From the IMG/VR virus record IMGVR_UViG_3300008116_000137, positions 1 to 58,132 of that record: a stretch of DNA of 58,132 nt. One strand, given 5' to 3'. Each line of letters opens with the position of its first letter. The stretch's first letter is position 1. The notes under the pieces are model-generated. The model was not told where the DNA came from. It saw nothing but the letters and a program-made list of their open reading frames with translations, and did no database searches. Positions 1 through 58,132 of the stretch are shown piece by piece. Source of the stretch: a virus (taxonomy: Duplodnaviria; Caudoviricetes). The position numbers and the translations under genes were made by a program.

Positions 1-1
1 G

Positions 2-163
2 GGAGGAACTAATAATACGCCCGTCGCTACTTCAGTTTTCGGAGGAAGGGGTGCAAACGCAACAGTTGCTGCATCGGCTCCTGGTGGTGGAGGTTCAAGT
101 AATACAACAAATATTGTTGGCGCTCGTGGAGAAGTCCGTGTTTGGGTTTATAAGGTAGGATAA
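2..163 (+). CDS. 3' end of glycine-rich virion/fibre protein (partial), paralog of the next gene
   Basis: Frame 2 reads ...GGGGSSNTTNIVGARGEVRVWVYKVG*, the same C-terminal motif (GARGEVRVW) as 167..1045. Confidence 0.8.
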   Translation, partial: GGTNNTPVATSVFGGRGANATVAASAPGGGGSSNTTNIVGARGEVRVWVYKVG

Positions 164-166
164 CAG

Positions 167-1045
167 ATGTCAACTTTAAACGTTTCAAACGGAAATATTT
201 CAAACGTAACTATATCTGGTAGTGTTGTAGTTAATACTGTAACTTTATCAAATACTATATCAGTAGGTGCTGTCTCAATAAACACTTCTCAAATTACTGT
301 TGGTAATTCTATTGTAAATTCTTCTGTTGTTTCTGTTCCTTCATTAGTCTTATCAGGAGCAACTATCACTGGACCAATTTATGGTGCTATTGTTAACACA
401 CAAATATTTACTGCTAATGGAACATGGACCAATCCTAATGCTAATACAACATTAGGTCTTACTGGTAATGAACAAGTACTTATTATGATGTGGGCAGGTG
501 GTGGTGGTGGAGATAACACAACAACAGGTAATGGCGGTGGGGGTGGAGCTTGTTTTATCGGCATTGCCTCCTTGAGTTCCTTTGCTTCAACATGCGCTGT
601 TACCGTTGGGTCTGGTGGAGGCGTTAACAGTAAGGGTGGTAATACAAGTTTTGTTGCAAACTCTTCATCAACATATGTTGCGTATGGTGGGGGTGGTGGG
701 TCTAACTCAACAGCAGGAGGTGGTGGAGGAATTCTCTCAGATGGTAATGTAGCTGGTGCAGCGACCCAAGGAGGTGCACCTTTAGGAGGCACAGGAACGT
801 CAGCTTCAACTTTTGGTGGTGGTGGTGCTACTGGTGCTTCTATTTTTGGCGGCGGTGGTGGAGGAGCAACAACAGGTGGAAACTCGATATATGGCGGAAC
901 AGGTGGTAGTCGTCCCGGTGCTTCTGTTGGAACATCAATATTTGGAGGAACCGGGTCTCAAACTACAGGCATTATTCCCGGTGGTGGCGGCGGTTCTGGT
1001 TATGTTGGTGCACGTGGTGAAGTTAGAGTTTGGGTAATTAAATAA
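167..1045 (+). CDS. Glycine-rich-domain virion/tail-fibre-associated protein
   Basis: N/S/T/V-rich N-terminus, FTANGTWT motif, poly-Gly tracts, C-terminal GARGEVRVW; directly upstream of neck genes. Confidence 0.7.
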   Translation: MSTLNVSNGNISNVTISGSVVVNTVTLSNTISVGAVSINTSQITVGNSIVNSSVVSVPSLVLSGATITGPIYGAIVNTQIFTANGTWTNPNANTTLGLTGNEQVLIMMWAGGGGGDNTTTGNGGGGGACFIGIASLSSFASTCAVTVGSGGGVNSKGGNTSFVANSSSTYVAYGGGGGSNSTAGGGGGILSDGNVAGAATQGGAPLGGTGTSASTFGGGGATGASIFGGGGGGATTGGNSIYGGTGGSRPGASVGTSIFGGTGSQTTGIIPGGGGGSGYVGARGEVRVWVIK

Positions 1046-1047
1046 TT

Positions 1048-1055
1048 TATAAATA
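1048..1055 (+). promoter_or_regulatory. T4-type late promoter TATAAATA (gp55-dependent). Further copies at 5395, 13020, 14306, 15753, 50994, 52185, 55289 and minus strand 56242-56249
   Basis: Exact T4 late consensus immediately upstream of gp13, gp18, gp22, gp23, gp3, pmoC, tRNAs, a membrane-protein gene and the spanins. Confidence 0.85.
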
Positions 1056-1074
1056 ATTAAAAAAGGAATTACCT

Positions 1075-1815
1075 ATGGCAAACCCAACAACAAGAGCCAC
1101 ATTCAAAGAATACTGCCTAAGAGCATTAGGTAAACCAGTTATTGAAATTAACGTTGACGACGATCAAGTAGATGATCGTATTGATGAAGCTTTAAAGTAT
1201 TATTGGGATTACCATTTTGACGGTTCAGAAAAGATTTATTACAAACATCAAGTGACAGCCAATAATAAAATTGACAAATACATCACAATGCCTGAAAATA
1301 TTCTTGGCGTTGTAAATATTTTTGATGTTGGTGGTACTTTAAATACAAATAATTTATTTAATATTAGATATCAAATTGCATTAAATGATCTTTATACGTT
1401 GACTTCTGTTTCAATGGTTCCATATTACATGGCCATTCAGCATATTCAGTTTCTTGAATATCTTCTTGTCGGAAAACAACCACTAAGATATAATAGACAC
1501 ACAGATAAATTATACATTGACATGGATTGGGATAAAATTAATGAAGGTAATTATCTTCTTATAGAAGCATATGAAGTTATTGATCCAGATGTCTATATAG
1601 ACGCATGGAATGATCGTTGGTTGTTAGAATATGCCACAGCTTTAATTAAACGTCAATGGGGTAATAATCTTAAAAAGTTTGATAATATGAAACTTCCTGG
1701 TGGTTTGACTTTCAACGGTCAACAAATTTTTGATGAGGCAGAAGCAGAAATTAAAAAACTTAGACAAGAAATGATAAGTAGTTATTCGTTACCTGTTACA
1801 GACATGATTGGCTAA
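1075..1815 (+). CDS. gp13: Neck protein gp13-like
   Basis: YCLRALGKPVIEINVDDDQ start, KRQWGNNLKKF motif, T4-like synteny. Confidence 0.92.
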   Translation: MANPTTRATFKEYCLRALGKPVIEINVDDDQVDDRIDEALKYYWDYHFDGSEKIYYKHQVTANNKIDKYITMPENILGVVNIFDVGGTLNTNNLFNIRYQIALNDLYTLTSVSMVPYYMAIQHIQFLEYLLVGKQPLRYNRHTDKLYIDMDWDKINEGNYLLIEAYEVIDPDVYIDAWNDRWLLEYATALIKRQWGNNLKKFDNMKLPGGLTFNGQQIFDEAEAEIKKLRQEMISSYSLPVTDMIG

Positions 1816-1817
1816 CA

Positions 1818-2549
1818 ATGGCTACAAATTTTTACTTCAATAATTTTCAAAATAGTCAAGAACAAAATTTACTCGAAAATTTAATTATCGAGTCAATAAA
1901 AATTTATGGTCATGATGTTTTTTATCTTCCACGTAGATCAGACAATCGTGATCAATTATATGGTGCTGATCCAGAGAACTATTTTGATACAGCATATGAA
2001 GTAGAAATGTATATTAATTCTTATGACGGGTTTGGTGGCGATCAGAATTTCATGTCTAAATTTGGTTTGGAAATCAGAGACCAGATTACTTTTACTATTG
2101 CATCAAGAGTGTTTAGTGAAGAAGTAGATGTGTATGAAGAAGAGACACTTCATAGACCAAGAGAAGGCGACTTAATTTATTTCCCACTCAATGATAAATG
2201 TTTTCAAATTAAATTTGTAAATAATAAACCAATATTTTATCCATTAGGTTCATTACCAACATTCGAATTAACATGTGAATTATTCGAATACTCGTCAGAA
2301 CGTTTCTCAACTGGTATTGAAGCTATTGATAAACTTCAACAAAACTATTCTCTTGATATTCTTGATTATGCTATCAAAACAGAGGATGGATTTTATCTAC
2401 GAGACGAAGATGATGACTATATTGTATCAGAAAAATACAATATGGCAAATATAGATATTAATAATGACAACGATAAAATACAACAAGAATCTGATAACTA
2501 TTTGGATTTCACTGAAAAAGACCCATTCTCAGAAACAGGCACTTATTAA
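1818..2549 (+). CDS. gp14: Neck protein gp14-like
   Basis: ESIKIYGHDVFYLPR, SKFGLEIRD, RPREGDLIYFP motifs; synteny. Confidence 0.92.
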   Translation: MATNFYFNNFQNSQEQNLLENLIIESIKIYGHDVFYLPRRSDNRDQLYGADPENYFDTAYEVEMYINSYDGFGGDQNFMSKFGLEIRDQITFTIASRVFSEEVDVYEEETLHRPREGDLIYFPLNDKCFQIKFVNNKPIFYPLGSLPTFELTCELFEYSSERFSTGIEAIDKLQQNYSLDILDYAIKTEDGFYLRDEDDDYIVSEKYNMANIDINNDNDKIQQESDNYLDFTEKDPFSETGTY

Positions 2550-3358
2550 TGTTCGGACATACATGGTACTTTTCTACAATAAGAAAATATGTAATTTTAT
2601 TTGGAACATTGTTTAATGATGTAAGAATTACTCGTGAAGATAAAGATGGTAATGTTGTTTCATTATTAAAAGTACCACTATCATATGCTCCAAAAGAAAA
2701 AATATTAGCAAGATTTGATAGTGATCCTGAAATAAACAGACCATATTCTTCTCTTCTTCCTCGCATGTCATTTGAAATGTCATCTTTAACATATGATGGA
2801 GGAAGAAAATTACATACAATTGGCAGGACTGTTATTAAAGATTCAACTACAACTAAAAAATTAAAGTATCAATACAATCCTGTTCCATATAATTTTAATT
2901 TTAAATTGTACATCTATGTGAAAAATGCGGAAGATGCAACTAAAATCTCAGAACAAATTCTTCCTTTCTTTACACCAGATTGGACAACTACAGTTAAACT
3001 AATTCCTGAAATGAATATCAATATGGATATTCCTGTAGTTTTGGATAATATAAGTATAGAAGATAGTTATGATGGCAATTTTGCTGAAAGAAGGGCTTTG
3101 GTGTGGACTATAGACTTCACACTAAAAGGTTACATATATGGTCCTGTGAAGAAAGGTCCAATTATCAAATATGCAAATACAGTATTTTATGCTGGTTCTA
3201 AATCTGATGATAATGATCCATTTGAGTATACTGTAATAACACCAGGTCTAACGGCAAACGGAACACCAACTTCTAATGCAAGTTTGTCTATCTCAATAGA
3301 CGAAATAGAAGTCGATGATGATTTTGGATATATCGTAGATAATAACAAATTGATTTGA
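2549..3358 (+). CDS. gp15: Tail sheath stabilizer/terminator gp15-like
   Basis: FGTLFND, VPLSYAPKEK, LPRMSFE, EQILPFFTP motifs. Confidence 0.92.
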   Translation: MFGHTWYFSTIRKYVILFGTLFNDVRITREDKDGNVVSLLKVPLSYAPKEKILARFDSDPEINRPYSSLLPRMSFEMSSLTYDGGRKLHTIGRTVIKDSTTTKKLKYQYNPVPYNFNFKLYIYVKNAEDATKISEQILPFFTPDWTTTVKLIPEMNINMDIPVVLDNISIEDSYDGNFAERRALVWTIDFTLKGYIYGPVKKGPIIKYANTVFYAGSKSDDNDPFEYTVITPGLTANGTPTSNASLSISIDEIEVDDDFGYIVDNNKLI

Positions 3359-3365
3359 GATTAAA

Positions 3366-3782
3366 ATGACAGATGAAGCTAATAATGATCCTATTGCAAA
3401 TGCAATGAATATGATGCCTGTGACTAGTTTTATTGACCAATTAGAAGCTAAAGGTCATGACGATTCTGCACAGAATGACTTTGAAAAAGCAAGAGCAAAT
3501 CTTTACGAAGTTATTGATGTAGGCCAAACATCTTTAATTAAATTGGCAAAGATAGCCGAATCATCTCAACATCCAAGAGCATTTGAAGTCTTATCTAATT
3601 TGATGAAAACGATAGTTGATGCAAACAAAGATTTGTTGACACTTCAAAAACAAATTAGAGAAATAGAATTAAAAGACGAACCACATAATGAAAAAGCAAA
3701 AACAATTAACAATAATCTTTTTGTCGGTTCAACCGCAGAACTTCAAAAAATGATACAAAGTTTAAATAAAAATGAACGATAA
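3366..3782 (+). CDS. gp16: Terminase small subunit
   Basis: HPRAFEV and NNLFVGSTAELQK motifs; precedes the large terminase. Confidence 0.92.
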   Translation: MTDEANNDPIANAMNMMPVTSFIDQLEAKGHDDSAQNDFEKARANLYEVIDVGQTSLIKLAKIAESSQHPRAFEVLSNLMKTIVDANKDLLTLQKQIREIELKDEPHNEKAKTINNNLFVGSTAELQKMIQSLNKNER

Positions 3783-5382
3783 GGGGTATAACGGTAATCA
3801 ACTTTTAAAAAGATCAAATGAAACTATTGAATGGACACCTGATTTAGTTCAAGAATATATAAAGTGTTCATCAAATCCTGTTTATTTTGGTGAAAAATAT
3901 ATTAAAATTGTCAATGTTGATAAAGGTTTAGTACCTATAAAAATGTATCCATATCAAAAAGATATGGTTATGTCTCTAGCAGAAAACAGATTTACTATTG
4001 TTGCAACTGCTCGTCAGGCAGGTAAAACCACAGCTATTGTTGCTGGTATTCTTTGGTATATCATTTTTCATCCAGAAAAAACTGTTGCTCTATTGGCTAA
4101 CAAAGGCGATACAGCAAGAGAAATCCTTGGTCGTATTCAATTAGCGTATCAACATCTTCCAAAATGGCTTCAACAGGGTGTCGTAGAATGGAACAAAGGT
4201 TCATTTGTTCTAGAAAATAACTCAAGAGTTATTGCCACAGCGACATCTTCTGACGCCATTCGTGGTTATTCGATTAATTTATTGTTTATTGATGAGGCAG
4301 CGTTTATTGAAAATTGGGATGAGTTTTTCACGTCAGTTTATCCAACTATTTCTTCCGGTATATCATCAAAGATAGTTTTGGTATCGACACCGAATGGGTT
4401 AAATCATTTTCATAAAATGTGGGTGGATGCTGAAAGAGGAACAAACGGTTATAAACCTATCAAGGTTATGTGGCAAGATGTTCCTGGTAGAGATGAAAAA
4501 TGGAGACAAGATACGCTTGCTTCCATGGGTAACGATCAAGAAAAATTTGACCAAGAATATGCTGTAGAATTTTTAGGTTCATCTGGCACACTTATTGCTG
4601 GTTGGAAATTAAAAGAATTGGTTTATATGACACCATTGAATGAAAACAATGGGTTAAGTCAATATATAAAACCAGAAAAAAATCATGTGTATATATGCGT
4701 GGTCGATGTTTCCAGAGGTAAAGGTCTAGATTATTCAGCATTTCAAATAATAGACGTATCTCAAATGCCGTATATACAGGTATGTGCATATAGAGATAAT
4801 ATGACAACTCCTGCTGACTATGCCTCTATAATACATACAATGGCAAAAACATACAATAATGCCAGTGTTTTAGTAGAAATTAATGATATTGGCGGTCAGG
4901 TTGCCGATACTTTACATTATGAATTTGAATATGAAAATATAATGTATACAGAAAATAATGGTAGAATGGGTAAAAAAATATCTGCTGGATTTAAAAGTCA
5001 AGTAGATAGAGGTATCAGAACCACTAAAAATGTCAAATCGATTGGGTGTTCAATGCTTAAGCTTTTGATTGAACAGAACCAATTGATAATAAACGATCAT
5101 AATACGATATCAGAATTGAACACTTTTTCCAAGAAAAATAATAGTTTTGAGGCAGAGGTCGGTTGTCATGACGATCTGGTTATGTGTCTTGTGTTATTTT
5201 CTTGGGTTTCTGATCAAAATTATTTCAGAAATATTGTTGACATAAATACTTTGATGCAACTTAGAGATAAGTCAGAAGACGAATTGTTTGAAGAATTGTT
5301 ACCTTTTGGTTTTATGGATGATGGCTTCGATGAAAATGTTACTATAGATGATAATGGCGATAGATGGATGGCAGTTGATTAA
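3772..5382 (+). CDS. gp17: Terminase large subunit
   Basis: RQAGKTT Walker A, LLFIDEAAF Walker B, STPNG, DVSRGKGLDYS and HDDLVM nuclease motifs. Confidence 0.97.
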   Translation: MNDKGYNGNQLLKRSNETIEWTPDLVQEYIKCSSNPVYFGEKYIKIVNVDKGLVPIKMYPYQKDMVMSLAENRFTIVATARQAGKTTAIVAGILWYIIFHPEKTVALLANKGDTAREILGRIQLAYQHLPKWLQQGVVEWNKGSFVLENNSRVIATATSSDAIRGYSINLLFIDEAAFIENWDEFFTSVYPTISSGISSKIVLVSTPNGLNHFHKMWVDAERGTNGYKPIKVMWQDVPGRDEKWRQDTLASMGNDQEKFDQEYAVEFLGSSGTLIAGWKLKELVYMTPLNENNGLSQYIKPEKNHVYICVVDVSRGKGLDYSAFQIIDVSQMPYIQVCAYRDNMTTPADYASIIHTMAKTYNNASVLVEINDIGGQVADTLHYEFEYENIMYTENNGRMGKKISAGFKSQVDRGIRTTKNVKSIGCSMLKLLIEQNQLIINDHNTISELNTFSKKNNSFEAEVGCHDDLVMCLVLFSWVSDQNYFRNIVDINTLMQLRDKSEDELFEELLPFGFMDDGFDENVTIDDNGDRWMAVD

Positions 5383-5449
5383 AATATGTTATTTTATAAA
5401 TAAATTAAGAATTTAACGTTTTTTTATTCCTCATAATAGGAGATTTTCA

Positions 5450-8400
5450 ATGCCATTTCAAGTCAGTCCCGGTGTAAATGTAACAGAAATTGACCTTACG
5501 ACTATAGTTCCTGCCGTATCCACTACAGAGGGTGCATTAGCAGGTGTTTTTCGTTGGGGTCCTATTGATCAAAGAGTTCTTGTTGACAGCGAGACAATTC
5601 TAATTGATCGTTTTGCTAGACCAACAAATCTAAACCCAGAGACATGGTTTACAGCAGCTTCATTTCTAAGCTATGGTAACAGACTTTATGTTTCTCGTGC
5701 CGCTAATACAACAGGTGTTTCACCACAGGTTGATGTTGTAATTAAGGGAAATACTTCTTATGCTGATGCTACTGTATATCTAGCATCTGGAAACACAGAA
5801 AATCTCCAGTCTAATTTATATGTTATTTTCTCAAATACTGGTGTTGTTACTAATGGCGCAAGAATTTCAAGCATCGTAAATTCTACTGCATTTACATTCT
5901 CAACAAACAGTGATCTTACAGTTGCTGCAAGCGGAAGTGCTACATTCAATGCCAATACCGGTGTTGATACTAATGATTTTATTACAACAACTTCAGCACA
6001 TGGGTTTACTAATAACGATATTATTAAATATGTTGTTTCTGCCGGAAACACAGCTTTGACAGGCTTAACAAATAATGAACATTATTTTGTTGTTTCTGCC
6101 AATTCAACCGCATTTAAAGTAGCATCCACTCTTGGTGGTGCTGCAATCGATGTGACAGCATCTTCAACAGTTGAATCAGGTCATACATTCTTTAGACAGT
6201 CTGTAAAATCAACTCTTCAGCTTTTATCAAATACAGCTTTCTCAGCAGTTGTTAATACTGCAACAGTTGCTAATCTAGCTGGACAGATTGTCAAGAATGA
6301 AGATCATTTTACAACAAAATCATTTGATGACGAAGATGTAAAATTCGTTGCAAGATTCCCAGGTGAAATTGGAAATTCACTAAAAATTTCTGTTTGCGCC
6401 AATTCAACAGGTTATTCAGAAACTGTAAATCTTGCCAGTAATAATGCTACACTTACAGTAAACACAAACTCAAATACAGGTGCTATTGTATTTAATACTG
6501 TTGGTAATATTTCTTATTCAAATTCAACATTCAATGCATCATCTGGTGTTAATGGTACAACCGAATTTATCACAACATCAGCAGCACATAGTTTTGCAAA
6601 TGGTGATGTTGTTAAGTATATTGTTGCCGCAGGTAATACTGTTGTTAGTGGTTTAGCAAATGGTACTACATATTACGTTGTAGGTGCGAATTCAACAGCA
6701 CTACAACTTGCTGCTACATCTGGTGGTTCTGCATTAAACATAACAGCCGGTTCATCAGAAACAGGGCATACACTTTCAAAAGTTACAGTAACAACATCTG
6801 CTACTGCTAATGCTACAACAAAGGCTAATTTAGTCGGTAATGCTATGAATGTTACTGACAAATTAGAAGTTGGTAACACATTAATTGGTGTTCAGTATAT
6901 TAAGATTACAAATGTAAGCTCAGTATCAACAAATAATGTTGTTAATTTAACTGTATCTGTAAATACATCAGCTAATGACACTACTCTCGTTAGTCTTGCA
7001 ACTGGTACAACTGCTAATCTAATGGTAGGTGATCTAGTTCTTAGTTCATCAGATTCTGAAGTAATGAACGTAGCAGCAAATGCAGCTATTACAAGAATTG
7101 TAAACTCAACAGCATTTGTTGTCAATACCGATATTACAGTAGCAAATGGTTCAGCTACACTAGGTGTTACACAAAGCTTTACTGGCACTGCTACTCTAAC
7201 ACTAAACTTTGAAGATCAGTTTAAACTTTCCACAGATTTCTCTTCAAATACATCTGTTTCAAGATATTGGGAGTTCTTTGATCTAGTCGATAGAAGTGTT
7301 GGTCTTTCTGATTATCAGATTGGTTTCGGTAATAATGCTGTTAATTCAGACGAAATGCATGTGGTTGTTGTTGATGAAGGTGGTAAGTTTACAGGTGTAC
7401 CAGGAACAATTCTTGAAGTTTATCGTGAAATTTCAAGAGCAACAGACGCAAAAACAGTTGATGGTGCAACAAATTACTGGAAGAATGTAATTAATGACCA
7501 GTCACAGTATGTTTGGGCAGTCAATGATATTTCTGGTGCAACATCAAATACAGCAGAAAATCTAACAAGCTCAACACTTGACGTTGTTGCATACAACTTC
7601 AATCTAGGTCGTGATGGTGCAGATGAAGCCAATATTCCATTAGGTCGTCTAACAACTGCTTATGACAAGTTCAAATCAGCAGAAGATATTGATATTTCTC
7701 TAATTCTAACCGGTAAGTCAAATAACTTCCAGTTAGGTAATTATCTTATTGATAATATTGCAGAAATTCGTAAAGATTGTGTTGTCTTCATTTCACCACA
7801 AAAAGGTAATGTTGTTTCAAATATTGGCAACGAAGTAGACTCAATTATTTCATTTAGAGATAATCTACGTAGCACATCATACGCTGTTCTAGATTCTGGA
7901 TACAAGTATATGTATGATCGCTATAATGACGTTTATCGTTGGATTCCATTAAATGGTGATATTGCTGGTCTCTGTGTAAGAACAGACTCAACAAATGATC
8001 CATGGTGGTCTCCTGCTGGTTTCAATCGTGGTCAGATTAAGAATTCAATTAAACTTGCATTCAATCCACGTAAGTCTGAAAGAGATTCACTATATAAGGC
8101 TGGTGTCAATCCTGTTGTCACATTCCCAGGTCAGGGAACAGTTCTATTCGGTGATAAGACTCTTCTAGCAAAACCATCAGCATTTGATAGAATTAATGTT
8201 CGTAGATTGTTCATTGTTCTTGAGAAAGCCATTGCTACAGCATCTAAGTTTACACTATTTGAATTCAATGATGACTTTACAAGATCACAGTTCAAGAATC
8301 TTGTAGTGCCATATCTTCGTGACGTTCAGGGTCGTCGTGGTATCACTGACTTCTTGGTTGTTTGTGACGGAACAAACAATACACCAGAAGTTATTGATAG

Positions 8401-8518
8401 AAACGAGTTTATCGGTGATATCTATATCAAGCCAGCCCGTTCAATTAACTTCATTCAACTTAACTTTATTGCTGTTAGAACTGGTGTAGCCTTCTCAGAA
8501 GTAGTCGGCAAGTTCTAA
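5450..8518 (+). CDS. gp18: Tail sheath protein with large inserted domains (1022 aa)
   Basis: SPGVNVTEIDLT start; PWWSPAGFNRG and FDRINVRRLF motifs. Confidence 0.96.
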   Translation: MPFQVSPGVNVTEIDLTTIVPAVSTTEGALAGVFRWGPIDQRVLVDSETILIDRFARPTNLNPETWFTAASFLSYGNRLYVSRAANTTGVSPQVDVVIKGNTSYADATVYLASGNTENLQSNLYVIFSNTGVVTNGARISSIVNSTAFTFSTNSDLTVAASGSATFNANTGVDTNDFITTTSAHGFTNNDIIKYVVSAGNTALTGLTNNEHYFVVSANSTAFKVASTLGGAAIDVTASSTVESGHTFFRQSVKSTLQLLSNTAFSAVVNTATVANLAGQIVKNEDHFTTKSFDDEDVKFVARFPGEIGNSLKISVCANSTGYSETVNLASNNATLTVNTNSNTGAIVFNTVGNISYSNSTFNASSGVNGTTEFITTSAAHSFANGDVVKYIVAAGNTVVSGLANGTTYYVVGANSTALQLAATSGGSALNITAGSSETGHTLSKVTVTTSATANATTKANLVGNAMNVTDKLEVGNTLIGVQYIKITNVSSVSTNNVVNLTVSVNTSANDTTLVSLATGTTANLMVGDLVLSSSDSEVMNVAANAAITRIVNSTAFVVNTDITVANGSATLGVTQSFTGTATLTLNFEDQFKLSTDFSSNTSVSRYWEFFDLVDRSVGLSDYQIGFGNNAVNSDEMHVVVVDEGGKFTGVPGTILEVYREISRATDAKTVDGATNYWKNVINDQSQYVWAVNDISGATSNTAENLTSSTLDVVAYNFNLGRDGADEANIPLGRLTTAYDKFKSAEDIDISLILTGKSNNFQLGNYLIDNIAEIRKDCVVFISPQKGNVVSNIGNEVDSIISFRDNLRSTSYAVLDSGYKYMYDRYNDVYRWIPLNGDIAGLCVRTDSTNDPWWSPAGFNRGQIKNSIKLAFNPRKSERDSLYKAGVNPVVTFPGQGTVLFGDKTLLAKPSAFDRINVRRLFIVLEKAIATASKFTLFEFNDDFTRSQFKNLVVPYLRDVQGRRGITDFLVVCDGTNNTPEVIDRNEFIGDIYIKPARSINFIQLNFIAVRTGVAFSEVVGKF

Positions 8519-8553
8519 TAAATAGTTATAAACAAAACAGGAGTTAAAAACAA

Positions 8554-9162
8554 ATGGCTTTCAATATTGACACTTTTAAATCACAAGGTCTTGCGCTAGG
8601 TGGCGCAAGACCATCCCTCTTTCGTGTAAGACTATTTTTTCCAGCAGTAATTGCAGGTAAAAGTGCTGCTGAACAAGAATCAGTTTTTCATGTAAGAGCA
8701 GGACAAATGCCAGCTTCAACATTAGGTACTGTTGAAGTTCCTTATTTTGGTCGTAAGATTAAATTAGCTGGTGATAGAACATTCACTGATTGGACTGTTA
8801 CAATCATGAATGATGAAGATTTTCTTCTAAGAAATGCTCTTGAAGAATGGTCAAATGCAATCAATACATTAGTATCAAATAGATTAAATCCTGCTGTTGC
8901 TGGTAATATTGCTGGTACAACTGGTAATTATAAAACAGATTTGTTTGTTGATCAGTATGCCAAAGACGGTCCATCTGATGAACAAGGTATCATTAGATCA
9001 TACCGTTTCGTTGGTGCATTTCCAACAGAAATTGGTACAATCAATCTTGATTGGGATACAACAAATCAGATTGAAACATTTGATACAACATTTGCATATG
9101 ATTATTGGGTTCCAGAACCAGTAAATACACCAGCGTATTCACCAATTCTAAATCCCGCTTAA
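8554..9162 (+). CDS. gp19: Tail tube protein
   Basis: GGARPSLF, GRKIKLAGDRTF..W, FAYDYW motifs. Confidence 0.95.
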   Translation: MAFNIDTFKSQGLALGGARPSLFRVRLFFPAVIAGKSAAEQESVFHVRAGQMPASTLGTVEVPYFGRKIKLAGDRTFTDWTVTIMNDEDFLLRNALEEWSNAINTLVSNRLNPAVAGNIAGTTGNYKTDLFVDQYAKDGPSDEQGIIRSYRFVGAFPTEIGTINLDWDTTNQIETFDTTFAYDYWVPEPVNTPAYSPILNPA

Positions 9163-9194
9163 TTTTTTTGAAACTAACTTTTAGGTAAATTATA

Positions 9195-10967
9195 ATGGCT
9201 GAATTATTTGGATTTGAGTTTAAGCGAAAGAAAGATCAAGAACCAGTTGCTCCCTCATTCACTCCAAAAGAGCAGGATGATGGAGCATTGGTTATTGCTG
9301 CTGCTGGTGCTATGGGTACATATGTTGACCTCGATGGCACAGTAAGAACAGAAGCAGAACTAGTAACAAAATATCGTGAGATGTCTCTTCAACCAGAAAT
9401 CGATATTGCTGTCGATGAAATTACAAATCATTCAATTTGTATTGATGAAGAGAAAATTGTCAGAATCATGTTAGATGAACTAAATCTTTCTGACAAAGTA
9501 AAAAAAGCTATTGAAAGTGAATTTGAAACTTCTCTGAATTTATTAAATTTTAATGTAAACGGTTATGATGTTTTTAGACGTTGGTACATTGATGGTAGAT
9601 TATATTTTCACGTTGTAATTGATGAAAATAATCCTAAAGATGGTATCAAAGAACTAAGATATGTTGATCCTAGAAAAATCAGAAAGATTCGTGAAGTTTC
9701 CAAGAGACGTGCAAGAGGCGGTGATCCAACACAAAGTTCTGCCGTTCTTACTAAAACAGAAAATGAATATTATATCTTCAACGATAAAGGATTCAACTAC
9801 GGTAATAAAGCAGTTGGTCCTTCCACAACAGGGTTAAAGATCGCTAAAGATGCTATTGTTCACGTTACATCTGGCCTTACTGATACGAATGGAACAATGG
9901 TTCTCTCGTATCTTCACAAGGCAATTAAGCCTTTAAATCAATTAAGAACATTAGAAGATGCAGTAGTAGTATACCGCATTTCTCGTGCACCAGAAAGAAG
10001 ACTTTGGTACATTGATGTAGGTAATCTACCAAAGATGAAAGCAGAGCAATACGTTCGTGATATTATGGTCAAACACAAAAATAGATTAATCTATGACTCT
10101 GCAACAGGTGAAGTAAGAGATGATCGTAAGTTCATGACCATGTTAGAGGATTATTGGCTACCAAGAAGAGAAGGTGGAAGAGGCACAGAAGTCTCCACAC
10201 TTCCAGCCGGTCAAAATCTAGGTGAAATGGAAGACGTTAATTACTTTAAAGAAAAACTTTACTCTTGTTTATATGTTCCATTAAACAGATTAGATAAAAA
10301 TAATATGTTTAGTATTGGCAATCCTACAGAAACAACTCGTGAAGAATTACGTTTTGGTAAGTTTATTCATAGACTTAGAACAAAGTTCAATCTTTTATTC
10401 TTAAAAATTCTTGAACGTCAGTTAGTTCTAAAAGGTGTAATGACTATCGAGGATTGGGAAAATATTAAAAATAAAATTGTATTTGATTATTCTAAAGATT
10501 CATATTTCACAGAATTAAAAGATAATGAAATCATGATGGGAAGAGTAAACACAATCAATAGTATGGGTGAAATAATTGGTAAGTATTATTCTAATTACTA
10601 CGTAAGAAAACACATTCTCAAACAGACAGACGAAGAAATGGAAGTCGAGGATGAACTAATCGTAAGTGAATTAGAACACGAAACACAACAAAACGTATCT
10701 ATGGGTCTAGGCCCAGATGGTGCTGCACTTGACGCAGGTCAACAAGATATGGGTGGTGGTGGCGGTGGTGGTGCGCCTGTTGTTGATGACAAAGAAAAAT
10801 TAAGAAAAGCTAAAATGACTTATCAAAGATTAAAAGATAAGAAACCAAAGTCAAAAGACGAATATTCTCAATTGCAAAAAGCAGTTCAAGTAATCGCAAA
10901 AAGTAATGATGAATCTGCTAAGTCTATGATTACATATAGACAACAGCAAATGGGTACATCTAAATAA
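9195..10967 (+). CDS. gp20: Portal vertex protein
   Basis: YRISRAPERR, IDVGNLPKMKAEQY, EDYWLPRREGGRGTE motifs. Confidence 0.97.
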   Translation: MAELFGFEFKRKKDQEPVAPSFTPKEQDDGALVIAAAGAMGTYVDLDGTVRTEAELVTKYREMSLQPEIDIAVDEITNHSICIDEEKIVRIMLDELNLSDKVKKAIESEFETSLNLLNFNVNGYDVFRRWYIDGRLYFHVVIDENNPKDGIKELRYVDPRKIRKIREVSKRRARGGDPTQSSAVLTKTENEYYIFNDKGFNYGNKAVGPSTTGLKIAKDAIVHVTSGLTDTNGTMVLSYLHKAIKPLNQLRTLEDAVVVYRISRAPERRLWYIDVGNLPKMKAEQYVRDIMVKHKNRLIYDSATGEVRDDRKFMTMLEDYWLPRREGGRGTEVSTLPAGQNLGEMEDVNYFKEKLYSCLYVPLNRLDKNNMFSIGNPTETTREELRFGKFIHRLRTKFNLLFLKILERQLVLKGVMTIEDWENIKNKIVFDYSKDSYFTELKDNEIMMGRVNTINSMGEIIGKYYSNYYVRKHILKQTDEEMEVEDELIVSELEHETQQNVSMGLGPDGAALDAGQQDMGGGGGGGAPVVDDKEKLRKAKMTYQRLKDKKPKSKDEYSQLQKAVQVIAKSNDESAKSMITYRQQQMGTSK

Positions 10968-10979
10968 TAGGAGCGTGAT

Positions 10980-11255
10980 GTGACAAAACCATCAGATTTA
11001 ATTTTATATAGTTTAGAACAAAAGCCAATTGAATTTGGAGATGCATTTAATACTCTAATCAAAGATAGATTAGAAGTTGCTGTTAATAACAAGAAGTTAG
11101 AATTAGCAAAAACACTTTTCGATGAGCCTGTTGAAGACGAAGAAGAAAATGAAGATTCGTCACAATATGAAGTAGATAACGAAAATACAGATGATGAAGA
11201 AAATGAAGAACAACAGGAAACAGAATTAGAAGTAGAGGATAACGAAGATGCCTAA
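10980..11255 (+). CDS. Acidic prohead core protein (gp67-like by position)
   Basis: Short, very acidic C-terminus, directly after portal. Confidence 0.6.
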   Translation: MTKPSDLILYSLEQKPIEFGDAFNTLIKDRLEVAVNNKKLELAKTLFDEPVEDEEENEDSSQYEVDNENTDDEENEEQQETELEVEDNEDA

Positions 11256-12090
11256 AAGCTTAAGGGATATTATAGCACCACGTGCTGGTAGAGACTTATC
11301 AAAAGGTGAAACTGATTTTCTTGATCAGCATAAGGTAGATGAAAAAGACTATCCTGTAAAGCAAAAAACTGCTGGTGCAACTCATGTTGCCTCTACAAAG
11401 CCTGTTACTGATCCTGCAAAAGGTCATTTAGGCGATAAATCACATACAATGTATACACAGGCAAATGAAGAAACAGAACTAGACGAAGAAGCTCACTGTA
11501 ATATGAGCGAAGCAGGGCAGATGTGTGAAGTTCATGGTATGTCCAAGTGCCCAAATTCATCTATGGACCCAAAGAAAAAAGTTATTATGGACAAGAAAAT
11601 TGTTCGTGAAGAAGAAATGACTTCTGCTGAAAAGAAAAAAGAAAAACAATTAAAAAAGAAGTATGACCCTTCTGGTATGAAAGCTTCTATGAAGAAGCAA
11701 TATGGTGCTGAAAAAGGTAAGCAAGTTTATTTTTCCACCATTCGCAAACAGGCTATGGAAGAAACACAGGTTTCAGAATGCCCAAGTAACGAAGCTTCTG
11801 ATGCTCCTGAAGTAGATTATGAAGGTGAAATGGCTAAGACGCAACTAAAAGCTTTAGCCAATAAAGCAATGCATCTTCACATGATGATGAAAAATGATGC
11901 ACAATTAGAAGCATGGGTTCAATCAAAAATTTCAAATGCTAAACAAGATTTGGATGCTATCTATGATTATGTTGTGTTCAGACCAACAAAAGAAACAACA
12001 GGTCCAGAAACACCAATTGCTTACAATACAGTTCCCAATCCTTCATATCCAAGTGATACGGTGGATGTAAATTACGGGAGCAAAGTCTAA
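11248..12090 (+). CDS. Hypothetical head-associated protein (likely protease-processed)
   Basis: Head cluster; E-rich linkers; EGEMAKTQL and LEAWVQSKI modules seen in T4-like internal proteins. Confidence 0.55.
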   Translation: MPKSLRDIIAPRAGRDLSKGETDFLDQHKVDEKDYPVKQKTAGATHVASTKPVTDPAKGHLGDKSHTMYTQANEETELDEEAHCNMSEAGQMCEVHGMSKCPNSSMDPKKKVIMDKKIVREEEMTSAEKKKEKQLKKKYDPSGMKASMKKQYGAEKGKQVYFSTIRKQAMEETQVSECPSNEASDAPEVDYEGEMAKTQLKALANKAMHLHMMMKNDAQLEAWVQSKISNAKQDLDAIYDYVVFRPTKETTGPETPIAYNTVPNPSYPSDTVDVNYGSKV

Positions 12091-12335
12091 TGATTCTTAA
12101 ACTTCTAAGTCCAGAAATTAATATAGGTTCGACTGCAAATGATGTTTCCACAGCAACATTAGTTAGAATTATTAATACTGGTGCATTGGCTTCTGCAAAT
12201 GTTGCGTATGCAAATGGAACTGTTTATGCAAATGTTTCTGTTTCAAATACAGAATCAGTAATAATAGAAAAAACACCAACAGATTTAGTAAAGGGCGCTA
12301 ACATGTTAGCTGTCTCAGTAGCATTTAGGAACTAA
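12090..12335 (+). CDS. Small conserved head-cluster protein
   Basis: Translationally coupled between core and protease genes. Confidence 0.6.
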   Translation: MILKLLSPEINIGSTANDVSTATLVRIINTGALASANVAYANGTVYANVSVSNTESVIIEKTPTDLVKGANMLAVSVAFRN

Positions 12336-12336
12336 A

Positions 12337-12999
12337 ATGAAACTTATCGTAGAAGAAAACAACAGTAACGTAGGTTACATAACAGAAACTACCGAATCTG
12401 GTAAGAAAAATCATTTTATTGTTGGTCCATTTATTCAAACAGAAACACTCAATCGTAATAATCGTATGTACGAAAAGAGAATGATGGAACCAGTAGTAGA
12501 AAAATATGTACTAGAAAATGTAAAAAATAATAGAGCATTTGGCGAATTGAATCATCCAGCCGGTCCAACAATTAATTTAGACCGTGTGTGTATTTTAATC
12601 AAAGAATTAAAATGGAGTGGCAATGATGTAATTGGCAAGGCATTAGTCACAGAAACTCCAATGGGTAATATTGTCAAGGGTCTTCTTGAATCAGGTGCTA
12701 CATTAGGTGTTTCCACTAGAGGATTAGGCGAAACAAAAATGCGTGACGATGGTGTTACAGTCGTTATGCCAGGTTTTCATTTAGCGACTGCTGCTGATGT
12801 TGTCGCTGATCCTTCTGCACGTGGTGCATACGTTCAAGGTATTATGGAAAATGTTGATTGGATTTATAAAAATGGTGAATGGATTCAGGAAAAAGCAGAA
12901 GAACATAAAAAGATATTAAAAAGAATGTCAATGGATGAAATAGAACAAAATAAAATGGCTATTTTCGAAGATTTTATTCGTTCATTAACAATTGATTAA
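12337..12999 (+). CDS. gp21: Prohead core protease
   Basis: NRNNRMY, GELNHP, GVSTRGLG, DVVADPS catalytic motifs. Confidence 0.96.
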   Translation: MKLIVEENNSNVGYITETTESGKKNHFIVGPFIQTETLNRNNRMYEKRMMEPVVEKYVLENVKNNRAFGELNHPAGPTINLDRVCILIKELKWSGNDVIGKALVTETPMGNIVKGLLESGATLGVSTRGLGETKMRDDGVTVVMPGFHLATAADVVADPSARGAYVQGIMENVDWIYKNGEWIQEKAEEHKKILKRMSMDEIEQNKMAIFEDFIRSLTID

Positions 13000-13055
13000 T
13001 TTGTTAAGTATCAGAAATATATAAATATTTCAAATTAAATTAAGGAGACACTTTA

Positions 13056-14300
13056 ATGACAATAGCAACCTATGATGAGTATGTTGAAATCGTGAAAGTA
13101 CTTGGTGAGGAAATCGAATTAACACAAGAAGAATTCGATCTCATGGAAGTAGCTGATAAAAATAAGAGATTCGAATCTCTTGTTGCCATGTATAAAGCTA
13201 GAAAGTCTGGTAACAAAGAAGCTGCTGAAAAGCACGAAAAAGAAGCTAGAGAAATGTCTAAGAAGAAAAAGATGGCTAAAGAAGAAGTAGAAACTTCAGA
13301 AACAGAAATTACTGAAACACAAGCTGCTGATACTCTTAAGCCAAATTCACGTCCAGTTCCACATTCACGTATGGAAATGATGACATCAGTTATGTCAGCT
13401 ATGGGCGGAATGCCAAAGAAAGATTTAGTCAAGTGGTTCGATCAGGCAATGGCTGTATTTGGTCCAAATAAAGACCTTGGTGTCCCTGATAATTCTGCAA
13501 AGAATGCCGCTTCAATTGATACAACATTAGGTTCAGGACCAAAGACAAAAATGCCAATGCAGAAACTCAACGTCAAGGAAGATGTTGAGGAAATGTTTGC
13601 TGGTCAGGACTTATCAGAAGAATTTAAGGGCAAGGCCACTACACTATTTGAAGCTGCTGTAAATGCTCGTGTTGTACTAGAGACAGCACGTATTGAAGAA
13701 GAATTTGAAAATACACTTAATGAACAAGTTGGAGAAATTGTTTCTGATCTAACAGAAAAAGTTGATCAGTATTTAGACTTCGTTGTTGAGACTTGGATGA
13801 AGGATAATGAAGTTGCTATTGAAACTTCACTCCGTAACGAACTAGTTGAAGATTTCATCGAAGGTCTAAGAGGACTATTCTCTGAACATTATATCTCTGT
13901 TCCACAGGAGAAATTAGATATTCTTGAAGCACTATCTGAAAAGGTAGCTGAACTTGAAGAAAAGCTAGACGAAACAATTAGCGAAAATGTAGAGTTAAGA
14001 CAGATTGCTCAGTCAATCGAACTAGAAGATGTTTTCGATACTGTTTCAGAGGGTCTAGCTCTAACACAGGTAGAACGTTTCCGCTCACTCGCTGAAGGCA
14101 TTGAGTTTGATGGTGATCTAACTGCTTACGAAAGAAAGTTAAACATCATTAAGGAACAATACTTCACAGAAAAGACATCAGTTGCTGCATCTGTAATTAA
14201 CGAAGATGTATCAGGTGAAAATAGTCTAACTGAAGAAGTAGTAACAACACCTGAAATGAAAAGATATGCTTTAGCTATCTCTAGAACAATAAAGAAATAA
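13056..14300 (+). CDS. gp22: Prohead scaffolding protein
   Basis: LSEEFK.KA.TLFEAAV, acidic coiled coil, M.RY..A C-terminus; precedes gp23. Confidence 0.9.
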   Translation: MTIATYDEYVEIVKVLGEEIELTQEEFDLMEVADKNKRFESLVAMYKARKSGNKEAAEKHEKEAREMSKKKKMAKEEVETSETEITETQAADTLKPNSRPVPHSRMEMMTSVMSAMGGMPKKDLVKWFDQAMAVFGPNKDLGVPDNSAKNAASIDTTLGSGPKTKMPMQKLNVKEDVEEMFAGQDLSEEFKGKATTLFEAAVNARVVLETARIEEEFENTLNEQVGEIVSDLTEKVDQYLDFVVETWMKDNEVAIETSLRNELVEDFIEGLRGLFSEHYISVPQEKLDILEALSEKVAELEEKLDETISENVELRQIAQSIELEDVFDTVSEGLALTQVERFRSLAEGIEFDGDLTAYERKLNIIKEQYFTEKTSVAASVINEDVSGENSLTEEVVTTPEMKRYALAISRTIKK

Positions 14301-14343
14301 CTTTTTATAAATAATATACATTTAAACCTTTAAGGAGAAATAA

Positions 14344-15696
14344 ATGCTAGCTGAAGAACTAAACAACAAGTGGAAGCCAATTCTTGAGCATCCCGATCTT
14401 ACACCAATTAAGGACGTTCATCGTCGTAACGTAACTGCTGCTCTACTAGAGAATACAGAGAAAGCATTACGTGAGTCAGGTGCACATTCTCAGTATCTAC
14501 TTTCAGAAGCCATGACATCATCAATTCCTGTTAATGCTATGGGTTCTTCTTCATCAACAGCATCAGCAGGTGCTATTGATACATTCGATCCTGTTCTAAT
14601 CTCACTAGTTCGTCGTGCAATGCCAAATCTAATTGCATATGACATTTGCGGCGTTCAGCAGATGACAGGTCCAACAGGTCTCATTTTCGCAATGAGAGCA
14701 CGTTATGCCAACCAGACACATACAGAAACATTCTACAATGAAGTTAACACTTCATTCTCTTCTGTTGTTTCAGGTGCTAACACACTAGGCCAGAAGCATG
14801 TCGGTACATTCCCTGATGGTTCTGCTAATCTTGCTGCAAATGGCGTTTATAACTTTGGTTCAGCCATGGCAACATCACAGGCTGAAGCTCTTGGTACAGA
14901 CAGCAATTCAGCTTTTGCTCAGATGGCATTCTCAATTGAGAAACTAGCCGTTACAGCCAAGACTCGTGCTCTAAAGGCAGAATACACCATGGAACTAGCC
15001 CAGGACCTAAAGGCTATTCATGGTCTAGACGCCGAAACAGAACTTTCAAACATTCTCTCTTCAGAGATTATGGCTGAAATCAACAGAGAAGTTGTTCGTA
15101 CAATCAACGTCACAGCCGTTGCTGGTGCACAGGACAACACAACAACCGCTGGTTACTTCGATCTTGATACAGACTCAAATGGCCGTTGGTCAGTTGAGAA
15201 GTTCAAGGGTCTAATGTTCCAGTTAGAGCGTGAAGCTAACCAGATCGCCAAGCAGACTCGTAGAGGCAAGGGTAACATCGTTATCTGTTCATCAGACGTT
15301 GCTTCTGCTCTACAGATGGCCGGTGTTCTTGATTACGCTCCTGCTCTAAATTCAAACAATCTACAGGTTGACGACACAGGCAATACATTTGCTGGTGTTC
15401 TAAATGGTCGTCTTCGTGTTTATATCGATCCATATGCCACTGGTGGTAACTATCTAACAGTTGGTTATAAGGGTTCATCAGCCTTTGATGCTGGTCTATT
15501 CTATTGCCCATACGTTCCACTACAGATGGTACGTGCAGTCGATCAGGACAGCTTCCAGCCAAAGATTGGTTTCAAGACACGTTATGGAATGATTGCTAAC
15601 CCATTCGCAAAGGGCGCAACAGCATTCACAGATGACGGTCTTGCAAAGGATTCAAACGTCTACTATCGTCGTGTAGTTGTTTCAAATCTTATGTAA
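14344..15696 (+). CDS. gp23: Major capsid protein
   Basis: GVQQMTGPTGLIFAMR, RALKAEYTMELAQDLKAIHGLDAE, FQPKIGFKTRYG. Confidence 0.98.
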   Translation: MLAEELNNKWKPILEHPDLTPIKDVHRRNVTAALLENTEKALRESGAHSQYLLSEAMTSSIPVNAMGSSSSTASAGAIDTFDPVLISLVRRAMPNLIAYDICGVQQMTGPTGLIFAMRARYANQTHTETFYNEVNTSFSSVVSGANTLGQKHVGTFPDGSANLAANGVYNFGSAMATSQAEALGTDSNSAFAQMAFSIEKLAVTAKTRALKAEYTMELAQDLKAIHGLDAETELSNILSSEIMAEINREVVRTINVTAVAGAQDNTTTAGYFDLDTDSNGRWSVEKFKGLMFQLEREANQIAKQTRRGKGNIVICSSDVASALQMAGVLDYAPALNSNNLQVDDTGNTFAGVLNGRLRVYIDPYATGGNYLTVGYKGSSAFDAGLFYCPYVPLQMVRAVDQDSFQPKIGFKTRYGMIANPFAKGATAFTDDGLAKDSNVYYRRVVVSNLM

Positions 15697-15724
15697 TAAT
15701 AAACCCAGTGTCAAACTGGTTAAC

Positions 15725-15750
15725 TAGGGGGCTTTTTAGCCCCCTTTTTT
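15725..15750 (+). terminator. Rho-independent terminator after gp23
   Basis: agggggct-tttt-agccccct followed by a T run. Confidence 0.9.
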
Positions 15751-15784
15751 ATTATAAATACTTAAAATATTAAAGGGTAATGAG

Positions 15785-16309
15785 ATGACTGCATTAGATA
15801 AAAATCCAACAAATCATAATTTCCTTTCTCCATTAAATTTTAAGTTTCAAATTAAAAGAGCGCCACACATTAATTTTTTCATACAAGAAATCAATCTTCC
15901 TTCTATCTCTATTCAACCAAAAGAGGTAGGAAACCCATTTGTAAAAATTCCATATCCTGGCGATCATATAGATTATACTCTCCTTACTGTTAAGTTCAAG
16001 GTAGATGAAGATTTAAAAAACTATTTGGAAATGCAATCTTGGCTTCGTGGTCTTGGCTTTCCTCAATCATTTGATGAGTATAGCACCCTTTCAAACCAAA
16101 ATCAACTGGAAGGTAAGGGGTTAAGATCAGATATTTCATTAATTATTCTTAATAGTACGAAACTTCCAAATTACGAAATCACATTTACAGAAGCATTCCC
16201 TGTATCATTATCTGAATTGGTATTTTCAACCACAGAAGATACAGTCAATTATATGACTGCCACTGTAGACTTCAGATATATTCTCTACAATATTGAAAAA
16301 ATCACTTGA
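15785..16309 (+). CDS. gp3: Tail completion/tube terminator gp3-like
   Basis: NFLSPLNFKF, VDEDLKNY.E...W, AFPVSLSEL.F motifs. Confidence 0.85.
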   Translation: MTALDKNPTNHNFLSPLNFKFQIKRAPHINFFIQEINLPSISIQPKEVGNPFVKIPYPGDHIDYTLLTVKFKVDEDLKNYLEMQSWLRGLGFPQSFDEYSTLSNQNQLEGKGLRSDISLIILNSTKLPNYEITFTEAFPVSLSELVFSTTEDTVNYMTATVDFRYILYNIEKIT

Positions 16310-16334
16310 CAGGGTGAACATATCTTGGTATAAT
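16306..16334 (+). promoter_or_regulatory. Sigma70-type promoter TTGACA-17-TATAAT for the uvsY operon
   Basis: Perfect consensus with 17-bp spacer; -35 overlaps the gp3 stop codon. Confidence 0.85.
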
Positions 16335-16384
16335 GATTCTGTTAGAGACTAATACAATATATTATTATTGAATAGGAGAATATT

Positions 16385-16819
16385 ATGAAGTATGAAGAAA
16401 TATGTGATATGTGGGATAAAGATTCCAAGGTAGATATGACTAAACTAGGTCAATCTACTATATATTGTGCTCAGTTGCATTCTAAGTATTTGAGATTGTT
16501 ACTCATTGAAAAGAAAGAATTGAGACAATTAGAAGCTAAAATGAAGATTCTAAAGTTAGAAAAGACAGAATTCCTACTGTATGGACCATCAAAAGAAACA
16601 CAACAGAAAGGTTGGGTATTGCCTCCTAAAGGTAATATCATAAAGGTTGAACTACCTCTTTACTTAGAAGCAGATCATGATATAATAAGCCTATCATTGA
16701 ATATAGGTGCATGTCAAGAGAAGATTTACGCATTAGAGTCCATTTTGAAGACCATAAATAGTATGGGTTACAATATCAATGCTGCTATTGATTACCAGAA
16801 ATTTATGGGTGGAGGATAA
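16385..16819 (+). CDS. uvsY: Recombination mediator UvsY
   Basis: W.KDSKVD, LHSKYL, I.AAIDYQKF motifs; precedes uvsW. Confidence 0.85.
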   Translation: MKYEEICDMWDKDSKVDMTKLGQSTIYCAQLHSKYLRLLLIEKKELRQLEAKMKILKLEKTEFLLYGPSKETQQKGWVLPPKGNIIKVELPLYLEADHDIISLSLNIGACQEKIYALESILKTINSMGYNINAAIDYQKFMGGG

Positions 16820-16828
16820 TGTGATTAT

Positions 16829-18277
16829 ATGAATGTTGTAAGTGTACAAAAATATAATGAAACATATATAAAAATTACTACAGAACCAGGAATAGCTTTC
16901 GAATTAAAAGATCATTTTACATTCAAAGTTCCTGGTTATAAATTTATGCCTCAATACAAAAGTGGCGTATGGGACGGTAATATATTCCTTTTCAACCCTA
17001 TGACAGGATTGTTATATTATGGTCTTTTGTCGTATGTAGAAGAATTTTGTAAAAACAGAGATTATACATTAATATATACAAGCGATTTCTCAAAAGAACA
17101 GTTTTCTTTAAAAGAAGCTAATGATTTCATAGAGAAATTAAAACCTACTATGCAACCAAGAGATTATCAATTGGATGCATTCGTTCATGCTGTAAGAGAA
17201 AGACGGGCTTTACTTGTATCTCCTACAGCCTCTGGTAAATCGTTTATAATTTATTTACTTGTGAGGTATTATGCGAAAAGAACTCTCATTATTGTACCAA
17301 CTACTTCTCTTGTTAGTCAGCTTGCCAGTGATTTTGTTGACTATGGTTTCGACTCTGATACTTACGTTCATCGTGTCTTTGCTGGACAGGATAAGGGATC
17401 AACAAAACCAATCACAATCACCACTTGGCAGAGCATATACAAATTACCTAGCGAATTCTTTAGTAACTTTGATGTTGTCATCGGAGACGAAGCTCATCTC
17501 TTCAAAGCAAAATCTCTTACTTCTATACTTACTAAGATACCCAATGCACGCTACCGTTTTGGATTTACCGGAACATTGGATGGTACTCAAACCCACCGCC
17601 TCGTTCTTGAAGGACTCTTTGGACCAGTCAGAAAAGTAGTAACAACAAAAGAATTAATAGACAAAAAACATCTAGCAGATTTTAATATAAAATCAATAGT
17701 GCTTTCTTATTCAGATGAGATTAGAAAAGTATTTTCAAAAGCTTTATATAAAGACGAAATAAATTTTATTGTTACATTACCTGAAAGAAATACTTTTATT
17801 AAAAATTTAGCATTATCTTTAAAAGGAAATACACTTTTATTATTTCAGTTTGTTGACAAGCATGGTGAAATATTATATAATAGTATCAAGAATGAAGCTG
17901 GAGGTCGAAAAGTTTTCTTTGTTTCTGGAAAAGTAGAAGGTGAACAAAGAGAAGAAATAAGAAGGATTGTTGAAAATGAGACAAATGCTATTATTGTTGC
18001 TTCTTACGGCACTTTTTCTACCGGAATTAATATTAAAAATCTTCATAGCATTATTTTTGCTTCTCCTTCTAAGTCACGAGTTAGGAATTTACAATCTATA
18101 GGGCGTGGTTTAAGAAAAAGCGATACAAAAACGAACGCAACACTATATGATATAGCAGATGATTTTTCGTGGAAATCTAAAAGTAATCATACATTGCTAC
18201 ATTTTATAGAAAGAATCAAAATTTATAGTGAGGAGAAATTTAACTACAAAATATATAAAGTTAAATTAAATGTATAG
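16829..18277 (+). CDS. uvsW: RNA-DNA/DNA-DNA helicase UvsW
   Basis: SPTASGKS, GDEAH, TGT, LQSIGRGLR SF2 motifs. Confidence 0.95.
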   Translation: MNVVSVQKYNETYIKITTEPGIAFELKDHFTFKVPGYKFMPQYKSGVWDGNIFLFNPMTGLLYYGLLSYVEEFCKNRDYTLIYTSDFSKEQFSLKEANDFIEKLKPTMQPRDYQLDAFVHAVRERRALLVSPTASGKSFIIYLLVRYYAKRTLIIVPTTSLVSQLASDFVDYGFDSDTYVHRVFAGQDKGSTKPITITTWQSIYKLPSEFFSNFDVVIGDEAHLFKAKSLTSILTKIPNARYRFGFTGTLDGTQTHRLVLEGLFGPVRKVVTTKELIDKKHLADFNIKSIVLSYSDEIRKVFSKALYKDEINFIVTLPERNTFIKNLALSLKGNTLLLFQFVDKHGEILYNSIKNEAGGRKVFFVSGKVEGEQREEIRRIVENETNAIIVASYGTFSTGINIKNLHSIIFASPSKSRVRNLQSIGRGLRKSDTKTNATLYDIADDFSWKSKSNHTLLHFIERIKIYSEEKFNYKIYKVKLNV

Positions 18278-18285
18278 GATAAAAA

Positions 18286-18819
18286 ATGGCTAAAAATTAC
18301 GTTAATAATAAGACGTTATATACTGAAATGGTGAAATACCATGAGCAGTTATATTTGTCTATTCAAAAAGATAATCCTAAACCAATCGTCTCCAACTATA
18401 TTGGACAGGCGATTATGTTAATATGCAATCGTTTAGCTTATAAGCCAAATTTTATCAATTATACATTTCGTGAAGAAATGATTGCTGATGGTATTGAAAA
18501 CTGTATTGTTGCTATTGATAACTTCAATCCAGATAAATCTAAAAATCCGTTTGCATATTTTACTCAGATCGCATGGAATGCATTTTTGAGAAGAATAGCC
18601 AAAGAGAAGAAACAGACCTATATAAAACATAAAAACTTTGAAAATTCTTTTGCGACACATGAAATGGAAATGATTTTTAACGATATAAATTATTATACCC
18701 AAGGAGTCAATGAATTTTCAAACGAGATTATTTCTTCATTTGAAGAGAAAAATCTTACCGTCAAAAAGAAAAAGAAAATGAGCATGGGTCTTGAAAAATT
18801 AATTGATAACGGAGAGTGA
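18286..18819 (+). CDS. gp55: Late-transcription sigma factor
   Basis: YVNNK, PNFINYTFREEMIADGIENC, NPFAYFTQI motifs. Confidence 0.95.
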   Translation: MAKNYVNNKTLYTEMVKYHEQLYLSIQKDNPKPIVSNYIGQAIMLICNRLAYKPNFINYTFREEMIADGIENCIVAIDNFNPDKSKNPFAYFTQIAWNAFLRRIAKEKKQTYIKHKNFENSFATHEMEMIFNDINYYTQGVNEFSNEIISSFEEKNLTVKKKKKMSMGLEKLIDNGE

Positions 18820-18820
18820 G

Positions 18821-19015
18821 ATGAATAATCAGCATTTAATACCACCGTCAGTTACGGATATAGTTGAGAAACTATCATCTTCAACTGCACATACAAATGA
18901 AAAACTAAATTATATTATGCGTTTGGAAGCTATACGTGATTATTGTGCAATGAATATTGATAAACATAATAATCGCCAGTTTCCAACGAAACCAGCAAAA
19001 AGAGGTTATCGTTGA
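18821..19015 (+). CDS. Hypothetical protein
   Basis: RBS (ggag) upstream; coupled to gp47. Confidence 0.55.
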   Translation: MNNQHLIPPSVTDIVEKLSSSTAHTNEKLNYIMRLEAIRDYCAMNIDKHNNRQFPTKPAKRGYR

Positions 19016-20082
19016 AAATAGCACTAATTACAGATACTCATTGGGGTGTCCGTTCAGACGCCCCAATTTTTCATGATTATAATAAGAATTTTTTAGATGA
19101 AGTATTTTTTCCTCATTTAGAAAAAAACAATATCAAAACTATTGTTCATCTTGGAGATATGTTTGATAGAAGAAAGTATATTAATTTTCAAACAGCAAAT
19201 AGAATCAGAGAAGACTTTCTTCAACCTATTAGTGATAAAGGTTTTAAGTTTCATATTATCGCTGGTAATCACGATATCTATTATAGAAATACTAATAAGA
19301 TAAACGCAATTCGTGAACTTATCGATGGTAGATATAATTTTCATATATATGATGATGTTGCAACGGAAGTAATATTTGATAACACCAAGGTATTATTGAT
19401 ACCATGGATTTGTGATGAAAACTATGAAAAATCTATGAATAATATAAAGAATACAGATGCACAAATAGCATTTGGTCATTTAGAAATTCAAGGGTTTGAA
19501 ATGTATAAGGGGTCTATTGTTTCGCATGGGCATGATCGTAGGATTTTTGAGAATTTTGATATTGTCTTGTCTGGCCATTATCACCATAGGTCCACTGATG
19601 GCTGTATATCTTATTTGGGCTGTCATTCTGAGTTTACATGGGCGGATTATGACGATCCGAAAGGATTTCATGTATTTGATACAGAGACTAGAGAACTGGC
19701 CTTTATAGAAAATCCTTATAAGATGTTTGCTAAAATTTGGTATAATGATGCAGGTAAAACATTTGACGAGGCGGTATTAAAATTCGATTACGAACAATAC
19801 AGAAACAGAATTGTAAAGGTTATTGTTTCAAATAAAGACAATCCTTATTGGTTTGATAATTTTATTGAAAGACTACAGCATGTGGACCCACAAGATTTAC
19901 AGATTGTAGAGGACCATCTAAATTTAAATATGGAAGATGACGAGAATATTGTCAACGAAGCAGAAGATACTTTGTCTATATTCAGAGGATTTATTAAACA
20001 AATTCAATCTGAGAGTATTGACAAAGAACAATTAAATGTTATAATAACAGAACTATATAATGAAGCGATTACATTGGAGTGA
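19012..20082 (+). CDS. gp47: Recombination endonuclease (Mre11/SbcD-like)
   Basis: DTHWG, GDMFDRRK, GNHD, SGHYH metallophosphoesterase motifs. Confidence 0.95.
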   Translation: MKIALITDTHWGVRSDAPIFHDYNKNFLDEVFFPHLEKNNIKTIVHLGDMFDRRKYINFQTANRIREDFLQPISDKGFKFHIIAGNHDIYYRNTNKINAIRELIDGRYNFHIYDDVATEVIFDNTKVLLIPWICDENYEKSMNNIKNTDAQIAFGHLEIQGFEMYKGSIVSHGHDRRIFENFDIVLSGHYHHRSTDGCISYLGCHSEFTWADYDDPKGFHVFDTETRELAFIENPYKMFAKIWYNDAGKTFDEAVLKFDYEQYRNRIVKVIVSNKDNPYWFDNFIERLQHVDPQDLQIVEDHLNLNMEDDENIVNEAEDTLSIFRGFIKQIQSESIDKEQLNVIITELYNEAITLE

Positions 20083-20085
20083 TTT

Positions 20086-20235
20086 ATGCCTTTACGATGT
20101 GTTTTGTATACAATTATTTTAGTTGGTGGACTAATTTGGTTATATGATTTTCAGTCAAAGAAATGCGAAGCAGCCGGTGGAATATATGCACCTAACATTT
20201 GTGTAAACCCATCAGCAATTATTGAAATGGATTGA
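20086..20235 (+). CDS. Small membrane-anchored protein (49 aa, not in ORF track)
   Basis: RBS ggag; MPLRCVLYTIILVGGLIWLYDFQSKKCEAAGGIYAPNICVNP... Confidence 0.55.
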   Translation: MPLRCVLYTIILVGGLIWLYDFQSKKCEAAGGIYAPNICVNPSAIIEMD

Positions 20236-20239
20236 TATT

Positions 20240-20518
20240 ATGGATAGGCGTAAACTATTTGCTTTCTTGCCTCTAGCGCCAGCAATCATTGGTGCTTCTA
20301 TTATTAGAAATTCAAACGAAGACGAAAAACCAGAAGATGATATGAATGGTACTATTCGAATAGGATTTGTTAAAAAGAGAGAAACTAAATCATCTAATAT
20401 GTTTTTTTCTGCACCTGAATTAGATCATACAAGACATGTATCTATGTCAGTTGGTAAAGATGGTAATCTTTGGTTAAAGACTGCGAATGGTGATTGGAAA
20501 CGTGTGGTAACTGAATAA
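20240..20518 (+). CDS. Hypothetical protein with twin-arginine-like N-terminus
   Basis: MDRRKLFAFLPLAPA start; ATG 20240 preferred over TTG 20222. Confidence 0.55.
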   Translation: MDRRKLFAFLPLAPAIIGASIIRNSNEDEKPEDDMNGTIRIGFVKKRETKSSNMFFSAPELDHTRHVSMSVGKDGNLWLKTANGDWKRVVTE

Positions 20519-20533
20519 TCAGGAGATTTTATT

Positions 20534-20950
20534 GTGGCTGTACTTGATGATATTATTATAAAACATTGCCTTATCAGTAAAAACCAACCAGACGCTATTG
20601 GTGAAATTCTTAGGAGTTGGGCATTCAAACATGAATATGGTTGCTATTCATGTTTTGATTTAATTGAAGAATTTGAAAAGGTAGAAGTCACACCACGAGA
20701 ATTTAAATTACTTTGGGGTCGTGATTATGATCCAAAGAATAAAGATGATTATTGGGGGTTTGATGAAAAAAATGCATTCGAAGAAATTGAATGGTTCAAG
20801 CACCCTAATGGAATTGAAGTGGGGTGGCATTGGGATGGTGATGGTCTACTAGGGTTTTATGTTCCAGAATTAGAAGACGAATATTATGACGGTTCAATAA
20901 CTAATTCTGATTGTAAAAAGAATTATGGATGGGAATTTGGTGAGAAATGA
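20534..20950 (+). CDS. Hypothetical protein
   Basis: RBS aggag, GTG start, overlaps the gp46 start. Confidence 0.65.
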   Translation: MAVLDDIIIKHCLISKNQPDAIGEILRSWAFKHEYGCYSCFDLIEEFEKVEVTPREFKLLWGRDYDPKNKDDYWGFDEKNAFEEIEWFKHPNGIEVGWHWDGDGLLGFYVPELEDEYYDGSITNSDCKKNYGWEFGEK

Positions 20951-22653
20951 TTTATTTCAAAAAACTAAGGTGGAAAAATTTCTTATCAACAGGGAATGTT
21001 TTCACTGAAATAGAATTGAATAAACATAATACTACGCTTATTGTAGGAGAGAATGGTGCTGGAAAGTCAACTATTCTTGATGCATTGACTTTTGCTTTGT
21101 TCGGAAAGCCTTTTAGGAAAATCAATAAACCACAACTTCTTAATACAATTACTCAAAAAGGTTTGTCAGTAGAGATTGAGTTTTCTATAGGCAAGATAGA
21201 ATATAAAATTGTCAGAGGTATAAAACCAACTGTTTTTGAAGTATATCAGAATGGTTCTTTATTAAATCAATCTGCTGAAAGTAAAGATTATCAAGATATT
21301 TTAGAAAAGCAAATACTAAAGATAAACTATAAATCATTTTGTCAGGTTGTTGTTCTTGGTTCAGCGACATATCAGCCATTCATGCAATTGACTGCTGCAC
21401 AGAGAAGAGAAATAATCGAAGATTTGCTTGATCTTCAAATATTTTCTACCATGAATTCTTTGTTAAAAGATAAAGTTTCTTTTAATACAAAGGATATGTC
21501 GGAATGTGATAAAAATATTGCTGTTGTGTCAGAACGAATTGAAATGACCAAGAAACATTTGATAAAAATTCAAATGGATAACAGTAAATTAATAGAAGAT
21601 AAAAAAGAAAGAATCGAAAAGACAAAGAAAGATATTGACACTCTTTCGGTTCAATTTCAGACAATAACTGATACCATTGAAAAATTATCAAAGAAGACTG
21701 TCAATTTAGATAAATTAAAGTTATCGTCCAAGGAATTGAGTTCTTTAAAAAGTAAAATAGAAAATAAATTTGATTCTTTAAAAGAGGAGATTGATTTTTT
21801 TACTGAAAATGATCAGTGCCCTACATGTAAACAGAATATAGATGTATCTTTCAAAGAGACCACTATAAAAGAAAAGACAAATGAAATATCAACGGTTGAA
21901 AATGGTCTATCTCAACTAATAGACAAGTATCTAAAGGTTCAGAAAAAAATTGAAGACATAATAAAAATAAACGATCAAATAAGTGATAATAAATTTGAAG
22001 CGCACAAAATCAAAACAAAAATAAATTCATTGAATGAATATATAAATGATCTAAATGAAGAAATGTCTTCTATTAAAAATATTGTAAAAACAGAAGATAA
22101 CGTTGATATAAAAGTCTATGAAGAAAAACTGGAAGAGTATAAGGATGAGTATAATAAACTAAAAAATGAAAAGGAATTATATACGTGCGCCGCAACAATG
22201 TTGAAGGATTCTGGTATTAAGTCCAGAATTATTAAACAATACGTTCCTATTATCAATAAGTTTATTAACAAGTATTTGTCATCTATGGAGTTCATGTGTC
22301 AATTTGAACTTGATGAAAACTTTGATGAAGTTATTAAATCAAGATACAGAGATGAATTTTCATATGGGTCTTTTTCAGAAGGAGAAAAGTTTAGAATTAA
22401 TTTAGCTATTCTTTTTACATGGAGATCGATTGCCAAAATGAGAAATTCTATTAACACGAATATTCTTATTTTGGATGAAGTAATGGACTCGTCATTAGAT
22501 GCAAACGGAACAGAAGAATTTCTCAAACTTATTAAGAATTTGTCCAAAGATACAAATATATTCATCATCTCACATAAGAGGGACACTATAATTGATAAGT
22601 TTGAGAATGTTATTAAATTTGAAAAGATACACAACTTTTCTAAGATCGCATAG
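20947..22653 (+). CDS. gp46: Recombination ATPase (Rad50/SbcC-like)
   Basis: GENGAGKS Walker A, CPTC zinc hook, FSEGEK signature, LILDE Walker B. Confidence 0.96.
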   Translation: MIYFKKLRWKNFLSTGNVFTEIELNKHNTTLIVGENGAGKSTILDALTFALFGKPFRKINKPQLLNTITQKGLSVEIEFSIGKIEYKIVRGIKPTVFEVYQNGSLLNQSAESKDYQDILEKQILKINYKSFCQVVVLGSATYQPFMQLTAAQRREIIEDLLDLQIFSTMNSLLKDKVSFNTKDMSECDKNIAVVSERIEMTKKHLIKIQMDNSKLIEDKKERIEKTKKDIDTLSVQFQTITDTIEKLSKKTVNLDKLKLSSKELSSLKSKIENKFDSLKEEIDFFTENDQCPTCKQNIDVSFKETTIKEKTNEISTVENGLSQLIDKYLKVQKKIEDIIKINDQISDNKFEAHKIKTKINSLNEYINDLNEEMSSIKNIVKTEDNVDIKVYEEKLEEYKDEYNKLKNEKELYTCAATMLKDSGIKSRIIKQYVPIINKFINKYLSSMEFMCQFELDENFDEVIKSRYRDEFSYGSFSEGEKFRINLAILFTWRSIAKMRNSINTNILILDEVMDSSLDANGTEEFLKLIKNLSKDTNIFIISHKRDTIIDKFENVIKFEKIHNFSKIA

Positions 22654-22661
22654 GTATTAAA

Positions 22662-23144
22662 ATGACAATAGAATTAGTAAAGAATTCTGATCCTATTTTA
22701 ACTGAAAGATGTCAAGAGGTGGATTTTGATAATCCTCCTTTTGATTTAATTGAATTCGCACATGAACTTGTTAAATTTATGTACGAAAGAAATGGTCTTG
22801 GATTGGCTGCAAATCAAATTGGTATTCCGTATCGAATATTTGCAATGAGAAGTCATCCAGAAAATTTTGTATGTATCAATCCTAAGATTGTTCAGCCGTC
22901 TGCCGAAACAATTGTTCTTGAAGAAGGATGTTTATCATATCCAAATTTAATTGTAAAGGTAAAAAGACCTAGACATGTTCGTGTTAGGTTTAATACACCA
23001 AATGGTGAGACTCTTACAAAAACATTTACAGGTATGTCAGCGAGAGTTTTTCAACACGAATTAGATCATCTTGATGGTAAAATATTCTATCAACAGGCTA
23101 ATAAATTTCATCGTGATCAAGCTTTAAGAAAGTGGAAAAAATGA
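22662..23144 (+). CDS. def: Peptide deformylase
   Basis: GLGLAANQIG, EGCLS, QHELDHLDG motifs. Confidence 0.95.
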   Translation: MTIELVKNSDPILTERCQEVDFDNPPFDLIEFAHELVKFMYERNGLGLAANQIGIPYRIFAMRSHPENFVCINPKIVQPSAETIVLEEGCLSYPNLIVKVKRPRHVRVRFNTPNGETLTKTFTGMSARVFQHELDHLDGKIFYQQANKFHRDQALRKWKK

Positions 23145-23437
23145 GATATTTTGATTTTGAGTCTTTAGCAATTATGAAGCAACATTATATAAGTGGATTA
23201 ATTATATTTTTTGCATTTGTACTTTATTATGTTTTGGTGAGAAGATTAGATCGTGAATAAATTCCTAAAATACTGTAGATATTCCAACATTCAGATAGCA
23301 TTAAATTTAAATCCATTGACATGGGGGTTCGCATATGATTATGGTGGACCAACACAGATGGACCCTGGATTATATCATTTGACATTCAAATTTATCTGTG
23401 TTAGAATGTCTTTCGTTTTTGATGATGGGAGTTGGTA

Positions 23438-23925
23438 GTGAACATCTTTTATATCGATGCTGATCCTATTCAAGCTGCACAGTGGATGGTGGATAAACAT
23501 GTTGTTAAAATGATTCTTGAATCAGCACAACTGTTGTCCACCGCTCACCGTGTTCTTGATGGTATTGAAAGTATTGGAACAAGTCCTTCTGGGAGAAGCA
23601 AGAAGATATGGGAGTTCATCCATCTGCTATATGGTGCCGCAGTAGCATCCAGAATTATGATTGGTTGGTAGAACATATGTTTGCTCTTATGGGCGAATAT
23701 ACCCATCGTTATGGTAAAACACATAAATGTCAGGGCGAATTGTCATATATGCTCCAATCGCCACCAAAGAAACTTGAAGACTATGATTGGACACCCATGC
23801 CTTCATGTATGGATGATAAGTATATTATTTCAAGTGATCCTTTGATTAACTACCGTAACTATTATATTAACGGAAAGTCCGATCTTCATAAGTGGACTAA
23901 ACGTGAAAAGCCTGAATGGATTTAA
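23438..23925 (+). pseudogene. Pyrimidine-dimer glycosylase (DenV/PDG-like) family gene split by a deletion-frameshift near 23616
   Basis: N-half MNIFY..DKHVVKMILESAQLLSTAH and C-half HPSAIWCR..NY.WL..EYTHRYGKTH..YRNYY lie in different frames. Confidence 0.75.
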
Positions 23926-23938
23926 TTGGAGATAAAAT

Positions 23939-24316
23939 ATGTTTAATGAAGTGAAAGATTTTCATATTGCTTTTGGACAGCGTGTAGGTTCAAAACCAGA
24001 ATTACCTGATCTACCAGAACGTGAGTTACGAATGAGTCTTCTGGTAGAAGAATATGCAGAATATTTAAAAGCAGAAAGTGATAATGATATTGTAGAGATT
24101 GCTGATGCTCTTGCTGATATGATTTACATTATTTGTGGAACCGCCGTATCTTATGGTATTCCATTAGACGTTATCTATAACGAAGTCCATCAGTCTAATA
24201 TGAATAAACTAATTGATGGAAAAGTTTTAAGACGTGAGGATGGTAAGGTTCAGAAGCCAGAAGGTTGGCAACCACCAAACATTAAAAAAATTCTAGATGA
24301 ATGGGGTAATAAGTGA
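23939..24316 (+). CDS. MazG-like / PRA-PH-like NTP pyrophosphohydrolase
   Basis: EEYAE, EIADALADMIY, EVHQSNMNK, REDGKV.KP motifs. Confidence 0.85.
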   Translation: MFNEVKDFHIAFGQRVGSKPELPDLPERELRMSLLVEEYAEYLKAESDNDIVEIADALADMIYIICGTAVSYGIPLDVIYNEVHQSNMNKLIDGKVLRREDGKVQKPEGWQPPNIKKILDEWGNK

Positions 24317-24606
24317 AAAAGGCGAAAGATATTCCATATAAATATGCGGAAGGTCAGATTATTTCTGACTTTCAGGCGTATATAGATAAGACTTACCAAG
24401 AGCATTACAAGACAGAAGACAAAGGTATTGAGTGCTTCGATGCATGGATTGCTCTTGGTGAGTCTACTCCAACATTCAGAAATACTGCATTAAAGTATTT
24501 GTGGAGGTATGGAAAGAAGAATGGCAACAACAAAGACGATTTGATGAAGACATTACATTATGTATTGATGTGTCTTTATGTAGATCATTACAAAAAAGGT
24601 GATTAA
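24313..24606 (+). CDS. DUF3310-like conserved T4-like protein
   Basis: YIDKTY.EHY, N.LKYLWRYGKKNG..DDLMK.LHY. Confidence 0.7.
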   Translation: MKKAKDIPYKYAEGQIISDFQAYIDKTYQEHYKTEDKGIECFDAWIALGESTPTFRNTALKYLWRYGKKNGNNKDDLMKTLHYVLMCLYVDHYKKGD

Positions 24607-24609
24607 ACA

Positions 24610-25482
24610 ATGGAAATCAAAGTACCAGTAGAAGAATTACGCAAGAATAAGTTATTTTTTGCAACACCAATGTATGGTGGTCAGTGTGCAGGAATGTTTG
24701 CAAGATCAATTGCTGATTTATCAGCACTATGCACACATTATGGTATCCCTCTTCAGTTTTATTTTCTATTCAACGAGTCATTAATTACACGAGCACGAAA
24801 TTATTGTGTTGACGAGTTTATGCGTTCTGATGCAACACATCTAATGTTCGTTGACTCTGATATCGGTTTCAATCCAAATGATGTTCTAGCACTAATGGCA
24901 CTATCAAAGGAAGGTTCTGAATACGATATCATTGGTGGTCCATATCCAAAGAAGTGTATTTCTTGGGAGAAGGTAAAGGCGGCTGTTGACAAGGGTGTTG
25001 CTGACGAGAATCCAAATGTGTTGGAGAAGTTTGTCGGTGATTATGTCTTCAATCCAAAGGGCGGTGCTACCAGTATTCCATTAGGTCAGCCTGTAGAAGT
25101 TCTTGAAATTGGAACTGGTTTCATGATGGCACGAAAGAATACTTTTAACAAGTTCGCAGAAGCATTTCCTCAGTATGCATATCGTCCAGATCATGTTCGC
25201 ACAGAGCATTTTGATGGCACACGAAAGATTATGCAGTATTTCCAGGCAGAGATTGATCCAAAGTCAGAACGCTATCTATCAGAAGATTATTGGTTCTGTC
25301 AGAAGGTTCAGGAAATCGGTCTAAAGACATGGTTCTGCCCATGGATGCAGATGCAGCATGTAGGCACATATATCTTTGGTGGGTCATTAGCTGATCTAGC
25401 TTCTATTGGTGCTTCTGCAACAGCCGATCCTAACAATCTAGGTGGAAAGAGTACTTCTACTCCTAAAAAGAAGAAGAAGTAA
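24610..25482 (+). CDS. GT-A-fold glycosyltransferase-like protein
   Basis: ATPMYGG, NESLITRARN, FVDSDI (DxD), GTGFM, YLSEDYWFC motifs. Confidence 0.7.
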   Translation: MEIKVPVEELRKNKLFFATPMYGGQCAGMFARSIADLSALCTHYGIPLQFYFLFNESLITRARNYCVDEFMRSDATHLMFVDSDIGFNPNDVLALMALSKEGSEYDIIGGPYPKKCISWEKVKAAVDKGVADENPNVLEKFVGDYVFNPKGGATSIPLGQPVEVLEIGTGFMMARKNTFNKFAEAFPQYAYRPDHVRTEHFDGTRKIMQYFQAEIDPKSERYLSEDYWFCQKVQEIGLKTWFCPWMQMQHVGTYIFGGSLADLASIGASATADPNNLGGKSTSTPKKKKK

Positions 25483-25507
25483 ATTATATAATTGAAAAGG
25501 ATATATT

Positions 25508-26164
25508 ATGAATATTGATGTTACCACATTAAATGTGTTGAAAAACTTTTCGGCTATTCATCCATCAATCATTATTGAGAAGGGAAATGTTCTAAAGACA
25601 ATTTCTTCCAATAAGACAATGATGGCAAAGGCAAAGATCGAACAGTCTTTTGATAAGACATTCGGTCTTTGCGACATCTCAAACTTTATTTCTGTTCTTT
25701 CGATGTTTGAGAATCCAGTTCTTAATTTTGATGAAAGTGAATCTTATGTAAAGATTACATCAGAAGATGATACAAGGTCTATCAAGTATGTATTTTCTGA
25801 AATGTCTCTTATTGAAGAAGCACCGGATACTATTAGAATTGGAGACATTATTGTATCTTTTTCATTAACTGAAAAGACACTTGTAGAATTGACAAAGGCT
25901 ATTGGTATCTTTAAGGTAGATGAAGTTACCATCATCGGTGATGGTGATAATATTACAATTAATGTTATCGATAATAAGAGATCAGGTTCTGAATATAGTG
26001 ATGTGATTGGTAAAACAGACAAAGTTTTCAAAGCATTTTTCAGAAAAGAAAATCTTATCATTCGACCAAATACATATGAAGTGAAGATGTCTGCACAAGC
26101 TGCACATCTTTCACATCCTGATATTGAGTATTGGATTGCAGTAGAGCATCATTCGAAATTTTAA
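25508..26164 (+). CDS. gp45: Sliding clamp
   Basis: TLNVLKNFSAI.PSI start, YWIAVE end; precedes clamp loader. Confidence 0.88.
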   Translation: MNIDVTTLNVLKNFSAIHPSIIIEKGNVLKTISSNKTMMAKAKIEQSFDKTFGLCDISNFISVLSMFENPVLNFDESESYVKITSEDDTRSIKYVFSEMSLIEEAPDTIRIGDIIVSFSLTEKTLVELTKAIGIFKVDEVTIIGDGDNITINVIDNKRSGSEYSDVIGKTDKVFKAFFRKENLIIRPNTYEVKMSAQAAHLSHPDIEYWIAVEHHSKF

Positions 26165-26202
26165 TTTCGAAATTTTATTATGATAATGTGAAAGGACAAA
26201 GT

Positions 26203-27138
26203 ATGAAGGACTATTTGTGGGTTGAGAAATATCGACCAAAGACAATTTCAGATACTATTCTTCCTTCTGAATTAAAAGCTACATTCAATCAGTTTGTAGA
26301 GCAAAAGAACATTCCAAATCTTATTCTAGCTGGTTCTGCTGGTGTTGGTAAAACAACAGTTGCACGGGCATTATTGAATGAGATTAAAGCAGACTATACT
26401 ATTATCAACGGTAGTATGAATGGTAATATCGATACTCTTCGTAACGATATTCAAATGTTTGCTTCTGCTGTTTCTTTTTCGGGTGGAAGAAAGTATGTGA
26501 TTCTGGATGAGGCTGATTATCTCAACCCAAATTCTACACAACCAGCACTACGTAATTTCATGGAGGAATTCTCCAAGAATTGTGGATTTATTCTAACTTG
26601 TAATTATAAGAACAGGATTATTCCTCCTCTTCATTCACGTTGTTCTGTGATCGATTTTACTCTTGATAAGAATGATATACCAAAATTAGCTTCTCAGTTT
26701 TTCAAGCGTGTATGTTCTATTCTTGAAACTGAAGATATCCAGTATTCTAAAGAAGTTATTGCTGCTATCATTGAGAAATTCTTTCCAGATTTTCGTCGTG
26801 TTTTGAATGAACTTCAGCGATATTCTGTGAATGGTGAGATTGATACAGGTATTCTTTCTAACTTCACACAGAATGGTTATCGTGAATTAGTCGATCTTAT
26901 GAAAGATAAGAACTTCACAGAGGTCAGGCGTTGGGTTGCTGAAAACACAAATAATGACACAGATACATTATTTTCTGATCTATATAATAATTCTAATGAA
27001 TATTTCTCTAACAGATCAATTCCTCAACTAATTCTTATTTTGGCAAAGTATCAGTATCAGGCGGCGTTTGTGGCAAACCATGAGATCAATCTTTCTGCAT
27101 GTATGGCAGAAATTATGTCAGATTGTGAGTTTAAGTAA
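26203..27138 (+). CDS. gp44: Clamp loader large subunit (start corrected to ATG 26203)
   Basis: LWVEKYRP, GSAGVGKTT, ILDEAD, SRC motifs. Confidence 0.95.
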   Translation: MKDYLWVEKYRPKTISDTILPSELKATFNQFVEQKNIPNLILAGSAGVGKTTVARALLNEIKADYTIINGSMNGNIDTLRNDIQMFASAVSFSGGRKYVILDEADYLNPNSTQPALRNFMEEFSKNCGFILTCNYKNRIIPPLHSRCSVIDFTLDKNDIPKLASQFFKRVCSILETEDIQYSKEVIAAIIEKFFPDFRRVLNELQRYSVNGEIDTGILSNFTQNGYRELVDLMKDKNFTEVRRWVAENTNNDTDTLFSDLYNNSNEYFSNRSIPQLILILAKYQYQAAFVANHEINLSACMAEIMSDCEFK

Positions 27139-27311
27139 TGGACGAAGAAGAGAAGAAGAAGCAAGAAAGTAAAAAGTTTGATCTTGAAATGGCAGAAATC
27201 ATATGGATGAAGGTGAAGGGTTGTAAAATACCTGAATCATATTCTGAAGAGGATAAACTTTCCATTTTGAAACGATATTGGCATAGAGCTATGGAAAAGG
27301 AAGATTATTGA
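27138..27311 (+). CDS. Small hypothetical protein between gp44 and gp62 (57 aa, not in ORF track)
   Basis: TAATG and TGATG coupling on both sides; MDEEEKKKQESKKFDLEMAEIIWMKVKG... Confidence 0.65.
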   Translation: MDEEEKKKQESKKFDLEMAEIIWMKVKGCKIPESYSEEDKLSILKRYWHRAMEKEDY

Positions 27312-27718
27312 TGGAACAGGCAATCAAGCGTGAGCAGCCACTATTCCAATATCTAAATTCAATCAACTACCATAAGGATTATCTTATGGAGACTACTCTT
27401 TCACCTGCTGACTATAACCCCTATCAGATCAATAGGGGTCTTTCTTATTTCATTGATACTATTATGTATTCTAACGAAATGAATATGAGTTATCATATTT
27501 CCAAGAAGATGCAGCATGATTTCTTCTTTTATGGTATAAATCCACGTCGAAGATTCTCTAAGTGGTTCAAATCAATACATTCAGATGACTTTTCTTGCGT
27601 TAAAGAATACTATAAATATAATGATCAGAGGACCAAAGAGGCTTTGGAAATCTTATCCAAGAGTCAAATAGATGAAATAAGAAGAAAATTAGAAAAAGGT
27701 GGACAAGTAAATGATTGA
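27311..27718 (+). CDS. gp62: Clamp loader small subunit
   Basis: YLNSIN..K, YNPY.INRGLSYF.DT, RRRFSKW motifs. Confidence 0.9.
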   Translation: MEQAIKREQPLFQYLNSINYHKDYLMETTLSPADYNPYQINRGLSYFIDTIMYSNEMNMSYHISKKMQHDFFFYGINPRRRFSKWFKSIHSDDFSCVKEYYKYNDQRTKEALEILSKSQIDEIRRKLEKGGQVND

Positions 27719-28121
27719 TTTAAATTCTTTAATTGAAGTGAGGATAGGTGAGCAGGAAGACTTTCTAAAGATCAAGGAAACCCTTACACGTATAGGTATT
27801 GCCTCTCGTAAAGAGAAAAAGCTATATCAGTCTTGTCACATCCTTCATAAACAGGGTAAATATTATATCGTACATTTTAAAGAAATGTTTTCATTAGATG
27901 GAAAGCCAACAAATTTCTCAGATGACGATACGGCAAGAAGAAACAGAATTGCATGTCTTTTAGAAGATTGGGGTCTATTAAAGATTATCGACCGTGACCT
28001 AATCGAAGATAAACAGGCACCTATGTCTCAAATTAAAATCATTAATCATAAAGAAAAAAATGAATGGGAACTGGTCGCCAAATATAACATCGGTAAACGA
28101 GGTTCAGGAGACAGAAATTGA
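27711..28121 (+). CDS. regA: Translational repressor RegA
   Basis: DFLKIKETLTRIGIAS, LYQSCHILHKQGKYYIVHFKE. Confidence 0.96.
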   Translation: MIDLNSLIEVRIGEQEDFLKIKETLTRIGIASRKEKKLYQSCHILHKQGKYYIVHFKEMFSLDGKPTNFSDDDTARRNRIACLLEDWGLLKIIDRDLIEDKQAPMSQIKIINHKEKNEWELVAKYNIGKRGSGDRN

Positions 28122-28315
28122 AAAACAGCAACTTCATAGAAGAACAGCCAGTTAATTTGGATAGTGTTTTAACCAAGCTTGATAAAATTAAAGATGATAA
28201 TATGAGGTTGCAAAATCAAATGAACCATTGTGCAGTATCATTTTTAGTCGAGAGACTAGACGGTTCTTTAAAAGATATAAGAAGCATTTTTGCAGATAAA
28301 AAAAGGGAGTTTTAA
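28118..28315 (+). CDS. Hypothetical protein
   Basis: RBS aggag, TTG start overlapping the regA stop. Confidence 0.5.
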   Translation: MKNSNFIEEQPVNLDSVLTKLDKIKDDNMRLQNQMNHCAVSFLVERLDGSLKDIRSIFADKKREF

Positions 28316-28327
28316 AACTCCCTTTAT
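28299..28327. terminator. Bidirectional terminator between convergent units
   Basis: aaagggagttt-taa-aactcccttt flanked by A and T runs. Confidence 0.8.
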
Positions 28328-28563
28328 CCTTTTATAATATAGTATGAATTAGTAGAATATATCGATGTATTGACCCAATAAGAAGTATATCCGGTATTAG
28401 GTTCTGGCCTTTGGACCTTTTGAATCATTATTTCTGTTTGTGTCAACCTTTCTAACCTTTCCAACCTTTCATTCAACTGAATGACAACATCTATTAATTT
28501 TTGATAATCGTAATCAAATCCACCCGCCATTGAATTTGTTTCTATATTTTCAAGTTCTTTCAT
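28324..28563 (-). CDS. Hypothetical protein with short ERL coiled-coil repeat
   Basis: RBS gagg; last gene of the minus-strand operon. Confidence 0.6.
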   Translation of the reverse strand: MKELENIETNSMAGGFDYDYQKLIDVVIQLNERLERLERLTQTEIMIQKVQRPEPNTGYTSYWVNTSIYSTNSYYIIKG

Positions 28564-28570
28564 TTGAACC

Positions 28571-28819
28571 TCAAATTTTTGTAGATTTGGCAGACCAACC
28601 TGAAAGATTCAAATTAATATTTTGATCTGGTCTTGTGTTTCTATTTCTTAAGTATTCTGCGATAGCTTCACGTATAATCTCTGATGGGTCTCTTCCTACA
28701 GATGCAGCATAATCAAAAAGTCTATTTCTCAAAGATTCAGAACATCTAAATGATGTAACTCTGTTGGACATACCATATTTGTTTGTATACACCGCAGATG
28801 TGTCTGGATCATTTGGCAC
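28571..28819 (-). CDS. Ribbon-helix-helix (CopG-like) DNA-binding protein
   Basis: VTSFRCSESLRNRLFDYAASVGRDPSEIIREAIAEYL fits the RHH pattern. Confidence 0.75.
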   Translation of the reverse strand: MPNDPDTSAVYTNKYGMSNRVTSFRCSESLRNRLFDYAASVGRDPSEIIREAIAEYLRNRNTRPDQNINLNLSGWSAKSTKI

Positions 28820-29067
28820 TATTTATCACCTTTTTTTATTTTTTTATCTACCATATCACCGACGATTCTATCGGCAATACTGTAAAAAAACATTGCTGTT
28901 TCTTTTTCACCCATGTTGTCAATATATCGTTTAATGATAACAGCCTGGATCGCACTGATGGCTGTTATCATATCTTTTTTGTTGTCAATTTCGTATGTAT
29001 CGACTATCTCATCGAAAATAGCAACCATTTCTCTTTTGATACAATCGACAAGTTGTCTTTCTTCCAT
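28819..29067 (-). CDS. Hypothetical protein
   Basis: Coupled within the minus-strand operon. Confidence 0.6.
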   Translation of the reverse strand: MEERQLVDCIKREMVAIFDEIVDTYEIDNKKDMITAISAIQAVIIKRYIDNMGEKETAMFFYSIADRIVGDMVDKKIKKGDK

Positions 29068-29076
29068 CGAAGATTC

Positions 29077-29301
29077 CTAGTTTAGTGTGTAGGATGGAAC
29101 CCCATCATTAAAATACTGATGCTTCTTTTCAAGCATATCATTTGCTGCATGAGCGACAGACCTTAGAATGTATTCAAGAGCATCATCTGTTACTGTCATT
29201 TCACCATCGACAATTTCATTGTCATCATGAAGACGTGTATATTTTGCAAAAATATCAACCACGTCATTATAAATGGCATCATAAATTTCACGATCATTCA
29301 T
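29077..29301 (-). CDS. Hypothetical protein
   Basis: RBS aagga upstream; in the minus-strand operon. Confidence 0.6.
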   Translation of the reverse strand: MNDREIYDAIYNDVVDIFAKYTRLHDDNEIVDGEMTVTDDALEYILRSVAHAANDMLEKKHQYFNDGVPSYTLN

Positions 29302-29319
29302 ACTTATGTTCCTTTCAAA

Positions 29320-29351
29320 GAAAGAGGTAGGATTTGTCGTCCTACCTCTTT
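29320..29351 (-). terminator. Hairpin terminator/attenuator after the wHTH gene
   Basis: aaagaggtagga...tcctacctcttt inverted repeat. Confidence 0.7.
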
Positions 29352-29375
29352 ATATTGTCAATTATATTCTATTGA

Positions 29376-29591
29376 TTAGCCAATAGAATACTTATACTTG
29401 ACATTACCACGCTTGTCTACGGTAGTGTTGCTCTCGACCTTTAGACCATAGATGCTGCGAAGACGCCTTACAGCAGAACGAACTGATTCTGACGAAGCAA
29501 AACCAAAGCGATCCATAGCCTGTTGAGTTGAAAGAGACTGTCCCTTCTCAAGAGCCTTTGCTAGACGTTCGGTCATTGTAGTTGTAGCCAT
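29376..29591 (-). CDS. Small winged helix-turn-helix DNA-binding protein
   Basis: L..G.SLS..QA..RFG...VR.AV.RLR..G..V pattern; own promoter (TTGACA ending about 29680 on the minus strand). Confidence 0.7.
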   Translation of the reverse strand: MATTTMTERLAKALEKGQSLSTQQAMDRFGFASSESVRSAVRRLRSIYGLKVESNTTVDKRGNVKYKYSIG

Positions 29592-29702
29592 ATTTTATTC
29601 ACCTTTCATATTAGAAATAATCAATCGTGGAACCATTTCCACGATGACAATATAATAATCCATGAAGCACTCCTTGTCAAGTGGGTAGTCGAATATTTTT
29701 TC

Positions 29703-29803
29703 GACCTTTGGACCTTTAGACCTTTGAACCTTACAATTAGCCTTGACCTTGACCTTATTGTTACAACCTTCTGAGTTATCTTCTAACCTAAGAATATAAC
29801 CTT
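29703..29803 (+). repeat. ACCTT/GACCTT short-repeat array
   Basis: 8 ACCTT copies, first four at 8-bp spacing. Confidence 0.85.
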
Positions 29804-29825
29804 ACTCTTGTGCCAGAACCAGGCA

Positions 29826-29924
29826 TCAAAAACTTACAGGATTAATTGATAACGCCAAAACTATACTGAAAAGGATTATTATCAGTGAACTCATGATTAT
29901 AATGACTAGCATATTATAAATCAT
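29826..29924 (-). CDS. 32-aa single-pass membrane peptide (not in ORF track)
   Basis: Strong RBS aaggagg; MIYNMLVIIIMSSLIIILFSIVLALSINPVSF. Confidence 0.55.
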   Translation of the reverse strand: MIYNMLVIIIMSSLIIILFSIVLALSINPVSF

Positions 29925-30072
29925 ACTGTCCTCCTTTGACAGAATAAAAAATGCATCGTAAGTTATTGTTTTTATTAGGGTTAAAAATGCATATTTTATA
30001 CATTATTGGTTTTAGAACACCATGCTAACATACTTATAATTAAAATGTCAATAGAATTAACTTTATATGACA

Positions 30073-30085
30073 TAAGTTATTGATT
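30073..30085 (-). promoter_or_regulatory. IHF consensus site (WATCAANNNNTTR); 1-mismatch copy at 29959-29971
   Basis: Reverse complement reads AATCAA-TAAC-TTA, in AT-rich non-coding DNA. Confidence 0.6.
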
Positions 30086-30761
30086 TTATTTGATTTTTGA
30101 TTATTGAAATAATTTTGTTTTTGATGACAAATATTTGAATGTTTTTTAACAAACATAAGCAAACGAATTGACAACATTTTTTGATTTATGGTTAAGGTTG
30201 TGTATACATTTGTTTGCATTCGTTGACATACGTAGTCATTCGAATATATACTAGATTTAGTCTATTAGTTTAGTAGAATAGTATTGTGTAGCCATACGAT
30301 TTTTGGTCGTATGACGACACAGATTTTTGGTGGTCAGACGATTTCACTGTTGCACGGTAAAAATATTTTGTCAAAACTGAAAAAAACTCTTGAACGGTTC
30401 GAAAAATTGATTATACTACAAAAATCGTCAGAGACAAAATCAAGGTGAAACGGTATGTTCGGTGATGTAATCGTAGGATTGTCTTTTGCAATCCCTGTAG
30501 TTTTGGCAATCATATCAATCATCTCGGGAGAATGAAAATGAAAGTCTATGTAGGAATTTATGAACATCGTCATGGTAATGAGGTGCGAGTGTTTGATAGC
30601 TATGACAAGATTGAGGCATGGCGTCAATCTATCGCAGACGAATATTTTGATGGTGAATTTCGTGGAGTAGAAAAGCCTGAAACTATAAACGAAGTAACTG
30701 ACTATTATTGGGATAACATTGAAAATGAATGGTTCAATGTAGAAATCACGGAAGTAGAATA

Positions 30762-31322
30762 ATGAAAGTATTGATTGCGTGTGAATATAGTGGAATCGTC
30801 AGGAATGCATTCCTTGCATTAGGACATGATGCTATGTCATGCGATCTATTGGAAACAGAGACACCTGGACCACATTATCAGGGAGATGTCAAGGATGTAT
30901 TGGACTATCCATGGGATATGATGATAGCACATCCTCCCTGCACTCATCTTTCTGTCAGTGGAGCAAGGCATTTTGAAGCAAAGAAAATGGATGGTAGACA
31001 ACAATCTGCTGTCTCTTTCTTTATGATGCTTGCCAAAGTTGACATTCCAAAGATCGCCATAGAAAATCCTGTATGTATCATGTCTTCACTATGGCGAAAA
31101 CCAGATCAGACTATTCAGCCATGGCAATTCGGGCATGGTGAAACAAAAGCAACATGTCTGTGGTTAAAGGGATTGACACCGCTTGTTCCGACTAATATAG
31201 TCGAAGGAAGAGAACAGAGAATACACAAAATGCCTCCTGGAGAAAACAGGTGGAAGGAACGAAGCAGAACATTCACCGGCATCGCTGATGCTATGGCAAA
31301 TCAATGGGGTAAAGGAGAATAA
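30762..31322 (+). CDS. DNA cytosine methyltransferase-like protein
   Basis: MKVLIACEYSG, SCDL, IAHPPCT (catalytic PC), IENP motifs. Confidence 0.75.
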   Translation: MKVLIACEYSGIVRNAFLALGHDAMSCDLLETETPGPHYQGDVKDVLDYPWDMMIAHPPCTHLSVSGARHFEAKKMDGRQQSAVSFFMMLAKVDIPKIAIENPVCIMSSLWRKPDQTIQPWQFGHGETKATCLWLKGLTPLVPTNIVEGREQRIHKMPPGENRWKERSRTFTGIADAMANQWGKGE

Positions 31323-31971
31323 TATGTCTGGAATAGAATTGATTCTTTCTGATCGTAATGGCGTCTACATTCCAAAGTATTTTGTAGAACAATTTGCTGA
31401 TATGTGGGAAGTAAGCTATGAGGATAGTCAGATTTGTGCTTTAGGTCCAGATGTAGAAGATAATGAGTTTTATTGGGATGCATGGCAGACCATTCTTGAT
31501 AGCGCCATCTATCGTGATGAAGAAGGCAAGGTTTGGCGTTTATGGCAAGATGGCGATCTGTGGGCATATTGTGAAGAACTTATGACGAATGAAGAATATC
31601 TGGATTTTTTCGGTGAAGAAAGAATTGAGGATTGACATGTCATAATGGATATGCGATAACACACCATCAATGGAGGCCACAATGTCTACAGCACAAATCT
31701 GTGAATGTTTTCTCAATACGGACTTCGTGATTGAGTTTGACTATACAGTAACGTCACCTGGATATCCTGCAAGAACTTATGGATTACCAGAAGATTGTTA
31801 TCCTGCTGAAGGCATTGAATATCAGATTGATGATATTCGTCTGTTTCTGGATGGCAGTAATGAACCTCTTGACATTCCTCCGTGGATGCATGGTATTATT
31901 ATGGATGAACTTATTACAAGTCAAAAGGCATATGATGCTGTAAGAGAAAACGAAGATAATGAGGAATGGTG

Positions 31972-32082
31972 ATGAAAAATCCTCTTGCAAAAGAACTGAA
32001 ATCTGGTATGTTCAAACAACGGATCGTTCGTCCTAAAAAGGGCAAGGGGTCTTACACTCGTAAGGAGAAGTATCATGGCTAA
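31972..32082 (+). CDS. arfA: ArfA-like alternative ribosome-rescue peptide (36 aa, not in ORF track)
   Basis: MKNPLAKELKSGMFKQRIVRPKKGKGSYTRKEKYHG contains the ArfA signature F.QR....KKGKGSY.RK; RBS gagga. Confidence 0.75.
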   Translation: MKNPLAKELKSGMFKQRIVRPKKGKGSYTRKEKYHG

Positions 32083-34045
32083 AGCTAAGATCACGGTTCG
32101 TGCTGTTGTCTATGAAACCTATGAGATTGATGTTCCTGATGATATTATGGAACATAATGAGGTTGAGGATTATTTTTTAAATATTGACGATCAAAGTAGA
32201 TATCTGATTGACAAGGACTCATTTTCGTGGGAAATTGATGATATTGAAATCGTGAATGGAGAATAACATGAAACTTGAACAATATCTTCGTGAATGGAAT
32301 GAAGCTTGTGCTTATGCATACGAATGTTTTCCACCTTTTTTTTACGAAATCGACCTGGAATTTGTAGAAACAGTTGCATTTATCGTAATAGTCATCTACA
32401 GTGTGTATAGGTTCAATGAGAACCAGATAGCAAGGAGAAACAAAAATGATCTTCGATGACTATGACTTTGAACACACTGCCAATGTTGTTCTCATGATGA
32501 ATAAGAGCATGTCAGAATATGACAAGGATGGTCTTATTAATTTTATGAAGTCCTTGGCATATCAGCATCTTTATGATAAGAACAGCACATGTTCCACAGG
32601 TGGTTTTGTTCTGTCTTCATTCACGGGTAGTGATGGTGAACGTCATGTGAGAGCATCTGTGTCTTGTTCTCTTGTAGAAGATTATCTCAAGAAAATGAAA
32701 AAGAGGCTTGACACCGTAACCGATCCGGTATAAAAAGGATTATCAACGGAGGATGAAATGACAGCGCAGGGATTTACAGGAAAAACTGTTACTGCAAAAC
32801 AGATCATTCACAAAGCACCATTCGTGCGAGGGTTCAAGGAGGCTCAAAATGGTATTCCCATGGACTATGACGCTTATTATGACTCTGTTCGTGATAGAGA
32901 AAGCTATGAGCGTGGCAGACAATTCGGATGTGTTTATAAAGGCACATTGAAGATTGGAAAGAAAGTGACATATGAAGCACAGTCTGCTTTATATGATGCG
33001 TTCTACAGCAATTCAGTAATCTAAGGAGAAAGAACATGGCAAAGTATCAGAAGGCTATCGATGTTTATGCTCCTGGTGTAGCAGACGCTATTCGTCAGGG
33101 AAAGATTAATCTTCAGAAGGGACAGTGGATCAAGATTGGAGATAACCCAAAGCTTTCACGGTTTCATCATGCGAATGAATACAACATATGTGCATTTCAT
33201 TATCCTCGCCATAACACAGAGTTTGTTTTGTATGCCAGGATCATGAATGAACGAGCAAAAGGAGTCAAGTAATGTATAAAAGGTTCAAGGGCAACCTCAA
33301 ATATATCATGTGGCAAGCACGTAGAATCAAGCCAAATCATGGTATTTTTACAGAAACACATGTGTCTGATGATTGTCAGACATATACAACGACTATCCTT
33401 ATGATTGAACAGAACTGGACGAGGTGGTAAAATGAAATGGATCATTGAATGTCAATTACCCAATATGGGTGATCTTGCCTGGAATGAGACAACAAAGTCA
33501 TGGGAACTTGATGATTTTGAAACATTCAATGATGAAGATAAAATGGTCATTGAACTGCCATATGGTGGTCAATGGTTGCAGGTGTGAAAGTAAACATGTC
33601 TGACTTTCTTTCCAAAGACCCTACAGAAGCCTTGACGCAAATCAAGGACATTTTGTATGAGCGTCTTCGTAGCAGAGAAAACTATGCAGCACAAGACCCT
33701 CTGAAAGATCAGTATTTCAAGGGACTACAAAAAGGTGCAGTAGCAGAGGCAGAATTTTTGAAAAATCTGCTTGACAGGATCGAACGTAGCTGATACATTC
33801 ATATCATAAGAGATGGAGATAACTATGGCTAGTGTCACTGTGAAAATGGTTGAAGCTGTAAATCTTACGATGACCAGAAATCAGGCAGAATTTTTGTATG
33901 ATCTTCTGTGCCGTCGTGTCGCCGGAAAAGGCTTTCATGAAACAGAATATCGTGATATTTTATCGGCATTAGATGATGCTGGTATCTACTGTGAACGTAA
34001 AGACACTGACGAAACTGTCGTCCTTTATAAGTGAGAGGTGAGAAA

Positions 34046-34552
34046 ATGGGAACTCGTGCAGTATATGTCTTCAAGGACGGTCTGGAAGATCATGACCGTC
34101 AGTATTGTGTCTACAGTCATTGGGATAACTATCCAGAAGGAGCGGCAGACTCACTAGTTAATACTCTAGACAAGGCATGGGACTTGCCACGTTATGAGGC
34201 TGATGAGTTTGCTGCATCTTTCATTGCGGCAAATAAAACAAATTCTGGTGATTTTCGTCTGACACATTCACCAGAAGATCATGGCGACCTTGAATATGTC
34301 TATGAAATTTTTCAGGCTAAAAATGGTCAGATGATCGTTCGTGCCTATGGGGTAGATTTCTGGAAGGATGATAAGAAGCGCACAGAATTCTTTTATGGAC
34401 GTATGAAGGATTTTGTGGGTAAGTATGGTGCTGATGACACAAAGAAAAATTGGGATGCAAAAGATAATTCTCCCAACAAACTGCTTGACACGTCAAATGA
34501 TCCAGAGTATAAAGAGTATGTAAGGTTGAAGAACAAGTTCGAAACTGTCTAA
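34046..34552 (+). CDS. Conserved phage hypothetical protein
   Basis: MGTRA..VY.HWD.YP family; RBS gagg. Confidence 0.7.
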   Translation: MGTRAVYVFKDGLEDHDRQYCVYSHWDNYPEGAADSLVNTLDKAWDLPRYEADEFAASFIAANKTNSGDFRLTHSPEDHGDLEYVYEIFQAKNGQMIVRAYGVDFWKDDKKRTEFFYGRMKDFVGKYGADDTKKNWDAKDNSPNKLLDTSNDPEYKEYVRLKNKFETV

Positions 34553-34564
34553 AGGAGAAAAAAT

Positions 34565-34750
34565 ATGAAGCATTATGATATGTCAACTCTAGCTTATATC
34601 GCTGGCGTCAATGCGTTTCACGATTACTTCACTCTTTCTGATAATCCTTTCAAGGAAGATACCATCGAGTATGATGATTGGGAAGCCGGATGGATGGACG
34701 AAGATTATAACGAGAAGGTTAAACTAGATTATTTCAAGAATGTTGCTTGA
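34565..34750 (+). CDS. RMF/CrpP-fold-like small protein
   Basis: AY.AG..A......NPF.......W.AGW pattern. Confidence 0.5.
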   Translation: MKHYDMSTLAYIAGVNAFHDYFTLSDNPFKEDTIEYDDWEAGWMDEDYNEKVKLDYFKNVA

Positions 34751-34800
34751 CACTCTAGTCTAATGTGATAATATAAATCATCAACCACAGGAGATGACAA

Positions 34801-35355
34801 ATGCCTAACTGGTGTGAAAATAATCTTACGGTTTCTCATTCTGATCCTGCTATGGTTCAGAAGTTTGTTGAAGCATGTAAGAGTGATGGGTTGTTCGGAT
34901 ATTTTCTTCCGACTCCTGTTGAACTTACGGAAATGTCATCTCCTGTGTCCTCTCCTGATATTGCCAAGAGCAATATTGAGAAGTATGGTTCATCTGATTG
35001 GTATGATTGGAATGTCAACAATTGGGGAACTAAGTGGGACGTTAGTGAACCAGATCATGAAGTTTCAGAGGACATGGTGACTACATGGTTTGACACTGCA
35101 TGGGGTCCGCCCCTTGGCTTCTATGAGCATCTCAATGGTCTTGGTTATACTGTGGAAGCTATGTATCATGAACCTGGCATGTGTTTTGCTGGCATCTGGA
35201 CGGACGAATATGGCGATGAATATGTAGAGTATGACGTCTCTGATGAGAATTGGGACGAAGGTATGTCAGAGGATTTGAAGGATATGCTCATGCCAGAGTA
35301 TGAGAATTGGTTGGCGTGGCAGGAAGAGGAAAAGGCAACCACAGAAAATGGTTGA
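34801..35355 (+). CDS. DUF1281/YubB-like ferredoxin-like-domain protein
   Basis: MPNWCEN, WYDWNVNNWGTKWDV, FDTAWGPP, Y.EPGM.F.G motifs. Confidence 0.8.
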   Translation: MPNWCENNLTVSHSDPAMVQKFVEACKSDGLFGYFLPTPVELTEMSSPVSSPDIAKSNIEKYGSSDWYDWNVNNWGTKWDVSEPDHEVSEDMVTTWFDTAWGPPLGFYEHLNGLGYTVEAMYHEPGMCFAGIWTDEYGDEYVEYDVSDENWDEGMSEDLKDMLMPEYENWLAWQEEEKATTENG

Positions 35356-36063
35356 GGCTTTTAACTGGACGTTTATATATCTTGGAATTGCGGTAGGGTC
35401 AATCACTCTTGCCGCAATTCTTGTTGGGATATTTTATAAAGAGGATTGATCTTCGATGAAGAAAGTTATATACAAATATAACATGGGCACACCAGAATTT
35501 TGTGTTCCTTTTAAAGTAAAGATGCAAAAAGGAATAGATATTCTTGACATTGACTTTCAGGGAGACTATCTTCACGTATGGGGTCTGGTCAAACCAGATA
35601 ACAAAATGAAAGAACGTGAGTTTGTAATTTATCCTACGGGTGAAATTATCAAGGATTATGATAAGAGACATTATCATCATATCAAAACACTACACACCAA
35701 GAACATTCTTGGTATCGCTATAGTTATTCATGTATTTGAAATAATTGAGTAGAGGTAGAAGATGAATAGGGAAGAACTACTTGCTGCTGGATATAAATTC
35801 TTCGAAGATCATCTTAGTAAATCTAATGGTGGTTATCAGAAGTGTATATACAGTGAAACTGGTAAACGGTATTTCATAAATGTATATTATTATGATTTCT
35901 CTCAGTATAAGATGCCATATCCAGAAGGATATGCTTGTAAACTACAGTTTGAGGTAAATGATGATTATATCAATCTGGAGTTTAATTGTAAAGATTTGAC
36001 AATTGAACAGTTAGAGAGTAAGGTAGAATGGTTGTTTATGACTCTTGGTGCAAAGGACTATGA

Positions 36064-36867
36064 GTGATGAAAATCCAGCTAGTATCAGATATCCATTTGG
36101 AGTTTGGCCATGAGGCCAGCATCGACAATGCTGGTGCGGATGTGCTGGTGCTGGCTGGTGATATCTGTTGCGCCAGACATCTAAAGGTTATCGATGACTT
36201 TACGCCTCTACCTATCGAGCGTAAGAACGCAATAAACTTTTTCAAAGACTGTGCTTCTAAGTTCCAGAATGTGATTTACATCATGGGCAATCATGAACAC
36301 TATAAACACACATTCAATGACACGGCGAATGTTATTCGAGAGTGCTTGGCAGAGCATGTTCCAAGTAATCTTCATTTTCTAGACAACGAGACTATCACCA
36401 TATATGATGTAAAGTTTATTGGTGCTACTCTTTGGACTGACAATAACAAAGGGTGTATTGTCACAGAAGAAAAACTTCGGTTTGGTATGAACGACTTTCG
36501 CCTTATCAAGTATAGAGATTCTGTGGGTAACTACTTCAAGTTTACTCCTTCTATGTCTTTTTATGAACATAGAAGGACACTTGCCTATATCGGCACGCAA
36601 ATCGTGGATGGTCCTTGTGTAGTTGTTACGCATCATCTGCCGTCGTTCAAGAGCATTCATCCTAAGTATGCGGATGAACACTACATGAATGGTGGTTATG
36701 CTTCTGATCTGGAGCATATGATGAATGAGAATGTGAAAATGTGGATACATGGACATACCCATGAACCGTGTAGCTATATGGTGAATAATACCCGTGTTGT
36801 TAGTAATCCTCATGGGTATCCTGGTGAAAGAGCAAACCCTAATCTTGGTCTTGTTTTGGAGGTGTGA
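36064..36867 (+). CDS. Calcineurin-like metallophosphoesterase
   Basis: SDIHLE, LAGD, GNHE, THH, HGHTH, NPHGY motifs. Confidence 0.9.
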   Translation: MMKIQLVSDIHLEFGHEASIDNAGADVLVLAGDICCARHLKVIDDFTPLPIERKNAINFFKDCASKFQNVIYIMGNHEHYKHTFNDTANVIRECLAEHVPSNLHFLDNETITIYDVKFIGATLWTDNNKGCIVTEEKLRFGMNDFRLIKYRDSVGNYFKFTPSMSFYEHRRTLAYIGTQIVDGPCVVVTHHLPSFKSIHPKYADEHYMNGGYASDLEHMMNENVKMWIHGHTHEPCSYMVNNTRVVSNPHGYPGERANPNLGLVLEV

Positions 36868-37349
36868 TATGAAAAGATTTTATCGCATACGACATTGGCA
36901 CAGTAAGTGTGCGACTCGATGGATGAACTTTGGTTGGGGTCCGACTAAGAGAGATATTTCATATCATGAGTCTCTACTAGATGCACACAATCGTCGTCCT
37001 ATTCGGAGAAAGTAAATGAAACTGGCATGGTTATGTTATGATTATGAAGACCGTTCTTATCCTTACACCTACAAGGTTCCGGTAATCTTGTTCGAGGAAC
37101 CGTTACGGTATCTTTATGATAAGGTTGTTCCTATCGTATATGCGGTAATCGAAGAGTGAAAACAGACTTCCATGAGTTCAAGACAGGCGATGTAGTATCT
37201 GTTCTAAAAGATCATCCACATCTTCATCCAATGCTTCTTGTAAGAGAAGAGTGGACAGTATCTATTATGATATCAGATGCTGGTGTGGTTTGTCTGGAGG
37301 AAGTTGGTAACAAAAAAACATTCCCTGTGGAATGGTTCGTGAGGAAATC

Positions 37350-37679
37350 ATGTCCTATAGATCAGAAGAATGGGTAAAAGGAACTGGTGGTTATTCTCAT
37401 GTTCCACAACAAGTTCCTTGGCAGAGCATTCTGAATTGGCAGGTAGAGATGTTTCTCTATTCCTGTTATCTTTATTATGATATGGACAATCCGAAATTGA
37501 CAGATGAGCAGTTTGATAATATAGTTGATCTTATGGAAAGACACTATGATGAACTGCCGGATCGTATCAAGAATGTTTGTGGTAAAGGACAGATAAAAGC
37601 TAATGCTCATTTCTTCGCCAATGATCTCTCTGATGAAGAAAAAGAAAATGCTATTCTTTGGAGAAATAAAGATCAATGA
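37350..37679 (+). CDS. Protein resembling the N-terminal (Ia) subdomain of NAD-dependent DNA ligase
   Basis: YLYYDMDNPKLTDEQFD matches the YY..D.P..SD..YD motif. Confidence 0.55.
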   Translation: MSYRSEEWVKGTGGYSHVPQQVPWQSILNWQVEMFLYSCYLYYDMDNPKLTDEQFDNIVDLMERHYDELPDRIKNVCGKGQIKANAHFFANDLSDEEKENAILWRNKDQ

Positions 37680-37884
37680 TGTCTGATTGGGAAAAAGACT
37701 GTCAACACTGGTGGGGCAGAACACTCATGGGGTATTATGCTCATTGGTGTTTTGACTGGGATTTCCTTCCCATCGATGAAACAACCTCAGAGATGGATTG
37801 TTGTGGGTGTTATGATTTATATTTTGATGATTATAAACGAGGATGGATAAGTATTGATTTTGAACCATGGTATTGGGGAGCGTA

Positions 37885-38046
37885 ATGATTACCGATTATA
37901 TGAGACAGATAGCATATAACGAAGGATGTCAAGCATTTTATGACGATCTTCTTTTCATAAACAATCCATATGAAGGTGGTAGTGATGAGCTATACTACAT
38001 GTGGGATGATGGCTGGTGGGATATGTTTTATGAAAACAAAGAATGA
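37885..38046 (+). CDS. RMF/CrpP-fold-like small protein (53 aa, not in ORF track)
   Basis: MITDYMRQIAYNEGCQAFYDDLLFINNPYEGGSDELYYMWDDGWWDMFYENKE; coupled on both sides. Confidence 0.55.
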   Translation: MITDYMRQIAYNEGCQAFYDDLLFINNPYEGGSDELYYMWDDGWWDMFYENKE

Positions 38047-38230
38047 TTAATATGGAAAGACTAGAAACTGATTTCCAACAGTGCTTTGCTGAATATGGCA
38101 CAGATGATTATGTAGATTGGGGATTTAATATTCGGCAAAAAACATGGGGATACCATCGTATTAGATGGTATTATGATGGTTATTCAATACACGGTAGTAA
38201 AGTTGAACCTGTAGTCTATTGGGGTGCATA

Positions 38231-38392
38231 ATGACAGCATTTGAAGCAATCTCTTGGCTAGAAGCAGCGGCCAGATATTTTGAGAAACGAGATACCAAAG
38301 GTGAAGATGCTGCTTTCTGGGCAAATGTATATAATGCAGAAGCCGCAAGAGACATAGCAGAATTAATCAAAGAACTGGCCGAAAAAAAATAA
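38231..38392 (+). CDS. Hypothetical protein (53 aa, not in ORF track)
   Basis: TAATG coupling; MTAFEAISWLEAAARYFEKRDTKGEDAAFWANVYNAE... Confidence 0.6.
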   Translation: MTAFEAISWLEAAARYFEKRDTKGEDAAFWANVYNAEAARDIAELIKELAEKK

Positions 38393-38402
38393 AATTATTT
38401 TA

Positions 38403-38440
38403 AAGAATGAGATTGACAGTCTCATTCTTTTTTTGTATTG
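38403..38440 (+). terminator. Terminator hairpin overlapping a TTGACA-17-TATTGT promoter
   Basis: aagaatgaga-ttgacag-tctcattctt-T run; loop region carries the -35 hexamer. Confidence 0.7.
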
Positions 38441-38678
38441 TCTCATCATCAACTGATGGAGACGACAATGGATCGCACAAACTGGAGTTTTTCTTCCTAT
38501 ATTGAGGAAATTATTCTTTTGTCAGAAATCATAGAAATTCCTGGTATTATAGAGAAAAGGGTTGAATTGCTGAAAGAAGTCTGGTATAAGTTTCCTTGTG
38601 AGTGTGAAGCCATGGGGCTTCGTGATGGTCTGGCTACCAATTAGCGATGTTTTAACTACCAAACAGCGGAGAAAGACA

Positions 38679-39098
38679 ATGGCTTATATGAACCAGGAAC
38701 GTAAAGCGAAATTTGCTCCTGTCATCAAGGAAATCCTCAAAAAGTATGGAATGAAGGGTTCACTGGCTGTGGACAATTATTCTACTCTTGTTCTTAACAT
38801 CAAGAGTGGACCGATTGATTTTTGGGCTGATATGCGTCATAATCCTTTTTCTGGTAGTCTGGCGGATCGTCATGACAGAGGGCATATGTCTGTCAACGTA
38901 TATTGGGTGGATGAACATTATTCTGGTGTTTCACATCGTTTTCTTCGTGAGGTTATTGATGCCATGAATATTGGCAATCATGACAACAGCGATATCATGA
39001 CAGATTACTTTGATGTGGGATGGTATGTCAATGTAAACATAGGAAAGTGGAATAAACCGTATGTCAACACGAATAAAGTTGTTGACTTGGCTGCGTGA
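38679..39098 (+). CDS. Conserved phage early protein ending in DLAA
   Basis: MAYMNQE.K, D.SD.MTDYFDVGWY..IGKW.KPY family. Confidence 0.75.
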   Translation: MAYMNQERKAKFAPVIKEILKKYGMKGSLAVDNYSTLVLNIKSGPIDFWADMRHNPFSGSLADRHDRGHMSVNVYWVDEHYSGVSHRFLREVIDAMNIGNHDNSDIMTDYFDVGWYVNVNIGKWNKPYVNTNKVVDLAA

Positions 39099-39337
39099 TC
39101 CTGTAGTATGTGAGGACAAACAAGGAGAAACAACATGTCGCTTTCCAATCTGAATGAAATTGATGAGAAGATCAAAGAACTCACGATTGCACTTCGTGAG
39201 GATCATGACTATGCTTATGTCTGTGGTTATATGGAAAGCTTCTTCTCACGAGTTGTTCGTGCGTATGTTCCTGCCAATCGCCATCATGAACTGATTGAAC
39301 TTCTTGATATGCATCTTAACACATCCAAGGAAGGAGA

Positions 39338-39730
39338 ATGAAAATGAACGCACAGGAAATCTTTGATACAGTAGCAACTCATCTGTTCACACAGGGACAG
39401 CAGTCAAGGGATGCATGTTTTGGGAAATGCGCTTATAGGACAAAAACAGGTCTTACATGCGCCGTTGGTTGTCTTATTCAGGACTATTACGTATCTGATA
39501 TGGATTTACTAGATTTTTCTGGTATTGAAACTGTATATCGCAAATTCAGAAAAATACTTCCTGAATGGATTGAGGGTAATATGGAACTTCTTGAATTTTT
39601 ACAGGCTGTTCATGACAATACTACTAATTGGGCAACTGTTGATTTCATGAAAGAGTCATTGACTGAAGTTGCCTTAAAACGTAATTTGGATTATAGTGTT
39701 CTGAATAAATTCGAAAGGTTTGGATCGTGA
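39338..39730 (+). CDS. Paralog family protein, copy 1
   Basis: QEIFDTVATHLFTQG, CAY, CAVGCLI, LQ.VHD. Confidence 0.8.
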   Translation: MKMNAQEIFDTVATHLFTQGQQSRDACFGKCAYRTKTGLTCAVGCLIQDYYVSDMDLLDFSGIETVYRKFRKILPEWIEGNMELLEFLQAVHDNTTNWATVDFMKESLTEVALKRNLDYSVLNKFERFGS

Positions 39731-40116
39731 CACCACAAGAAATCTTTGATACAGTTGCCACTCATCTGTTTACACAGGGACATAGAGCATATGACAATAA
39801 TCTAGAACAATGTGCCTATAAAACACCTGATGGTTCTATGTGCGCTGTTGGATGTTTGATTCAGGATTATTATAAGCCAGAGATGGATAGCAATGCATAC
39901 GGATCAGATATTCAAACCGTTTATGGTGTTTTTAAGAACGATCTCCCAAATTGGGTTAAAGATAGTCTGGGACTTCTGACATCTCTACAAGATGTTCATG
40001 ACGCAGACTGTAGTTGGAATTCTGTTGATACTCTAAAAGCTGCTCTGAAAGAGGTTGCCTTAAAATGTAATTTGGATTATAGTGTTCTGAATAAATTCGA
40101 AAGGTTTGGTTCATGA
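39727..40116 (+). CDS. Paralog family protein, copy 2 (tandem duplicate)
   Basis: Same motifs; near-identical 3' end to copy 1. Confidence 0.8.
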   Translation: MTPQEIFDTVATHLFTQGHRAYDNNLEQCAYKTPDGSMCAVGCLIQDYYKPEMDSNAYGSDIQTVYGVFKNDLPNWVKDSLGLLTSLQDVHDADCSWNSVDTLKAALKEVALKCNLDYSVLNKFERFGS

Positions 40117-42602
40117 CAATATTCTGGGTAGTAATAATCATATTGACTGCAATCATATGGGCCATTATACTAGGTGGTAGGGGTCCAGGAAATGGAGTAG
40201 GATAATGACACATGAAGACGCATTGGAACTGATTAAGATCATTAAGTCTATTGACACGGGATTATTCAACATTTGGATTATTCTCATGGCGCATATGTTT
40301 ATATCAGCAATGAAGCGGTAGCTCAAATGAAAATCACCATTCCTATGCCTGATGTGAGTATGTGGCCCATTTTTATGTCAGAGGGCTTTATTGTGCTTGC
40401 CTTAGTCATAGGATGGTGTTACTATTACTTATTGGCTCGTTACGGAACTATGAGGGTCGAATGACAAAGATCACTAAAGCATTCACAGTAGAAGACTATG
40501 TGACTATTGATTGTGAGAATTTGGAAGCATTTAGACATCAAATTGATAATTGGATTAAACGATATGGTTCTAATGCATTTTTTACATTTGAACCGCATCG
40601 TTATTATGATGATGATGTTCTGGTCATCAAGGCGGTGCGTGAAGAGACGGATGAAGAATATGCTATTCGAATGAAAAGGAATGAAGAACAAAGGCTATCC
40701 CAAGAAGAAAAAGATCGCAAAGAATATGAGCGTCTAAAAGCTAAATTCGGAGAGTAGTCATGAACATGTATGACATGATAGAGAATATCGAAAACATGGT
40801 CAATACTGTAGTAAACAGCATGACTGAAGTGAAGCCTGAACAATTAGGTCTTGACAAGCGGTCGGCATATAGACTATATGTATCGGAAGAGGCGATTGCT
40901 ATTTCGAAGAACCAGGATGGTTCTCTTCAGTATTATGGAGGGTTTGAGTATGTTGACAAGAACAGTCGTATAGAGGTTGGCGACTATGTGTTTTATACCG
41001 CCGATGATGAAAGAGTAGCTGGCAGCATTCAATTTTACGAGGATGCGAATGCAAATGCAACTGAACAAGTCTGATCCGTTATACTTGTATCATCGTATTG
41101 ATGCCTGTTCATCAATTCATGAAGCATATAAGCTAGTGTATCAGTGGGTCAAGCAGGATCATATCACGCATAGAGAGATGGGTGATCTGGTTATCTATGC
41201 ACATGATTATTTTCACCATGGGATGAAGTGACATGAAGATCAAGACATATAAAACAGTCAAGCAAGAGGTTGAGATTGAGGTAGATGATCGCATCTATGG
41301 TGCTGATAATGTTGGTGACGGGAATGCCTGGATGATTGCAAACATTATTTTGAATGGTTGTCTTCCAAAAATGATTGACAGTCTTCATGGGCAAGAGTAT
41401 AACGATATCTTCTTCGTTTGTGACAAGATCAACGAAGCATTTCAAAAGGCAGATAGAATCCTGGAGATTATGAAATGAGCAACTGGACATATACACTCAA
41501 CTTTCGTGATCTTATCACAGATGAACCCCTCAATGAGGATCAGTCGATCATTCGTGCGAAGTCTATGGCTAAACGGTTATCCTCATTCATCAATGGGTTT
41601 GATGATAAGGATGATGATTATATGGTATATGAATTGTGGGATGTATATGAGTTATTGAATAACTCCATTTCTGTGGATGAAATCAATGAGGGTCTGGATG
41701 CACTATATGATGTGGCAGACACGTATAGAATTTGGGTCAAGTGAGGGAGAATAATATGCACATCTTCTTTAAGATTATCTTTCCTGTTTTTATTATTATA
41801 TGGCTTGCGATTGCAGGAACAATAGTGTATACAGGTATGAGAGAGCATGATCTTATGGTGGCCTGTTCTGCTTCTGGTGATCCCAAGAGTAAGGAATGCT
41901 TTCAGTATGGTGTATATATTGGCAATCTTCGCACTGTCAATATGAATATTACTAATGGAGAATAATATGTCAGAGAATGAAAGATTAGAACTCCTGGATC
42001 AGATTAAGTGGCTAGAGGCACAGGTAGAGGCATTGGAACTTGAATTGTCTGATGCGAGGGAAATGATTAAACAATTGAATCAAGAGAATAGAAAACTACA
42101 GGAGGCATATAGTAATGCTTCATGGTCTATTGAAAATGGGAGATGGTAATATGTCAAAGATTAAGGATATGCTTTCTAACACTGACTATGATTTGGCGGA
42201 TGAGATTACCATTGCCAATCTTCTTTCCTCCTATGATAATATACTTCATAATGAGGCGCATTCCTGGACACATCCAGATGATATTGCATATTACGAAGAA
42301 ATCAAGACTGCTCTTAGAAGGGTCATCAAGCATTATTCTACAAATGGTGATTATCTAATTGAAAAGGTAATTCGAAACAGTAAGGATAAGGTTGCATCCA
42401 GACTAGCCAAATATCGTATTGCTACCATGGGAAACAATAATGAATAAAGAACTTTCAATCAAGACTATTGAAGATGTTCTGAGACGCTTTCTTATATTAG
42501 ATCAATATAAAGATAAACGATATGTATATAATTCAGGTAGATCATATAATGTATATGATATCGCAGAAGAAATCTATAATGAATTAGAAAAGAATACCGT
42601 TG

Positions 42603-42680
42603 AACCTTTGGACCTTGATACCTTTAAACCTTAATGACCTTTTATACCTTTACTGACCTTTAAGACCTTTGATGACCTTT
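42603..42680 (+). repeat. ACCTT/GACCTT short-repeat array
   Basis: 9 ACCTT copies at 8-10 bp spacing. Confidence 0.9.
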
Positions 42681-42889
42681 GAAAATAATATAACCCTTAC
42701 CATCAATCATCATATATCATTACTATTGAATGAAAGTATAGTGTATTGGTATGAAGACAATAGTAGTAAAAAAATAAAATATTTTTGTTGATTGTCGTAT
42801 GATGTATGGTATGATATAGGAATGATATAGGAGAAGAATAATAGTAATATGTGGTCAATATGAACATAGAATGATAATAGTGGTATTTA

Positions 42890-42902
42890 TAAGTCATTGA
42901 TT
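42890..42902 (-). promoter_or_regulatory. IHF consensus site
   Basis: Reverse complement AATCAA-TGAC-TTA matches WATCAANNNNTTR. Confidence 0.6.
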
Positions 42903-43115
42903 TATATAGTGTTGTATGGAATAGGTCAGTGGTGTTGACGTATATTTGTGAAATTGTATTACAAGTTTGTGTGAATTATATCATAGTTTATATGATTAAA
43001 ATCCTCGGTTGTAGAGTGTAATAAAATCAATAACATACGACACACATTTTCTGCACAAGCACGGTATCACAGCCACCAAAATCTGTCAAGCACAGACATG
43101 GCAGTTGTATACAGT

Positions 43116-43348
43116 CGAATGTGAACTTGAACTGAACAATAACAAATGTCAACTGTAGCTTGGCCATACGAATGTCAACTAAAGCATAGCCATAAGCGTT
43201 TATGTAAACACCGAATGTCAACTCAAACATAACCATAACGAATGTCAACTTGAACTGTGCCATAAGCGTTTATGTAAACACCGAATGTCAACTTGAACTG
43301 TGCCATAACGAATGACAACTGTGGCTTGGCCATAGTGTATATGTAAAC
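43116..43348 (+). repeat. Array of seven ~27-bp direct repeats (CGAATGTCAACT-N8-10-CCATA), some followed by a GTTTATGTAAAC block
   Basis: Units begin at about 43116, 43143, 43169, 43212, 43239, 43282, 43309. Confidence 0.9.
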
Positions 43349-43513
43349 TTTTCGAATAGTCTATCGAAAAAGTTAAGTATACATTCCGGCGATATTAGTC
43401 TATCGATTTTGCATAGTATACATTCCCCCGATACTTGAACTGTGCCATATGGCGGTATACAAACAGAATAGCACTGTATACATTCGATGTCAAATGGCCG
43501 GTTTTCGTGTTTT

Positions 43514-43796
43514 GTTCCCGTTTTGTTCCTGGTTGGTTGCTGTTTTGTTCCTGTTGGCGGTATCTGTTTTGTTCCCGTTTTGTTCTAGTTTACAATCAAT
43601 TTTCTTTAAAATGTTTACGTAAACAGGGTCGATTTTTTTCGTTCTCGTTTTGTTCTCTTGTAGTATACATTCAATTAAGTATACGTAAACACGATTGTAT
43701 GCATTCATAGAATAGTTTACGTAAACAAGGTTATGTTGTATACATTCAATTAAGTATACGTAAACATGGGTATGTTTTTTTGTTCTGTTTTTGTTC
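43514..43796 (+). promoter_or_regulatory. Cluster of alphaproteobacterial LexA (SOS) boxes GTTC-N7-GTTC
   Basis: Perfect boxes at 43514-43528, 43571-43585, 43641-43655, 43782-43796; near-match at 43536-43550. Confidence 0.75.
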
Positions 43797-43845
43797 TCTC
43801 TTTTAGTCTACAATCAAAAAAATGAAAAAAAAATAAAAAATGTTA

Positions 43846-43875
43846 TTGACAGGGGCGGGGCGAATAGCATATAAA
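43846..43875 (+). promoter_or_regulatory. Early sigma70-type promoter with A-tract UP element
   Basis: A-tracts, then TTGACA and a TAGCAT/CATATA -10 region. Confidence 0.6.
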
Positions 43876-43901
43876 AAGACATGGTAACGGGAGACAAGCA
43901 A

Positions 43902-44552
43902 ATGGTAAAGCTCTCTAATACGTCGAAACTAAACGCAAAATCCTGGTCGTTAAATGCAGGAAAGACATGTCCAGGTTCTATTGATCCTGCCACAAAAGAG
44001 GTTTTGCCGGTTTGCAGCGGCTGCTATGCTAAGGGCGGAAACTATCGCTTTTCCAATGTCGTCAATCCCCGCAATTTTAATCAGGCCGATTGGAAACGTC
44101 CAGAATGGGTTTCCGACATGGTTGCGGCTCTAAAAACGGAAAGATTTTTCCGTTGGTTTGATAGCGGCGATATCTATCATCCCGCACTGGCATTTAAGAT
44201 TTTTCTTATATGTCAACAAACCCCATGGGTTTCGCATTGGATACCTACCAAGTCGTATACAATCCCGAAAATCCGTGCGGTATTGGACAGAATAGCAGCA
44301 TTGCCTAATGTCGCATTGCGCTTTTCGTCACCTAATGTAAACGGTGATTTTATTCCTGGTTTACATGGTAGTGTCGTTATTCCTAACGATACTTTTGAGA
44401 CAAGCGCCGACATAGTTTGTGGCGCTTATACTAGGGGCGGAAAATGCGGCGATTGCTTTGCATGTTATGACAAGAATGTAAACGTGGTTGCATATGTCGC
44501 CCACGGCAAGGTTATGCAATCAAAAATAAAAAAGATGAAAATCGCCGCCTAG
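43902..44552 (+). CDS. GP88-family (radical-SAM-like) phage protein, ends KIAA
   Basis: TSKL..SWSL.A..TCPGS..C.GCYA..G.Y, FRWFDSGD, HWIPTK, C..C..C motifs. Confidence 0.75.
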   Translation: MVKLSNTSKLNAKSWSLNAGKTCPGSIDPATKEVLPVCSGCYAKGGNYRFSNVVNPRNFNQADWKRPEWVSDMVAALKTERFFRWFDSGDIYHPALAFKIFLICQQTPWVSHWIPTKSYTIPKIRAVLDRIAALPNVALRFSSPNVNGDFIPGLHGSVVIPNDTFETSADIVCGAYTRGGKCGDCFACYDKNVNVVAYVAHGKVMQSKIKKMKIAA

Positions 44553-44749
44553 CTATTGACAAGCCGGGATTAATCCTATAAAATGGATTGGTCCCGGTTT
44601 TTTAGTATACAATTAAAAATGTTTACGTAAACGCTAATTTTATTTTAGTATACGTAAACACGAATTATTTTCAGTCTACAATTATTTTTTTCTTGCAATG
44701 TCGTTTTGGATATGCGAAAACATAATGGTCGAAACGATAGGGTGACGAG

Positions 44750-45076
44750 ATGGAAAACGAAACGACGAAAATTCTTCGATGGAATTCCAGCGGTGATGTC
44801 TGCCATAATGGTTGGACCAATTATGCAACCTGGAAAGTCAATCTAGAACTGTTGGACGGTCTAGACAGTGACTTTTTCGACGGGAACGATGTTGCTGATC
44901 TAGCAGAAAGCATCAAGCTTTACGTGGAAGAATATCTTGAAAGCGAGGGAAACGATGTTACGTTAGACTTCGCTCTTGCTTTCATTGCCGATGTAAATTG
45001 GCACGAAATTGCAGAAGATATCTTGGCAGGGGAAGAAGAAGCAAAAAAAATAAAAAATCTTGAAAATGCCGCTTGA
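44750..45076 (+). CDS. Conserved acidic phage early protein, ends ENAA
   Basis: NGWTNYATW.V.L and VNWHEIAE motifs. Confidence 0.75.
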   Translation: MENETTKILRWNSSGDVCHNGWTNYATWKVNLELLDGLDSDFFDGNDVADLAESIKLYVEEYLESEGNDVTLDFALAFIADVNWHEIAEDILAGEEEAKKIKNLENAA

Positions 45077-45144
45077 CAATATCTGGAACCTGGTCTATAT
45101 TCTGATCATAGGCAAACGGCCTATAGCACAAAAGGGAAAACACC

Positions 45145-45384
45145 ATGATTAACGTGAATGCGAAGAACACGTCGAACGTCACCACGATTAAGAACCATTT
45201 GAACAATTATGGTTCTATCACGACGCAGGAGGCGTTTCAGTATTATCGCATGTCTGGTGGAACTGTGACGAAGGTTATTTCCATTCTGAAAAAGGAAACT
45301 AACTTGCCGATTAACTCACTCTTTATCAAAGACGGTGTTGACGGTCGTCGCTTCAAAAAGTATATTCTCAATATCGCCGCTTAA
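45145..45384 (+). CDS. Winged HTH (HTH_39-like) protein, ends NIAA
   Basis: I..HL...GSIT..EA...Y......IS.LK pattern; own promoter TTGACA at 45073. Confidence 0.7.
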   Translation: MINVNAKNTSNVTTIKNHLNNYGSITTQEAFQYYRMSGGTVTKVISILKKETNLPINSLFIKDGVDGRRFKKYILNIAA

Positions 45385-45391
45385 CAATATC

Positions 45392-45413
45392 AGGGCGGGT
45401 TAGTGCCCGCCCT
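45392..45413 (+). terminator. GC-rich hairpin after the HTH gene
   Basis: agggcggg-ttagtg-cccgccct. Confidence 0.65.
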
Positions 45414-45589
45414 ATTCTCTCTAACAGGATGCAATGCGATGGATTATATTGACGATTCAAAACGAGTGCAAATGTTGTCGATGGCTGCTGTTGTCGTCGG
45501 GTTACTGTTGGGCGTTGTTATGGTTGCCGCCCTTGGTTAACCTTTCTGGACCTTGCTAGACCTTGGCAATACCTTTGGGGGAAATAAAA

Positions 45590-45763
45590 ATGCGATACAA
45601 GACAGAATATGAAATCGAAGCCGCCGCCGAAAGAAAGATGAATGCATTAGACAGGGAATTGACGACAGGTCTAATCAGTCAGGAAGAATATGACGAAAAG
45701 GCTTGCGATATTGAACGTTGGGCAGATTATCATTATGAACGATTGGCAGATGAAGTCTACTAG
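45590..45763 (+). CDS. Small acidic hypothetical protein
   Basis: MRYKTEYEIE..G.ISQEEYD; followed by a terminator. Confidence 0.6.
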   Translation: MRYKTEYEIEAAAERKMNALDRELTTGLISQEEYDEKACDIERWADYHYERLADEVY

Positions 45764-45790
45764 TATTTAAGCGGGGCGATTAGGAAAGGC

Positions 45791-45820
45791 AAGGCGGGCA
45801 AGATATTGCCCGTCTTTTTT
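45791..45820 (+). terminator. Rho-independent terminator
   Basis: aaggcgggcaa-gata-ttgcccgtctt + T run. Confidence 0.85.
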
Positions 45821-46038
45821 ATTTGTTAGTGTTTACAATTAAGCTATATCATAGCAATAAAAACAAAAAGCATAAACTGTGCTATTCTATTTTTAATCAG
45901 ATTGCGTTTTGTTCAAAATTAAGCGAAGGCTTGGCTGTAAACGGTGACGCTGGCTTAAACTGTGGCTTGGCTGTAAATGGTCGGTCGGGTGGAACCGTGG
46001 CCTTGACCTTTGGACCTTCGTTATCTAAAACTTGACCA

Positions 46039-46196
46039 TAGGGTCCCATCCGTGGGTTCCCAATAAGGTACCGGTTTCTAAATTATATGGAAAACATTTT
46101 ACCTTCAAAAACAAAAAAAGTTACTATAGGGTCCCATAAACGGGTCCCCTTTTTCTACAGAAAAACCTATACTAGGGTCCCATATTAGGGTCCCAT
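46039..46196 (+). repeat. GGGTCCC(AT) repeat cluster
   Basis: TAGGGTCCCAT x4, plus GGGTCCCC and GGGTTCCC variants, in an intergenic region. Confidence 0.85.
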
Positions 46197-46233
46197 AAAT
46201 ATTTTAAAATATTCTTCATATAGGTAAATTTCC

Positions 46234-46695
46234 ATGAAAACTTTTAAACAGTTCATAGAATCAACAGAGTATTTGTCAGAGTTATTTGACAAACCTACCA
46301 AGTACAAATCTATGTCTCATAAAGAAATGGGACTCAACAGAGAAGAAAGTGCCAGTGGTAGATTTCATGGATATCATTTCAAGCACAATAATCAATCTTT
46401 TCGTGTAGGCGTATATCATCATCCAAATGGCCATGCAGAAGTAGATTTTGATACTGGCGGATCACATGATATTACCGGAAAGCATGGTCATTCTTCTCAT
46501 AAGATATTTTCTTCTGTTCACAAAATACTAAAAGATCATTCAGACAAACATAAGCAATTATCTCATTATAGATTCTATTCAGATGCAAGTCAACCCTCTC
46601 GTGGAAAACTATACCATAAATTGACAAAAAAGATGGGTGGTGTTACGAAGAAGGGTGAAGATGATCACGAACATATTGTTCCTATAAAAAGATAA
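46234..46695 (+). CDS. His-rich putative internal head protein
   Basis: MKTFKQFIE N-terminus typical of T4-like capsid-targeted proteins; CATAAATA late-like promoter upstream. Confidence 0.6.
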   Translation: MKTFKQFIESTEYLSELFDKPTKYKSMSHKEMGLNREESASGRFHGYHFKHNNQSFRVGVYHHPNGHAEVDFDTGGSHDITGKHGHSSHKIFSSVHKILKDHSDKHKQLSHYRFYSDASQPSRGKLYHKLTKKMGGVTKKGEDDHEHIVPIKR

Positions 46696-46713
46696 ACATT
46701 AACAAAATTTAAC

Positions 46714-46741
46714 TTGACATAATTTTTAAAGTCTGTATAAT
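46714..46741 (+). promoter_or_regulatory. Sigma70-type promoter TTGACA-16-TATAAT
   Basis: Consensus hexamers. Confidence 0.7.
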
Positions 46742-46985
46742 GTTTCTGTTGGGAACAAATAATAACTATTTTCTATTGAAAGGTTTTACATTATGCCAAG
46801 AAAGAAGTCTAATGTTATTCGAGTGAATTTCCGAAGAAAAAAGAAAACAAAAGGTTTTTCAATTGGTGCAAATATTAAAATGCCAGTTGACACCAGTAAG
46901 AATGCTGATATTATTCATGTTGATTTCACAAATGTAATTAAATGTTCTGATATAGAATACATTATTACTATAGGAAATCAATAAT

Positions 46986-47465
46986 ATGAATAAAGAATAT
47001 ATTCCTGTTACAGATAAGGAAAAACAAATGAGAACATATATTGTAGATATTGATGGAACACTGGCAAATACAAATCATAGAATTCATCATCTATTAAAAA
47101 GTCCTAAAGATTGGAAATCATGGCATGAAATGTCCATGGAAGATGATGTTCATTGGGAATTGGTAGATATTCTTAAGATGGCTATTAAGAATAATGTATT
47201 AATTGTTCTTTGTACAGGAAGAGATGAAGTATATCGAAAAGAAACAGAACTATGGTTGACTATTAAGGGTATTCCTTATGACTATCTATATATGAGAGAA
47301 AAAAATGACCGAAGAGATGATGATATCGTAAAGCTAGAAATGCTAGCTGATATCAAAAATAGAGGTTTTAATCCTGTTCTTGTATTTGAAGATCGTGATA
47401 GAGTCGTAAAAATGTGGAGAGAACAAGGAATTCGGTGCTATCAGGTCGCACCAGGTGATTTTTAG
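46986..47465 (+). CDS. HAD-family phosphatase (PseT 3'-phosphatase-like)
   Basis: VDIDGTLA, CTGR, LYMR...D.R.D...K, FEDRDRVV.MWR. Confidence 0.88.
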   Translation: MNKEYIPVTDKEKQMRTYIVDIDGTLANTNHRIHHLLKSPKDWKSWHEMSMEDDVHWELVDILKMAIKNNVLIVLCTGRDEVYRKETELWLTIKGIPYDYLYMREKNDRRDDDIVKLEMLADIKNRGFNPVLVFEDRDRVVKMWREQGIRCYQVAPGDF

Positions 47466-47983
47466 TAAAAAACAGGACAAAATTAATGGAAGAAGAACTT
47501 TTAACACTGCAAGGACAGGTAAATCACAGAGAAGAACGTAAAAATTCTCTTAAAAATAGTAAAAAAATCAAAAAATTACCAAAAAATCCATCAAATTTGG
47601 CTATTGATGCCGCTGTTTTGGCTTATCTTCAGCCAATGATTGATAATGAAATGGAAATTGATGAAATTTTACTAAAACATGTGAGAGAAAAGATCAAAAA
47701 AGTGTTAGAAGCAGCATATTCAGTGGATTGGAGTTAAAATGTTACTGGACTATTTCGTTTTTGGTGTCTTTATCGGTATGGTACTGTTCTTTGTAGGTAT
47801 GATATTGATGATCTACAGAAGTTTTTGAATAAAAATTTTTTTGAGCAATATGTAGTACCTGATATTCATATGTCCAGTGGAGGAGTTGGAGGTAAAATAG
47901 TAAACTTATAGAAATAAAATTTTATATATTTGAAAGTTAGGTTTTTAGCTTCCAACACTTCCACTCGTAAGGGGGAGGGGGGG

Positions 47984-48017
47984 AAAGAGAGACTTCTGAA
48001 CAACAGGAGTCTCTTTT
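47984..48017 (+). terminator. Rho-independent terminator directly after a G5AG7 tract
   Basis: agagacttctg-aacaa-caggagtctct + T run. Confidence 0.8.
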
Positions 48018-48343
48018 TGTTTGTCAATTTGACACAGAATGAATTATGAGTTAATATGTAACTATGGACAATCTGTAGAAGGTAAATAATAATTGCAAAT
48101 AAAGAAAACATATACGAACAAGATTTCTTCAAAAGTTGACGAAAGGAAACCTATGTCAAAAAGAAAGAAACCAAGTCAGACTGACATCTATGAATTTCTT
48201 CCATTTGATGACATTACTTCAGAAGAGATTTTGGAATTGGCTCAACTAATCAGAATTGGTGTATGTGGAAGTGTATTAGAAAATGCTTCTGAAAAACTAA
48301 AAAGACACTTTGAAAAAATCGATACATAAAGAGGAAACTATAA

Positions 48344-48667
48344 ATGAGTGAATTTGGCGAACTGATGGTATTGAACGGGTATAACAAAAACTATACCAAT
48401 GACAATATCTATTTTTATACAAAACATTTTAATAAATATTCTATTGCAGTATATGAATATGATTTTACATCTATGAGACAGCCATATAATCTTCATCCAT
48501 ATAATGGACCTGACTATAGATATGACGTAAGAACAGAATTCAATACTAGCGAAGATATCTATGTTCGTGTAAGTTTTGGATTGGAAAATAGAAAATTGAA
48601 CAAAGAAACAGTAGACTTTTTTGAAAGTAAATGTTTTGATATGTTTGTGTTTTCGGGAGGTGTATAA
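48344..48667 (+). CDS. Hypothetical protein (resembles 35762..36067)
   Basis: RBS gagga; similar L..GY..F / I.VY.YDF / F...G pattern. Confidence 0.6.
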   Translation: MSEFGELMVLNGYNKNYTNDNIYFYTKHFNKYSIAVYEYDFTSMRQPYNLHPYNGPDYRYDVRTEFNTSEDIYVRVSFGLENRKLNKETVDFFESKCFDMFVFSGGV

Positions 48668-49216
48668 TGAAGTTGGTCGCAGCAATGGTTTTCATGTGTT
48701 TCAGTGGCACATGTCTGAAGTATGATGTAGAAGTAGAAAACAAAGCTTGTTCATACGGATCGTTCAAAGGACGATATATGGGTATGGACGCAACATTAGG
48801 AATAAAGTGTCATAAATGACAACAATGGAAACAGAAAAGAAGTATGTCATAGCCTGGAAATCAAAGAAAACTGATTTTGAGGGTCAAGGGGAAACTTTGT
48901 TTACTTTTGAAAGTGCTACTATTTACTGTGAAGAGTTAAACAATGATTTTCCTTTTTTGGAACACTGGCCAAAAAAAGTCATTGAATAAAAATGCGGCAT
49001 ATATAATTAACACAGATAATAAAGGTGAAAATATATGCAAAGAGCCAGTATGTTTGAAATTTATTCTAGTATGCCGATACCTCATTTGGAATATCTGGAT
49101 GATTCGGCATTTTTAGTAAATGTTCTATTTTCGTTCTTTTTAGGTGGGTCTATCGGTATTATATTATCTTATGTTATTTTTGAAATCATAAAAATAATTA
49201 AAGAATAAGAGGTCTC

Positions 49217-49621
49217 ATGACTCCACAAGAAATTTTCGATGTTGTCTCTGAACATCTTTTTTTACAAGGAAAAAGATCAGTAGATAAAACTCACTGCCGC
49301 TATCATTCTGATGATGGATTAAAATGTGCAGTCGGTGTATTAATTCCTGAAATATCATTTATTTTAGAATACGATCAAGGAAACAAACCAATAAAGAGTT
49401 TGTTAGTCTCATACCCACTAAATTTTCCAGATTGGATGCACGACAATGTAGAACTGTTATCTCATCTTCAGTCCGTTCATGACAGGACTATAAATTGGGA
49501 AAAATCAGATAATATGATAAAATCCTTGACAGAGGTTGCAGAATATTATAATTTGTCTTCATCAAAGTTGGGGTTGTTCAGACGTGATTTTGAACATGAA
49601 GTTAAAGACGAGGAAAATTGA
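49217..49621 (+). CDS. Paralog family protein, copy 3
   Basis: MTPQEIFD.V..HLF.QG, C.Y, CAVG.LI, LQSVHD. Confidence 0.8.
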   Translation: MTPQEIFDVVSEHLFLQGKRSVDKTHCRYHSDDGLKCAVGVLIPEISFILEYDQGNKPIKSLLVSYPLNFPDWMHDNVELLSHLQSVHDRTINWEKSDNMIKSLTEVAEYYNLSSSKLGLFRRDFEHEVKDEEN

Positions 49622-49815
49622 TGATAGATTATCAGTATACAAATCCTTTTTTCATGGATGGTGTTCTTTCTGCGGAAGTTGGTGAAGATACATCAGCTTG
49701 TCCATATGATTATCGTAAATATGATGATGAAAAGAAGATTCAAGTCGAATATTATCGTCAAACCGAATGGTATGCTGGTTATTGGAGTGTGAAGAATGAA
49801 AAATCTGATAGTTGA
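49618..49815 (+). CDS. RMF/CrpP-fold-like small protein
   Basis: F.DG..A..G.D...CPY......W.AGY pattern. Confidence 0.5.
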   Translation: MMIDYQYTNPFFMDGVLSAEVGEDTSACPYDYRKYDDEKKIQVEYYRQTEWYAGYWSVKNEKSDS

Positions 49816-50059
49816 AAAGAAGGTAAATGTTACTGCAACATTTGATCCTATCGAATGGGGAACAGACGATCAGGAAATAGCAGATAAATTGAATAATCGT
49901 TTTGAATTCTATGTTAATAAAGGTTACAGTAAAGATGAAGTTCTTCGTTCAATGTATAAAGTATTGAGTCAGTATAATTTACATACAGATTATGGCTTGA
50001 CATTTCTAAATGATATTGTAGACTTCATATATTGGGAATAAGTTTAAAAGGAGAATGAG

Positions 50060-50227
50060 TTGATCAACATTCAGTTTCAAGATCAAGTAGGTAACTGGAT
50101 CACTGTTTCTGTCACTGATAATATTTCTCTTAACATTCTAAATGCAATGCGAGAAGTGCAACGACAGTTTGGTGGTCGTGTTCGTGCAGTCGATCAGAAT
50201 GGGCGTCTTGTTGATATTTTGATGTGA
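50060..50227 (+). CDS. Hypothetical protein (55 aa, not in ORF track)
   Basis: RBS aaggag, TTG start; ...GNWITV...RVRAVDQNGRLVDILM. Confidence 0.55.
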   Translation: MINIQFQDQVGNWITVSVTDNISLNILNAMREVQRQFGGRVRAVDQNGRLVDILM

Positions 50228-50234
50228 GACTGTA

Positions 50235-50663
50235 ATGCTTAATCGTGATGTTAAGATGATGAAATTTGTGAGACGACTGGCTATTGACAATAAAGGTGTA
50301 AAAGACAGATTTAAATTGGCAGCAGCCCTCACCCTGAAAAGGGATGTGATTTCGATTGGGTTTAATGAAATGAGATCACATCCGCTTCAAAAACAATTTG
50401 GTAAAAATGAAGAGTCTATTTTTCTTCATGCAGAGATTTCATCTATTGTAAACGCTCTTAATCACATAGACAAAAGCGATCTTAAAAAATCTACTCTATA
50501 TATTCATAGAGTAAAAAAGCTGAGTAAGTTTGATTCTGAATGGGTAGATGGAATGGCATGTCCATGTGAAGGTTGTCAGTCAGCAATTTACTCGTTTGGT
50601 ATTCCTAGAGTAATTTATTCTACAAACACAAATGACGAATATACAGAGTGGAGAAACACATGA
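50235..50663 (+). CDS. Cytidine/dCMP deaminase-fold zinc protein
   Basis: HAE and PCEGC zinc-binding motifs. Confidence 0.85.
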   Translation: MLNRDVKMMKFVRRLAIDNKGVKDRFKLAAALTLKRDVISIGFNEMRSHPLQKQFGKNEESIFLHAEISSIVNALNHIDKSDLKKSTLYIHRVKKLSKFDSEWVDGMACPCEGCQSAIYSFGIPRVIYSTNTNDEYTEWRNT

Positions 50664-50932
50664 AAAAGATTATTACTATTGTTACAGTTCTAGTTATTTC
50701 CCTTGCTTCAATCGCACCAGCAAATGCATGGTATCGCCGTGGTTATTATGGTGGCTATGGTGGCTACTATGGTGGTTGGGGCGCAGCAGCAGGTATTGGT
50801 CTAGGATTGGGTCTTCTAGGTGGGGCAATCGCTGCTTCTCAATATCCTTATCGATATAACTATTATCCATATCCTTATTATTCTACTCCATATTATGGGG
50901 GTTATGGTTATAATCCATATTATGGATGGTAA
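50660..50932 (+). CDS. Secreted Gly/Tyr/Pro-rich protein (Rhizobiales BA14K/sulfur-globule-like style)
   Basis: Signal peptide ending PANA, GYYGG repeats, GLGLGLLGGAIAA segment. Confidence 0.7.
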   Translation: MKKIITIVTVLVISLASIAPANAWYRRGYYGGYGGYYGGWGAAAGIGLGLGLLGGAIAASQYPYRYNYYPYPYYSTPYYGGYGYNPYYGW

Positions 50933-50970
50933 AAAATGTCAAAAATGTGAAGTAGATTGGCAGATAGTAG

Positions 50971-51001
50971 TTGACACAGTGAAGAGTAAATGGTATAAAT
51001 A
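50971..51001 (+). promoter_or_regulatory. Overlapping sigma70 (TTGACA-17-TATAAA) and late (TATAAATA) promoters for pmoC
   Basis: ttgaca cagtgaagagtaaatgg tataaata. Confidence 0.8.
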
Positions 51002-51076
51002 AATCCAAGAGTGGCGGTTTCCCGTCACCAAGGCGAAACTGACCACTTGATTTTTATCTCTTAAGGAGAATAGTAT

Positions 51077-51841
51077 ATGATTACAACAAATACTGCAAAG
51101 GTTGCAGTTGCAGAACAGTCAGAAGTAGTCGATCTTCGTGGAATGTGGATTGGTTTAGGTCTATTAAACACATTCTATCTAATTGTCAGAATTTATGAAC
51201 AAGTATACGGTTGGAGGGCCGGTCTTGATTCATTTGCTCCAGAGTTTCAGACATATTGGATGTCTATTCTCTGGACAGAGATTCCACTTGAACTAGTATC
51301 AGGACTAGCACTTGCCGGATATCTTTGGAAGACAAGGGATCGTGCAATTGACAGCGTGGCTCCTCGTGAAGAGATGCGCCGTCTTGTTACACTAGTACAA
51401 TGGTTAGTAGTATATGCAGTTGCAATTTATTGGGGTGCATCTTTCTTTACTGAACAGGATGGAACCTGGCATATGACAGTAATTCGTGATACTGACTTTA
51501 CACCAAGTCATATTATTGAGTTTTATATGTCATATCCAATTTACTCAATTATTGCAGTTGGGGCTTTCTTTTATGCTCGTACACGTATTCCATATTTCTC
51601 ACATGGATATAGTCTTGCATTCTTGATTGTTGCTATCGGTCCATTTATGATTATTCCAAACGTTGGTCTTAACGAGTGGGGTCATACATTCTGGTTCATG
51701 GAAGAACTATTCGTAGCACCTCTACATTGGGGCTTCGTGTTCTTTGGTTGGATGGCATTAGGAGTATTTGGTGTAGTTCTACAGATTCTAGGTAGAGTAC
51801 ATTCTCTATTAGGTAAAGAAGGTGTCAATCTTCTAACTTGA
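51077..51841 (+). CDS. pmoC: Particulate methane monooxygenase subunit C (auxiliary metabolic gene)
   Basis: GLDSFAPEFQTYW, EQDGTWH..RDTDFTPSHI, NEWGHTFWFMEELFVAPLHWGFV; Methylocystis/Methylosinus-type sequence. Confidence 0.97.
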   Translation: MITTNTAKVAVAEQSEVVDLRGMWIGLGLLNTFYLIVRIYEQVYGWRAGLDSFAPEFQTYWMSILWTEIPLELVSGLALAGYLWKTRDRAIDSVAPREEMRRLVTLVQWLVVYAVAIYWGASFFTEQDGTWHMTVIRDTDFTPSHIIEFYMSYPIYSIIAVGAFFYARTRIPYFSHGYSLAFLIVAIGPFMIIPNVGLNEWGHTFWFMEELFVAPLHWGFVFFGWMALGVFGVVLQILGRVHSLLGKEGVNLLT

Positions 51842-51847
51842 CAAAAT

Positions 51848-51920
51848 TGCGGGTGGTAGGTATAGTTATCTTGCCGGTTTCATACGCCGGTAAAAGTGGG
51901 GGCAGTTCCCACACCCGCTT
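51848..51920 (+). tRNA. Atypical tRNA with CAT anticodon (Met/fMet-like), non-canonical D and T loops
   Basis: Acceptor gcgggt/acccgc, anticodon arm ccggt-ttCATac-gccgg, T arm gtggg-ggcagtt-cccac. Confidence 0.6.
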
Positions 51921-52004
51921 CATAGCTTCCACGACGGGGAACTTTCGTCAGCCAAATAGGTTTTCTGTTATCCTATGGAAGAAAAACAGACAAGTTTACG
52001 GAAT

Positions 52005-52100
52005 TGGTCAGTGGTGAAAGAGTAGACACGGCGGAACTCGCTGCTGTTATGATACTAGTCGGATAACAGCGTGTAGGTGCAAGTCCTACCTGACCTACCA
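52005..52100 (+). ncRNA. tRNA-like RNA with CCA end, long variable arm and no canonical anticodon loop
   Basis: ggtcag/ctgacc acceptor + ACCA, T arm gtagg-tgcaagt-cctac, long ctgttat/ataacag arm. Confidence 0.6.
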
Positions 52101-52107
52101 AATATAT

Positions 52108-52183
52108 GGACTCTTAGCTCAATAGGTAGAGCATCGGACTTTTAATCCGCTGGTCCTGGGTTCGAATCCCAGAGAGTCCTCCA
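52108..52183 (+). tRNA. tRNA-Lys(TTT)
   Basis: Cloverleaf, ctTTTaa loop, TTCGAAT, CCA. Confidence 0.93.
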
Positions 52184-52208
52184 TTATAAATAAGTTAAGT
52201 TAGTATAT

Positions 52209-52283
52209 TGGAGTGTGGCGCAGCGGTAGCGCAGGTGACTGTTAATCACTTGGTCGCAGGTTCGAATCCTGCCTCTCCAGCCA
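52209..52283 (+). tRNA. tRNA-Asn(GTT)
   Basis: Cloverleaf, ctGTTaa loop, TTCGAAT, CCA. Confidence 0.93.
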
Positions 52284-52288
52284 GAATA

Positions 52289-52376
52289 GACTATCACGCC
52301 TTTCGTAGAAGCGCACCAGATAGTCAGGGGATGGACGCCACAAATAGTCCCGTGAGGGTCCACGGTTAGCCCTCTT
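52289..52376 (+). ncRNA. Structured RNA: hairpin(s) plus 3' pseudoknot
   Basis: gactatc/gatagtc stem; ccgtg/cacgg stem whose gaggg pairs with downstream ccctc. Confidence 0.45.
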
Positions 52377-52389
52377 TTTATTAACAGGA

Positions 52390-52752
52390 GTGAACATGAA
52401 GAAGTTTGTGATTGTTTTTATGATGGTTGTTAATGCTACAAATGCTTATGCACAGTATTTTGCACCTGTTTATATTCCTCCACCTGTTCCAATCCCTCGT
52501 TGGTGGCAACAGGGTGCTATTCCAGTAAGAGAAAGACCAGAATATGCTCCTTTACCACCACCTCCTCAAGAACAAGTTCCTGTACCAGTTCCAGAACCAG
52601 TTATTGTAGAAAAACCAGTTGTTATTGAGAAGAGGATACCGGTAGCTGTGCCAGTTCCTACAAGGAGACCTGTGTGCACAACGTATCCAGACCCATGGGA
52701 TACTTTTGGATACATTTTTGGTGATCCATTTATGATCACTACATGTTACTAA
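52390..52752 (+). CDS. Secreted proline-rich protein
   Basis: Signal peptide ending AYA; PPPP/VPVP tracts; C-terminal Cys pair. Confidence 0.7.
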   Translation: MNMKKFVIVFMMVVNATNAYAQYFAPVYIPPPVPIPRWWQQGAIPVRERPEYAPLPPPPQEQVPVPVPEPVIVEKPVVIEKRIPVAVPVPTRRPVCTTYPDPWDTFGYIFGDPFMITTCY

Positions 52753-52762
52753 ATACAATAAT

Positions 52763-52838
52763 GCTGGTGTAGCTCAGAAGGTAGAGCAACGGATTTGTAA
52801 CCCGTAGGTCGTCAGTTCGATTCTGGCCACCAGCACCA
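52763..52838 (+). tRNA. tRNA-Thr(TGT)
   Basis: Cloverleaf, ttTGTaa loop, CCA. Confidence 0.92.
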
Positions 52839-52850
52839 TAACAAGGTTAT

Positions 52851-52925
52851 TCGGGGATAGTTAAATTGGTATAACGTCGGATTTTGGTTCCGTCTTTCTA
52901 GGTTCGAGTCCTAGTCTCCGATCCA
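52851..52925 (+). tRNA. tRNA-Gln(TTG)
   Basis: Cloverleaf, ttTTGgt loop, CCA. Confidence 0.9.
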
Positions 52926-53052
52926 AACAGGATTATTAATATGGATAATAGACAACATACGATTTCAGCAATTATAAAAATTGTTAGTTTTTTTGCTTTG
53001 ATGATTATTTCTGGTTTTATTTTACAGGATATATATTCATTAGGTTAATAAT

Positions 53053-53127
53053 GCGGATGTAGCTCAATGGTAGAGCAGCAGCCTTCCAAGCTGAATACGA
53101 GGGGTTCGATTCCCCCCTTCCGCTCCA
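53053..53127 (+). tRNA. tRNA-Gly(TCC)
   Basis: Cloverleaf, ctTCCaa loop, CCA. Confidence 0.92.
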
Positions 53128-53142
53128 CATTTAGGTGATTAT

Positions 53143-53652
53143 ATGACAAAAATAACTGTTAAAGGTATTAATACAGAAAATGATACAACAGACCTTCCTA
53201 TAGGAACAGGAAATACTGACGGTAGTTATATTTCGGTAAATTCTAATGGGTCTTTGGTATTTGCTAGTAATGCTACTTATAATGTCATCACAGTAAATTC
53301 AAATTCTTCTGTAAATTTTTCAAGTGAAACTTTTTTTGACTCAAATTCCACATTTAGTACTAATAATGTATTGTTAGGGGCATCTTCACTGACTGCTAAC
53401 GGTTATGCGTGGTTGCCTAATAAATTATTGATACAGTGGGGTAAAGTTTCTGCTAATAATAGTACTCAAGGAAATGCATCATTTTCTGTTCCATTTCCAA
53501 CAGCATGTCTTGGAATTAGTTTGACAGGTATAGCAAATACTGCTAATGTTGCTTATTGTAACACTGCACCTAACAATACAGTTGCTTTGATAAGAACAAA
53601 TGCTGCTACTTCTGCTGGTGCAAATGTTTCATATATTGCTATTGGTCATTAA
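53143..53652 (+). CDS. Tail-fibre-like protein (gp53-like/H-lectin-like C-terminal domain)
   Basis: [26 protein letters not shown] motif. Confidence 0.75.
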
Positions 53653-53666
53653 GAAAGGAAAATATT

Positions 53667-54005
53667 ATGATTGATCCAATTTCAAATGCTCTTGCAGCAA
53701 TTTTCATGACAGCATCACTGACTACAGGAGGGCATCATGGTGTGGCTTCTTGGTATGGGTCAGAACTTGCTGGTCATAGAACTGCTTCTGGTGAAAGGTT
53801 TAATCCTAATGGTTTTACAGCCGCACATCGTACGTTACCTCTAGGTACACATTTAGTTGTTACTCATGGTGGTCGTTCTGTGACTGTAAGAGTTAATGAT
53901 CGTGGTCCATTTACACATGGACGATCATTAGATTTGTCACGTGGTGCTGCAAGAGCATTAGGTTGTTCTGGCACCTGTAATGTTGAATATCATGTCGCAA
54001 GATAG
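53667..54005 (+). CDS. rlpA: RlpA-like (DPBB) lytic transglycosylase
   Basis: [39 protein letters not shown]. Confidence 0.92.
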
Positions 54006-54017
54006 GAGATAATGTAA

Positions 54018-54257
54018 ATGAAGAATATTTTAATTTGTTCAATTCTATTTTTATCTACTGCTGCTTATGCTGCTCCTTACGGAACATTTCATAATCCAGT
54101 AGAAGACCCACCTTTCACAGGCGATTGGTCACGACCTGTACATCGTGGAATGTATTGTGTAAAGGGTACATGGCATCACGGTTGGTTACAGCCATGGGAA
54201 AGCAGTCCAGTTATTAAGCCATCATGTGGGACAGCAGTATATCAGATCGAAGATTGA
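54018..54257 (+). CDS. Small secreted protein
   Basis: Signal peptide ending AYA; RBS ggag. Confidence 0.65.
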   Translation: MKNILICSILFLSTAAYAAPYGTFHNPVEDPPFTGDWSRPVHRGMYCVKGTWHHGWLQPWESSPVIKPSCGTAVYQIED

Positions 54258-54259
54258 TC

Positions 54260-55054
54260 ATGAAAACTATTTTGATGTGTAGACCAGTATATTATGATGT
54301 CGATTATGATATAAATCCCTGGATGACAAATAACAAAAATACTGTTGATAAAGAATTGGCCCATATTCAGTGGGAAAATTTATACGAAGCTTTGACAAAA
54401 GTATTTAATGTTAAATTGATTACGGCTGTACAAAATCTTCCAGATATGGTCTTCACAGCAAATGCTGGTTTTTACAAAAAGAGACATAATTTAGTATATG
54501 TTTCAAATTTTAAAAATAGAGAAAGAAAAGGAGAAGAAATCCATTTTATTCAATGGTTTATAAAAAATGGATATTCTATTTTTCAACCAAATGTTCCTTT
54601 TGAGGGCGAAGGTGATCTATTAAAAGGTGATAGCCATAATCATTGGTTCGGTCATGGTTTTAGGTCGGATAGGTCTGTAAAGAATGTTTTTCCATTTACA
54701 GAAATTTCTAATTCTAGACATTTAGAAATGATTGATCCTAGATTCTATCATCTGGATACATGTTTTGTACCATTGAGAAATGGTGGTAATTTATGGTATC
54801 CTGGTGCATTTACCGAAGAATCACAGGAAAAAATTCGTAGGAATTCTTTTAATTCCTATTCTGTAGAAGTTACAGAGGAAGAGGCATTAACATTTTGTTG
54901 TAACGCTATTGTTAAAGATAATTATGTTTTTATGCCAAAATGTGAGTCTGTTGCTAAAAAACTTTTGAAAAAAGGATTCATTGTCAAACAATTTGACATG
55001 AGTGAATTTATGAAATCTGGTGGAGCATGTAAATGTCTGGTTATGTATATTTGA
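54260..55054 (+). CDS. Amidinotransferase / dimethylargininase (pentein) family protein
   Basis: INPWM, LPDMVFTANAG, FEGEGD, FYHLDTCF, KSGGACKC motifs. Confidence 0.9.
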   Translation: MKTILMCRPVYYDVDYDINPWMTNNKNTVDKELAHIQWENLYEALTKVFNVKLITAVQNLPDMVFTANAGFYKKRHNLVYVSNFKNRERKGEEIHFIQWFIKNGYSIFQPNVPFEGEGDLLKGDSHNHWFGHGFRSDRSVKNVFPFTEISNSRHLEMIDPRFYHLDTCFVPLRNGGNLWYPGAFTEESQEKIRRNSFNSYSVEVTEEEALTFCCNAIVKDNYVFMPKCESVAKKLLKKGFIVKQFDMSEFMKSGGACKCLVMYI

Positions 55055-55330
55055 CTTTGTGACGTATTTACTATATACTGATGATAGTTTCCTGTTAAGG
55101 AGTATCAGATGTATAAAGTTGAATACAATGTTAAACATATAAAGAAAAAATCTTTTTTATATGGTCAATTAACTACTCAGACATGTATTTTCCTTAATGT
55201 TAAGGATGCTTTTGATTTTGCTAGGAAAATTAGAAGCAAAAGGAGTAAAAAGATACAAGTTATAGGTCTGCCTGTAATTGAACAGATTTATAAATAATTG
55301 TGCTTATAAACCCTTTGAAAGGAGAATATC

Positions 55331-55552
55331 ATGTTTAAGAATTTAACAGCAAACTGGAAGACTACAGTTGCTGCCCTTATTCCACTAGCAGCATATGGTC
55401 TAAAATATGCTGGTGTTTGGCCAGAATCAATGCCTCTTCCTCCACTAGACGAAGTTTGGCCATTTATTCTAGCATTACTTGGTGTTGGTGTTGCTGCAAA
55501 GGACAACAATGTCACGAATGCATCACATCCTAGTGATCCAACAACACTATAA
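55331..55552 (+). CDS. Small two-TM membrane protein, holin-like candidate
   Basis: Late promoter at 55289; NWKTT start; two hydrophobic segments; AKD.NVT end. Confidence 0.55.
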   Translation: MFKNLTANWKTTVAALIPLAAYGLKYAGVWPESMPLPPLDEVWPFILALLGVGVAAKDNNVTNASHPSDPTTL

Positions 55553-55558
55553 GAATTT

Positions 55559-55581
55559 GGGGAGCTACTTGCTCCCCTTTT
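55559..55581. terminator. Terminator between convergent genes
   Basis: ggggagc-tactt-gctcccc + T run. Confidence 0.75.
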
Positions 55582-55843
55582 TCGTTATAGCATCTGCTTC
55601 ATTTAAAAATTTTCTAATAGATTCAATAGAACTTTTACAAGTCAAATTATTTTTATACAATGTGACTACTGTTTTTGCTACTTGTGCATCTGTTAAAGTT
55701 TTCCAATCGGGGAATTGTTTTAACACAGGACAATTATACATAGCTTCGTCAGGATGGACTACCATGTATTTGTATGAACGTACTACTTCTGTTTCATTAC
55801 AACCGGCTAGTAGTAGGGAAGATAATAATAAAAGTTTTTTCAT
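55565..55843 (-). CDS. Outer-membrane lipoprotein spanin (o-spanin-like)
   Basis: Lipobox LLAG-C, two further Cys; overlaps the upstream gene end. Confidence 0.75.
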   Translation of the reverse strand: MKKLLLLSSLLLAGCNETEVVRSYKYMVVHPDEAMYNCPVLKQFPDWKTLTDAQVAKTVVTLYKNNLTCKSSIESIRKFLNEADAITKKGSK

Positions 55844-56220
55844 TTTTGACCGCTCAATTTTTTGAAAGTATCTTTTAAAATATTTGAAGCCGGTTTATCG
55901 TTTCCTTTTACGACTTCTTTTTCAATGTTTATTTCTATTTCTTTTAATTTATTTGTTAGCTGTTCGTTTTCTTTAATAGTGTTGTTTATTATTTCACTTT
56001 TTCGATTGTTTATTTCGTTTAATTGTTCTATATGCTTTTCTCGATCTTTTATAATTTGTTCAAGTTGAGCTACTTTGTTTTTTGCTATTGCCGCTTCTCT
56101 TTCTTGATCTAAATATCTAAGAAATATGAAGTATAATGCTCCTAGTGAGATGAGAAAAGGTAATATATACAATATATATTTTGTAAAAATAGGTGTTAAA
56201 AAAGCTACTAGTAATTCCAT
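55840..56220 (-). CDS. Inner-membrane spanin (i-spanin-like)
   Basis: N-terminal TM plus coiled coil; late promoter at 56242-56249; RBS aaggagg. Confidence 0.72.
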   Translation of the reverse strand: MELLVAFLTPIFTKYILYILPFLISLGALYFIFLRYLDQEREAAIAKNKVAQLEQIIKDREKHIEQLNEINNRKSEIINNTIKENEQLTNKLKEIEINIEKEVVKGNDKPASNILKDTFKKLSGQK

Positions 56221-56321
56221 GATATACCTCCTTTGACTTCATATTTATAAATGATGGGTTGACAGAGTAGGTAAAATGATTTATAGTTTTTTGTAAATGT
56301 ATTTGTACAGGAGACATAAAT

Positions 56322-56507
56322 TTGATACTTTGTTCATGTAATCTGATATGTACAGAGAAAGTTAAGAACTATTTACAAAATAGTAATACTGAAAATATTC
56401 CTTCTGTTGGGACTGTTATCAGGGGATTGAATTGCAACGCTGTATGTGGTATGTGTTCAATAAATATAAAAAATGCAATAGATAATTTTTATGAGGAAAA
56501 TGAATGA
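56322..56507 (+). CDS. Bacterioferritin-associated ferredoxin-like [2Fe-2S] protein
   Basis: MILCSCN...CGMC (CxC..CxxC), alphaproteobacterial Bfd style. Confidence 0.75.
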   Translation: MILCSCNLICTEKVKNYLQNSNTENIPSVGTVIRGLNCNAVCGMCSINIKNAIDNFYEENE

Positions 56508-57037
56508 AAATCTATATTGGACCATATATTAATTCAATTGGTGTTTATCAGATTGCTGATAAGATTCCTTTTATTAGTGAAGACACAAAAGATAAGATTG
56601 CTGATTGGTTATCCAAAACTTGGATATCATGTTTCTTAACATGGATTTATGAAAAAAGAAAACGTAAAGTTCGTATTCGTATTGATCGTTGTGACACATG
56701 GAATATGGACCATACACTATCATTAATCATCGTTCCAATGCTCAAACAATTAAAAAACACCAAGCACGGTTCTCCTTGTGTTGATGACGAGGACGTTCCA
56801 GAACATATGCGATATAGTGCACCAAAAGATGATTCTGGTTTTGATATGGGTGATAATTGGGTTCACTATAAATGGGATTGGGTTTTAAATGAAATGATTT
56901 GGACTTTTGAACAAATTGTAAATCAAGATGATTTTGACATATTCATTCTTGACAAAGAGAAATATATAGAATATAATGATAGAGTATCTAATGGACTTCG
57001 CCTTTTTGGCAAGTATTATCGTAACCTTTGGGATTAA
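56504..57037 (+). CDS. Conserved T4-like hypothetical protein
   Basis: DTWNMDHTL..II.PMLKQLK, GLRLFGKYY..LWD. Confidence 0.75.
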   Translation: MKIYIGPYINSIGVYQIADKIPFISEDTKDKIADWLSKTWISCFLTWIYEKRKRKVRIRIDRCDTWNMDHTLSLIIVPMLKQLKNTKHGSPCVDDEDVPEHMRYSAPKDDSGFDMGDNWVHYKWDWVLNEMIWTFEQIVNQDDFDIFILDKEKYIEYNDRVSNGLRLFGKYYRNLWD

Positions 57038-57048
57038 GGAGAAACAAA

Positions 57049-57192
57049 ATGTTTAAGATTACAGAAGAAACCAAGGCTGCTGCTGTTGAAGCATTGCGTG
57101 AAATTTTTGGTAAGTATGGAGCAACTAACGAGGAGTTGGAAAAGGCATTTGAAGATGCTGTTGCTATCGTAAAGAAGCAGTTTGGAATGTGA
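57049..57192 (+). CDS. Small hypothetical protein (47 aa, not in ORF track)
   Basis: RBS aaggag; MFKITEETKAAAVEALREIFGKYG... Confidence 0.6.
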   Translation: MFKITEETKAAAVEALREIFGKYGATNEELEKAFEDAVAIVKKQFGM

Positions 57193-57509
57193 TGTTTGAA
57201 TATCAAGCAAAGATACTGAGAGTAATTGATGGTGATACTGTAGAAGCAGAAGTTGATCTTGGGTTTAATATCAAAATGAATATGAAACTTAGATTGGCTG
57301 GTATCAATGCACCAGAAATGACAACGCCAGAAGGCAAAGAGTCTAAAGTTGCATTGGTAACTATGATTGAAGGTAAAACCGTCACTGTTTTATCACAAAA
57401 AGATAAACAAGAAAAATATGGTAGGTATCTTGCTACTATTCTTTGCGACAGAATATCAATTAACGAGTGGTTAGTTGAACATAAATTAGCGGAGAGATAC
57501 ATTGGATAA
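57192..57509 (+). CDS. Thermonuclease (SNase-like)
   Basis: VIDGDT, RLAGINAPE, KYGRYLA motifs. Confidence 0.88.
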   Translation: MFEYQAKILRVIDGDTVEAEVDLGFNIKMNMKLRLAGINAPEMTTPEGKESKVALVTMIEGKTVTVLSQKDKQEKYGRYLATILCDRISINEWLVEHKLAERYIG

Positions 57510-57895
57510 ATGGGAAAAACTAAAACATTATATCAATGCTGACATTTCACATGCGGTTCATTACTCACATGATAAGTTGTTTGAACATAATGTTTCACTA
57601 CGGTATAAGAAATATATGGAAGACCTAGAGAAAGAGGAGCAGGAGTATCTTGCTTCTAAGATAGAAAAAGCAAAAGAAATTCATAAAGAAATGATGAACG
57701 ACTTACAGGGACTATCATGAAATATATGAGAGTCTTGGATAAAACAATTAAGATCAATAATTCAATGCAACCTGAAATGATTCTAACTATAGCATTTCCA
57801 TTAGAATTAGTTGATAAATCAAGAGAACTTTCTCCAGAAGAATTTTTAAAAACAATCAATAAAGCAATAGCAGACTATGATAAGGAACACGAGCA

Positions 57896-58132
57896 ATGAA
57901 ATACCAAGCACCAATAGATTCAACACTATTTCTTCTTCGTGATGTTCTAGGTTTCAATAATGAAAACACAGAAGCAATCCTAACAGAAGCAGCCAAACTA
58001 TGTGAAGATGTTATTGCGCCAACTAATCAGGAAGGTGATAAGGTTGGTTGCACCATTTGTCATTTTATTGATCACAATTATGCTGTGACTGTTCCTTCTT
58101 GTTTTCACGAACCTTGGAAGCAGTTCACAGAA
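57896..58132 (+). CDS. Acyl-CoA dehydrogenase, N-terminal part (runs off the window)
   Basis: MKYQAPIDSTLFLLRDVLG..AILTEAAKLCEDVIAPTNQEGDKVGC..VTVP..F...W..F matches the acyl-CoA DH N-terminal domain. Confidence 0.8.
   Translation, partial: MKYQAPIDSTLFLLRDVLGFNNENTEAILTEAAKLCEDVIAPTNQEGDKVGCTICHFIDHNYAVTVPSCFHEPWKQFTE

Follow-up and report, generated by a model that had tools for sequence, protein, structure and literature searches.

Control by host LexA is textbook biology for temperate phages, and both CTXphi and coliphage 186 (tum) are temperate phages that use the host protein. Among T4-like phages, the cyanophages carry boxes for the host regulator PhoB at pstS and phoA, as well as NtcA sites. 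Two other systems resemble the locus described here: the "ori type 1" repeats of phage P4, which are bound by the alpha protein, and the mobile early-promoter cassettes (PeSL) of T4-type phages. The temperate phage GIL01 of Bacillus thuringiensis uses host LexA directly (PMC6182141). In the literature we searched, LexA-type sites are not described for any lytic T4-like phage, and the terms LexA, SOS and promoter are all absent from the main text of the pmoC-phage paper PMC7674155.

The locus under study is a cluster of GTTC-N7-GTTC boxes in a viral genome; by "the window" we mean the whole stretch of DNA analyzed, 58,132 bp, which is the complete record for this genome. Like the GIL01-type phages, it has host-LexA-type sites in a phage control region, which could tie transcription to the SOS response; those phages are temperate and have the boxes at lytic promoters, whereas here the phage is presumably lytic and T4-like and the boxes lie upstream of the promoter. 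As in the cyanophages, host-regulator-type sites stand upstream of the genes of a lytic T4-like phage, so that expression would follow host physiology, but the regulator would be LexA, the signal DNA damage, and the sites form an array rather than a single site. With the P4 iterons the locus shares short direct repeats that have a GTTC core, are spaced 9–11 bp apart and are clustered in non-coding DNA; it differs from them in having T-rich 5' flanks and C/T after GTTC rather than ACC. The locus recalls PeSL in having promoter cassettes that recur among small early genes of a hyperplastic region and, in a strain variant, near-identity that stops at the promoter spacer; it differs in that its cassettes contain a 12-bp palindrome, an AGTYTACAAT element and, in some cases, LexA-like boxes. 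We tentatively read the array as clustered host-LexA sites that act in cis on early transcription of the phage, a reading to which we give somewhat less than an even chance.

The window has a GC content of ∼35%, and its genes lie nearly all on the + strand. A Pfam scan of 85 ORFs confirmed the assignment of the DNA, made earlier from the sequence alone, to a T4-like phage: the window is a fragment of a T4-like myovirus with structural genes (neck, gp15, terminase, sheath, tube, portal gp20, prohead protease, scaffold, and gp23) and genes for DNA metabolism and regulation (UvsY, UvsW, a gp55-like sigma factor, gp46/47-like nuclease subunits, clamp loader, and RegA). These are followed by a long series of small ORFs and then by pmoC (positions 51077–51841; PF04896, E = 1e-108), with six tRNA genes downstream of it. 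No initiator gene was found among the 85 ORFs of this 58-kb fragment of a T4-like genome.

At the amino acid level, identity of the phage PmoC to the products of genes on Methylocystis and Beijerinckiaceae contigs reaches 93%, and the best 80 genome loci for it belong nearly all to Methylocystis, Methylosinus, Methylocapsa, Methylocella or unnamed Alphaproteobacteria. When compared with solved PmoC chains, it gave two score groups, 488–520 bits and 334–340 bits, the first of which we take to be alphaproteobacterial. Because of the PmoC identity and the affiliation of the best genome loci, an alphaproteobacterial methanotroph of the Methylocystis type is well supported as the host, and the host that the initial annotation had proposed from pmoC is thereby upheld.

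On both strands of the window, GTTC-N7-GTTC occurs 8 times against 1.46 expected; in 100 dinucleotide shuffles the maximum was 5 and none reached 8. The initial annotation, which had suggested such a comparison, had described four perfect boxes and additional half-sites in an 11-bp register, and we found all of these, with the same spacers. Group 1 (43503–43550, + strand) consists of five half-sites in a single 11-bp register, namely TTTC at 43503, GTTC at 43514, GTTC at 43525, GTTG at 43536 and GTTC at 43547, of which three are perfect and two have one mismatch; box 1 (43514–43528, + strand), a perfect GTTC-N7-GTTC, lies inside it. Box 2 (43571–43585, + strand) reads GTTCCCGTTTTGTTC and is directly followed by AGTTTACAATCAA. 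Box 3 (43641–43655, + strand; GTTCTCGTTTTGTTC) and box 4 (43782–43796, + strand; GTTCTGTTTTTGTTC) each lie 16 nt past a 12-mer, at 43613–43624 and 43754–43765, respectively (repeat family D6). Besides these four, there are three in-register boxes with one mismatch. The annotation had also listed a GAAC-N7-GAAC at 43123–43137; it exists, but we do not count it in the array because it sits in a separate repeat family (GAATGTGAACTTGAACTGAAC; TTGAAC units) and is without the T-rich unit. A further GTTC-N7-GTTC box, at 49122, lies within an apparent coding sequence.

The clustering is far beyond chance locally as well as window-wide. When the segment 43500–43800 was shuffled 20,000 times, 19,476 shuffles contained no box, 509 contained one, 15 contained two, and none contained three or more. 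The same segment has 9 GTTC against a shuffle mean of 3.05 and 8 copies of TTTTGTTC against a shuffle mean of 0.16. The window has 13 TTTTGTTC octamers, eight of which fall inside 43510–43796, these eight all on the + strand, and GTTTTGTTC occurs eight times on the + strand (6 within the array) and never on the − strand. Tandem Repeats Finder reported 43504–43585 as an 11-bp period with 7.3 copies.

The boxes are composed of a longer unit, (G)TTTTGTTC(Y), present in nine copies at 11-bp spacing within ∼290 bp, and the alignment of the nine GTTC units gives yyG-TTTT-GTTC-y. GTTC is invariant in 9/9 units, and the bases flanking it vary. The unit as a whole is conserved over 9–10 of 11 bp and includes the G and TTTT 5' of the first half-site of each pair, which lie outside the LexA box. 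This conservation beyond what GTTC-N7-GTTC needs argues against LexA acting in cis and would fit an iteron equally well.

The array lies in an ORF-free, repeat-dense control region of 1.2 kb (42685–43880), between a small ORF ending at 42634 and a GP88-family gene (43902–44552, + strand; PF17338, E = 2.3e-29). The region holds 13 direct-repeat families and 11 inverted pairs, contains no plausible ORF, and gave nothing in Rfam up to E = 1; the single Rfam match across 42300–46400 is a weak one at 45386–45454 (E = 0.98). The palindromic 12-mer GT(T/A)TA(C/T)GTAAAC is present in nine copies in the window, seven of them in the control region between 43198 and 43765 (starts at 43198, 43268, 43337, 43613, 43679, 43715 and 43754) and two in the next cassette (44621 and 44648). 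A conserved upstream promoter-cassette element, AGTCTACAATCAA, is found at 43805–43817 (+ strand), and the copy at 43587–43599 is the second of this type; AGT(T/C)TACAATCAA follows boxes 2 and 4. The element of 43805–43817 also precedes the promoter at 44673 in the window and promoters in the metagenome contig L354. The next intergenic cassette (44553–44750) has the standard build of a terminator, two 12-mers, AGTCTACAAT, a T-run, and a promoter.

Downstream of the array is a strong sigma-70-type promoter, TTGACA-N18-TATAAA (43846–43875, + strand), with the −35 hexamer at 43846–43851, the −10 hexamer at 43870–43875, an 18-nt spacer, and an A-rich tract in front (43812–43845). The GP88-family gene likely starts at the ATG at 43902, after GGGAGA at 43889–43894, as judged by comparison with the MVK start in L354. 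The end of box 4 is 49 nt from the −35 hexamer, and no box overlaps this promoter, in line with the distance of about 50 bp given in the initial annotation; this placement argues against the cis-acting LexA reading. On the − strand, a promoter-like site, TTGACA-17-TATTCT with TG (43465–43493; 10/12 in a consensus scan), abuts group 1. A perfect box ends 20 nt from its −35, and relative to this site the boxes read GAAC..GAAC. No convincing ORF was found downstream of it on the − strand.

To compare the phage unit with operators of the inferred host group, we located lexA and recA in five Methylocystis/Methylosinus genomes reached via pmoC loci and read the upstream DNA. A GAAC-N7-GAAC box (GAACGCA...GAAC) precedes lexA in all five, 72–111 nt upstream of the match. 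All four full recA loci carry GAAC(A/G)AAAAAAGAAC, the fifth recA match being partial and without a box, and the reverse complement of this operator is identical to phage box 4 except for one spacer base. The ssb operator in the genome G002 is GAACAAAAAAGGAAC, and the recA and ssb operators of Methylocystis/Methylosinus, GAAC-A-rich-GAAC, are the reverse complement of the phage unit. In G002 we annotated the neighbors of 12 boxes, chosen by eye for AT-rich spacers from 75 listed. One each lies upstream of ssb, of a DNA_pol3_alpha gene (dnaE-like) and of a comM-like gene, one lies behind a UvrD-like gene, two lie beside radical-SAM genes, and six are without a link to repair.

Across 301 Alphaproteobacteria genomes, TTTTGTTC-N3-TTTTGTTC gave 26 matches in 19 genomes, whereas the backwards control gave 3; among 12 loci retrieved, five are immediately upstream of SOS genes (lexA, a umuD-umuC pair, two umuD-like genes, and a dnaE-like gene). 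This enrichment, together with the recA, ssb and lexA operators, indicates that the phage unit is a genuine operator form in Alphaproteobacteria, and specifically in the inferred host group. The earlier identification of the motif as the alphaproteobacterial LexA operator is thus supported by the host genomes themselves; GTTC-N7-GTTC is also given as the LexA consensus for Caulobacter in a preprint (bioRxiv 10.1101/2025.01.26.634973).

The phage boxes share with alphaproteobacterial LexA operators the direct repeat, the 7-bp distance between half-sites, and a spacer that is T-rich, or A-rich when read on the opposite strand. They differ in number, position and orientation: in the host, operators occur singly or in pairs, adjoin or overlap the promoter, and show GAAC..GAAC on the coding strand, whereas the phage has four perfect boxes plus partial ones, at least 49 nt before the −35 and in the opposite orientation. 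The orientation was the same in 14 of the 14 host or alphaproteobacterial operators examined, but on the strand that encodes the downstream genes the phage boxes are GTTC..GTTC, which argues against LexA acting in cis; just the weakly supported leftward site fits the host orientation. Double boxes were not enriched in 401 Alphaproteobacteria genomes (31 matches versus ∼56 for the backwards control), and this also speaks against the cis reading.

Our preference for a host-LexA cluster acting in cis rests on several lines of evidence: the four perfect boxes and nine units are far beyond chance, the pmoC is of Methylocystis type, and the consensus, spacing and T-rich spacer match the host's own operators. 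The array would have arisen by local duplication of the (G)TTTTGTTC(Y) unit in the control region upstream of the phage early promoters. When infection begins and one phage genome meets a full LexA pool, the sites would be occupied, and bound LexA could modulate the adjacent promoters, the rightward one at 43846 (GP88-family cassette) and/or the leftward one at 43493. Once LexA is cleaved in a host SOS response or diluted over many phage genome copies, expression would change. From these sequence comparisons we infer both the binding of LexA to the array and an effect on transcription.

The array is also stable in the wild, being unchanged in strain variants from other studies, and this likewise favors the cis-acting LexA reading. 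At least half of the sampled words of the stretch were present in 18 runs, the 20 rows with matches came from 11 studies, and variant contigs were compared from three DNA runs and from X19, which is labeled RNA but is probably DNA. In X2 and X5 the array is identical. X7, from a different study, gave a 614-nt contig over 43302–43916 with 7 other letters, six of them at 43350, 43356, 43852–54 and 43857, plus a 1-nt deletion at 43825. In its promoter the spacer bases 43852–54 and 43857 differ, and the hexamers are unchanged. From 43919 on, the GP88 gene of the strain variant is ∼7% different (21/296, 10/150), with most of the differences in third codon positions. The abrupt end of near-identity at the promoter spacer may be due to a recombination junction and not to selection; as the pattern could reflect either constraint or such a junction, we do not use the strain variants as evidence of selection.

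For the GP88 gene, the nearest relatives lie on the metagenome contigs L354 and L355 and have 75% amino acid identity. Upstream of GP88 both carry many copies of ATGTAAAC / GTTTATGTAAAC and a AGTTTACAAT element, and in neither is there a GTTC box upstream of the gene, which argues against the cis reading. L354 has two T-rich boxes, each in a different other cassette of the same build. The first lies between 12-mers, GTTCTTGTTTTGTTC; the second coincides with part of a terminator hairpin, its 3' arm and T-tract, and for that reason may be fortuitous, a further point against LexA acting in cis. A terminator reading of boxes 1 and 2 in the window was rejected: the upstream complementary arm is absent, unlike at L354 4214. 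The viral contig L250 carries the same sequences as L354 together with an alpha-type pmoC (91% identity), and its third box adjoins the end of an AT-rich ORF. Thus the 7-bp spacing, which the initial annotation had singled out for comparison among relatives, is kept in L354 and L250, though at other sites. What the relatives conserve is therefore the 12-mer system, and the LexA-like box is an optional element amplified in this phage.

Beyond these relatives the array was not found. None was present among 28 viral GP88 loci (up to 56% identity), and of 49 metagenome GP88 loci only L354 and L374 had two or more boxes anywhere, none of them upstream of the gene. Positions 42650–43900 had no nucleotide homologues in isolate phages or in 108 viral loci (80 pmoC and 28 GP88). 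Box clusters within 10 kb of pmoC were absent from 56 alpha-type and 24 gamma-type loci, so that the array, for which other pmoC phages had been proposed as a comparison, is not common to them. In whole records, GTTC-N5-TTGTTC occurs 6 times in 17 alpha-type pmoC phages (3 of them in L250) and 8 times in 9 gamma-type phages, a distribution that argues against the cis-acting LexA reading. The absence of clusters from 22 isolate genomes argues in the same direction: box counts there were at the level of the backwards control, and no two boxes lay within 300 bp. These isolates comprise 13 with a named alphaproteobacterial host, 8 with other hosts, and DSS3_MAL1, for which no host is written, and they include the T4-like relatives phiM12, phiN3, Mosig and HTVC008M, picked from a capsid search.

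It is possible, though we consider it rather unlikely, that a DNA-binding protein encoded by the phage uses the units as iterons or operators, for transcription control or at an origin, and that their agreement with the LexA consensus is coincidental, arising from an 11-bp helical period combined with a GTTC core. Such a protein would account for the conservation of the extended unit noted above, and the other repeat families that fill the region must have binders of their own; the same extended unit, however, is the form found at host recA and ssb operators and at alphaproteobacterial lexA and umuD operators. A candidate binder of one of the repeat families is encoded by a small ORF 1.3 kb downstream (45145–45384, + strand) that is kept in relatives. 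Its homologue in L354 (2404–2610) is a winged-helix protein by HTH_39 (21.8 bits versus a cut-off of 21.3), a match that for the window copy reaches just E = 0.05, and the window ORF is 43% identical to the L250 copy across 76 aa. This gene goes with the conserved 12-mers, however, and not with the variable GTTC array.

Phage P4 shows that a phage initiator can use a GTTC-core motif: its annotated "ori type 1" repeats, TGTTCACC, have the same GTTC core as the window unit, and one pair of them is spaced to match GAAC-N7-GAAC. The initial annotation had allowed that the motif might be the iteron of a phage protein, also present in phages of non-alphaproteobacterial hosts. Repeats with this core do occur in P4, a phage of E. 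coli, but the ACC of the P4 repeat is absent from the window units, which read TGTTC and then C/T. A literature search for the P4 repeat octamer returned primers only.

Arrays of related units do occur on other viral contigs. In IMG/VR, TTTTGTTC-N3-TTTTGTTC matched at least 120 loci, and of the 120 considered 16 passed a several-units filter; the ten inspected carry arrays, often of GTTCAC(G/C)TTTTGTTC, beside other repeat families and strong promoters. The contigs examined in full have several arrays each, at several intergenic sites, all on one strand in G006, G007, G009 and G312 and on both strands in G008, G310, G311 and G313. In 6 of the 6 contigs that have both features, such arrays lie 0.1–1.4 kb upstream of terS/terL, which favors a phage-encoded binder. 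The contigs belong to at least three unrelated phage groups. The nearest isolates of L320 and L319 are Pelagibacter, Roseobacter, Acetobacter, Ruegeria and Rhodobacter phages, and those of L323 and L403 have mixed or non-alphaproteobacterial hosts. These arrays speak neither for nor against a link to LexA. No homologue of P4 alpha was found in five array-bearing contigs, one of them 96% complete, although an empty search of this kind is weak evidence. Apart from a DenV-like enzyme and a methyltransferase, no protein family was common to the window and the other array-bearing contigs; the lack of a shared candidate binder counts against a phage protein and in favor of host LexA acting in cis.

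It is improbable, in our view, that the array serves as a LexA decoy, in which 4–6 sites per phage copy would titrate LexA and de-repress recA, ssb and other SOS genes without DNA damage. Several near-optimal sites that resemble the host recA and ssb operators are clustered clear of the strong promoter, and repeated transcription-factor sites do titrate their factor in a synthetic yeast system (PMC3322331). By contrast, the relatives carry only one or two boxes (1–3 counting the L250 contig), and four essentially complete alpha-type pmoC phage genomes have 0–1 T-rich box each; moreover, the phage encodes its own recombination genes, UvsY and UvsW, in the window. The boxes also hold fixed places within promoter cassettes (family D6), and because they lie inside cassettes built of 12-mers, box, AGTYTACAAT and promoter, in L354 and L250 as well, we prefer LexA acting in cis to a sink. 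As a long shot, a multi-site LexA sink in a lytic T4-like phage could work as a copy-number-coupled switch: a single genome would be silenced or tuned by LexA, and hundreds of genomes would strip LexA from the chromosome, turning on recA, ssb and translesion functions without damage.

Least probable of all, we believe, is that T-tracts phased 11 bp apart, of tandem-duplication origin, simply bend the DNA upstream of promoters with no specific protein involved: each unit does have a T4–T7 tract in helical phase, and an A-rich UP-like tract and strong promoter follow the array, as A-rich tracts and promoters follow the arrays of L045, L060 and L076, but curvature alone does not need GTTC to stay invariant in nine of nine units while the flanks vary, and three of the four groups have just two units in phase.

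If a phage protein rather than LexA binds the array, the region nonetheless brings together, in compact form, the regulatory motifs that this lineage uses. If LexA binds, the array would provide a testable handle on early-gene regulation in uncultured methanotroph phages, and it would mean that, in slow-growing hosts from the environment, large lytic phages monitor the SOS state of the cell or manipulate it, analogous to the cyanophages that read phosphate or nitrogen status. Through its LexA-like sites, this phage may read or disturb the damage alarm of its host.

Among the motifs conserved in early promoter cassettes of the phage lineage, as represented by the window and its close relative L354 (a metagenome contig related through the GP88 gene), a 12-bp palindrome, GT(T/A)TA(C/T)GTAAAC, was dominant. 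The palindrome was present at 43198-43765 and 44621-44659 in the window and at 1100-1480, 2280-2300, 3620-3920 and 4240-4300 in L354, and in the cassettes of both it was invariably accompanied by an AGT(T/C)TACAAT element lying immediately 5' of the promoter. A phage regulator probably uses the palindrome as its operator, and a small winged-helix protein (window 45145-45384; L354 2404-2610) is perhaps that regulator.

We compared the window with a strain variant of the same phage, recovered in contigs of a public sequencing run from a different study (X7). Near-identity stopped at the promoter spacer (43852-43857), and within the GP88 gene the stretch from 43919 on (43919-44545) was ∼7% divergent. 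Judged from sequence, this change at the promoter cassette looks like a mosaic junction.

Short tandem repeats were also found at the ends of small genes in the window and L354, occupying the same position but differing in sequence: GACCTT(T/G) with a period of ∼9-10 bp in the window (42600-42684, 29699-29756 and 45540-45570), and TGACCAAC in L354 (655-700 and 3170-3215). Four copies of TAGGGTCCCA lie within 160 bp at window 46039-46200, and a GGGTCCCATCCGTGGGT(T/C)CC element is common to this region and to the related viral contig L250 (3195-3220).

Immediately 3' of pmoC, the window carries six tRNA genes (Met, Lys, Asn, Thr, Gln and Gly; 51848-53127). L149, a 4.6-kb contig in a Beijerinckiaceae MAG, bears a pmoC that shares 93% identity with that of the phage; L149 may be a phage contig binned together with its host.

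A DenV-like pyrimidine-dimer glycosylase, a UV-repair gene, co-occurs with LexA-like sites in the window phage. It is split over two ORFs that overlap (23432-23671 and 23608-23925) and that match one and the same ORF in each of the viral contigs L320 and L406; the split may reflect a frameshift or a sequencing error. Window ORF 30729-31322 matched phrog_757 (DNA methyltransferase; E 8e-72), and a homologue of this methyltransferase adjoins a GTTC array in L406.

In two unrelated IMG/VR contigs, L319 (5720-5790, 7575-7650 and 9650-9710) and L322 (5795-5850 and 6455-6510), every GTTC array preceded a conserved element of its own, ∼60-100 nt long (either a CGCCCGTGACGGCGGG hairpin or GGATTCCGCC...GTTTCCTGACCTC). 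In these contigs the arrays thus belong to larger repeated modules.
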